Source: Squalus acanthias (taxonomy: Eukaryota). Taken from it: a stretch of DNA of 64,000 bases. Shown piece by piece: positions 1 to 64,000 of this stretch. The stretch is from NCBI GenBank assembly GCA_030390025.1, contig JASTWF010000033.1, positions 808,001 to 872,000 on the forward strand, in the 5' to 3' direction. The stretch's first letter is position 1. Every line of letters starts with the position of its first letter. The position numbers were made by a program, and so were the translations under genes. The notes under the pieces are model-generated. The model worked only from the letters and a program-made list of their open reading frames with translations, had not been told where the DNA came from and searched no databases.

Positions 1-317
1 GTCTAGAAATCTATCTATCGCCTTCTTAAATATATTCAGTGACTTGGCCTCCGCAGCCTTCTGTGGTAGAGAATTCCAGTGGTTCACCACACTCTGTGTG
101 AATACATTTCTCCTCATCTCAGTCCTAAATGTCCTACCCCGTATCCTGAGACTGCGACCCCTCGTTCTAGATCCCCTCAGCCAGGGGAAACATCCTCCCT
201 GCATTCAATCTGTCTAGCCCTGTCAGAATTTTATACGTTTCAATGACATCCCCTCTAATCCTTCTAAAGTCTCTTGAATACAGACCTAGTCGACCCAAAC
301 TCTTCTCATATGACAGT
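1..317 (-). mobile_element. CR1-type LINE fragment, ORF2 C-terminal region
   Basis: Reverse complement translates to LSYEKSLGRLGLYSRDFRRIRGDVIETYKILTGLDR...FTQSVVNHWNSLPQK...IFKKAIDRFL, the characteristic CR1 ORF2 C-terminus. Runs off the window edge. Confidence 0.88.
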
Positions 318-319
318 GC

Positions 320-1430
320 TGAAGACGTGTGATCCAGAACTTGCTACGCCTATATGGAAGGTGTTCCATTAGAGCTACAACCATGGCAACTACCCAACAA
401 AATGGAAAATGGCCCGTTATATCCTGTCCACAAAGAAACAGGAAAAATCCAACCTGAGCAATTGCCGCCCCTTGAGTGTACTCTCAGTTATCAGCACGAT
501 GATTGAAGGTGTCATCGACAGTGCGATCAAGCAGCACTTACTCACCAATAACCTGCACACCGAAGCTCAGTTTGGATTCCGCCAAGACCACGCGGCTCCA
601 GACTTAGTCCAAACATGGAACACATAACTGAATTCCAGAGGGGAGGGAGAGTGACTGCCCTTGACATCAAGGCAGCATTTGACCGTTTGAAGCATCAAGG
701 AGCCCGAGTAAAACTGATGTCAACGGGAATCAAGGGAAATCATACCGAGCACAACGTTGGCTGGTTTCGGTTATTGGAGGCCCAACATCTCAGACTCAGG
801 ACATCGCTGCAGGAGTTCCTCAGGGCAGTGTCCTCGGCCCAACCATCCTCAGCTGCTTCATCAATAAACTTCCCTCCATAATAAGGTCAGAAGTCGGGAT
901 GTTCACTGATGATTGCCATTCACAACTCCTCAGATAATGACGGAGTACATGCCCGAATGCAACAACACCTGGAAGATATTAAGGCTTGGTCTGACAAGTG
1001 GCAAGTAAAATTCGCGCCATACATGTACCACGCAATGAATATCTCCCACAACAGACAGTATAACCACCGCCCCTTGACATTCAATGTTATTACCATAGCC
1101 GAATCCCCACCATTAATATCCATTGACCAGAAACTTAACTGGACCTGCCATATAAATACTGCAGTTGCAAGAGCAGGTTAGAGCCTGGGTATTCTGCGGC
1201 AAGTGACTTACATTCTGACTCCCCAAAGCCTTTCCACCATCGAATGGCACAAGTCAGGAGTGTGATGGGATATTCATCACTTGCCTCAATGAGTGCAGCT
1301 CCAACAACACTCAAGAAGCTCGACACCATCCAGGAGAAAGCATCCCGCTTGATCGGTACCTTAACTAGCACCTTTAACATTCACTCCCTCCACGATCAAC
1401 GCACCGTGGTTGCAGTGTGTATCATCTACC
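320..1430 (+). mobile_element. Decayed non-LTR retrotransposon (CR1/L2 group) reverse transcriptase fragment
   Basis: Frameshifted RT motifs across ORFs 409-627, 615-881, 909-1181 and 1244-1474: NCRPLSVLSVIS, QFGFRQDH, ALDIKAAFDRL, GVPQGSVLGP (nt ~812-842), GMFTDDC, WSDKWQVKF, IDQKLNWTCHI. Confidence 0.9.
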
Positions 1431-1580
1431 GGGAAACAGAGTTAACGTTTCAGGTCGATCGTTTTGCATCATAGAGATGTAACAGGTTTTAAGCAAGTAC
1501 AGAGCCACGGAGAGTTGGGGGGGGGGGGGGGGGGACTAAAATGAAGCTCTGTAACTGGGTTAAAGGCAGGAGTGATCTGA
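1431..1580 (+). repeat. Interspersed repeat fragment, possibly Penelope-like terminus, with G18 run
   Basis: GAAACAGAGTTAACGTTTCAGGTCGA is similar to the copy at ~9770-9797 (AAAACAAAGTTAACGTTCCATGTTGA). Family assignment is from memory of shark repeats only. Confidence 0.4.
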
Positions 1581-1584
1581 ATCT

Positions 1585-2368
1585 GTCCAATTTCGCACGG
1601 TGGTTGTGCCACACTACATGGTGGAGTGTGTTCTCTGTGTGAAGACGGGATTTCTTCTCCACAAACATTGTGCGGTGGTCACTCCTGCCAATTCAGTCAT
1701 GGAGAGTTGCTACTGGGTCTTTTTTAGGACGAGTTCAAGTAGGTTTTTCCCTCGTGTTGGAACTCTCACCACCTGCCGCATGCTCAGTCTGGCAGCTATA
1801 TCCTTCAGGATTCGGCCAGCTCAGTCAGTAGTGGTGCTACCGAGCCTCTTTAAGTGATGGGCATTGAACTCCCCCACCCAGAGTATATTCTGTGCCCTGT
1901 GGTATTTAACAGGGAGGAGTAATAATTCATCAGCTGAGGTAGGTGGTAAACTGACGGAGGTTTCTTTGGTGATGGAGGAGTCTGGGACATTGGCTGAAAG
2001 GTTAGATTCTGTGAGTATGACTGTGTTAGGCTGTTGTTTGACGAGTCTGTGGACAGCTCTCCCAATTTTGGCACATGTCCCCAGATGTCAGTGAGTAGGA
2101 TCTTACATGGTTGACTGGGCTGGGCGTGCCATTGTCGTGTCCTAATCTAATGCCTAGTAGCCTGTCCCATTTTATTCTATTTTTGCAGCGGTTTGATACA
2201 ACTGATTGGATCGTTAGGCCATTTGTAAGGGCAACATATTTCTGCGGGTCTGGAGTCACATATAGGACAGAGCAGGTAAGTATGGCATGTTTCCTTCCAT
2301 AAGGGGCATTAGTGAACCGGATGTGTTTACGACAATTTGATAGATTCATGGCCACCAATAAAAATATT
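1585..2368 (-). mobile_element. 5' part of a LINE: APE endonuclease remnant plus 5' UTR
   Basis: Minus strand ~1735-1897 reads RAQNILWVGEFNAHHLKRLGSTTTD*AGRILKDIAARLSMRQVVRVPTRGKNLLELV (APE GDFN and D-LV motifs), with VPKLGELS near the ORF start. The 5' UTR continues to the TIR insertion at 2369. Confidence 0.8.
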
Positions 2369-3111
2369 GGCCCAGAAATTGATCTCGCTCTGTTCCCACG
2401 GGGGTAAGCCTTCCCCGCGATGTCTCACCTCGCTTGTGCTTTTTCAGATCCAGCTCGCACGAACTTGATGTTCTGGACAGCTGCTGTGCAGTGCTTGCGT
2501 ATCCCACCGGCGTAGTGAATTCGTGCGAGCTGTGGGATCACGTGACTCAGTTAGAGCCAATGGCAGCACACCATCTTCCATTCATAAGTTTCACAGACCT
2601 GCTGTGAAATCTATGAATCTTACACCCCCCGAAAATAACAGCTAAACCTCAATTAAATTTAAAAAAAAACCATCACATTAATAAAATAAGTATAGTTAAT
2701 TAAATTAACCATTTTAAATAAAAAATTAAATTTTTGAAAAAATTTAAAAACTTTTAAAAAGTTATAAAAATAAACTTACCTGTCTTTAAAGTCTCTAAAA
2801 AAGATATACCTGTTAAAAAAAATTCAAAAAAATACTTAATTCACTACTTACCTTCTTAAAAGTGGGTCTTACTCCTCCTTTTTACATTTCCAAAATCTTC
2901 AGTACTTACCTGCGCGTCCAAAGCATGAAGTGCACAGCGTGCGCGCAGCCTGTAGCGCGCACGCGATGCACCGAGGACCCGCCCCCTTTTCAGAAGAGCA
3001 ATTGCCGGTTTTCAGCGCATGCGCAGGGCATGCAGAAAACCGGCAATTGGAGTGGGAATACGCGAGAGTACGCAGTGCGTACTCTCGCGTCCCGGGATCA
3101 ATTTTCGGCCC
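2369..3111. mobile_element. Non-autonomous DNA transposon (MITE), PIF/Harbinger-like
   Basis: Left end GGCCCAGAAATTGATC versus reverse complement of right end GGGCCGAAAATTGATC (13/16 identical). ATT on both sides (2366-2368, 3112-3114) fits a 3-bp TSD. AT-rich core ~2640-2860, GC/CpG-rich subterminal arms, no coding capacity. Confidence 0.72.
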
Positions 3112-3114
3112 ATT

Positions 3115-3250
3115 AACTTTATATTCCAGATTTATTGAATTAATTGCATTTACAAAATGCCACGGAGAAATTTGACCTCAGGTCTCCGGATAATTAGCCC
3201 AGGCCTCTGGATTTCTATGCCAGAAACATCACCACTATGCTAACGTAATC
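3115..3250 (-). mobile_element. tRNA-derived (SINE-like) head, continuation of the element interrupted by the MITE
   Basis: Minus strand TAGCATAGTGGTGATGTTTCTGGCATAGAAATCCAGAGGCCTGGGCTAAT...GAGGTCAAATTTCTCCGTGGCA has degenerate Pol III A-box and B-box spacing and resembles the shark HE1-type SINE head. Confidence 0.6.
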
Positions 3251-3409
3251 TGCTGCTGTTTCTGATAACGTTGATGTTTCCAATCATCGACAGTACTCAT
3301 CAATTTATATATCGTAATCTATTGACTATCCCAATCCATTGAGAGATCCTAGTCCATTTACTTTCCTCATCCATTGATATGACACAATCCATTGTGTCTC
3401 CCACTCCAC

Positions 3410-4290
3410 TCAATTTGCAACAGGCCTTTGATAAGCTACCACATCGTAGACTGGAGACTAAGAATCGCGCATGTGGAGTCAGGGGACAAGTAGCAGAATT
3501 GAAAACAAACTGGCTACAAAAGAAACAGAGAGTGGGGGTTCCTCAGACTGGCCGCAGGTCGAAAGTGACATTGAACAATGGTCGGTGCTGGGACCACTGT
3601 GTTCATCATTTGCACAATTTTCTTGGACTCAATAATCTGAAGTGCACTGTCAAATTTGCGGTTGGCACCAAATTGGCAGCTTTTGTTAATGCTGAAGAAT
3701 ACTGCGACCACATACAATAAGATGGTAACAAACTTACAGAATGGGAGTGTAAATGGCAATTTAATTTCAATACAAAAATGCGTGTGGTGTTTTATTTTGC
3801 GGGGAGGAATAAGTTGGCCACATACTCCAACAGTAAATATGTATTAGACTTGTATTGAACTTCGGGTAGATCACACTTGATGTACTGTGCACAGTTTGGA
3901 CTCAATTATATAGAGACAGTGGAGAAGGTGCAAACAAGACTGGACTTATGGCAGGTGGTGAGAAAAACAACACGAGGGAAAAATCTACTTGACTGAGAGG
4001 TTTTAACTGTCAAGAACGACTGACCAGGCAGGGCACCTTTTCTCTCGAAAAGAGAAGGCTGAGGGGCGACAGAATGGAGAATCCAGAATTATCAGGGGGT
4101 AGAGGTAGAGGACATATTTATGATTGTGGGGTATCCGAAATAGTTGTGAAACATATAAGATAGTCACTAATAAATCCAGTAGGAATTCAGGATTAACTCT
4201 TTCCCCCGAAATTGTTTCGAATGTGGAACTCGCTACCACATGAGTATGTTGAGGGGAATATCATTAATGCATTTTAAGGGAAGCTAGAAC
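3410..4290 (+). mobile_element. Heavily decayed CR1 LINE (RT to 3' region)
   Basis: LQQAFDKLPHRRL, RACGVRGQVA, NWLQKKQRV, VKFAVGTKL (KFADDTKL), later TGGAACTCGCTACCA (WNSLP). Many deletions and frameshifts. Confidence 0.8.
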
Positions 4291-4359
4291 AGTAACGAAT
4301 ACCAATCAGAACCCCAGCTCCGTGTTGCGGAAGATCAATTCAGAAACTAACATTGCAAA

Positions 4360-4436
4360 TGTCTGACATCAGGGTATGACATCTGGAATGTGGCACCTGG
4401 TGGGAGACATCTGGAGTGTGACACCTGGAGAGGTAT
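4360..4436. repeat. Short degenerate tandem repeat (~14-bp unit GTGTGACATCTGGA, ~5 copies)
   Basis: TGACATCAGG, TGACATCTGG, TGGCACCTGG, AGACATCTGG and TGACACCTGG recur at ~13-14 bp spacing. Confidence 0.6.
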
Positions 4437-4587
4437 GTCCGGAGTCACTGATGATGCGTGGAGGTGTTGCGGCGATCCAGCGTGAATCACTCGGTCGTAT
4501 AAACCGCAGAGCGCGTGTTCATCCCCTGTCCGTGCCTCTGTTAGTTTTCAATATTTAAGGCGATGTTTAAGCTGCACCTCCTCAAAG

Positions 4588-4742
4588 ACAATACATCCTT
4601 CCTGAGGAGCGGTGCCCTAAACCGAATGAAGCACTCCAGATAGGGTCTCACCAAGCCTTGTTACAACTGAAACATAACTTGCTCCTCTTAGTATTCCAGC
4701 CCGCTTCAGATAAAGGCCAACATTCCTTCAGCGTTTTTGAAT
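4588..4742 (-). mobile_element. CR1 LINE fragment
   Basis: Minus strand reads approximately MLAFI..GLEY....VMFQLx.ALVRPYLECFIRFRAPLLRKDVL, matching the CR1 LVRPHLEY...WAP...KD region. Confidence 0.7.
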
Positions 4743-5084
4743 GGACCTCGAGCAACTTACTCATCAAATATTAAATCGAATGGGATCCTGCGGGCCACTC
4801 ACAACGTTTATTTTAGCGACTTTGTAGTGAAGTAGGGTATGTTAGTGTGTGAGATTTCCATAGTAAAATTTTAGGAACAGGGCAAGTCTGCTTTGTATTA
4901 TATACAGGCCTGAGATATAGGCTGTTCGATCCTGAATTGAAATATGTAAACCACTGAAACTGTTGACCTCAGCACCCGAAGTTTAATTACTATTTTTATG
5001 TTAACAAATCCGATGACAAACACACAAAGATCCCAGGAATATCCGGGACCTGAATGTGTGCGAGATACTGCTCTTAATCCACTC

Positions 5085-5235
5085 GATAAGGTGGACCATG
5101 TCGAGCTGCTTCACTTTGTCCAGAACAATAGAACCAGAGGACACGACCTGAGATTGAAGGGGGTAAATTCAAAACTAATCTCTGGAAACATTATTTCAGT
5201 GATCGACTGTCTATCTATGGAACAGGCTTCCTTCC
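5085..5235 (+). mobile_element. CR1 LINE 3' fragment
   Basis: LDKVDHVELLHFVQNNRTRGHDLRLKG followed by TGGAACAGGCTTCC (WNRLP), the CR1 RTRGH...WN.LP signature. Confidence 0.65.
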
Positions 5236-5244
5236 TAATCATCA

Positions 5245-5695
5245 TAATTAAAACTAGAGGACAGGGGAGTTCAGGGGAACACGGGCAGCAAAATTACAAA
5301 TAGAATAAAGGGGATATCAGGGGAACACTGTAAATATTTAATTAGAAATAGAGGACAGGGGAATATGGCAACTGATATTAGAAATACGGACCGGCGGAAT
5401 ACTTCATTTAGTAGTAGGGGGCAGGGGAAGACAGCAACTGTTCAATTAGAAATAGAGGACAAGGGGATTCTGGGTAATAAATTAACTGTCTAATTAGAAA
5501 TAGAATAAAAGGAGGCATGTGGTAACACAGTAAATAACTGTTTTGTTTAGAACTAGGAGACTGGGGAGATAGTAACTGTTTATGTAGAAATAGAGGAGAG
5601 GGGAATGTCAGGGAAACACAGTAACTGTTTAATTAGAAGTACAAAAACACAAGGGAATACAACAACTGGTTAATTAGAAACGCGGGACGGGAAAT
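5245..5695. repeat. Degenerate minisatellite, ~35-45 bp unit (AATTAGAAATAGAGGACAGGGGAAT...GTAACTGTTT), ~11 copies
   Basis: The core TTAGAAATAGAGGAC and spacer AACTGTT recur throughout the interval. Confidence 0.75.
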
Positions 5696-6145
5696 TACAA
5701 CCACATCAGATTGAATGTGACCCGGTAATGTAATGGTTAATTATTCAAGCCTTTGGTTTTTATTTTACATGTTATTTTTGGATGATGTGGTTGATTACAC
5801 ATCCCCTTCTCAGGGTTGTATCTGGGTGCAGAACATCGCCGACTGATGGAAATAAAACCTGTGCCTTCTGCCTGACTCCTGCCTTAAATACGGTTGGCCG
5901 TCGGAATCCAGTTAAGTGAAAATGTGTCTCTTACACAGAACTGCCTGCAATTAATGAGCAATTTCCCAGAAGCTGGATGCCAGCCGGACTGGCAGAGCCC
6001 GGGCTCCACGGGGCCCTTCAACCAAGAGGATTTTGGTTTTGGAGAACGTCTGGGTAAAGTGGAACGTTAAAGAGTGACGGGTAAAGCGTGCTCTTAATCA
6101 CAGTTAATAACTGAAGCCCATTTACCATTGAAGTATATAGGCTAT

Positions 6146-6421
6146 TGTCAGCACAAGCTTTTCAATAAGGTTCTTGAACATTGGAGTGAGGTGCCATAGG
6201 TTTATTAAACACATAGTACATGCAGTAGTACTTACACACACACTCGAAAGGTAAAAATTAGAACCACACCTGATGGTGGTTGGTGTGGTGACCGAAACAT
6301 GTCACAGTCCTGAGCTCAGTATCGGAGGCCTTTACCAAACCGAATACTCATTCAAAACTGTTAGTTTTTATTCATTTTTCTTACTCCCGGTACTTGAAAA
6401 TCCTCACAATTCTGCATTACA
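6146..6421 (-). mobile_element. Possible LTR remnant downstream of the env-like frame
   Basis: On the minus strand AATAAA (plus TTTATT at ~6201-6206) lies ~55 nt before a terminal ...GTGCTGACA (6146). A candidate start TGTAATGCA is at 6421. No clear polypurine tract or second LTR seen. Confidence 0.25.
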
Positions 6422-6715
6422 TAACTATATCAAAGTTAAAATAAAACTCCACGTAAAGATAAGTTAATTGATTTATCTGAAAGATAGTTTCACTTTTATG
6501 ATTGCAATGGTACCAAGTGAAACCTTTAATAGTGAGACTGTCTGTCTCTGTATCTAAAGTACTATGTGAAAATGATGATGGATGTCCAGATGTTTTCCTT
6601 TGCAAAACGAACTCTCTTCCCAAACTGTTACCAAAGGAAGAAAGTTTCCTGGAATTGATGAATCTGTTTGCAATGATATGTGTTTAATTAAATAGCTTAT
6701 TACTTCATCCTGAAA

Positions 6716-7475
6716 CTAACCATTGCGGCAGGGTGAGCTCTGGCCCATTAGCCCAGCGGTACTATAAATAGAATTGTACTTCCGGCTTAACAGGAAAATG
6801 CTGAAGATTAACATTACTACAATAGAAAGAAAAAAAGAGAAACCAACACAGTATAATATTAGCGTACGTTAGGCTAGGCTGATTAACCCTTTCCTTATAG
6901 CACCCTCTTTGCTGACGTTAGAGTATTTCAGGTCAACACTAAACCATATCTCCTCAGCATCATAGATATATCTCGGCCTATTCTATTGCTGAGATCTCCA
7001 TCCATTGGCTTGACACATGTTCTCACTCTCCAGAGACACATTAACCATTTCATGTAGTACTGTTGTCTGCGTGACTGACCATGTTTTGAATTCGTTTTCC
7101 AGAGTAACTTCATCACGCATAGCGCATGCTGGTCGATTCATGTAAAACGCGTCACTTCTGCAAACAGAGCGATATCCCAGGATTTTACAGTGCCAGACAT
7201 CCGATGCAAGCCATTCCTGCCCCTTCTGTCTATCTATCGATGGATCGGGGGTCGGTCGGTGTTTGATTAGGATCGCCCTTGCAGTGTCCCGATGTTGCGC
7301 GCATTTGCCAGGCTATCAAGTATATTACTTTCTTTCTTCATCTAAAGCAAGGACACAACCATCTCCAAGAGAATACTAGAAATTAATCAACTTCACTACA
7401 GTGTCCTGACTTTCACTGGACTGTACATTGATACTAGACTCATGTCTTTTGGCGAGTCCTACCCAGGTGGTTTAC
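6716..7475 (-). pseudogene. Decayed viral envelope/class I fusion glycoprotein-like ORF (C-terminal half with TM anchor)
   Basis: Manual translation: ...ILLEMVVSLL*MKKESNILDSLANARNIGTLQG/(frameshift ~7275)/ILIKHRPTPDPSIDRQKGQEWLASDVWHCKILGYRSVCRSDAFYMNRPACAMRDEVTLENEFKTWSVTQTTVLHEMVNVSLESENMCQANGWRSQQ*NRPRYIYDAEEIWFSVDLKYSNVSKEGAIRKGLISLA*RTLILYCVGFSFFLSIVVMLIFSIFLLSRKYNSIYSTAGLMGQSSPCRNG*. Cys cluster, N-glycosylation sequons (NVS twice), ~25-aa hydrophobic TM, basic stop-transfer and short tail. Confidence 0.5.
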
Positions 7476-7800
7476 AATAAGAAGGGATGGGACAGGATAG
7501 ATGGAAGCGAAACTTTCCGTTATTTTAAGGATCAAGATCTAACGGTGAGAGATAAAATGATAAATGTAAGAGATTTAGAACTAAAGGTAAGAGAAGCCTC
7601 TTTACATGGAGAGTTGTGAGACTGTGGATATAACGGAGGCAGAAGTTATATCAATATTGAAGATTAAATTGCATATGAGGCTGAATGTAAATAGGTTGAA
7701 GGGATGTTGAGACCGTGTGGGTGAAGTCATTGGAACTATTTGCTCGGGTGGAGGGTAAAAGTCGACAAGGACTGGTTGGGTCGAATGGACTGTTATAACA
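7476..7800 (+). mobile_element. CR1 LINE 3' end
   Basis: KGWDRIDG, then AGAGTTGTGAGACTGTGG, ending in the CR1-type tail GGACTGGTTGGGTCGAATGGACTGTT. It abuts the 5' side of the env-like remnant. Confidence 0.7.
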
Positions 7801-8364
7801 TTCCAACATTGTGATGACCAGTTGTGATTTTCAGTAAATATCTGTGAACAAAGATGTCTAATGCCACATTGACGATTCAAGTTCTTACTGTCTCCTTCAT
7901 TAGACACTGGTCAGGAGACAGGGCCCCGTTCTATCGATCCAGGAGACAATGGAAGGCGGAGTTTGATGGGGAGACCAGCGCCTGCACCATTCATACCGAG
8001 ATTACAGAATTACAGATAACCACCATTGTAGCACATTGTTTCTACACTAATGGAAACTTTTTCTGTTAATTAAACTGAGCGACTCATTCCAGTACCTGCG
8101 CTGTGAAGCAGTTAACGCTGACGCCCACATGTTCTACTCCACTGTTGAAGCTCAATCATGACCGTTCTCTTTGAATCTTGAGCGGGAAGTGCGCTGTTTT
8201 AGCAGGAATTGATTATGTTCACCTTGGAAAGCAGTAGACATCAAACACACGGCACAAAGTGGGAGAAATGTTTTCTGATACCTGTTCATTCTCACAACAA
8301 CAATCTGCTTTCGTCCAACAGAAAGACAGACATTCTAAAATAGAACACGGGCTATAATTTAACT

Positions 8365-9296
8365 CTAGTTAGGACAGGAAGCTTTGGTTTGACTTTTCAT
8401 TTTTTTAACCAATATCCGAATAAATGCCCAAGGAGATTTCAACAGCTTCTTCAGCTCTTCCCTGAATTTAGTTTGTGTAGCTGCATAAATACACGTGTTT
8501 GTACAGGAGCTCAAATACATCAGCAGATATCCGGTTAGACTGATGATGTAAGCAGGATCTATGTAATCGCCTCGATGATACACGGCTAGGGTGTTAACTA
8601 TAAAACTCACGGCAGACGTCAGCCACAACAATACAAAACTGCCCGACACTGTGAACAGTAAAATTATGGATTTCCTTCGGCTCTCCATCTCTGGATCGCT
8701 GTTATTCTCACTGCTGATACCCGGGAGTCCCCTGCGGGCTCTACTGGCCACTAAAATACGCCTGACTGTAAAACAATTAAACAGTAATATCAAAAGAAAA
8801 GGAAGACATGGGTTTAAAATGTTTTGTAAGCGGAAGTAGGCTACACCTGCAGGTGATGAATAAAAGTCCGCACTGGGGCGGAATCCCCACGGAACATTGT
8901 TGATTATTTGTTTATGTTCATATGCAAACAAATAGGGGATGTTCTCTAAATAAACCAGGACAGAGACCGTTGTTATAACCGCGGCCGCAGTTCTCACGGT
9001 GCAATAATTTGTTTTAAACTTCTGACAACATATAGCAATAAAACGGTCAAATGCGAAGGAGACGGTAAACCACACAGACATATCCAGGTTGGTACAAGAC
9101 ATGTACATCATGAACTTACAAACGGCAGTGTAGGACCGGAATGAATATGGGAAGTGTTTAATCAAAATATGATATACGATTACATTGACGATCATGACCA
9201 GTAGATGTGCTGTTGCCATGGCCACCATGTAGACAGAGATACATTTGGAAAGGCCGCATTTTCCTCTGGAGAGAATCAACATTGTCGATAGGTTCG
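8365..9296 (-). CDS. GPR139-like class A (rhodopsin-family) GPCR, exon 2 (end of TM1 to stop)
   Basis: Acceptor CCCTCTTTCTTACAG|CG at 9297/9296. 932 nt in phase with exon 1. Encodes (A)NLSTMLILSRGKCGLSKC, MATAHLL, SVWFTVSFAFDRFIAICC, PCLPFLLILLFN, DPEMESRRKSIILLF, SSCTNTCIY, TQTKFREELK; TAG at 8365-8367. Confidence 0.92.
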
Positions 9297-9715
9297 CTGT
9301 AAGAAAGAGGGACAAGTGTAAGTAATGGGGAAACTCGGATAAAGCTTACAGCGTATTGTGAGGAGATGAACCGATGTGCTACTACTGAAGATTATGCACA
9401 ATAGACCTTTTCAAACGAAAGTAATCATTAAACACTCAATATCGAGGGACTGAGAATGTGCCGTCCTTCCAGCACACTTCAGTCAGAGAGTGTCAAGTTG
9501 GTGGGTAGGGGTTGGTGCTGGGAGGGTCGCTCGTATTCAGTATCGGCAATGGTAACGGATAGCAACCCCCAACACCACTGACACTGATGGCTGAACGGAG
9601 GGGAATGTTGACTTTGGGCGACGGTGTAAAACTGCCGACTCCGGATCAGCCGTTCATGATACATCTCTTCCGAATCAATCTCCATCGCTATCGGCACTGA
9701 CACTATATTCATCCA

Positions 9716-9800
9716 TAAAAACATAAAATTCTCGAAATACTCAGCAGGATAAGCATTATCTGTGGAGAGGAAAACAAAGTTAACGTTCCATGTTGAAACC
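9716..9800 (+). repeat. Interspersed repeat (Penelope-like terminus) in the GPCR intron
   Basis: AAAACATAAAATTCTCGAAATACTCAGCAGGATAAGCATTATCTGTGGAGAGGAAAACAAAGTTAACGTTCCATGTTGA resembles an abundant chondrichthyan repeat and matches 1431-1460. Confidence 0.5.
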
Positions 9801-10773
9801 ATTCGTTTGAAATCCATTGAGGCTCCATTCACACTTTAACGGTACGGTCCAGGCCAAGCCGCAGTAACTCGCAGGGACGGTACAGTTACAGATTAAAGTC
9901 CCTTAAAGGGCAATCTTGAATGGTTCTGTAACTTGTTAATTTTCACAGTCAATAAAGAAGCGGATTCCCTTACATACACAAAAACACACATTCCATTGCA
10001 GTGTGGAGCGCTGAAACCATCCCGCCATGAGGCTGGGACCATGTGATGCACGGAGCCAATTTCATGAGTTACTACAGCGGCCCCAGGGAGCAATCGATGG
10101 AATTTTACATTTAATCTCATCGGTTTAATTGGCGAGGGGGATCTCGGGATCGGCATCAGATGTCAGCTATATTCAACATAATTTAAAAGCAATTACTGGA
10201 AAGATATGAATTTAAATAATACATTCAGCTGTGCCACAAACACTCGATGTAGGTCGAAACTCTGCGCTTTTTCTATTTATAATGGATCGAGGAATCTGCT
10301 CGGTAACAGAGCGGGAGCTGGTGGAGCCGCGAAGGTACTTTGCAGCCGAGGGGAGGGGAGCAGCTCCCTGAGCGGCAATTATTGCTACAAATATCATTCA
10401 CAGTCCTTTGATGGGTGGAGGTGGCTGCAGTTCAAGGAATTATCAACCTTAAGTAGACAGGAAACAACGGGACAGATGAAATGATTACCATGGACAGTAA
10501 GCAACACATTCTTTAGTGATCTATGTCCTATTGGAGTGGCCGGGGAATCAGCCTCGCACACCCTCAGTAGACGGAGCGAAGTTGAGCTTCCGGTGGCCAC
10601 GATCGAGCGACCAGAACAGGCCTCAGCGGCCGCGCGGACTGGTCGGTTTCACGCTGATATTCACCGACTGATCCCGCTGGATCAATGAATCTGCAATGAG
10701 GACATGCTCGGAATCTGTTACATTAACACTGAGATAGTCAACAGTTATTAGACAACACAATACATTGACTTAC

Positions 10774-10843
10774 CGGGAGCCCCAAAGGTTGCGAGAACTG
10801 GGTAGTAAATTTGCTTTATCTGTAGAATTGTTGGCAGTTCCAT
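10774..10843 (-). CDS. GPR139-like GPCR, exon 1 (start to TM1)
   Basis: ATG at 10843; MELPTILQIKQIYYPVLATFGAP + G, then donor GTAAGT at 10773. 70 + 932 = 1002 nt, giving a 333-aa protein with junction FGAP-ANL that restores N1.50 in TM1. Too short for the ORF track. Confidence 0.9.
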
Positions 10844-11029
10844 TTACAGTGGGAAAATTGTACGGAAAGTAATCCCAGAGGGAATTTGCTCTGCGCATGG
10901 GCCCTGAACGCTGAATGGAACATCCCTCCTGAACTCTGCGTTAGGTTCTTGAGTTTTCAAATCCATTCTCAGAAAATTTTACTCATCCATGGCATAAGCT
11001 AAATTTGTATTTTTACTTTAATGATGCCA

Positions 11030-12640
11030 AGTGATGACTCCCCTTTAATATTACTGGAAATGATTTATCGCAAACAATACTGGCGATGATTCATCGCTAA
11101 CATTACCAGTGATGACTCCTCTCTAACATTGCTGGCGGTGACTCTACTCTAATATTAACGGCGATGAGGCTACGCTGACTTTAATGCTGGTGATCGTATT
11201 CTACCGTTACTGGTTTTGATCCTATTCTACCATTACTGGTGGTGATTATATTCTAACATTACTGCTGGTAACACAACACAAAAAAAATTGTTGAGGACAC
11301 ACTTTAACATTATTGCTGGTTAAGTTACTCTAAAATTACAGGTGTTGATCCCACTTGTAATTGCTGGGGATGACCCTACTCCAACATAATTGTGGTGACC
11401 ATACTCTAACATTACTGTTCCTTGGCCCTACTCTAACATTACTCTGGTAACATTACACTAACATTACTGGTGGTGACCCTACTCTAACATTACTGGCGGC
11501 GACCCTACTCAAAAATTACTGGCGGTGAACCTATCTAACATTACAGGTTGTGACCGTACTGTAATATTACTGGTGGGGGCTTTACGTTAACATTATTGGT
11601 AGTGACACTACTCTAACATTAATGGTTGTGACACGATACTAACATTACTGGTGGTCACCCTACTCAAAAATAACTGGCGGTGAACCTATCTAACATTACA
11701 GGGAGTGACTATGCTGTAATATTACTGGTGGGGGTTCTACGATAACATTATTGGTAGTGACTCTACTCTAACATTACTGGTGGTGATCCTAATCTAACAT
11801 TACTGGTGGTTACCCTAATCTATCATGACTGGTGGTGACTCTACTCTAACATTAATGGCGGCACCCCTCCTCTAACATTACTGGTGGTGACCCTACTCTA
11901 ACAGTAATGGTGGTGACTCTACACTAACATTACTGGTGGTGAACATACGTTAACATTAACGGTGGTGACCCTACTCAAACATTACTGGTGGTGACTCTAC
12001 TATAACATTACTGGTGGTGAACCTACTCTAACATTACTGGTGGTGACTCTACTCTAACATTACTGTTGGTGAGACTACACTAACATTACTGCTGGTGACC
12101 CTACCTAACATTAATGGTGGTGACCCTACTCTAAAATTAATGGTGGTGCCCCTACTCTGACATTACTGGTGGTGGCACTACGCTCACGTTTTTGGTGGCA
12201 ACTCTACTCTCACATTACTGGTGGTGACTATAATCTAACATTACTGCTGGTGACCCTACTCTAACATTACTGTTGGTGACTTCACTCTGACATTACTGTT
12301 GGTGACACTTCTGCAACATTTCTGGTGGTGACTCTACTCTCACATTAGTAGTGGTGACCCTACTCTAACATTAATGGTGGTGACTCTACTATAACATTAA
12401 TGATGGTGACTCTACTCTAATATTACTGGTGGTGACCCTACACTAACATTACTGGCGTTGACCCTACTCTAACATTAATGGTGGTGACCCTACTCTAACA
12501 TTACTGGTGGCGACTCTACTCTATCATTCCTGGTGTTGACCCTACTCTAACATTACTGGAGGCGACTCTACTCTATCATTACTGGTGGTGATCCTACTCT
12601 AACATTACTGGTAGTGAACCTACTCTAAAATTACTCTAAC
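11030..12640. repeat. 26-bp minisatellite (CTAACATTACTGGTGGTGACCCTACT), ~60 diverged copies
   Basis: Period 26 measured directly (AACATTA at 12004 and 12030). More degenerate at 11030-11400. Confidence 0.95.
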
Positions 12641-12914
12641 AGACAGTCTTAAGTTTAACGTGCCCTAAATTTCCTGTGTTCCATTTTCTTGCTTTCTATA
12701 TTTACTGTCTCCTTTTCTCTGCAATTATTGTTTCCTATTATTCTGGATTTACTTTTTCCTCGTGCTTACTGTATCCTAAGTTTCCTTATTCGTGTTCCCT
12801 GTGTTTCCATTGCTTCCTGTGATAGCTCAAGTCCAAAGAAAGTTTCAGGGAACCAAAGTACTAATTCAAAGGGAGCAACAAGTGACCCCAAATAAACAGG
12901 GTCTCCTGAGTCAG

Positions 12915-13022
12915 AATTACATAGAAATTACAACATGGAATCGGCCCAACCATTCCGTATAGTTGATAATTCACTCCAAATTACATGTGCCCACCTGGTT
13001 CCCATATCACTTTATCCCACTT
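12915..13022 (-). mobile_element. CR1-type LINE 3' tail fragment
   Basis: ACATAGAAATTACAACATGGAATCGGCCCAACCATTCC...TTCCCATATCACTTTATCCC resembles an antisense CR1 tail. Confidence 0.5.
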
Positions 13023-13024
13023 TA

Positions 13025-13310
13025 CTTTTTTTATTCGTTTATTGGATGTGGGCGTCGCTGGCGAGGCCTGCATTTATTGCCCATCCCTAATTGGCCTTGA
13101 GAAGGTTGTGGTGAGCCGCATTCTTGAACCGCTGCAGTCCTTGTGGTGAAGGTACTCCCACAGTACTGTTAGTAGGCAGTTCCAGGATTTTGACCCAGCG
13201 ACGATGAAGGATCGACGATATACTTCTATGTCAGGATGGTGTGTGACTTGGAGGGGAACTTGGAGAAGGTGGTTTTCCCATGCGCCTGCTAACCTAGGTG
13301 GAGGATGTCG
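13025..13310 (-). mobile_element. 3' end of a LINE (probably the family at 320-1430)
   Basis: Minus strand encodes ...YRRSFIVAGSKSWNCL (ORF2 C-terminus) and ends ...CAATTAGGGATGGGCAATAAATGCAGGCCTCGCCAGCGACGCCCACATCCAATAAACGAATAAAAAAAA, with an A-rich tail. Confidence 0.75.
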
Positions 13311-13469
13311 CGTGCTCAACCACCTATCTAATCTATTCATAAACGTTGACATTTTTAAACATCATTCAATGATGTTGCCATTTACTGCGGATCAAGGTTG
13401 CCATGAGAAGGTGATTTGAATCAACAATCTATGTTGCCGGAGACTTCCCGACGGGACGTTAATTCGATG

Positions 13470-13755
13470 CCTTCTCTGACTTCTTGGGTGGACGTTAAAG
13501 ATCCCATGGCATTATTGAGAAGAAGAGCAGTGGAATTCTCCCCGACGATCTCGCCAATATTTAACCTCAAACAACAACATCTAAACAGATTATCTATTGA
13601 TTATTACAGTGTGGGAGTGTGCTGTGCCCTAATTGGCTACCACATGTATTACACTACAACAGTGACCGCTCCTCACAAGCACTGAATTGGCTGTAAATTG
13701 CTTCGTGATATCCTGAGCTCGTGAAAGGCGCTCTATCAATTCAAGTCTTCCTTTG
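13470..13755 (+). mobile_element. DeuSINE (SacSINE1/AmnSINE1-like) Deu domain and L2-type tail
   Basis: GTGGACGTTAAAGATCCCATGGCA...GAAGAAGAGCAG...GCCAATATTT...AACAGATTATCT...AATTGGCT...ACAACAGTGAC...ATTGGCTGTAAA...GTGAAAGGCGCTCTATCAATTCAAGTCTT follows the Deu-domain consensus order. Confidence 0.8.
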
Positions 13756-14127
13756 AAAAGCATATAACAGAAAACTGCTCTCGGATTGTGCAGTACAGAT
13801 TAAGCAGGGAGCATTTAATGAATGGTGATGTGACTGAGGAGAGCGGGCACATTGAGAGCTGTGCAGCAAGCAAACAAACACACAGAGGACTGAGCTACAA
13901 AGCCCAATAAACATGACGTTTCAGGCTCTAATGCTGCAGCTATGATGTGCTCCAGTCAGGACTGACCCTGGGTATTGACCTTATTTCTTGTCACTCATGT
14001 ACAAAGGGAGCATCCACTCCTAGCAGCCGGATAGAGGGAGGCCGCTTGGCCGCGATCCAGAGTCAGAGAGCTCGGCCACGAGGAAAGTGCAGCGAAAAGT
14101 CACATTGTTAAAACTTTATGTCGGTGC

Positions 14128-14612
14128 AAGAACATAGAAGTATAGGAAAAGACCAGCTGGCCCAGCAATCCTGCTTCCACAGCCTTGTGGCTTCAGTGCG
14201 TTCAACCTCCATGTGATCTCCTGGGAACGTTGAACTACTAGGAAAGAAACAGGGCCAATAACGGGTGAAAATCCTCCCGGACATGCTCAGGCGAATGAAA
14301 CCATTCCAGTAGATCACAGGGGCCTTGCGCACATTAATAGTTAAACCATTTACATTTAATATGAAACGATCGCTGGCCCAGCCAAGACCAGTCCAGCTCC
14401 CTGCTGAAGGGATGCAGAGAGTCAGCACACACCGCACAAACTGGCAACGCAATCCAAACGCTCACTGCTCTCTGGGAAAGCCGAGCACCAGCCTATTCCT
14501 ACGTTAGTGTAATTTAAATGCTTGTCGCCTGGTTCTCTTCATCCTCTCAAACTGAAATAACCTATCATTCGACACTCTTTCCTTGGCTTTCATTATTTTA
14601 TATAACTCTCAG
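14128..14612 (-). mobile_element. Old CR1-like fragments
   Basis: AAGAACATAGAAG...AAAAGACCAGCTGGCCCAGCAA (antisense tail-like) and CTGGTTCTC...CATTATTTTATATAACTC (antisense of YKIMK...RTR). Highly decayed. Confidence 0.4.
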
Positions 14613-15600
14613 GATGCATCTAAGACTGTGGACCTGTGGAGTTAGGCAAGGTACGAGGGGTGGTAAGCAAGAAATATCTTAATCAGGTTTAAGGGTACAG
14701 AGCGGTAAAGGACCAGAGATTGGACCATGTGTCAATGCTTCATACTTGTGCTGACTGATCACTGAATTGATATTCTGGGTCGGGATCGGCGGAAGATTGT
14801 TGAACCGTTCAAGGAGCAGCTAGAGGCAGTGATGGGATTGTGGGTCCCAGTGAATTGATCTGCTCGATGGACCGAACGTCATGCCTCATCCGGACTTATC
14901 TGAGTGAACCAGGGCTTCGCCAGAGTTGTGAGCGCGCAAGGAAGAGGTTGAACATTAACAAGAGAATCGGTAGTTAGTGGCACTAAGCGGTTAACAAGGG
15001 ACTTGAATATAACTAGTTAATTAATAAGGCAGCACCTCTAAGGATTAGCCATATTTTTCTTATTGATTGATCTTAACTAGTTGTTGTTTTTGACAGAGGA
15101 CTGAGCTACATTAATAGATTCATAATATGTTTGTTATAGTTACTTTCAGACTGTACATGGAAGGTTTTTTCGTGGATTGTAGTTTAGCTATTTCATTAGA
15201 CACCGAGAGTTTTACCAAGTCTTCAAATATAATAAGTTACTAAATTAAAGTTGGCAGCGAGGAGTGAATACATATTTGATTAAAACTGACATTAAACTGA
15301 GCATTGAATCCTTAACAACAGACTCCGTTTTAACTACTTCACTTAAACAGAACACTAAGGGAGTTGACCCGAGCCAGCTGCTGGATTGGGGTGTGCGGCG
15401 ATTTAAAGATCCTGTTGGACCGGGGCCCAGAGGGATTAAACAGATGGTGTGAGCAGGCTCGCACACACGGTCTGTCACTCGCACATGGATTTACAACTCC
15501 TGCTGCTTTACATAACGGGCCATTATTATGGTCTGGTCAGCTGTGAGCCTGCTTGTCCCAGGCCAGGCTGAGGGATTCTGCGGAGCTCCCAGCACGGTCA

Positions 15601-15715
15601 ATGTCAGGAAGGCTGAGGCTACGATCCGCTTCAAACCCCTTGGAGAGTGTGAGCCTCTCCATTAATGAGAAGATCCTCAGGGAATGTCAGTTGCTCTACA
15701 CGGACTCAAAGCACG
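15601..15715 (+). CDS. Probable first coding exon of an uncharacterised dynamin/EHD-like P-loop GTPase gene (resembles zebrafish si:dkey-98f17.5-type proteins)
   Basis: Acceptor CTTGTCCCAG| at 15561, ATG 15601, MSGRLRLRSASNPLESVSLSINEKILRECQLLYTDSKH + G, donor |GTAAGA at 15716. The E.IL.EC..LY.D...G motif resembles, from memory, the N-terminus preceding the GNHSAGKSS P-loop in this family. Downstream exons are not in the window. Confidence 0.6.
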
Positions 15716-16132
15716 GTAAGACAATGGGGGCAAGCGCTTTAGGGACAGTATTACGATATATTTTCAACATATATTTGCAACACATGACCCAGTCCCTCCC
15801 CCGCGTGTGTGAAAGGCAGCAACTGAGAGCTTTATTTCGGTGTTTCTGAGTCACTCGGCTCTCGGGTTTCACTCTGCCTGAGTTGGCACCAATTCAACTT
15901 TATGATGCTGCTTTCAGCAGGACTTTGTCAGAACACACTCTCAGAGCGCTGTTTGTTTGAGACATTTTTCTTTCAAGAATATTTATATATATCTATAATG
16001 ATTCAATCATGTATCTGTAAATTTTAAAGCGCGAGCTCTGTGATTTACTAAAGCTTTAAGGATTCTTGTTGCTCACAATGCACTGGCTCCATCTGGTCTG
16101 GGCACAGCAGGGCAGCAGAAAGAGGAAGGATC

Positions 16133-19100
16133 GGAGTGAGATTCACAGATTGAGGGAATGGGAGTGAGATTTACAGAGTGAGGGAATGGGAGTGAGGTTT
16201 AGAGAGTGAGGGAATGGGAGAGAGCTTTACAGAGTGAGGGAGTGGGAGTGAGGTTTACAGTGTGAGGGAATGGGAGAGAGGTGTACAGAGTGAGGGAATG
16301 GGAGTGAGATTAACAGAGTGAGGGCATGGGAGTGAGATTTAGAGAGTGAGGGAATGGGAGTGAGATTTACAGAGTGCGGGAATGGGAGAGAGATTAACAG
16401 AGTGAGGGAATGGGAGTGAGATTTAGAGAGTGAGGGAATGGGAGTTAGATTTACAGAGTGAGGGAATGGGAGTGAGATTAATAGTGTGAGGGAGTGGGAG
16501 TGAGATTTACAGAGTGAGGGAATGGGAGTGAGAATAACAGAGTGAGGGAATGGGAGTGAGATTTACAGAGAGAGGGAATGGGAGTGAAGTTTACAGAGTG
16601 AGGGAATGGGAGTGAGATTTATAGTGTGTGGGAATGGGAGTGAGATTTACAGAGTGAGGGAATGGGAGTGAGATTTACAGAGTGAGGGAGTGGGTGTGAG
16701 ATTTATAGAGTAATGGAATGGAAGTGAGATTTACAGAGTGAGGGAATGGGATTTAAATTTACAGACTGAGGGAATGGGATTGAGATTAACTGAGTGAGGG
16801 AGTGGGAGTGAGATTTACAGAGTGAGGAAATGGGAGTGAGAATTAGAGATTGAGGGAATGGGAGTAAGAATTAGAGATTGAGGGAATGGGAGTGAGATTT
16901 ACAGAGTGAGGGAGAGGGAGTGAGATTTAGAGATTGAGGGAATGGGAGTGAGAATTAGAGATTGAGGGAATGGGAGTGAGGTTTACAGAGTGAGGGAATG
17001 GGAGTGAGATTTATAGAGTGAGGGAATGGGAGTGAGATTTACAGAGTGAGGGAATGGGAGTGAGTTTTACAGAGTGAGGGAATGGGAGTGAGATTAACAG
17101 AGTGAGGGAAGGGGAGTGAGATTTACAGAGTGAGGGAATGGGAGTGAGATTTATAGAGTGAGGGAATGGGAGTGAGATTTATAGAGTGTGGGAAAGGGAG
17201 TGAGGTTTACAGAGTGAAGGAATGGGAGTGCAATTAACAGAGTGAGGGAATGTGAGTGAGGTTTACAGAGTGAGGGAATGGGAGTGAGGTTTACAGAGTG
17301 AGGGAATGGGAGTGAGGTTTACAGAGTGAGGGAATGGGAGTGAGGTTTACAGAGTGAGGGAATGGGAGTGAGGTTTACAGAGTGAGGGAATAGGAGTAAG
17401 GTTTACAGAGTGAGGGAGTGGGAGTGAGGTTTACAGAGTGAGGGAATTGGAGTGAGGTTTACAGAGTGAGGGAATGGGAGTGAGATTTACAGAGTGAGGG
17501 AATGGGAGTGAGGTTTACAGAGTGAGGGAATGGGAGTGAGATTTACAGAGTGAGGGAATGGGAGTGAGATTAACAGAGTGAGGGAATGGGAGTGAGATTA
17601 CAGAGTGAGGGAATGGGAGTGAGATTTATAGAGTGAGGGAATGGGAGTGAGATTTACAGAGTGAGGGAGTGGGAGTGAGGTTTACAGAGTGAGGGAGTGG
17701 TAGTGAGGTTTACAGAGTGAGGGAATTGGAGTGAGGTTTACAGAGTGAGGGAGTGGGAGTGAGGTTTACAGAGTGAGGGAGTGGGAGTGAGGTTTACAGA
17801 GTGAGGGAATGGGAGTGAGATTTACAGAATGAGGGAATGGGATTGAGATTTACAGAGTGAGGGAATTGGAGTGAGGTTTACAGAGTGAGGGAATGGGAGT
17901 GAGATTTATAGAGTGAGGGAATGGGAGTGAGGTTTACAGAGTGAGGGAGTGGGAGTGAGGTATACAGAGTGAGGGAATGGGAGTGAGAATTACAGAGTGA
18001 GGGAATGAGAGTGAGATTTACAGAGTAAGGGAATGTGAGTGAGAATATGAGATTGAGTGAATGAGAGTGAGGTTTACAGAGTAAGGGATTGAGTGTGAGA
18101 TTTACAGAGTGAGGAAGTGGGAGTGAGATTTGCAGAGTGAGGGAATGGGAGTGAGATTTACAGAGTGAGGGAGTGGGAGTGAGGTTTACAGAGTGAGGGA
18201 GTTGGAGTGAGATTTACAGAGTGAGGGGATGGGAGTGAGAATTAGAGATTGAGAGAATGGGAGTGAGGTTTACAGAGTGAGGGAGTCGGAGAGGGATTTA
18301 CAGAGTGAGGGAGTGGGAATGACGTTTACAGAGTGAGGGAGTGGGAGTGAGATTTGCAGAGTAAGGGAGTGGGAGTGAGATTTACAGAGTAAGGGAATGG
18401 GAGTGAGAATTAGAGATTGAGGGAATGGGAGTGAGAATTACAGAGTGAGGGATTGGGAGTGAAGTTTACAGAGTGAGGGAGTGGGAGTGAATTTAAGAGT
18501 AAGGGAATGGGAGTGAGAATTACAGAGTGAGGGAATGGGAGTGAAGTTTACAGAGTAAGGGAGTGGGAGTGAGATTTACAGATTAAGGGAATGGGAGTGA
18601 GAATTACAGAGTGAGGGAATGGGAGTGAGAATTACAGAGTAAGGGAATGGGAGTGAGATTTACAGAGTGAGGGAGTGAGAGTGAGATTGACAGAGTGAGG
18701 GAATGAGAGTGATGTTAACAGAGTGAGGGAGTGGGAGTGAGGTTTGCAGAGTGAGGGATTGGTAGTGAGATTTACAGAGTGAGGGCATGGAAGTGACAAT
18801 TAGAGATTGAGGGAATGTGAGTGAGGTTTACAGAGTAAGGGAATAGGTGTGAGATTTACGGAGTGAGGGAGTGGAAGTGAGGTCTGCAGAGTGAGGGAGT
18901 GGGAGTTAAGGTTTATTATGTGTGGGAATGGGAGTGAGATTTACAGAGTGAGGGAATAGGAGTGAGATTTACAGAGTGAGGGCATGGGAGTGAAAATTAG
19001 AGATTGAGGGAATGGGAGTGAGATTTACAGAGTGAGGGAATGGGAGTGAGATTTACAGAGTGGGGGAGTGGGAGTGAGATTTACAGAGTGAGGGAGTGGG

Positions 19101-22100
19101 AGTGAGAATTAGAGATTGACGGAATGGGAGTAAGATTTACAGAGTGAGGGAATGGGAGTGAGAATTAGAGATTGAGGGAAAGGGAGTGAGATTTACAGAG
19201 TGAGGGAGTGGGAGTGATATTTATAGAGTAAGGGAATGGGAGTGAAATTTACAGATTGAGGGAATGGGAGTGAGATATACAGAGTGGGAGAATGGGAGTG
19301 AGGTTTACAGAGTGAGGGAATATGAGTGAGATTTACAGAGTGAGGGTGTGGGAGTGAGGTTTATAGAGTAAGGGAATGGGAGTGAAATTTACAGAGTGAG
19401 GGAATGGGAGTGAGATTTACAGAGTGAGGGAGTGGGAGTGAGGTTTACAGAGTGAGGGAGTGGGAGTGAGGTTAACAGAGTGAGGGAATGGGAGTGAGAT
19501 TTACAGAATGAGGGAATGGGATTGAGATTTACAGAGTGAGGGAATTGGAGTGAGGTTTACAGAGTGAGGGAATGGGAGTGAGATTTATAGAGTGAAGGAA
19601 TGGGAGTGAGGTTTACAGAGTGAGGGAGTGGGAGTGAGGTATACAGAGTGAGTGAATGTGAGTGAGAATTACAGAGTGAGGGAATGAGAGTGAGATTTAC
19701 AGAGTAAGGGAATGTGAGTGAGAATATGAGATTGAGTAAATGAGAGTGAGGTTTACAGAGTAAGGGATTGAGTGTGAGATTTACAGAGTGAGGAAGTGGG
19801 AGTGAGATTTGCAGAGTGAGGGAATGGGAGTGAGATTTACAGAGTGAGGGAGTGGGAGTGAGGTTTACAGAGTGAGGGAGTTGGAGTGAGATTTACAGAG
19901 TGAAGGGATGGGAGTGAGAATTAGAGATTGAGAGAATGGGAGTGAGGTTTACAGAGTGAGGGAATGGGAGTGAGATTTACAGAGTGAGGGAATGGGAGTG
20001 AGATTTACAGAGTGAGGGAGTGGGAGTGAATTTCAGAGTGAGGGAATGGGAGTGAGAATTTACAGAGGAGGAATGGGAGTGGTTTACAGAGTGAGGAATG
20101 GAGTGAAGGTTAGAGATGGGATGGAGTGAGATTTACAGAGTGAGAGGGTGGGAGTGAGATTTACTGAGTGAGGAATGGGGGAGTGAGATTTACAGAGTAA
20201 GGGAATGGGACTGAGGTTTACAGAGTGAGGGAATGGGAGTGAAAATTAGAGATTGTGGGAGTGGGAGTGAGATTTACAGAGTGAGGGAATGGGAGTGAGT
20301 TTACAGAGTGAGGGAATGGGAGTGAGATTTACCGAGTGAGGGAATGGGAGTGAGATTTACAGAGTGAGGGAATGGGAGTGAGATTTACAGAGTGAGGGAA
20401 TGGGAGTGAGATTTACAGAGTGAGGGAGTGGGAGTGAGATTTACAGAGTGAGGGAATGGGAGTGAGAATTAGAGATTGAGGGAATGGGAGTGAGAATTAC
20501 AGAGTGAGGGAATGGGAGTGAAGTTTACAGAGTAAGGGAGTGGGAGTGAGATTTACAGATTAAGGGAATGGGAGTGAGAATTACAGAGTGAGGGAATGGG
20601 AGTGAGATTTACAGAGTGAGGGAATGGGAGTGAGTTTACAGAGTGAGGGAGTGGAGTGAGGTTTACAGAGTGAGGGAATGGGAGTGAGATTTACAGAGTG
20701 AGGGAATGGGAGTGAGATTTACAGAGTGAGGGAATGGGAGTGAGTTTACAGAGTGAGGGAATGGGAGTGAGTTTACAGAGTGAGGGAATGGGAGTGAGAT
20801 TTACAGAGTGAGGGAATGGGAGTGAGGTTTACAGAGTGAGGGAATGGGAGTGAGATTTACAGAGTGAGGGAATGGAGTGAGTTTACAGAGTGAGGGAATG
20901 GGAGTGAGATTTACAGAGTGAGGGAATGGGAGTGAGATTTACAGAGTGAGGGAATGGAGTGAGATTTACAGAGTGAGGGAATGGGAGTGAGATTTACAGA
21001 GTGAGGGAATGGGAGTGAGATTTACAGAGTGAGGGAATGGGAGTGAGATTTACAGAGTGAGGGAGTGGGAGTGAGATTTACAGAGTGAGGGAATGGGAGT
21101 GAGATTTACAGAGTGAGGGAATGGGAGTGAGATTTACAGAGTGAGGGAATGGGAGTGAGATTTACAGAGTGAGGGAATGGGAGTGAGATTTACAGAGTGA
21201 GGGAATGGGAGTGAGATTTACAGAGTGAGGGAATGGGAGTGAGATTTACAGAGTGAGGGAATGGGAGTGAGATTTACAGAGTGAGGGAATGGGAGTGAGT
21301 TTACAGAGTGAGGGAATGGGAGTGAGATTTACAGAGTGAGGGAATGGGAGTGAGGTTTACAGAGTGAGGGAATGGGAGTGAGATTTACAGAGTGAGGGAA
21401 TGGGAGTGAGATTTACAGAGTGAGGGAATGGGAGTGAGGTTTACAGAGTGAGGGAATGGGAGTGAGATTTACAGAGTGAGGGAATGGGAGTGAGATTTAC
21501 AGAGTGAGGGAATGGGAGTGAGATTTACAGAGTGAGGGAATGGGAGTGAGATTTACAGAGTGAGGGAATGGGAGTGAGGTTTACAGAGTGAGGGAATGGG
21601 AGTGAGATTTACAGAGTGAGGGAATGGGAGTGAGATTTACAGAGTGAGGGAATGGGAGTGAGTTTACAGAGTGAGGGAATGGGAGTGAGATTTACAGAGT
21701 GAGGGAATGGGAGTGAGATTTACAGAGTGAGGGAATGGGAGTGAGATTTACAGAGTGAGGGAATGGGAGTGAGATTTACAGAGTGAGGGAATGGGAGTGA
21801 GATTTACAGAGTGAGGGAATGGGAGTGAGATTTACAGAGTGAGGGAATGGGAGTGAGATTTACAGAGTGAGGGAATGGGAGTGAGATTTACAGAGTGAGG
21901 GAATGGGAGTGAGATTTACAGAGTGAGGGAATGGGAGTGAGGTTAACAGAGTGAGGGAATGGGAGTGAGATTTACAGAGTGAGGGAATGGGAGTGAGATT
22001 TACAGAGTGAGGGAATGGGAGTGAGTTTACAGAGTGAGGGAATGGGAGTGAGATTTACAGAGTGAGGGAATGGGAGTGAGATTTACAGAGTGAGGGAATG

Positions 22101-25100
22101 GGAGTGAGGTTTACAGAGTGAGGGAATGGGAGTGAGATTTACAGAGTGAGGGAATGGGAGTGAGATTTACAGAGTGAGGGAATGGGAGTGAGTTTACAGA
22201 GTGAGGGAATGGGAGTGAGATTTACAGAGTGAGGGAATGGGAGTGAGATTTACAGAGTGAGGGAATGGGAGTGAGATTTACAGAGTGAGGGAATGGGAGT
22301 GAGGTTAACAGAGTGAGGGAATGGGAGTGAGATTTACAGATTGAGGGAATGGGAGTGAGATTTACAGAGTGAGGGAATGGGAGTGAGGTTTACAGAGTGA
22401 GGGAATGGGAGTGAGTTTTACAGAGTGAGGGAATGGGAGTGAGGTTAACAGAGTGAGGGAATGGGAGTGAGGTTTACAGAGTGAGGGAATGGGAGTGAGA
22501 TTTACAGAGTGAGGGAATGGGAGTGAGTTTTACAGAGTGAGGGAATGGGAGTGAGGTTAACAGAGTGAGGGAATGGGAGTGAGATTTACAGAGTGAGGGA
22601 ATGGGAGTGAGATTTACAGAGTGAGGGAATGGGAGTGAGATTTACAGAGTGAGGGAATGGGAGTGAGATTTACAGAGTGAGGGAATGGGAGTGAGATTTA
22701 CAGAGTGAGGGAATGGGAGTGAGATTTACAGAGTGAGGGAATGGGAGTGAGGTTTACAGAGTGAGGGAATGGGAGTGAGATTTACAGAGTGAGGGAATGG
22801 GAGTGAGATTTACAGAGTGAGGGAATGGGAGTGAGATTTACAGAGTGAGGGAATGGGAGTGAGATTTACAGAGTGAGGGAATGGGAGTGAGATTTACAGA
22901 GTGAGGGAATGGGAGTGAGATTTACAGAGTGAGGGAATGGGAGTGAGATTTACAGAGTGAGGGAATGGGAGTGAGATTTACAGAGTGAGGGAATGGGAGT
23001 GAGATTTACAGAGTGAGGGAATGGGAGTGAGATTTACAGAGTGAGGGAATGGGAGTGAGGTTTACAGAGTGAGGGAATGGGAGTGAGATTTACAGAGTGA
23101 GGGAATGGGAGTGAGATTTACAGAGTGAGGGAATGGGAGTGAGGTTTACAGAGTGAGGGAATGGGAGTGAGATTTACAGAGTGAGGGAATGGGAGTGAGA
23201 TTTACAGAGTGAGGGAATGGGAGTGAGATTTACAGAGTGAGGGAATGGGAGTGAGATTTACAGAGTGAGGGAATGGGAGTGAGTTTACAGAGTGAGGGAA
23301 TGGGAGTGAGGTTTACAGAGTGAGGGAATGGGAGTGAGATTTACAGAGTGAGGGAATGGGAGTGAGATTTACAGAGTGAGGGAATGGGAGTGAGATTTAC
23401 AGAGTGAGGGAATGGGAGTGAGATTTACAGAGTGAGGGAATGGGAGTGAGATTTACAGAGTGAGGGAATGGGAGTGAGATTTACAGAGTGAGGGAATGGG
23501 AGTGAGATTTACAGAGTGAGGGAATGGGAGTGAGATTTACAGAGTGAGGGATGGGAGTGAGATTTACAGAGTGAGGGAATGGGAGTGAGATTACAGAGTG
23601 AGGGAATGGGAGTGAGATTTACAGAGTGAGGGAATGGGAGTGAAGTTTACAGAGTAAGGGAGTGGGAGTGAGATTTACAGATTAAGGGAATGGGAGTGAG
23701 AATTACAGAGTGAGGGAATGGGAGTGAGATTTACAGAGTGAGGGAATGGGAGTGAAGTTTACAGAGTGAGGGAGTGGAAGTGAGATTTACAGAGTAAGGG
23801 AATGGGAGTGAGATTTACAGAGTGAGGGAGTGAGAGTGAGATTGACAGAGTGAGGGAATGAGAGTGATGTTAACAGAGTGAGGGAGTGGGAGTGAGGTTT
23901 GCAGAGTGAGGGATTGGTAGTGAGATTTACAGAGTGAGGGAATGGGAGTGAGGTTTACAGAGTAAGGGAATGGGTGTGAGATTTACGGAGTGAGGGAGTG
24001 GAAGTGAGGTCTGCAGAGTGAGGGAGTGGGAGTTAAGGTTTGTTATGTGTGGGAATGGGAGTGAGATTTACAGAGTGAGGGAATAGGAGTGAGATTTACA
24101 GAGTGAGGGCATGGGAGTGAAAATTAGAGATTGAGGGAATGGGAGTGAGATTTACAGAGTGAGGGAATGGGAGTGAGATTTACAGAGTGAGGGAATGGGA
24201 GTGAGATTTACAGAGTGAGGGAATGGGAGTGAGATTTACAGAGTGAGGGAATGGGAGTGAGATTTACAGAGTGAGGGAATGGGAGTGAGATTTACAGAGT
24301 GAGGGAATGGGAGTGAGATTTACAGAGTGAGGGAATGGGAGTGAGGTTTACAGAGTGAGGGAATGGGAGTGAGATTTACAGAGTGAGGGAATGGGAGTGA
24401 GATTTACAGAGTGAGGGAATGGGAGTGAGTTTACAGAGTGAGGGAATGGAGTGAGATTTACAGAGTGAGGGAATGGGAGTGAGGTTTACAGAGTGAGGGA
24501 ATGGGAGTGAGATTTACAGAGTGAGGGAATGGGAGTGAGATTTACAGAGTGAGGGAATGGGAGTGAGGTTTACAGAGTGAGGGAATGGGAGTGAGATTTA
24601 CAGAGTGAGGGAATGGGAGTGAGATTTACAGAGTGAGGGAATGGGAGTGAGGTTTACAGAGTGAGGGAATGGGAGTGAGATTTACAGAGTGAGGGAATGG
24701 GAGTGAGATTTACAGAGTGAGGGAATGGGAGTGAGATTTACAGAGTGAGGGAATGGGAGTGAGATTTACAGAGTGAGGGAATGGGAGTGAGATTTACAGA
24801 GTGAGGGAATGGGAGTGAGATTTACAGAGTGAGGGAATGGGAGTGAGATTTACAGAGTGAGGGAATGGGAGTGAGATTTACAGAGTGAGGGAATGGGAGT
24901 GAGATTTACAGAGTGAGGGAATGGGAGTGAGATTTACAGAGTGAGGGAATGGGAGTGAGATTTACAGAGTGAGGGAATGGGAGTGAGATTTACAGAGTGA
25001 GGGAATGGGAGTGAGATTTACAGAGTGAGGGAATGGGAGTGAGATTTACAGAGTGAGGGAATGGGAGTGAGATTTACAGAGTGAGGGAATGGGAGTGAGA

Positions 25101-28100
25101 TTTACAGAGTGAGGGAATGGGAGTGAGATTTACAGAGTGAGGGAATGGGAGTGAGATTTACAGAGTGAGGGAATGGGAGTGAGATTTACAGAGTGAGGGA
25201 ATGGGAGTGAGGTTTACAGAGTGAGGGAATGGGAGTGAGATTTACAGAGTGAGGGAATGGGAGTGAGATTTACAGAGTGAGGGAATGGGAGTGAGATTTA
25301 CAGAGTGAGGGAATGGGAGTGAGATTTACAGAGTGAGGGAATGGGAGTGAGATTACAGAGTGAGGGAATGGGAGTGAGATTTACAGAGTGAGGGAATGGG
25401 AGTGAGGTTTACAGAGTGAGGGAATGGGAGTGAGATTTACAGAGTGAGGGAATGGGAGTGAGCTTTACAGAGTGAGGGAATGGGAGTGAGGTTACAGAGT
25501 GAGGGAATGGGAGTGAGATTTACAGAGTGAGGGAATGGGAGTGAGGTTTACAGAGTGAGGGAATGGGAGTGAGATTTACAGAGTGAGGGAATGGGAGTGA
25601 GATTTACAGAGTGAGGGAATGGGAGTGAGATTTACAGAGTGAGGGAATGGGAGTGAGTTTACAGAGTGAGGGAATGGGAGTGAGATTTACAGAGTGAGGG
25701 AATGGGAGTGAGATTTACAGAGTGAGGGAATGGGAGTGAGATTTACAGAGTGAGGGAATGGGAGTGAGATTTACAGAGTGAGGGAATGGGAGTGAGATTT
25801 ACAGAGTGAGGGAATGGGAGTGAGATTTACAGAGTGAGGGAATGGGAGTGAGATTTACAGAGTGAGGGAATGGGAGTGAGATTTACAGAGTGAGGGAATG
25901 GGAGTGAGATTTACAGAGTGAGGGAATGGGAGTGAGATTTACAGAGTGAGGGAATGGGAGTGAGATTTACAGAGTGAGGGAATGGGAGTGAGATTTACAG
26001 AGTGAGGGAATGGGAGTGAGATTTACAGAGTGAGGGAATGGGAGTGAGATTTACAGAGTGAGGGAATGGGAGTGAGATTTACAGAGTGAGGGAATGGGAG
26101 TGAGATTTACAGAGTGAGGGAATGGGAGTGAGATTTACAGAGTGAGGGAATGGGAGTGAGGTTTACAGAGTGAGGGAATGGGAGTGAGATTTACAGAGTG
26201 AGGGAATGGGAGTGAGATTTACAGAGTGAGGGAATGGGAGTGAGATTTACAGAGTGAGGGAAGTGGGAGTGAGATTACAGAGTGAGGAATGGGAGTGAGA
26301 TTTACAGAGTGAGGGAATGGGAGTGAGATTTAAGAGTGAGGGAATGGGAGTGAGATTTACAGAGTGAGGGAATGGGAGTGAGATTTACAGAGTGAGGGAA
26401 TGGGAGTGAGATTTACAGAGTGAGGGAATGGGAGTGAGATTTACAGAGTGAGGGAATGGGAGTGAGGTTTACAGAGTGAGGGAATGGGAGTGAGATTTAC
26501 AGAGTGAGGGAATGGGAGTGAGATTTACAGAGTGAGGGAATGGGAGTGAGATTTACAGAGTGAGGGAATGGGAGTGAGATTTACAGAGTGAGGGAATGGG
26601 AGTGAGATTTACAGAGTGAGGGAATGGGAGTGAGATTTACAGAGTGAGGGAATGGGAGTGAGATTTACAGAGTGAGGGAATGGGAGTGAGATTTACAGAG
26701 TGAGGGAATGGGAGTGAGATTTACAGAGTGAGGGAATGGGAGTGAGATTTACAGAGTGAGGGAATGGGAGTGAGATTTACAGAGTGAGGGAATGGGAGTG
26801 AGATTTACAGAGTGAGGGAATGGGAGTGAGATTTACAGAGTGAGGGAATGGGAGTGAGATTTACAGAGTGAGGGAATGGGAGTGAGATTTACAGAGTGAG
26901 GGAATGGGAGTGAGATTTACAGAGTGAGGGAATGGGAGTGAGATTTACAGAGTGAGGGAATGGGAGTGAGATTTACAGAGTGAGGGAATGGGAGTGAGTT
27001 TACAGAGTGAGGGAATGGGAGTGAGATTTACAGAGTGAGGGAATGGGAGTGAGATTTACAGAGTGAGGGAATGGGAGTGAGATTTACAGAGTGAGGGAAT
27101 GGGAGTGAGATTTACAGAGTGAGGGAATGGGAGTGAGATTTACAGAGTGAGGGAATGGGAGTGAGATTTACAGAGTGAGGGAATGGGAGTGAGATTTACA
27201 GAGTGAGGGAATGGGAGTGAGATTTACAGAGTGAGGGAATGGGAGTGAGATTTACAGAGTGAGGGAATGGGAGTGAGATTTACAGAGTGAGGGAATGGGA
27301 GTGAGATTTACAGAGTGAGGGAATGGGAGTGAGATTTACAGAGTGAGGGAATGGGAGTGAGATTTACAGAGTGAGGGAATGGGAGTGAGATTTACAGAGT
27401 GAGGGAATGGGAGTGAGATTTACAGAGTGAGGGAATGGGAGTGAGATTTACAGAGTGAGGGAATGGGAGTGAGATTTACAGAGTGAGGGAATGGGAGTGA
27501 GATTTACAGAGTGAGGGAATGGGAGTGAGATTTACAGAGTGAGGGAATGGGAGTGAGATTTACAGAGTGAGGGAATGGGAGTGAGATTTACAGAGTGAGG
27601 GAATGGGAGTGAGATTTACAGAGTGAGGGAATGGGAGTGAGATTTACAGAGTGAGGGAATGGGAGTGAGATTTACAGAGTGAGGGAATGGGAGTGAGATT
27701 TACAGAGTGAGGGAATGGGAGTGAGATTTACAGAGTGAGGGAATGGGAGTGAGGTTTACAGAGTGAGGGAATGGGAGTGAGATTTACAGAGTGAGGGAAT
27801 GGGAGTGAGATTTACAGAGTGAGGGAATGGGAGTGAGATTTACAGAGTGAGGGAATGGGAGTGAGATTTACAGAGTGAGGGAATGGGAGTGAGATTTACA
27901 GAGTGAGGGAATGGGAGTGAGATTTACAGAGTGAGGGAATGGGAGTGAGATTTACAGAGTGAGGGAATGGGAGTGAGATTTACAGAGTGAGGGAATGGGA
28001 GTGAGATTTACAGAGTGAGGGAATGGGAGTGAGATTTACAGAGTGAGGGAATGGGAGTGAGATTTACAGAGTGAGGGAATGGGAGTGAGATTTACAGAGT

Positions 28101-31100
28101 GAGGGAATGGGAGTGAGATTTACAGAGTGAGGGAATGGGAGTGAGATTTACAGAGTGAGGGAATGGGAGTGAGATTTACAGAGTGAGGGAATGGGAGTGA
28201 GGTTTACAGAGTGAGGGAATGGGAGTGAGATTTACAGAGTGAGGGAATGGGAGTGAGATTTACAGAGTGAGGGAATGGGAGTGAGATTTACAGAGTGAGG
28301 GAATGGGAGTGAGATTTACAGAGTGAGGGAATGGGAGTGAGATTTACAGAGTGAGGGAATGGGAGTGAGATTTACAGAGTGAGGGAATGGGAGTGAGATT
28401 TACAGAGTGAGGGAATGGGAGTGAGATTTACAGAGTGAGGGAATGGGAGTGAGATTTACAGAGTGAGGGAATGGGAGTGAGTTTACAGAGTGAGGGAATG
28501 GGAGTGAGATTTACAGAGTGAGGGAATGGGAGTGAGATTTACAGAGTGAGGGAATGGGAGTGAGATTTACAGAGTGAGGGAATGGGAGTGAGATTTACAG
28601 AGTGAGGGAATGGGAGTGAGATTTACAGAGTGAGGGAATGGGAGTGAGATTTACAGAGTGAGGGAATGGGAGTGAGATTTACAGAGTGAGGGAATGGGAG
28701 TGAGATTTACAGAGTGAGGGAATGGGAGTGAGATTTACAGAGTGAGGGAATGGGAGTGAGATTTACAGAGTGAGGGAATGGGAGTGAGATTTACAGAGTG
28801 AGGGAATGGGAGTGAGATTTACAGAGTGAGGGAATGGGAGTGAGATTTACAGAGTGAGGGAATGGGAGTGAGATTTACAGAGTGAGGGAATGGGAGTGAG
28901 ATTTACAGAGTGAGGGAATGGGAGTGAGATTTACAGAGTGAGGGAATGGGAGTGAGATTTACAGAGTGAGGGAATGGGAGTGAGATTTACAGAGTGAGGG
29001 AATGGGAGTGAGATTTACAGAGTGAGGGAATGGGAGTGAGATTTACAGAGTGAGGGAATGGGAGTGAGATTTACAGAGTGAGGGAATGGGAGTGAGATTT
29101 ACAGAGTGAGGGAATGGGAGTGAGATTTACAGAGTGAGGGAATGGGAGTGAGATTTACAGAGTGAGGGAATGGGAGTGAGATTTACAGAGTGAGGGAATG
29201 GGAGTGAGATTTACAGAGTGAGGGAATGGGAGTGAGTTTACAGAGTGAGGGAATGGGAGTGAGATTTACAGAGTGAGGGAATGGGAGTGAGATTTACAGA
29301 GTGAGGGAATGGGAGTGAGTTTACAGAGTGAGGGAATGGGAGTGAGATTTACAGAGTGAGGGAATGGGAGTGAGATTTACAGAGTGAGGGAATCGGAGTG
29401 AGATTTACAGAGTGAGGGAATGGGAGTGAGTTTGCAGAGTGAGGGAATGGGAGTGAGATTTACAGATTGAGGGAATGGGAGTGAGATTTACAGAGTGAGG
29501 GAATGGGAGTGAGATTTACAGAGTGAGGGAATGGGAGTGAGATTTACAGAGTGAGGGAATGGGAGTGAGATTTACAGAGTGAGGGAATGGGAGTGAGATT
29601 TACAGAGTGAGGGAATGGGAGTGAGATTTACAGAGTGAGGGAATGGGAGTGAGATTTACAGAGTGAGGGAATGGGAGTGAGATTTACAGAGTGAGGGAAT
29701 GGGAGTGAGATTTACAGAGTGAGGGAATGGGAGTGAGATTTACAGAGTGAGGGAATGGGAGTGAGATTTACAGAGTGAGGGAATGGGAGTGAGATTACAG
29801 AGTGAGGGAATGGGAGTGAGATTTACAGAGTGAGGGAATGGGAGTGAGATTTACAGAGTGAGGGAATGGGAGTGAGATTTACAGAGTGAGGGAATGGGAG
29901 TGAGATTTACAGAGTGAGGGAATGGGAGTGAGATTTACAGAGTGAGGGAATGGGAGTGAGATTTACAGAGTGAGGGAATGGGAGTGAGATTTACAGAGTG
30001 AGGGAATGGGAGTGAGATTTACAGAGTGAGGGAATGGGAGTGAGTTTACAGAGTGAGGGAATGGGAGTGAGATTTACAGAGTGAGGGAATGGGAGTGAGA
30101 TTTACAGAGTGAGGGAATGGGAGTGAGATTTACAGAGTGAGGGAATGGGAGTGAGATTTACAGAGTGAGGGAATGGGAGTGAGATTTACAGAGTGAGGGA
30201 ATGGGAGTGAGATTTACAGAGTGAGGGAATGGGAGTGAGATTTACAGAGTGAGGGAATGGGAGTGAGATTTACAGAGTGAGGGAATGGGAGTGAGATTTA
30301 CAGAGTGAGGGAATGGGAGTGAGATTTACAGAGTGAGGGAATGGGAGTGAGATTTACAGAGTGAGGGAATGGGAGTGAGATTTACAGAGTGAGGGAATGG
30401 GAGTGAGATTTACAGAGTGAGGGAATGGGAGTGAGATTTACAGAGTGAGGGAATGGGAGTGAGATTTACAGAGTGAGGGAATGGGAGTGAGATTTACAGA
30501 GTGAGGGAATGGGAGTGAGATTTACAGAGTGAGGGAATGGGAGTGAGATTTACAGAGTGAGGGAATGGGAGTGAGATTTACAGAGTGAGGGAATGGGAGT
30601 GAGATTTACAGAGTGAGGGAATGGGAGTGAGATTTACAGAGTGAGGGAATGGGAGTGAGATTTACAGAGTGAGGGAATGGGAGTGAGATTTACAGAGTGA
30701 GGGAATGGGAGTGAGATTTACAGAGTGAGGGAATGGGAGTGAGATTTACAGAGTGAGGGAATGGGAGTGAGATTTACAGAGTGAGGGAATGGGAGTGAGA
30801 TTTACAGAGTGAGGGAATGGGAGTGAGATTTACAGAGTGAGGGAATGGGAGTGAGATTACAGAGTGAGGGAATGGGAGTGAGATTTACAGAGTGAGGGAA
30901 TGGGAGTGAGATTTACAGAGTGAGGGAATGGGAGTGAGATTTACAGAGTGAGGGAATGGGAGTGAGATTTACAGAGTGAGGGAATGGGAGTGAGATTTAC
31001 AGAGTGAGGGAATGGGAGTGAGATTTACAGAGTGAGGGAATGGGAGTGAGATTTACAGAGTGAGGGAATGGGAGTGAGATTTACAGAGTGAGGGAATGGG

Positions 31101-34100
31101 AGTGAGATTTACAGAGTGAGGGAATGGGAGTGAGATTTACAGAGTGAGGGAATGGGAGTGAGATTTACAGAGTGAGGGAATGGGAGTGAGATTTACAGAG
31201 TGAGGGAATGGGAGTGAGATTTACAGAGTGAGGGAATGGGAGTGAGATTTACAGAGTGAGGGAATGGGAGTGAGATTTACAGAGTGAGGGAATGGGAGTG
31301 AGATTTACAGAGTGAGGGAATGGGAGTGAGATTTACAGAGTGAGGGAATGGGAGTGAGATTTACAGAGTGAGGGAATGGGAGTGAGATTTACAGAGTGAG
31401 GGAATGGGAGTGAGATTTACAGAGTGAGGGAATGGGAGTGAGATTTACAGAGTGAGGGAATGGGAGTGAGATTTACAGAGTGAGGGAATGGGAGTGAGAT
31501 TTACAGAGTGAGGGAATGGGAGTGAGATTTACAGAGTGAGGGAATGGGAGTGAGATTTACAGAGTGAGGGAATGGGAGTGAGATTTACAGAGTGAGGGAA
31601 TGGGAGTGAGATTTACAGAGTGAGGGAATGGGAGTGAGATTTACAGAGTGAGGGAATGGGAGTGAGATTTACAGAGTGAGGGAATGGGAGTGAGGTTACA
31701 GAATGAGGGAATGGGAGTGAGGTTTACAGAGTGAGGGAATGGGAGTGAGATTTACAGAGTGAGGGAATGGGAGTGAGATTTACAGAGTGAGGGAATGGGA
31801 GTGAGATTACAGAGTGAGGGAATGGGAGTGAGATTTACAGAGTGAGGGAATGGGAGTGAGATTTACAGAGTGAGGGAATGGGAGTGAGATTTACAGAGTG
31901 AGGGAATGGGAGTGAGATTTACAGAGTGAGGGAATGGGAGTGAGATTTACAGAGTGAGGGAATGGGAGTGAGATTTACAGAGTGAGGGAATGGGAGTGAG
32001 ATTTACAGAGTGAGGGAATGGGAGTGAGATTTACAGAGTGAGGGAATGGGAGTGAGATTTACAGAGTGAGGGAATGGAGTGAGATTTACAGAGTGAGGGA
32101 ATGGGAGTGAGATTTACAGAGTGAGGGAATGGGAGTGAGATTTACAGAGTGAGGGAATGGGAGTGAGGTTTACAGAGTGAGGGAATGGGAGTGAGATTTA
32201 CAGAGTGAGGGAATGGGAGTGAGATTTACAGAGTGAGGGAATGGGAGTGAGATTTACAGAGTGAGGGAATGGGAGTGAGATTTACAGAGTGAGGGAATGG
32301 GAGTGAGATTTACAGAGTGAGGGAATGGGAGTGAGATTTACAGAGTGAGGGAATGGGAGTGAGATTTACAGAGTGAGGGAATGGGAGTGAGATTACAGAG
32401 TGAGGGAATGGGAGTGAGATTTACAGAGTGAGGGAATGGGAGTGAGATTTACAGAGTGAGGGAATGGGAGTGAGATTTACAGAGTGAGGGAATGGGAGTG
32501 AGATTTACAGAGTGAGGGAATGGGAGTGAGATTTACAGAGTGAGGGAATGGGAGTGAGATTTACAGAGTGAGGGAATGGGAGTGAGATTTACAGAGTGAG
32601 GGAATGGGAGTGAGATTTACAGAGTGAGGGAATGGGAGTGAGATTTACAGAGTGAGGGAATGGGAGTGAGATTTACAGAGTGAGGGAATGGGAGTGAGAT
32701 TTACAGAGTGAGGGAATGGGAGTGAGATTTACAGAGTGAGGGAATGGGAGTGAGATTTACAGAGTGAGGGAATGGGAGTGAGATTTACAGAGTGAGGGAA
32801 TGGGAGTGAGATTTACAGAGTGAGGGAATGGGAGTGAGATTTACAGAGTGAGGGAATGGGAGTGAGATTTACAGAGTGAGGGAATGGGAGTGAGATTTAC
32901 AGAGTGAGGGAATGGGAGTGAGATTTACAGAGTGAGGGAATGGGAGTGAGATTTACAGAGTGAGGGAATGGGAGTGAGATTTACAGAGTGAGGGAATGGG
33001 AGTGAGTTTACAGAGTGAGGGAATGGGAGTGAGATTTACAGAGTGAGGGAATGGGAGTGAGATTTACAGAGTGAGGGAATGGGAGTGAGATTTACAGAGT
33101 GAGGGAATGGGAGTGAGATTTACAGAGTGAGGGAATGGGAGTGAGATTTACAGAGTGAGGGAATGGGAGTGAGATTTACAGAGTGAGGGAATGGGAGTGA
33201 GATTTACAGAGTGAGGGAATGGGAGTGAGATTTACAGAGTGAGGGAATGGGAGTGAGATTTACAGAGTGAGGGAATGGGAGTGAGATTTACAGAGTGAGG
33301 GAATGGGAGTGAGGTTTACAGAGTGAGGGAATGGGAGTGAGATTTACAGAGTGAGGGAATGGGAGTGAGATTTACAGAGTGAGGGAATGGGAGTGAGTTT
33401 ACAGAGTGAGGGAATGGGAGTGAGATTTACAGAGTGAGGGAATGGGAGTGAGATTTACAGAGTGAGGGAATGGGAGTGAGGTTTACAGAGTGAGGGAATG
33501 GGAGTGAGATTTACAGAGTGAGGGAATGGGAGTGAGATTTACAGAGTGAGGGAATGGGAGTGAGGTTTACAGAGTGAGGGAATGGGAGTGAGATTTACAG
33601 AGTGAGGGAATGGGAGTGAGATTTACAGAGTGAGGGAATGGGAGTGAGATTACAGAGTGAGGGAATGGGAGTGAGATTTACAGAGTGAGGGAATGGGAGT
33701 GAGATTTACAGAGTGAGGGAGTGGGAGTGAGATTTACAGAGTGAGGGAATGGGAGTGAGATTTACAGAGTGAGGAATGGGAGTGAGATTTACAGAGTGAG
33801 GGAATGGGAGTGAGATTTACAGAGTGAGGGAATGGGAGTGAGATTACAGAGTGAGGGAATGGGAGTGAGATTTACAGAGTGAGGGAATGGGAGTGAGATT
33901 TACAGAGTGAGGGAATGGGAGTGAGGTTTACAGAGTGAGGAATGGGAGTGAGATTTACAGAGTGAGGGAATGGGAGTGAGATTTACAGAGTGAGGGAATG
34001 GGAGTGAGATTTACAGAGTGAGGGAATGGAGTGAGTTTTACAGAGTGAGGGAATGGGAGTGAGGTTAACAGAGTGAGGGAATGGGAGTGAGATTTACAGA

Positions 34101-37100
34101 GTGAGGGAATGGGAGTGAGATTTACAGAGTGAGGGAATGGGAGTGAGATTTACAGAGTGAGGGAATGGGAGTGAGATTTACAGAGTGAGGGAATGGGAGT
34201 GAGATTTACAGAGTGAGGGAATGGGAGTGAGATTTACAGAGTGAGGGAATGGGAGTGAGATTTACAGAGTGAGGGAATGGGAGTGAGATTACAGAGTGAG
34301 GGAATGGGAGTGAGATTTACAGAGTGAGGGAATGGGAGTGAGATTTACAGAGTGAGGGAATGGGAGTGAGATTTACAGAGTGAGGGAATGGGAGTGAGAT
34401 TACAGAGTGAGGGAATGGGAGTGAGATTTACAGAGTGAGGGAATGGGAGTGAGGATTACAGAGTGAGGGAATGGGAGTGAGATTTACAGAGTGAGGGAAT
34501 GGGAGTGAGGTTTACAGAGTGAGGGAATGGGAGTGAGATTTACAGAGTGAGGGAATGGGAGTGAGATTTACAGAGTGAGGGAATGGGAGTGAGATTTACA
34601 GAGTGAGGGAATGGGAGTGAGATTTACAGAGTGAGGGAATGGGAGTGAGATTTACAGAGTGAGGGAATGGGAGTGAGATTTACAGAGTGAGGGAATGGGA
34701 GTGAGATTTACAGAGTGAGGGAATGGGAGTGAGATTTACAGAGTGAGGGAATGGGAGTGAGATTTACAGAGTGAGGGAATGGGAGTGAGATTTACAGAGT
34801 GAGGGAATGGGAGTGAGATTTACAGAGTGAGGGAATGGGAGTGAGATTACAGAGTGAGGGAATGGGAGTGAGATTTACAGAGTGAGGGAATGGGAGTGAG
34901 ATTTACAGAGTGAGGGAATGGGAGTGAGATTTACAGAGTGAGGGAATGGGAGTGAGATTTACAGAGTGAGGGAATGGGAGTGAGATTTACAGAGTGAGGG
35001 AATGGGAGTGAGATTTACAGAGTGAGGGAATGGGAGTGAGATTTACAGAGTGAGGGAATGGGAGTGAGATTTACAGAGTGAGGGAATGGGAGTGAGATTT
35101 ACAGAGTGAGGGAATGGGAGTGAGATTACAGAGTGAGGGAATGGGAGTGAGATTTACAGAGTGAGGGAATGGGAGTGAGATTTACAGAGTGAGGGAATGG
35201 GAGTGAGATTTACAGAGTGAGGGAATGGGAGTGAGATTTACAGAGTGAGGGAATGGGAGTGAGATTTACAGAGTGAGGGAATGGGAGTGAGATTTACAGA
35301 GTGAGGGAATGGGAGTGAGATTTACAGAGTGAGGGAATGGGAGTGAGATTTACAGAGTGAGGGAATGGGAGTGAGATTTACAGAGTGAGGGAATGGGAGT
35401 GAGATTTACAGAGTGAGGGAATGGGAGTGAGATTTACAGAGTGAGGGAATGGGAGTGAGATTTACAGAGTGAGGGAATGGGAGTGAGATTTACAGAGTGA
35501 GGGAATGGGAGTGAGATTTACAGAGTGAGGGAATGGGAGTGAGATTACAGAGTGAGGGAATGGGAGTGAGATTTACAGAGTGAGGGAATGGGAGTGAGAT
35601 TTACAGAGTGAGGGAATGGGAGTGAGATTTACAGAGTGAGGGAATGGGAGTGAGATTTACAGAGTGAGGGAATGGGAGTGAGATTTACAGAGTGAGGGAA
35701 TGGGAGTGAGATTTACAGAGTGAGGGAATGGGAGTGAGATTTACAGAGTGAGGGAATGGGAGTGAGATTTACAGAGTGAGGGAATGGGAGTGAGATTACA
35801 GAGTGAGGGAATGGGAGTGAGATTTACAGAGTGAGGGAATGGGAGTGAGATTTACAGAGTGAGGGAATGGGAGTGAGATTTACAGAGTGAGGGAATGGGA
35901 GTGAGATTTACAGAGTGAGGGAATGGGAGTGAGATTTACAGAGTGAGGGAATGGGAGTGAGATTTACAGAGTGAAGGGAATGGGAGTGAGATTTACAGAG
36001 TGAGGGAATGGGAGTGAGATTTACAGAGTGAGGGAATGGGAGTGAGATTACAGAGTGAGGGAATGGGAGTGAGTTTACAGAGTGAGGGAATGGGAGTGAG
36101 ATTTACAGAGTGAGGGAATGGGAGTGAGATTTACAGAGTGAGGGAATGGGAGTGAGATTTACAGAGTGAGGGAATGGGAGTGAGATTACAGAGTGAGGGA
36201 ATGGGAGTGAGATTTACAGAGTGAGGGAATGGGAGTGAGATTTACAGAGTGAGGGAATGGGAGTGAGATTTACAGAGTGAGGGAATGGGAGTGAGATTTA
36301 CAGAGTGAGGGAATGGGAGTGAGATTTACAGAGTGAGGGAATGGGAGTGAGATTTACAGAGTGAGGGAATGGGAGTGAGATTTACAGAGTGAGGGAATGG
36401 GAGTGAGATTTACAGAGTGAGGGAATGGGAGTGAGATTTACAGAGTGAGGGAATGGGAGTGAGATTTACAGAGTGAGGGAATGGGAGTGAGATTTACAGA
36501 GTGAGGGAATGGGAGTGAGATTTACAGAGTGAGGGAATGGGAGTGAGATTTACAGAGTGAGGGAATGGGAGTGAGATTTACAGAGTGAGGGAATGGGAGT
36601 GAGATTTACAGAGTGAGGGAATGGGAGTGAGGTTTACAGAGTGAGGGAATGGGAGTGAGATTTACAGAGTGAGGGAATGGGAGTGAGATTTACAGAGTGA
36701 GGGAATGGGAGTGAGATTTACAGAGTGAGGGAATGGGAGTGAGATTACAGAGTGAGGGAATGGGAGTGAGATTTACAGAGTGAGGGAATGGGAGTGAGAT
36801 TTACAGAGTGAGGGAATGGGAGTGAGATTTACAGAGTGAGGGAATGGGAGTGAGATTTACAGAGTGAGGGAATGGGAGTGAGATTTACAGAGTGAGGGAA
36901 TGGGAGTGAGATTTACAGAGTGAGGGAATGGGAGTGAGGTTTACAGAGTGAGGGAATGGGAGTGAGATTTACAGAGTGAGGGAATGGAGTGAGATTTACA
37001 GAGTGAGGGAATGGGAGTGAGATTTACAGAGTGAGGGAATGGGAGTGAGATTTACAGAGTGAGGGAATGGGAGTGAGATTACAGAGTGAGGGAATGGGAG

Positions 37101-40100
37101 TGAGATTTACAGAGTGAGGGAATGGGAGTGAGATTACAGAGTGAGGGAATGGGAGTGAGATTTACAGAGTGAGGGAATGGGAGTGAGATTTACAGAGTGA
37201 GGGAATGGGAGTGAGATTTACAGAGTGAGGGAATGGGAGTGAGATTTACAGAGTGAGGGAATGGGAGTGAGATTTACAGAGTGAGGGAATGGGAGTGAGA
37301 TTTACAGAGTGAGGGAATGGGAGTGAGATTTACAGAGTGAGGGAATGGGAGTGAGATTTACAGAGTGAGGGAATGGGAGTGAGATTTACAGAGTGAGGGA
37401 ATGGGAGTGAGATTTACAGAGTGAGGGAATGGGAGTGAGATTTAGAGAGTGAGGGAATGGGAGTGAGATTTACAGAGTGAGGGAATGGGAGTGAGATTTA
37501 CAGAGTGAGGGAATGGGAGTGAGATTTACAGAGTGAGGGAATGGGAGTGAGATTTACAGAGTGAGGGAATGGAGTGAGATTTACAGAGTGAGGGAATGGG
37601 AGTGAGATTACAGAGTGAGGGAATGGGAGTGAGATTTACAGAGTGAGGGAATGGGAGTGAGATTTACAGAGTGAGGGAATGGGAGTGAGATTTACAGAGT
37701 GAGGGAATGGGAGTGAGATTACAGAGTGAGGGAATGGGAGTGAGATTTACAGAGTGAGGGAATGGGAGTGAGATTACAGAGTGAGGGATGGGAGTGAGAT
37801 TTACAGAGTGAGGGAATGGGAGTGAGATTTACAGAGTGAGGGAATGGGAGTGAGATTTACAGAGTGAGGGAATGGGAGTGAGATTTACAGAGTGAGGGAA
37901 TGGGAGTGAGATTTACAGAGTGAGGGAATGGGAGTGAGATTTACAGAGTGAGGGAATGGGAGTGAGATTTACAGAGTGAGGGAATGGGAGTGAGATTTAC
38001 AGAGTGAGGGAATGGGAGTGAGATTTACAGAGTGAGGGAATGGAGTGAGATTTACAGAGTGAGGGAATGGGAGTGAGATTTACAGAGTGAGGGAATGGGA
38101 GTGAGATTTACAGAGTGAGGGAATGGGAGTGAGATTTACAGAGTGAGGGAATGGGAGTGAGATTTACAGAGTGAGGGAATGGGAGTGAGATTTACAGAGT
38201 GAGGGAATGGGAGTGAGATTTACAGAGTGAGGGAATGGGAGTGAGATTTACAGAGTGAGGGAATGGGAGTGAGATTTACAGAGTGAGGGAATGGGAGTGA
38301 GATTTACAGAGTGAGGGAATGGGAGTGAGATTTACAGAGTGAGGGAATGGGAGTGAGATTTACAGAGTGAGGGAATGGGAGTGAGATTTACAGAGTGAGG
38401 GAATGGGAGTGAGATTTACAGAGTGAGGGAATGGGAGTGAGATTTACAGAGTGAGGGAATGGGAGTGAGATTTACAGAGTGAGGGAATGGGAGTGAGATT
38501 TACAGAGTGAGGGAATGGGAGTGAGATTTACAGAGTGAGGGAATGGGAGTGAGATTTACAGAGTGAGGGAATGGGAGTGAGATTACAGAGTGAGGGAATG
38601 GGAGTGAGATTTACAGAGTGAGGGAATGGGAGTGAGATTACAGAGTGAGGGAATGGGAGTGAGATTTACAGAGTGAGGGAATGGGAGTGAGATTTACAGA
38701 GTGAGGGAATGGGAGTGAGATTTACAGAGTGAGGGAATGGGAGTGAGATTTACAGAGTGAGGGAATGGGAGTGAGATTTACAGAGTGAGGGAATGGGAGT
38801 GAGATTTACAGAGTGAGGGAATGGGAGTGAGATTTACAGAGTGAGGGAATGGGAGTGAGATTTACAGAGTGAGGGAATGGGAGTGAGATTTACAGAGTGA
38901 GGGAATGGGAGTGAGATTACAGAGTGAGGGAGTGGGAGTGAGTTTACAGAGTGAGGGAATGGGAGTGAGATTTACAGAGTGAGGGAATGGGAGTGAGATT
39001 TACAGAGTGAGGGAATGGGAGTGAGATTTACAGAGTGAGGGAATGGGAGTGAGATTTACAGAGTGAGGGAATGGAGTGAGATTTACAGAGTGAGGGAATG
39101 GGAGTGAGATTACAGAGTGAGGGAATGGGAGTGAGATTTACAGAGTGAGGGAATGGGAGTGAGATTACAGAGTGAGGAATGGGAGTGAGATTTACAGAGT
39201 GAGGGAATGGAGTGAGATTTACAGAGTGAGGGAATGGGAGTGAGATTAACAGAGTGAGGGAATGGGAGTAAGATTTACAGAGTGAGGGAATGGGTGTGAG
39301 ATTTACAGAGTGAGGGAATGGGAGTGAGATTTACAGAGTAAGGGAATGGGAGTGAGGTTAACAGAGTGAGGGAATGGGAGTGAGATTTACAGAGTAAGGG
39401 AATGGGAGTGAGATTTACAGAGTAAGGGAATGGGAGTGAGGTTAACAGAGTGAGGGAATGGGAGTGAGATTTACAGAGTGAGGGAATGGGAGTGAGATTT
39501 ACAGAGTGAGGGGAAGGACGTGAGGTTAACAGAGTGAGGGAATGGGAGTGAGATTTACAGAGTGAGGGAATGGGAGTGAGATTTACAGAGTGAGGGAATG
39601 GGAGTGAGATTTACAGAGTGAGGGAATGGGAGTGAGATTTACAGAGTGAGGGAATGGGAGTGAGATTTACAGAGTGAGGGAATGGGAGTGAGATTTACAG
39701 AGTGAGGGAATGGGAGTGAGATTTACAGAGTGAGGGAATGGGAGTGAGATTTACAGAGTGAGGGAATGGGAGTGAGATTTACAGAGTGAGGGAATGGGAG
39801 TGAGATTTACAGAGTGAGGGAATGGGAGTGAGATTTACAGAGTGAGGGAATGGGAGTGAGATTTACAGAGTGAGGGAATGGGAGTGAGATTTACAGAGTG
39901 AGGGAATGGGAGTGAGATTTACAGAGTGAGGGAATGGGAGTGAGATTTACAGAGTGAGGGAATGGGAGTGAGATTTACAGAGTGAGGGAATGGGAGTGAG
40001 ATTTACAGAGTGAGGGAATGGGAGTGAGATTTACAGAGTGAGGGAATGGGAGTGAGATTTACAGAGTGAGGGAATGGGAGTGAGATTTACAGAGTGAGGG

Positions 40101-43100
40101 AATGGGAGTGAGATTTACAGAGTGAGGGAATGGGAGTGAGATTTACAGAGTGAGGGAATGGGAGTGAGATTTACAGAGTGAGGGAATGGGAGTGAGATTT
40201 ACAGAGTGAGGGAATGGGAGTGAGATTTACAGAGTGAGGGAATGGGAGTGAGATTTACAGAGTGAGGGAATGGGAGTGAGATTTACAGAGTGAGGGAATG
40301 GGAGTGAGATTTACAGAGTGAGGGAATGGGAGTGAGATTTACAGAGTGAGGGAATGGGAGTGAGATTTACAGAGTGAGGGAATGGGAGTGAGATTTACAG
40401 AGTGAGGGAATGGGAGTGAGATTTACAGAGTGAGGGAATGGGAGTGAGATTTACAGAGTGAGGGAATGGGAGTGAGATTTACAGAGTGAGGGAATGGGAG
40501 TGAGATTTACAGAGTGAGGGAATGGGAGTGAGATTTACAGAGTGAGGGAATGGGAGTGAGATTTACAGAGTGAGGGAATGGGAGTGAGATTTACAGAGTG
40601 AGGGAATGGGAGTGAGATTTACAGAGTGAGGGAATGGGAGTGAGATTTACAGAGTGAGGGAATGGGAGTGAGATTTACAGAGTGAGGGAATGGGAGTGAG
40701 ATTTACAGAGTGAGGGAATGGGAGTGAGATTTACAGAGTGAGGGAATGGGAGTGAGATTTACAGAGTGAGGGAATGGGAGTGAGATTTACAGAGTGAGGG
40801 AATGGGAGTGAGATTTACAGAGTGAGGGAATGGGAGTGAGATTTACAGAGTGAGGGAATGGGAGTGAGATTTACAGAGTGAGGGAATGGGAGTGAGATTT
40901 ACAGAGTGAGGGAATGGGAGTGAGATTTACAGAGTGAGGGAATGGGAGTGAGATTTACAGAGTGAGGGAATGGGAGTGAGATTTACAGAGTGAGGGAATG
41001 GGAGTGAGATTTACAGAGTGAGGGAATGGGAGTGAGATTTACAGAGTGAGGGAATGGGAGTGAGATTTACAGAGTGAGGGAATGGGAGTGAGATTTACAG
41101 AGTGAGGGAATGGGAGTGAGATTTACAGAGTGAGGGAATGGGAGTGAGATTTACAGAGTGAGGGAATGGGAGTGAGATTTACAGAGTGAGGGAATGGGAG
41201 TGAGATTTACAGAGTGAGGGAATGGGAGTGAGATTTACAGAGTGAGGGAATGGGAGTGAGATTTACAGAGTGAGGGAATGGGAGTGAGATTTACAGAGTG
41301 AGGGAATGGGAGTGAGATTTACAGAGTGAGGGAATGGGAGTGAGATTTACAGAGTGAGGGAATGGGAGTGAGATTTACAGAGTGAGGGAATGGGAGTGAG
41401 ATTTACAGAGTGAGGGAATGGGAGTGAGATTTACAGAGTGAGGGAATGGGAGTGAGATTTACAGAGTGAGGGAATGGGAGTGAGATTTACAGAGTGAGGG
41501 AATGGGAGTGAGATTTACAGAGTGAGGGAATGGGAGTGAGATTTACAGAGTGAGGGAATGGGAGTGAGATTTACAGAGTGAGGGAATGGGAGTGAGATTT
41601 ACAGAGTGAGGGAATGGGAGTGAGATTTACAGAGTGAGGGAATGGGAGTGAGATTTACAGAGTGAGGGAATGGGAGTGAGATTTACAGAGTGAGGGAATG
41701 GGAGTGAGATTTACAGAGTGAGGGAATGGGAGTGAGATTTACAGAGTGAGGGAATGGGAGTGAGATTTACAGAGTGAGGGAATGGGAGTGAGATTTACAG
41801 AGTGAGGGAATGGGAGTGAGATTTACAGAGTGAGGGAATGGGAGTGAGATTTACAGAGTGAGGGAATGGGAGTGAGATTTACAGAGTGAGGGAATGGGAG
41901 TGAGATTTACAGAGTGAGGGAATGGGAGTGAGATTTACAGAGTGAGGGAATGGGAGTGAGATTTACAGAGTGAGGGAATGGGAGTGAGATTTACAGAGTG
42001 AGGGAATGGGAGTGAGATTTACAGAGTGAGGGAATGGGAGTGAGATTTACAGAGTGAGGGAATGGGAGTGAGATTTACAGAGTGAGGGAATGGGAGTGAG
42101 ATTTACAGAGTGAGGGAATGGGAGTGAGATTTACAGAGTGAGGGAATGGGAGTGAGATTTACAGAGTGAGGGAATGGGAGTGAGATTTACAGAGTGAGGG
42201 AATGGGAGTGAGATTTACAGAGTGAGGGAATGGGAGTGAGATTTACAGAGTGAGGGAATGGGAGTGAGATTTACAGAGTGAGGGAATGGGAGTGAGATTT
42301 ACAGAGTGAGGGAATGGGAGTGAGATTTACAGAGTGAGGGAATGGGAGTGAGATTTACAGAGTGAGGGAATGGGAGTGAGATTTACAGAGTGAGGGAATG
42401 GGAGTGAGATTTACAGAGTGAGGGAATGGGAGTGAGATTTACAGAGTGAGGGAATGGGAGTGAGATTTACAGAGTGAGGGAATGGGAGTGAGATTTACAG
42501 AGTGAGGGAATGGGAGTGAGATTTACAGAGTGAGGGAATGGGAGTGAGATTTACAGAGTGAGGGAATGGGAGTGAGATTTACAGAGTGAGGGAATGGGAG
42601 TGAGATTTACAGAGTGAGGGAATGGGAGTGAGATTTACAGAGTGAGGGAATGGGAGTGAGATTTACAGAGTGAGGGAATGGGAGTGAGATTTACAGAGTG
42701 AGGGAATGGGAGTGAGATTTACAGAGTGAGGGAATGGGAGTGAGATTTACAGAGTGAGGGAATGGGAGTGAGATTTACAGAGTGAGGGAATGGGAGTGAG
42801 ATTTACAGAGTGAGGGAATGGGAGTGAGATTTACAGAGTGAGGGAATGGGAGTGAGATTTACAGAGTGAGGGAATGGGAGTGAGATTTACAGAGTGAGGG
42901 AATGGGAGTGAGATTTACAGAGTGAGGGAATGGGAGTGAGATTTACAGAGTGAGGGAATGGGAGTGAGATTTACAGAGTGAGGGAATGGGAGTGAGATTT
43001 ACAGAGTGAGGGAATGGGAGTGAGATTTACAGAGTGAGGGAATGGGAGTGAGATTTACAGAGTGAGGGAATGGGAGTGAGATTTACAGAGTGAGGGAATG

Positions 43101-46100
43101 GGAGTGAGATTTACAGAGTGAGGGAATGGGAGTGAGATTTACAGAGTGAGGGAATGGGAGTGAGATTTACAGAGTGAGGGAATGGGAGTGAGATTTACAG
43201 AGTGAGGGAATGGGAGTGAGATTTACAGAGTGAGGGAATGGGAGTGAGATTTACAGAGTGAGGGAATGGGAGTGAGATTTACAGAGTGAGGGAATGGGAG
43301 TGAGATTTACAGAGTGAGGGAATGGGAGTGAGATTTACAGAGTGAGGGAATGGGAGTGAGATTTACAGAGTGAGGGAATGGGAGTGAGATTTACAGAGTG
43401 AGGGAATGGGAGTGAGATTTACAGAGTGAGGGAATGGGAGTGAGATTTACAGAGTGAGGGAATGGGAGTGAGATTTACAGAGTGAGGGAATGGGAGTGAG
43501 ATTTACAGAGTGAGGGAATGGGAGTGAGATTTACAGAGTGAGGGAATGGGAGTGAGATTTACAGAGTGAGGGAATGGGAGTGAGATTTACAGAGTGAGGG
43601 AATGGGAGTGAGATTTACAGAGTGAGGGAATGGGAGTGAGATTTACAGAGTGAGGGAATGGGAGTGAGATTTACAGAGTGAGGGAATGGGAGTGAGATTT
43701 ACAGAGTGAGGGAATGGGAGTGAGATTTACAGAGTGAGGGAATGGGAGTGAGATTTACAGAGTGAGGGAATGGGAGTGAGATTTACAGAGTGAGGGAATG
43801 GGAGTGAGATTTACAGAGTGAGGGAATGGGAGTGAGATTTACAGAGTGAGGGAATGGGAGTGAGATTTACAGAGTGAGGGAATGGGAGTGAGATTTACAG
43901 AGTGAGGGAATGGGAGTGAGATTTACAGAGTGAGGGAATGGGAGTGAGATTTACAGAGTGAGGGAATGGGAGTGAGATTTACAGAGTGAGGGAATGGGAG
44001 TGAGATTTACAGAGTGAGGGAATGGGAGTGAGATTTACAGAGTGAGGGAATGGGAGTGAGATTTACAGAGTGAGGGAATGGGAGTGAGATTTACAGAGTG
44101 AGGGAATGGGAGTGAGATTTACAGAGTGAGGGAATGGGAGTGAGATTTACAGAGTGAGGGAATGGGAGTGAGATTTACAGAGTGAGGGAATGGGAGTGAG
44201 ATTTACAGAGTGAGGGAATGGGAGTGAGATTTACAGAGTGAGGGAATGGGAGTGAGATTTACAGAGTGAGGGAATGGGAGTGAGATTTACAGAGTGAGGG
44301 AATGGGAGTGAGATTTACAGAGTGAGGGAATGGGAGTGAGATTTACAGAGTGAGGGAATGGGAGTGAGATTTACAGAGTGAGGGAATGGGAGTGAGATTT
44401 ACAGAGTGAGGGAATGGGAGTGAGATTTACAGAGTGAGGGAATGGGAGTGAGATTTACAGAGTGAGGGAATGGGAGTGAGATTTACAGAGTGAGGGAATG
44501 GGAGTGAGATTTACAGAGTGAGGGAATGGGAGTGAGATTTACAGAGTGAGGGAATGGGAGTGAGATTTACAGAGTGAGGGAATGGGAGTGAGATTTACAG
44601 AGTGAGGGAATGGGAGTGAGATTTACAGAGTGAGGGAATGGGAGTGAGATTTACAGAGTGAGGGAATGGGAGTGAGATTTACAGAGTGAGGGAATGGGAG
44701 TGAGATTTACAGAGTGAGGGAATGGGAGTGAGATTTACAGAGTGAGGGAATGGGAGTGAGATTTACAGAGTGAGGGAATGGGAGTGAGATTTACAGAGTG
44801 AGGGAATGGGAGTGAGATTTACAGAGTGAGGGAATGGGAGTGAGATTTACAGAGTGAGGGAATGGGAGTGAGATTTACAGAGTGAGGGAATGGGAGTGAG
44901 ATTTACAGAGTGAGGGAATGGGAGTGAGATTTACAGAGTGAGGGAATGGGAGTGAGATTTACAGAGTGAGGGAATGGGAGTGAGATTTACAGAGTGAGGG
45001 AATGGGAGTGAGATTTACAGAGTGAGGGAATGGGAGTGAGATTTACAGAGTGAGGGAATGGGAGTGAGATTTACAGAGTGAGGGAATGGGAGTGAGATTT
45101 ACAGAGTGAGGGAATGGGAGTGAGATTTACAGAGTGAGGGAATGGGAGTGAGATTTACAGAGTGAGGGAATGGGAGTGAGATTTACAGAGTGAGGGAATG
45201 GGAGTGAGATTTACAGAGTGAGGGAATGGGAGTGAGATTTACAGAGTGAGGGAATGGGAGTGAGATTTACAGAGTGAGGGAATGGGAGTGAGATTTACAG
45301 AGTGAGGGAATGGGAGTGAGATTTACAGAGTGAGGGAATGGGAGTGAGATTTACAGAGTGAGGGAATGGGAGTGAGATTTACAGAGTGAGGGAATGGGAG
45401 TGAGATTTACAGAGTGAGGGAATGGGAGTGAGATTTACAGAGTGAGGGAATGGGAGTGAGATTTACAGAGTGAGGGAATGGGAGTGAGATTTACAGAGTG
45501 AGGGAATGGGAGTGAGATTTACAGAGTGAGGGAATGGGAGTGAGATTTACAGAGTGAGGGAATGGGAGTGAGATTTACAGAGTGAGGGAATGGGAGTGAG
45601 ATTTACAGAGTGAGGGAATGGGAGTGAGATTTACAGAGTGAGGGAATGGGAGTGAGATTTACAGAGTGAGGGAATGGGAGTGAGATTTACAGAGTGAGGG
45701 AATGGGAGTGAGATTTACAGAGTGAGGGAATGGGAGTGAGATTTACAGAGTGAGGGAATGGGAGTGAGATTTACAGAGTGAGGGAATGGGAGTGAGATTT
45801 ACAGAGTGAGGGAATGGGAGTGAGATTTACAGAGTGAGGGAATGGGAGTGAGATTTACAGAGTGAGGGAATGGGAGTGAGATTTACAGAGTGAGGGAATG
45901 GGAGTGAGATTTACAGAGTGAGGGAATGGGAGTGAGATTTACAGAGTGAGGGAATGGGAGTGAGATTTACAGAGTGAGGGAATGGGAGTGAGATTTACAG
46001 AGTGAGGGAATGGGAGTGAGATTTACAGAGTGAGGGAATGGGAGTGAGATTTACAGAGTGAGGGAATGGGAGTGAGATTTACAGAGTGAGGGAATGGGAG

Positions 46101-49100
46101 TGAGATTTACAGAGTGAGGGAATGGGAGTGAGATTTACAGAGTGAGGGAATGGGAGTGAGATTTACAGAGTGAGGGAATGGGAGTGAGATTTACAGAGTG
46201 AGGGAATGGGAGTGAGATTTACAGAGTGAGGGAATGGGAGTGAGATTTACAGAGTGAGGGAATGGGAGTGAGATTTACAGAGTGAGGGAATGGGAGTGAG
46301 ATTTACAGAGTGAGGGAATGGGAGTGAGATTTACAGAGTGAGGGAATGGGAGTGAGATTTACAGAGTGAGGGAATGGGAGTGAGATTTACAGAGTGAGGG
46401 AATGGGAGTGAGATTTACAGAGTGAGGGAATGGGAGTGAGATTTACAGAGTGAGGGAATGGGAGTGAGATTTACAGAGTGAGGGAATGGGAGTGAGATTT
46501 ACAGAGTGAGGGAATGGGAGTGAGATTTACAGAGTGAGGGAATGGGAGTGAGATTTACAGAGTGAGGGAATGGGAGTGAGATTTACAGAGTGAGGGAATG
46601 GGAGTGAGATTTACAGAGTGAGGGAATGGGAGTGAGATTTACAGAGTGAGGGAATGGGAGTGAGATTTACAGAGTGAGGGAATGGGAGTGAGATTTACAG
46701 AGTGAGGGAATGGGAGTGAGATTTACAGAGTGAGGGAATGGGAGTGAGATTTACAGAGTGAGGGAATGGGAGTGAGATTTACAGAGTGAGGGAATGGGAG
46801 TGAGATTTACAGAGTGAGGGAATGGGAGTGAGATTTACAGAGTGAGGGAATGGGAGTGAGATTTACAGAGTGAGGGAATGGGAGTGAGATTTACAGAGTG
46901 AGGGAATGGGAGTGAGATTTACAGAGTGAGGGAATGGGAGTGAGATTTACAGAGTGAGGGAATGGGAGTGAGATTTACAGAGTGAGGGAATGGGAGTGAG
47001 ATTTACAGAGTGAGGGAATGGGAGTGAGATTTACAGAGTGAGGGAATGGGAGTGAGATTTACAGAGTGAGGGAATGGGAGTGAGATTTACAGAGTGAGGG
47101 AATGGGAGTGAGATTTACAGAGTGAGGGAATGGGAGTGAGATTTACAGAGTGAGGGAATGGGAGTGAGATTTACAGAGTGAGGGAATGGGAGTGAGATTT
47201 ACAGAGTGAGGGAATGGGAGTGAGATTTACAGAGTGAGGGAATGGGAGTGAGATTTACAGAGTGAGGGAATGGGAGTGAGATTTACAGAGTGAGGGAATG
47301 GGAGTGAGATTTACAGAGTGAGGGAATGGGAGTGAGATTTACAGAGTGAGGGAATGGGAGTGAGATTTACAGAGTGAGGGAATGGGAGTGAGATTTACAG
47401 AGTGAGGGAATGGGAGTGAGATTTACAGAGTGAGGGAATGGGAGTGAGATTTACAGAGTGAGGGAATGGGAGTGAGATTTACAGAGTGAGGGAATGGGAG
47501 TGAGATTTACAGAGTGAGGGAATGGGAGTGAGATTTACAGAGTGAGGGAATGGGAGTGAGATTTACAGAGTGAGGGAATGGGAGTGAGATTTACAGAGTG
47601 AGGGAATGGGAGTGAGATTTACAGAGTGAGGGAATGGGAGTGAGATTTACAGAGTGAGGGAATGGGAGTGAGATTTACAGAGTGAGGGAATGGGAGTGAG
47701 ATTTACAGAGTGAGGGAATGGGAGTGAGATTTACAGAGTGAGGGAATGGGAGTGAGATTTACAGAGTGAGGGAATGGGAGTGAGATTTACAGAGTGAGGG
47801 AATGGGAGTGAGATTTACAGAGTGAGGGAATGGGAGTGAGATTTACAGAGTGAGGGAATGGGAGTGAGATTTACAGAGTGAGGGAATGGGAGTGAGATTT
47901 ACAGAGTGAGGGAATGGGAGTGAGATTTACAGAGTGAGGGAATGGGAGTGAGATTTACAGAGTGAGGGAATGGGAGTGAGATTTACAGAGTGAGGGAATG
48001 GGAGTGAGATTTACAGAGTGAGGGAATGGGAGTGAGATTTACAGAGTGAGGGAATGGGAGTGAGATTTACAGAGTGAGGGAATGGGAGTGAGATTTACAG
48101 AGTGAGGGAATGGGAGTGAGATTTACAGAGTGAGGGAATGGGAGTGAGATTTACAGAGTGAGGGAATGGGAGTGAGATTTACAGAGTGAGGGAATGGGAG
48201 TGAGATTTACAGAGTGAGGGAATGGGAGTGAGATTTACAGAGTGAGGGAATGGGAGTGAGATTTACAGAGTGAGGGAATGGGAGTGAGATTTACAGAGTG
48301 AGGGAATGGGAGTGAGATTTACAGAGTGAGGGAATGGGAGTGAGATTTACAGAGTGAGGGAATGGGAGTGAGATTTACAGAGTGAGGGAATGGGAGTGAG
48401 ATTTACAGAGTGAGGGAATGGGAGTGAGATTTACAGAGTGAGGGAATGGGAGTGAGATTTACAGAGTGAGGGAATGGGAGTGAGATTTACAGAGTGAGGG
48501 AATGGGAGTGAGATTTACAGAGTGAGGGAATGGGAGTGAGATTTACAGAGTGAGGGAATGGGAGTGAGATTTACAGAGTGAGGGAATGGGAGTGAGATTT
48601 ACAGAGTGAGGGAATGGGAGTGAGATTTACAGAGTGAGGGAATGGGAGTGAGATTTACAGAGTGAGGGAATGGGAGTGAGATTTACAGAGTGAGGGAATG
48701 GGAGTGAGATTTACAGAGTGAGGGAATGGGAGTGAGATTTACAGAGTGAGGGAATGGGAGTGAGATTTACAGAGTGAGGGAATGGGAGTGAGATTTACAG
48801 AGTGAGGGAATGGGAGTGAGATTTACAGAGTGAGGGAATGGGAGTGAGATTTACAGAGTGAGGGAATGGGAGTGAGATTTACAGAGTGAGGGAATGGGAG
48901 TGAGATTTACAGAGTGAGGGAATGGGAGTGAGATTTACAGAGTGAGGGAATGGGAGTGAGATTTACAGAGTGAGGGAATGGGAGTGAGATTTACAGAGTG
49001 AGGGAATGGGAGTGAGATTTACAGAGTGAGGGAATGGGAGTGAGATTTACAGAGTGAGGGAATGGGAGTGAGATTTACAGAGTGAGGGAATGGGAGTGAG

Positions 49101-52100
49101 ATTTACAGAGTGAGGGAATGGGAGTGAGATTTACAGAGTGAGGGAATGGGAGTGAGATTTACAGAGTGAGGGAATGGGAGTGAGATTTACAGAGTGAGGG
49201 AATGGGAGTGAGATTTACAGAGTGAGGGAATGGGAGTGAGATTTACAGAGTGAGGGAATGGGAGTGAGATTTACAGAGTGAGGGAATGGGAGTGAGATTT
49301 ACAGAGTGAGGGAATGGGAGTGAGATTTACAGAGTGAGGGAATGGGAGTGAGATTTACAGAGTGAGGGAATGGGAGTGAGATTTACAGAGTGAGGGAATG
49401 GGAGTGAGATTTACAGAGTGAGGGAATGGGAGTGAGATTTACAGAGTGAGGGAATGGGAGTGAGATTTACAGAGTGAGGGAATGGGAGTGAGATTTACAG
49501 AGTGAGGGAATGGGAGTGAGATTTACAGAGTGAGGGAATGGGAGTGAGATTTACAGAGTGAGGGAATGGGAGTGAGATTTACAGAGTGAGGGAATGGGAG
49601 TGAGATTTACAGAGTGAGGGAATGGGAGTGAGATTTACAGAGTGAGGGAATGGGAGTGAGATTTACAGAGTGAGGGAATGGGAGTGAGATTTACAGAGTG
49701 AGGGAATGGGAGTGAGATTTACAGAGTGAGGGAATGGGAGTGAGATTTACAGAGTGAGGGAATGGGAGTGAGATTTACAGAGTGAGGGAATGGGAGTGAG
49801 ATTTACAGAGTGAGGGAATGGGAGTGAGATTTACAGAGTGAGGGAATGGGAGTGAGATTTACAGAGTGAGGGAATGGGAGTGAGATTTACAGAGTGAGGG
49901 AATGGGAGTGAGATTTACAGAGTGAGGGAATGGGAGTGAGATTTACAGAGTGAGGGAATGGGAGTGAGATTTACAGAGTGAGGGAATGGGAGTGAGATTT
50001 ACAGAGTGAGGGAATGGGAGTGAGATTTACAGAGTGAGGGAATGGGAGTGAGATTTACAGAGTGAGGGAATGGGAGTGAGATTTACAGAGTGAGGGAATG
50101 GGAGTGAGATTTACAGAGTGAGGGAATGGGAGTGAGATTTACAGAGTGAGGGAATGGGAGTGAGATTTACAGAGTGAGGGAATGGGAGTGAGATTTACAG
50201 AGTGAGGGAATGGGAGTGAGATTTACAGAGTGAGGGAATGGGAGTGAGATTTACAGAGTGAGGGAATGGGAGTGAGATTTACAGAGTGAGGGAATGGGAG
50301 TGAGATTTACAGAGTGAGGGAATGGGAGTGAGATTTACAGAGTGAGGGAATGGGAGTGAGATTTACAGAGTGAGGGAATGGGAGTGAGATTTACAGAGTG
50401 AGGGAATGGGAGTGAGATTTACAGAGTGAGGGAATGGGAGTGAGATTTACAGAGTGAGGGAATGGGAGTGAGATTTACAGAGTGAGGGAATGGGAGTGAG
50501 ATTTACAGAGTGAGGGAATGGGAGTGAGATTTACAGAGTGAGGGAATGGGAGTGAGATTTACAGAGTGAGGGAATGGGAGTGAGATTTACAGAGTGAGGG
50601 AATGGGAGTGAGATTTACAGAGTGAGGGAATGGGAGTGAGATTTACAGAGTGAGGGAATGGGAGTGAGATTTACAGAGTGAGGGAATGGGAGTGAGATTT
50701 ACAGAGTGAGGGAATGGGAGTGAGATTTACAGAGTGAGGGAATGGGAGTGAGATTTACAGAGTGAGGGAATGGGAGTGAGATTTACAGAGTGAGGGAATG
50801 GGAGTGAGATTTACAGAGTGAGGGAATGGGAGTGAGATTTACAGAGTGAGGGAATGGGAGTGAGATTTACAGAGTGAGGGAATGGGAGTGAGATTTACAG
50901 AGTGAGGGAATGGGAGTGAGATTTACAGAGTGAGGGAATGGGAGTGAGATTTACAGAGTGAGGGAATGGGAGTGAGATTTACAGAGTGAGGGAATGGGAG
51001 TGAGATTTACAGAGTGAGGGAATGGGAGTGAGATTTACAGAGTGAGGGAATGGGAGTGAGATTTACAGAGTGAGGGAATGGGAGTGAGATTTACAGAGTG
51101 AGGGAATGGGAGTGAGATTTACAGAGTGAGGGAATGGGAGTGAGATTTACAGAGTGAGGGAATGGGAGTGAGATTTACAGAGTGAGGGAATGGGAGTGAG
51201 ATTTACAGAGTGAGGGAATGGGAGTGAGATTTACAGAGTGAGGGAATGGGAGTGAGATTTACAGAGTGAGGGAATGGGAGTGAGATTTACAGAGTGAGGG
51301 AATGGGAGTGAGATTTACAGAGTGAGGGAATGGGAGTGAGATTTACAGAGTGAGGGAATGGGAGTGAGATTTACAGAGTGAGGGAATGGGAGTGAGATTT
51401 ACAGAGTGAGGGAATGGGAGTGAGATTTACAGAGTGAGGGAATGGGAGTGAGATTTACAGAGTGAGGGAATGGGAGTGAGATTTACAGAGTGAGGGAATG
51501 GGAGTGAGATTTACAGAGTGAGGGAATGGGAGTGAGATTTACAGAGTGAGGGAATGGGAGTGAGATTTACAGAGTGAGGGAATGGGAGTGAGATTTACAG
51601 AGTGAGGGAATGGGAGTGAGATTTACAGAGTGAGGGAATGGGAGTGAGATTTACAGAGTGAGGGAATGGGAGTGAGATTTACAGAGTGAGGGAATGGGAG
51701 TGAGATTTACAGAGTGAGGGAATGGGAGTGAGATTTACAGAGTGAGGGAATGGGAGTGAGATTTACAGAGTGAGGGAATGGGAGTGAGATTTACAGAGTG
51801 AGGGAATGGGAGTGAGATTTACAGAGTGAGGGAATGGGAGTGAGATTTACAGAGTGAGGGAATGGGAGTGAGATTTACAGAGTGAGGGAATGGGAGTGAG
51901 ATTTACAGAGTGAGGGAATGGGAGTGAGATTTACAGAGTGAGGGAATGGGAGTGAGATTTACAGAGTGAGGGAATGGGAGTGAGATTTACAGAGTGAGGG
52001 AATGGGAGTGAGATTTACAGAGTGAGGGAATGGGAGTGAGATTTACAGAGTGAGGGAATGGGAGTGAGATTTACAGAGTGAGGGAATGGGAGTGAGATTT

Positions 52101-55100
52101 ACAGAGTGAGGGAATGGGAGTGAGATTTACAGAGTGAGGGAATGGGAGTGAGATTTACAGAGTGAGGGAATGGGAGTGAGATTTACAGAGTGAGGGAATG
52201 GGAGTGAGATTTACAGAGTGAGGGAATGGGAGTGAGATTTACAGAGTGAGGGAATGGGAGTGAGATTTACAGAGTGAGGGAATGGGAGTGAGATTTACAG
52301 AGTGAGGGAATGGGAGTGAGATTTACAGAGTGAGGGAATGGGAGTGAGATTTACAGAGTGAGGGAATGGGAGTGAGATTTACAGAGTGAGGGAATGGGAG
52401 TGAGATTTACAGAGTGAGGGAATGGGAGTGAGATTTACAGAGTGAGGGAATGGGAGTGAGATTTACAGAGTGAGGGAATGGGAGTGAGATTTACAGAGTG
52501 AGGGAATGGGAGTGAGATTTACAGAGTGAGGGAATGGGAGTGAGATTTACAGAGTGAGGGAATGGGAGTGAGATTTACAGAGTGAGGGAATGGGAGTGAG
52601 ATTTACAGAGTGAGGGAATGGGAGTGAGATTTACAGAGTGAGGGAATGGGAGTGAGATTTACAGAGTGAGGGAATGGGAGTGAGATTTACAGAGTGAGGG
52701 AATGGGAGTGAGATTTACAGAGTGAGGGAATGGGAGTGAGATTTACAGAGTGAGGGAATGGGAGTGAGATTTACAGAGTGAGGGAATGGGAGTGAGATTT
52801 ACAGAGTGAGGGAATGGGAGTGAGATTTACAGAGTGAGGGAATGGGAGTGAGATTTACAGAGTGAGGGAATGGGAGTGAGATTTACAGAGTGAGGGAATG
52901 GGAGTGAGATTTACAGAGTGAGGGAATGGGAGTGAGATTTACAGAGTGAGGGAATGGGAGTGAGATTTACAGAGTGAGGGAATGGGAGTGAGATTTACAG
53001 AGTGAGGGAATGGGAGTGAGATTTACAGAGTGAGGGAATGGGAGTGAGATTTACAGAGTGAGGGAATGGGAGTGAGATTTACAGAGTGAGGGAATGGGAG
53101 TGAGATTTACAGAGTGAGGGAATGGGAGTGAGATTTACAGAGTGAGGGAATGGGAGTGAGATTTACAGAGTGAGGGAATGGGAGTGAGATTTACAGAGTG
53201 AGGGAATGGGAGTGAGATTTACAGAGTGAGGGAATGGGAGTGAGATTTACAGAGTGAGGGAATGGGAGTGAGATTTACAGAGTGAGGGAATGGGAGTGAG
53301 ATTTACAGAGTGAGGGAATGGGAGTGAGATTTACAGAGTGAGGGAATGGGAGTGAGATTTACAGAGTGAGGGAATGGGAGTGAGATTTACAGAGTGAGGG
53401 AATGGGAGTGAGATTTACAGAGTGAGGGAATGGGAGTGAGATTTACAGAGTGAGGGAATGGGAGTGAGATTTACAGAGTGAGGGAATGGGAGTGAGATTT
53501 ACAGAGTGAGGGAATGGGAGTGAGATTTACAGAGTGAGGGAATGGGAGTGAGATTTACAGAGTGAGGGAATGGGAGTGAGATTTACAGAGTGAGGGAATG
53601 GGAGTGAGATTTACAGAGTGAGGGAATGGGAGTGAGATTTACAGAGTGAGGGAATGGGAGTGAGATTTACAGAGTGAGGGAATGGGAGTGAGATTTACAG
53701 AGTGAGGGAATGGGAGTGAGATTTACAGAGTGAGGGAATGGGAGTGAGATTTACAGAGTGAGGGAATGGGAGTGAGATTTACAGAGTGAGGGAATGGGAG
53801 TGAGATTTACAGAGTGAGGGAATGGGAGTGAGATTTACAGAGTGAGGGAATGGGAGTGAGATTTACAGAGTGAGGGAATGGGAGTGAGATTTACAGAGTG
53901 AGGGAATGGGAGTGAGATTTACAGAGTGAGGGAATGGGAGTGAGATTTACAGAGTGAGGGAATGGGAGTGAGATTTACAGAGTGAGGGAATGGGAGTGAG
54001 ATTTACAGAGTGAGGGAATGGGAGTGAGATTTACAGAGTGAGGGAATGGGAGTGAGATTTACAGAGTGAGGGAATGGGAGTGAGATTTACAGAGTGAGGG
54101 AATGGGAGTGAGATTTACAGAGTGAGGGAATGGGAGTGAGATTTACAGAGTGAGGGAATGGGAGTGAGATTTACAGAGTGAGGGAATGGGAGTGAGATTT
54201 ACAGAGTGAGGGAATGGGAGTGAGATTTACAGAGTGAGGGAATGGGAGTGAGATTTACAGAGTGAGGGAATGGGAGTGAGATTTACAGAGTGAGGGAATG
54301 GGAGTGAGATTTACAGAGTGAGGGAATGGGAGTGAGATTTACAGAGTGAGGGAATGGGAGTGAGATTTACAGAGTGAGGGAATGGGAGTGAGATTTACAG
54401 AGTGAGGGAATGGGAGTGAGATTTACAGAGTGAGGGAATGGGAGTGAGATTTACAGAGTGAGGGAATGGGAGTGAGATTTACAGAGTGAGGGAATGGGAG
54501 TGAGATTTACAGAGTGAGGGAATGGGAGTGAGATTTACAGAGTGAGGGAATGGGAGTGAGATTTACAGAGTGAGGGAATGGGAGTGAGATTTACAGAGTG
54601 AGGGAATGGGAGTGAGATTTACAGAGTGAGGGAATGGGAGTGAGATTTACAGAGTGAGGGAATGGGAGTGAGATTTACAGAGTGAGGGAATGGGAGTGAG
54701 ATTTACAGAGTGAGGGAATGGGAGTGAGATTTACAGAGTGAGGGAATGGGAGTGAGATTTACAGAGTGAGGGAATGGGAGTGAGATTTACAGAGTGAGGG
54801 AATGGGAGTGAGATTTACAGAGTGAGGGAATGGGAGTGAGATTTACAGAGTGAGGGAATGGGAGTGAGATTTACAGAGTGAGGGAATGGGAGTGAGATTT
54901 ACAGAGTGAGGGAATGGGAGTGAGATTTACAGAGTGAGGGAATGGGAGTGAGATTTACAGAGTGAGGGAATGGGAGTGAGATTTACAGAGTGAGGGAATG
55001 GGAGTGAGATTTACAGAGTGAGGGAATGGGAGTGAGATTTACAGAGTGAGGGAATGGGAGTGAGATTTACAGAGTGAGGGAATGGGAGTGAGATTTACAG

Positions 55101-58100
55101 AGTGAGGGAATGGGAGTGAGATTTACAGAGTGAGGGAATGGGAGTGAGATTTACAGAGTGAGGGAATGGGAGTGAGATTTACAGAGTGAGGGAATGGGAG
55201 TGAGATTTACAGAGTGAGGGAATGGGAGTGAGATTTACAGAGTGAGGGAATGGGAGTGAGATTTACAGAGTGAGGGAATGGGAGTGAGATTTACAGAGTG
55301 AGGGAATGGGAGTGAGATTTACAGAGTGAGGGAATGGGAGTGAGATTTACAGAGTGAGGGAATGGGAGTGAGATTTACAGAGTGAGGGAATGGGAGTGAG
55401 ATTTACAGAGTGAGGGAATGGGAGTGAGATTTACAGAGTGAGGGAATGGGAGTGAGATTTACAGAGTGAGGGAATGGGAGTGAGATTTACAGAGTGAGGG
55501 AATGGGAGTGAGATTTACAGAGTGAGGGAATGGGAGTGAGATTTACAGAGTGAGGGAATGGGAGTGAGATTTACAGAGTGAGGGAATGGGAGTGAGATTT
55601 ACAGAGTGAGGGAATGGGAGTGAGATTTACAGAGTGAGGGAATGGGAGTGAGATTTACAGAGTGAGGGAATGGGAGTGAGATTTACAGAGTGAGGGAATG
55701 GGAGTGAGATTTACAGAGTGAGGGAATGGGAGTGAGATTTACAGAGTGAGGGAATGGGAGTGAGATTTACAGAGTGAGGGAATGGGAGTGAGATTTACAG
55801 AGTGAGGGAATGGGAGTGAGATTTACAGAGTGAGGGAATGGGAGTGAGATTTACAGAGTGAGGGAATGGGAGTGAGATTTACAGAGTGAGGGAATGGGAG
55901 TGAGATTTACAGAGTGAGGGAATGGGAGTGAGATTTACAGAGTGAGGGAATGGGAGTGAGATTTACAGAGTGAGGGAATGGGAGTGAGATTTACAGAGTG
56001 AGGGAATGGGAGTGAGATTTACAGAGTGAGGGAATGGGAGTGAGATTTACAGAGTGAGGGAATGGGAGTGAGATTTACAGAGTGAGGGAATGGGAGTGAG
56101 ATTTACAGAGTGAGGGAATGGGAGTGAGATTTACAGAGTGAGGGAATGGGAGTGAGATTTACAGAGTGAGGGAATGGGAGTGAGATTTACAGAGTGAGGG
56201 AATGGGAGTGAGATTTACAGAGTGAGGGAATGGGAGTGAGATTTACAGAGTGAGGGAATGGGAGTGAGATTTACAGAGTGAGGGAATGGGAGTGAGATTT
56301 ACAGAGTGAGGGAATGGGAGTGAGATTTACAGAGTGAGGGAATGGGAGTGAGATTTACAGAGTGAGGGAATGGGAGTGAGATTTACAGAGTGAGGGAATG
56401 GGAGTGAGATTTACAGAGTGAGGGAATGGGAGTGAGATTTACAGAGTGAGGGAATGGGAGTGAGATTTACAGAGTGAGGGAATGGGAGTGAGATTTACAG
56501 AGTGAGGGAATGGGAGTGAGATTTACAGAGTGAGGGAATGGGAGTGAGATTTACAGAGTGAGGGAATGGGAGTGAGATTTACAGAGTGAGGGAATGGGAG
56601 TGAGATTTACAGAGTGAGGGAATGGGAGTGAGATTTACAGAGTGAGGGAATGGGAGTGAGATTTACAGAGTGAGGGAATGGGAGTGAGATTTACAGAGTG
56701 AGGGAATGGGAGTGAGATTTACAGAGTGAGGGAATGGGAGTGAGATTTACAGAGTGAGGGAATGGGAGTGAGATTTACAGAGTGAGGGAATGGGAGTGAG
56801 ATTTACAGAGTGAGGGAATGGGAGTGAGATTTACAGAGTGAGGGAATGGGAGTGAGATTTACAGAGTGAGGGAATGGGAGTGAGATTTACAGAGTGAGGG
56901 AATGGGAGTGAGATTTACAGAGTGAGGGAATGGGAGTGAGATTTACAGAGTGAGGGAATGGGAGTGAGATTTACAGAGTGAGGGAATGGGAGTGAGATTT
57001 ACAGAGTGAGGGAATGGGAGTGAGATTTACAGAGTGAGGGAATGGGAGTGAGATTTACAGAGAGGGAATGGGAGTGAGATTTACAGAGTGAGGGAATGGG
57101 AGTGAGATTTACAGAGTGAGGGAATGGGAGTGAGATTTACAGAGTGAGGGAATGGGAGTGAGATTTACAGAGTGAGGGAATGGGAGTGAGATTTACAGAG
57201 TGAGGGAATGGGAGTGAGATTTACAGAGTGAGGGAATGGGAGTGAGATTTACAGAGTGAGGGAATGGGAGTGAGATTTACAGAGTGAGGGAATGGGAGTG
57301 AGATTTACAGAGTGAGGGAATGGGAGTGAGATTTACAGAGTGAGGGAATGGGAGTGAGATTTACAGAGTGAGGGAATGGGAGTGAGATTTACAGAGTGAG
57401 GGAATGGGAGTGAGATTTACAGAGTGAGGGAATGGGAGTGAGATTTACAGAGTGAGGGAATGGGAGTGAGATTTACAGAGTGAGGGAATGGGAGTGAGAT
57501 TTACAGAGTGAGGGAATGGGAGTGAGATTTACAGAGTGAGGGAATGGGAGTGAGATTTACAGAGTGAGGGAATGGGAGTGAGATTTACAGAGTGAGGGAA
57601 TGGGAGTGAGATTTACAGAGTGAGGGAATGGGAGTGAGATTTACAGAGTGAGGGAATGGGAGTGAGATTTACAGAGTGAGGGAATGGGAGTGAGATTTAC
57701 AGAGTGAGGGAATGGGAGTGAGATTTACAGAGTGAGGGAATGGGAGTGAGATTTACAGAGTGAGGGAATGGGAGTGAGATTTACAGAGTGAGGGAATGGG
57801 AGTGAGATTTACAGAGTGAGGGAATGGGAGTGAGATTTACAGAGTGAGGGAATGGGAGTGAGATTTACAGAGTGAGGGAATGGGAGTGAGATTTACAGAG
57901 TGAGGGAATGGGAGTGAGATTTACAGAGTGAGGGAATGGGAGTGAGATTTACAGAGTGAGGGAATGGGAGTGAGATTTACAGAGTGAGGGAATGGGAGTG
58001 AGATTTACAGAGTGAGGGAATGGGAGTGAGATTTACAGAGTGAGGGAATGGGAGTGAGATTTACAGAGTGAGGGAATGGGAGTGAGATTTACAGAGTGAG

Positions 58101-61100
58101 GGAATGGGAGTGAGATTTACAGAGTGAGGGAATGGGAGTGAGATTTACAGAGTGAGGGAATGGGAGTGAGATTTACAGAGTGAGGGAATGGGAGTGAGAT
58201 TTACAGAGTGAGGGAATGGGAGTGAGATTTACAGAGTGAGGGAATGGGAGTGAGATTTACAGAGTGAGGGAATGGGAGTGAGATTTACAGAGTGAGGGAA
58301 TGGGAGTGAGATTTACAGAGTGAGGGAATGGGAGTGAGATTTACAGAGTGAGGGAATGGGAGTGAGATTTACAGAGTGAGGGAATGGGAGTGAGATTTAC
58401 AGAGTGAGGGAATGGGAGTGAGATTTACAGAGTGAGGGAATGGGAGTGAGATTTACAGAGTGAGGGAATGGGAGTGAGATTTACAGAGTGAGGGAATGGG
58501 AGTGAGATTTACAGAGTGAGGGAATGGGAGTGAGATTTACAGAGTGAGGGAATGGGAGTGAGATTTACAGAGTGAGGGAATGGGAGTGAGATTTACAGAG
58601 TGAGGGAATGGGAGTGAGATTTACAGAGTGAGGGAATGGGAGTGAGATTTACAGAGTGAGGGAATGGGAGTGAGATTTACAGAGTGAGGGAATGGGAGTG
58701 AGATTTACAGAGTGAGGGAATGGGAGTGAGATTTACAGAGTGAGGGAATGGGAGTGAGATTTACAGAGTGAGGGAATGGGAGTGAGATTTACAGAGTGAG
58801 GGAATGGGAGTGAGATTTACAGAGTGAGGGAATGGGAGTGAGATTTACAGAGTGAGGGAATGGGAGTGAGATTTACAGAGTGAGGGAATGGGAGTGAGAT
58901 TTACAGAGTGAGGGAATGGGAGTGAGATTTACAGAGTGAGGGAATGGGAGTGAGATTTACAGAGTGAGGGAATGGGAGTGAGATTTACAGAGTGAGGGAA
59001 TGGGAGTGAGATTTACAGAGTGAGGGAATGGGAGTGAGATTTACAGAGTGAGGGAATGGGAGTGAGATTTACAGAGTGAGGGAATGGGAGTGAGATTTAC
59101 AGAGTGAGGGAATGGGAGTGAGATTTACAGAGTGAGGGAATGGGAGTGAGATTTACAGAGTGAGGGAATGGGAGTGAGATTTACAGAGTGAGGGAATGGG
59201 AGTGAGATTTACAGAGTGAGGGAATGGGAGTGAGATTTACAGAGTGAGGGAATGGGAGTGAGATTTACAGAGTGAGGGAATGGGAGTGAGATTTACAGAG
59301 TGAGGGAATGGGAGTGAGATTTACAGAGTGAGGGAATGGGAGTGAGATTTACAGAGTGAGGGAATGGGAGTGAGATTTACAGAGTGAGGGAATGGGAGTG
59401 AGATTTACAGAGTGAGGGAATGGGAGTGAGATTTACAGAGTGAGGGAATGGGAGTGAGATTTACAGAGTGAGGGAATGGGAGTGAGATTTACAGAGTGAG
59501 GGAATGGGAGTGAGATTTACAGAGTGAGGGAATGGGAGTGAGATTTACAGAGTGAGGGAATGGGAGTGAGATTTACAGAGTGAGGGAATGGGAGTGAGAT
59601 TTACAGAGTGAGGGAATGGGAGTGAGATTTACAGAGTGAGGGAATGGGAGTGAGATTTACAGAGTGAGGGAATGGGAGTGAGATTTACAGAGTGAGGGAA
59701 TGGGAGTGAGATTTACAGAGTGAGGGAATGGGAGTGAGATTTACAGAGTGAGGGAATGGGAGTGAGATTTACAGAGTGAGGGAATGGGAGTGAGATTTAC
59801 AGAGTGAGGGAATGGGAGTGAGATTTACAGAGTGAGGGAATGGGAGTGAGATTTACAGAGTGAGGGAATGGGAGTGAGATTTACAGAGTGAGGGAATGGG
59901 AGTGAGATTTACAGAGTGAGGGAATGGGAGTGAGATTTACAGAGTGAGGGAATGGGAGTGAGATTTACAGAGTGAGGGAATGGGAGTGAGATTTACAGAG
60001 TGAGGGAATGGGAGTGAGATTTACAGAGTGAGGGAATGGGAGTGAGATTTACAGAGTGAGGGAATGGGAGTGAGATTTACAGAGTGAGGGAATGGGAGTG
60101 AGATTTACAGAGTGAGGGAATGGGAGTGAGATTTACAGAGTGAGGGAATGGGAGTGAGATTTACAGAGTGAGGGAATGGGAGTGAGATTTACAGAGTGAG
60201 GGAATGGGAGTGAGATTTACAGAGTGAGGGAATGGGAGTGAGATTTACAGAGTGAGGGAATGGGAGTGAGATTTACAGAGTGAGGGAATGGGAGTGAGAT
60301 TTACAGAGTGAGGGAATGGGAGTGAGATTTACAGAGTGAGGGAATGGGAGTGAGATTTACAGAGTGAGGGAATGGGAGTGAGATTTACAGAGTGAGGGAA
60401 TGGGAGTGAGATTTACAGAGTGAGGGAATGGGAGTGAGATTTACAGAGTGAGGGAATGGGAGTGAGATTTACAGAGTGAGGGAATGGGAGTGAGATTTAC
60501 AGAGTGAGGGAATGGGAGTGAGATTTACAGAGTGAGGGAATGGGAGTGAGATTTACAGAGTGAGGGAATGGGAGTGAGATTTACAGAGTGAGGGAATGGG
60601 AGTGAGATTTACAGAGTGAGGGAATGGGAGTGAGATTTACAGAGTGAGGGAATGGGAGTGAGATTTACAGAGTGAGGGAATGGGAGTGAGATTTACAGAG
60701 TGAGGGAATGGGAGTGAGATTTACAGAGTGAGGGAATGGGAGTGAGATTTACAGAGTGAGGGAATGGGAGTGAGATTTACAGAGTGAGGGAATGGGAGTG
60801 AGATTTACAGAGTGAGGGAATGGGAGTGAGATTTACAGAGTGAGGGAATGGGAGTGAGATTTACAGAGTGAGGGAATGGGAGTGAGATTTACAGAGTGAG
60901 GGAATGGGAGTGAGATTTACAGAGTGAGGGAATGGGAGTGAGATTTACAGAGTGAGGGAATGGGAGTGAGATTTACAGAGTGAGGGAATGGGAGTGAGAT
61001 TTACAGAGTGAGGGAATGGGAGTGAGATTTACAGAGTGAGGGAATGGGAGTGAGATTTACAGAGTGAGGGAATGGGAGTGAGATTTACAGAGTGAGGGAA

Positions 61101-64000
61101 TGGGAGTGAGATTTACAGAGTGAGGGAATGGGAGTGAGATTTACAGAGTGAGGGAATGGGAGTGAGATTTACAGAGTGAGGGAATGGGAGTGAGATTTAC
61201 AGAGTGAGGGAATGGGAGTGAGATTTACAGAGTGAGGGAATGGGAGTGAGATTTACAGAGTGAGGGAATGGGAGTGAGATTTACAGAGTGAGGGAATGGG
61301 AGTGAGATTTACAGAGTGAGGGAATGGGAGTGAGATTTACAGAGTGAGGGAATGGGAGTGAGATTTACAGAGTGAGGGAATGGGAGTGAGATTTACAGAG
61401 TGAGGGAATGGGAGTGAGATTTACAGAGTGAGGGAATGGGAGTGAGATTTACAGAGTGAGGGAATGGGAGTGAGATTTACAGAGTGAGGGAATGGGAGTG
61501 AGATTTACAGAGTGAGGGAATGGGAGTGAGATTTACAGAGTGAGGGAATGGGAGTGAGATTTACAGAGTGAGGGAATGGGAGTGAGATTTACAGAGTGAG
61601 GGAATGGGAGTGAGATTTACAGAGTGAGGGAATGGGAGTGAGATTTACAGAGTGAGGGAATGGGAGTGAGATTTACAGAGTGAGGGAATGGGAGTGAGAT
61701 TTACAGAGTGAGGGAATGGGAGTGAGATTTACAGAGTGAGGGAATGGGAGTGAGATTTACAGAGTGAGGGAATGGGAGTGAGATTTACAGAGTGAGGGAA
61801 TGGGAGTGAGATTTACAGAGTGAGGGAATGGGAGTGAGATTTACAGAGTGAGGGAATGGGAGTGAGATTTACAGAGTGAGGGAATGGGAGTGAGATTTAC
61901 AGAGTGAGGGAATGGGAGTGAGATTTACAGAGTGAGGGAATGGGAGTGAGATTTACAGAGTGAGGGAATGGGAGTGAGATTTACAGAGTGAGGGAATGGG
62001 AGTGAGATTTACAGAGTGAGGGAATGGGAGTGAGATTTACAGAGTGAGGGAATGGGAGTGAGATTTACAGAGTGAGGGAATGGGAGTGAGATTTACAGAG
62101 TGAGGGAATGGGAGTGAGATTTACAGAGTGAGGGAATGGGAGTGAGATTTACAGAGTGAGGGAATGGGAGTGAGATTTACAGAGTGAGGGAATGGGAGTG
62201 AGATTTACAGAGTGAGGGAATGGGAGTGAGATTTACAGAGTGAGGGAATGGGAGTGAGATTTACAGAGTGAGGGAATGGGAGTGAGATTTACAGAGTGAG
62301 GGAATGGGAGTGAGATTTACAGAGTGAGGGAATGGGAGTGAGATTTACAGAGTGAGGGAATGGGAGTGAGATTTACAGAGTGAGGGAATGGGAGTGAGAT
62401 TTACAGAGTGAGGGAATGGGAGTGAGATTTACAGAGTGAGGGAATGGGAGTGAGATTTACAGAGTGAGGGAATGGGAGTGAGATTTACAGAGTGAGGGAA
62501 TGGGAGTGAGATTTACAGAGTGAGGGAATGGGAGTGAGATTTACAGAGTGAGGGAATGGGAGTGAGATTTACAGAGTGAGGGAATGGGAGTGAGATTTAC
62601 AGAGTGAGGGAATGGGAGTGAGATTTACAGAGTGAGGGAATGGGAGTGAGATTTACAGAGTGAGGGAATGGGAGTGAGATTTACAGAGTGAGGGAATGGG
62701 AGTGAGATTTACAGAGTGAGGGAATGGGAGTGAGATTTACAGAGTGAGGGAATGGGAGTGAGATTTACAGAGTGAGGGAATGGGAGTGAGATTTACAGAG
62801 TGAGGGAATGGGAGTGAGATTTACAGAGTGAGGGAATGGGAGTGAGATTTACAGAGTGAGGGAATGGGAGTGAGATTTACAGAGTGAGGGAATGGGAGTG
62901 AGATTTACAGAGTGAGGGAATGGGAGTGAGATTTACAGAGTGAGGGAATGGGAGTGAGATTTACAGAGTGAGGGAATGGGAGTGAGATTTACAGAGTGAG
63001 GGAATGGGAGTGAGATTTACAGAGTGAGGGAATGGGAGTGAGATTTACAGAGTGAGGGAATGGGAGTGAGATTTACAGAGTGAGGGAATGGGAGTGAGAT
63101 TTACAGAGTGAGGGAATGGGAGTGAGATTTACAGAGTGAGGGAATGGGAGTGAGATTTACAGAGTGAGGGAATGGGAGTGAGATTTACAGAGTGAGGGAA
63201 TGGGAGTGAGATTTACAGAGTGAGGGAATGGGAGTGAGATTTACAGAGTGAGGGAATGGGAGTGAGATTTACAGAGTGAGGGAATGGGAGTGAGATTTAC
63301 AGAGTGAGGGAATGGGAGTGAGATTTACAGAGTGAGGGAATGGGAGTGAGATTTACAGAGTGAGGGAATGGGAGTGAGATTTACAGAGTGAGGGAATGGG
63401 AGTGAGATTTACAGAGTGAGGGAATGGGAGTGAGATTTACAGAGTGAGGGAATGGGAGTGAGATTTACAGAGTGAGGGAATGGGAGTGAGATTTACAGAG
63501 TGAGGGAATGGGAGTGAGATTTACAGAGTGAGGGAATGGGAGTGAGATTTACAGAGTGAGGGAATGGGAGTGAGATTTACAGAGTGAGGGAATGGGAGTG
63601 AGATTTACAGAGTGAGGGAATGGGAGTGAGATTTACAGAGTGAGGGAATGGGAGTGAGATTTACAGAGTGAGGGAATGGGAGTGAGATTTACAGAGTGAG
63701 GGAATGGGAGTGAGATTTACAGAGTGAGGGAATGGGAGTGAGATTTACAGAGTGAGGGAATGGGAGTGAGATTTACAGAGTGAGGGAATGGGAGTGAGAT
63801 TTACAGAGTGAGGGAATGGGAGTGAGATTTACAGAGTGAGGGAATGGGAGTGAGATTTACAGAGTGAGGGAATGGGAGTGAGATTTACAGAGTGAGGGAA
63901 TGGGAGTGAGATTTACAGAGTGAGGGAATGGGAGTGAGATTTACAGAGTGAGGGAATGGGAGTGAGATTTACAGAGTGAGGGAATGGGAGTGAGATTTAC
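16133..64000. repeat. 28-bp satellite array (GAGTGAGGGAATGGGAGTGAGATTTACA)n, ~47.9 kb, ~1,700 units, runs off the window
   Basis: Directly visible. The unit is two related 14-mers. Diverged 16133-~20600, near-consensus ~20600-39550, essentially perfect from ~39550 to the end. Confidence 0.99.

Follow-up and report, generated by a model that had tools for sequence, protein, structure and literature searches.

A broken reading frame behind a receptor gene of Squalus acanthias, candidate remnant of a fusion-protein-type env gene

A broken minus-strand reading frame that lies behind an intact receptor gene of Squalus acanthias appears, on balance, to be what remains of the 3′ half of an F-type (paramyxovirus-fusion-like) env gene of an old LTR retroelement. 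This reading draws on an independent membrane anchor, on motifs that are collinear with those of known envelope proteins and fall in the expected half of Env, and on the lack of a cellular relative among the proteins searched. The fragment is dead and partial, and its identity as env is unproven; its copies are likely to have arisen as it was carried along with the neighbouring receptor gene. The features described below, with their positions in the window (the whole stretch of 64,000 nucleotides that was analysed, of which about 16.1 kb is not satellite), are collected in Table 1.

Table 1. Features of the fragment and its surroundings, in window coordinates.
Positions	Strand	Feature	Remarks
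6146..6420	-	Candidate 3′ LTR or poly(A) region	AATAAA at 6372 and 6206; limits approximate
6716..7312	-	Broken reading frame, candidate 3′ part of F-type env	198 codons, stops 6985 and 6871
6716..6787	-	Basic stop-transfer SRK, 23-residue tail and stop	
6788..6862	-	Membrane-spanning segment	25 codons
6911..6919	-	NVS sequon 2	
7034..7042	-	NVS sequon 1	
7124..7215	-	W-L-x6-C, VC-x-S-x2-F, C cluster	Translation, Env comparison
7279..7341	-	Second-frame piece, L-x4-NIG-x3-G	Collinear with Cys cluster
7328..7443	-	Upstream piece with YSLG	Overlaps alternative second-frame alignment
7476..7790	+	5′-truncated LINE 3′ piece adjoining the fragment	Outer limits approximate
8365..9296	-	Exon 2 of intact rhodopsin-family receptor	
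10774..10843	-	Exon 1 of receptor	
11033..12637	.	26-bp tandem array upstream of receptor	

Genomic context

The two-exon receptor model (10843-10774 joined to 9296-8365) encodes 333 residues with one terminal stop and matches the profile 7tm_1 (E=5e-18); we take the receptor to be GPR139-like. It lies on the same strand as the fragment and ends 0.9 kb upstream, and the fragment may lie in its 3′ untranslated region; the first ATTAAA 3′ of the broken frame is at 6688 and the first AATAAA at 6372. Between receptor and fragment sits a LINE piece, presumably of CR1 type, of which 7513-7669 match another LINE piece at 34-190 of the window (E=7e-6). The earlier note on this DNA had the 5′ side of the fragment cut by a CR1 tail near 7476; a LINE piece does adjoin there, but because it lies on the plus strand, the fragment meets its 5′-truncated end and not its tail. 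Besides the piece at 34-190, decayed LINE pieces were seen at 315-1430 and 3343-4300, both judged by eye.

An arrangement of gag-pol-env between two LTRs was not found in the window; a fragment could have lost these parts. No remnant of gag or pol was detected by tblastn in 1-16130, and neither a second copy of 5900-6720 nor an LTR pair was seen in the window. Rfam models gave 0 matches in 5000-9000.

Several other repeats share the window. From 16133 onward there is a G-rich tandem array with a 28-bp unit, and a GC content of 0.46 with a GC skew of about 0.85 extends to 64000, making up a satellite of ~48 kb; the repeat finder covered this array up to 17000, and the remainder is assigned by composition. 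A degenerate repeat of ~46 bp with many joints among copies occupies 5243-5680. Two adjacent short palindromes (2999-3049, 83%; 3060-3090, 97%) lie in a GC-rich stretch beside an A-rich tract, and the pair (2999-3090) may form the core of a small non-autonomous DNA element.

Anatomy of the broken reading frame

Read on the minus strand from 7312 to the stop at 6718-6716, the frame comprises 198 codons interrupted by two internal stops (6985 and 6871), which bears out the ~185 codons with two stops that had been claimed from the sequence. The accompanying claim that the list of open reading frames held only wrong-frame pieces is incorrect, since a 109-codon part in the right frame is listed at 6983-7312. 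The open length of the frame is by itself weak evidence, because the six frames of 1-16100 contain, apart from the receptor gene, six further starts of comparable runs (at least 197 codons with at most two stops). Upstream of the main frame, the reading frame probably switches twice, near 7335 and near 7275, of which only the second had been noticed before; if the YSLG match discussed below is due to chance, there is a single frame change instead. Positions 7378-7330 align to the Env profile in two frames, so one of the two alignments there must be a chance one.

The type I membrane architecture described in the earlier note holds: the Cys cluster (7192-7124 on the minus strand), two NVS sequons, the hydrophobic segment, SRK and a short tail are all present as claimed, except that the tail counts 23 residues in place of ~25. 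The part of the frame that is present contains neither a signal peptide nor a cleavage site or fusion peptide; for this reason, and because of the stops, the fragment would make no protein today. A single-sequence fold model of the fragment has a mean pLDDT of 48 and is confident for the anchor alone.

The explanation that competes most directly is that this is non-coding 3′ flank of the receptor, with a T-rich tract that looks like a membrane segment and with motifs that were picked out of 16 kb as chance matches. This is rather unlikely, and the evidence from the frame itself falls on both sides. Open runs of such length are common, as counted above, and the membrane segment is 55% T; among 20000 base shuffles of its 75 nt, 989 equalled its best 19-mer hydropathy, the most readily reached of the three measures applied. 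The other two measures describe the bias of T among codon positions (over the 25 codons, 19 at position 2, 12 at position 1 and 10 at position 3), which was reached by 114 and 461 of the 20000 shuffles and argues against a mere T-rich tract. So does the placement of the segment: with a 19-residue Kyte-Doolittle mean of 2.67, it is the sole stop-free 19-mer with a mean of at least 2.5 in the six frames of 1-16100, and it stands at the end of the 198-codon run, ahead of basic residues.

Standard database searches

Standard searches with the fragment were negative throughout, in keeping with a non-coding flank. Against lokiretrovirus-type Env, neither BLASTP nor hmmsearch --max (Env profiles against the fragment) gave anything significant, and hhalign gave P=0.14; tblastn of the reference proteins introduced below (gag, pol and env of metagenome locus L003 and 117 Env proteins) against 1-16130 reached a best E of 0.03, in scattered matches. 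Pfam assigns no envelope family to the fragment at E up to 10, the fusion glycoprotein family PF00523 included; the sole matches, DUF4133 (E=0.18) and DUF7747 (E=0.078), are not significant. PDB searches by sequence matched no solved F structure; their top rows were PI3K-gamma, through a short Pro-rich word (E 0.22 or worse), and a transporter helix appeared at E=5.5, both of which were set aside. Viral contigs searched with the fragment, with a motif primer and with the Env alignment A2 gave no match.

The architecture is not specific to viruses, so it would also be seen if a type I membrane protein of the cell had left a decayed retrocopy or exon here. Such an origin is improbable: phmmer found no cellular relative among 1.84 billion representatives, where the only two matches were artefacts of summed repeats in Ig-like or Cna-B bacterial-type surface proteins; word-index protein searches found nothing related among 186 longer and 35 near-length candidates; and the fragment has no likeness to the neighbouring receptor from which it might otherwise have been derived.

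Comparison with lokiretrovirus-type Env

The reference set began with lokiretrovirus Env proteins from eight of the 23 places in the supplement of PMC7947760. A primer from one Env motif led to five metagenome loci, one of which (L003) carries gag, pol and env, and a wider search with these Env sequences produced 117 Env proteins, from teleosts where an organism is named. Alignment A2 contains 30 of these sequences and yields a profile of 581 columns, while 41 Env sequences (P0004-P0048 less four fused models) were used for local profiles. The L003 element (L003:2-8636) is an apparently intact gag-pol-env element of lokiretrovirus type, with a pol of 1745 codons and two RNase H-type domains, and is probably host DNA in the metagenome sample.

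The teleost reference family is F-like, as the predicted model of the P0004 Env confirms by matching the F proteins of RSV and hPIV3 (E about 1e-10). By sequence, the L003 Env matches PF00523 weakly even though it is intact (E=0.002; 16.8 bits against a cut-off of 29.8), and A2 retrieves an hPIV3-type F from PDB sequences at E=0.5 only. The link between the fragment and the F proteins of RSV and hPIV3 is accordingly indirect, running through the reference fold of the lokiretrovirus-type Env, and the fragment itself matches them directly in neither Pfam nor PDB sequences.

Eleven residues that are near-invariant in A2 occur in the window as well (Y271, S272, L273, G274, N310, G312, L339, C346, C356, S358 and F361), and over the 51 codons between N310 and F361 the register shifts by no more than 4 nt. 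Given the whole profile and BLOSUM45-type scoring, a frameshift-aware aligner chose as best the register that had been found by eye (YSLG, NIG, WL-x6-C, VC-x-S-x2-F) at both settings; this scoring was adopted after BLOSUM62-type and other searches had come out negative. The best alignment uses five frame changes, some of them surely spurious, and falls within the half of Env in front of the anchor. The earlier note, which had proposed a motif order like that of F-like Env proteins, came close to the near-invariant order of lokiretrovirus-type Env, but no standard search makes the resemblance significant.

The score of this alignment, 48.8, was reached by 19 of 1997, 4 of 726, 11 of 788 and 7 of 810 codon shuffles, by 7 of 674 profile shuffles, and by 2 of 74 and 3 of 142 real windows, that is, by ~1% of shuffles and 2-3% of real windows overall. 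Part of it stems from bases inside the flanking LINE piece; confined to 6716-7475, the score is 41.9, which 126 of 1997 shuffles and 78 of 1177 frame-preserving shuffles reached. At the second BLOSUM45 setting, 1 of 80 shuffles but 6 of 74 real windows did as well. BLOSUM62-type scoring gave nothing significant, with 31, 64 and 56 of 100 shuffles as good at the three gap settings used, although on a wider stretch this aligner did pick the YSLG segment, and the main frame alone was equalled by 202 of 1658 shuffles and took a different register. The YSLG piece is the top ungapped match to the Env profile at 31.3 half-bits, the next, a chance one, scoring 31.2. A match to IP-x-Y-x2-P at 7488-7468 was dropped as support because it lies mostly within the LINE piece.

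These results bear on the possibility of a non-coding flank in both directions. The reversed Env profile scores 53.2 on the same DNA, above the real profile, and p is about 0.07 within the limits of 6716-7475; the register of the motifs, in turn, is collinear over 51 codons. Judged from sequence, the likeness to lokiretrovirus-type Env is borderline (p about 0.01-0.07 under one scoring), and because several scoring settings were tried, it is to be considered suggestive and not shown.

Set beside lokiretrovirus Env (PMC7947760, with the teleost proteins L003 Env and P0004-P0120), the fragment presents YSLG, N[IV]G, L-x6-C, C-x-S-x2-F and C in the same order and with the same spacing. It also has the C-terminal membrane anchor with a short tail that is a feature of lokiretrovirus Env, and two sequons between Cys cluster and anchor, compared with one or two in the six lokiretrovirus-type Env checked. 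The cysteines are spaced -9/0/+12 in the fragment, compared with -10/0/+14 in five and -10/0/+16 in one of the six, and the distance from Cys cluster to anchor is 100 residues as against 162-168. Lokiretroviruses further differ in possessing a front half of Env with signal peptide, RXKR site, fusion peptide and coiled coil, as well as gag, pol and an LTR pair, all absent from the locus of the fragment, and the likeness of the two proteins lies in the twilight zone, where standard tools do not find it significant. In the supplementary table of PMC7947760, the rows for four cartilaginous-fish orders read 0/6 genomes, if its columns mean what the legend of Fig. 1A suggests. An F-type env alone does not identify its carrier, because the errantiviruses, a Ty3/gypsy family of LTR elements surveyed in invertebrates in the part of the report available (10.1101/2023.10.26.564294), also carry an F-type Env.

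F-type genes might also arrive by a non-retroviral route, if the mRNA of a paramyxovirus-like F were copied by LINE machinery; this would explain the adjoining LINE piece and suits a locus with no gag, pol or LTR pair nearby. Paramyxovirus-like elements that arose via cellular retroelements have been reported in sharks, but the genes named for them in the portion of the report at hand do not include F (10.1101/2023.10.17.562709). This origin is quite improbable, given that the matched motifs are those of lokiretrovirus-type Env, that neither PF00523 nor a solved F is matched, and that the LINE piece lies on the opposite strand.

Gamma-type Env is marked by CX6CC and an immunosuppressive segment before the anchor. 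In agreement with the earlier note, the fragment does not show these marks: it has no CX6CC before the anchor and no Pfam envelope family at the threshold given above, which makes an envelope remnant of another class (gamma/epsilon-type or gB-type) very improbable, even though epsilon-like and snakehead-like endogenous retroviruses are known from sharks, as far as the available part of PMC4422223 goes.

Copies in other sequencing runs

Sixteen sequencing runs were listed as related to 6150-7470; 13 contain part of it and none contains half of its words. No RNA run is among those listed as containing the stretch, which has no bearing on its expression. Copies were examined in four of the 16, which come from four studies and bear four organism labels. 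In all four, each of the 30 bins of 5000-9500 is covered, with many contigs per position; it is this number of contigs, and not read depth, by which the multi-copy state was judged. At position 7374, for example, 31, 12, 10 and 16 contigs in the respective runs carry one common difference from the window. The earlier note had named the lack of a profile match to viral fusion proteins and of multi-copy homologues linked to pol or LTRs as grounds against its reading; no profile match is significant and no such link was found, but the stretch is indeed multi-copy, apparently as part of a unit with the receptor gene.

At least four contigs in three runs cross the junction at 7476 (7303-7793 in X1, 7344-7790 in X7, 6841-7993 and 7077-7855 in X11), and therefore the fragment and the LINE piece were already joined when the copies multiplied. 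None of the 12 best-supported indels (there are 99 more) falls at the frame changes, which fits frame breaks that are common to the copies. Among the contigs listed (there are 10020 further pieces), none joins the fragment to receptor coding sequence; co-duplication of the two is what we infer from their arrangement. Because the fragment lies 0.9 kb behind an intact GPR139-like gene, its copies likely result from duplication of the receptor and not from viral spread.

Two local irregularities were observed among the runs. In a 1269-base contig of run X1, only bases 244-493 match the window (6833-7088), with a long flank on either side of them; the contig may come from a copy in different surroundings or from a relative that has suffered less deletion. 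At 7021-7067, a depth spike with loose ends in several runs suggests a short match to a separate high-copy repeat.

Origin and significance

If the fragment is the remnant of an F-type env, its history would comprise three steps. An element bearing an env related to lokiretrovirus-type Env would have integrated behind an ancestral receptor gene. The element would then have decayed, so that a LINE piece now stands in place of the front half and the part from Cys cluster to membrane is ~60 residues shorter than in teleost Env. Finally, receptor, LINE piece and fragment would have been duplicated together. While the element was alive, its protein would have formed trimers as a fusion protein of class I, and what is left of it would correspond to the anchor, the Cys-rich beta domain and the last part of the helical core. 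It probably worked like lokiretrovirus Env or F; membership of the lokiretroviruses requires LTRs and a reverse transcriptase that groups with theirs, as sister to other retroviruses, and both are absent here.

A bolder proposal, possible but doubtful, is that the fragment represents a much older and very divergent lineage of retroviruses with F-type envelopes in cartilaginous fish, which was fixed behind the receptor ahead of the divergence of several species and spread together with the receptor family, and whose LTR remnant may supply the poly(A) signal of the receptors.

In the literature surveyed by title and the beginning of the abstract, no paper reports an F-type env in sharks, and none of those listed deals with the receptor expansion. 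F-type envelopes on retrovirus-like elements bear on the origin of retroviral envelopes, as discussed in the available part of PMC7947760. A fragment common to several species labels would set a lower bound on the age of such elements in cartilaginous fish, and would also mark the history of the expanded receptor family.
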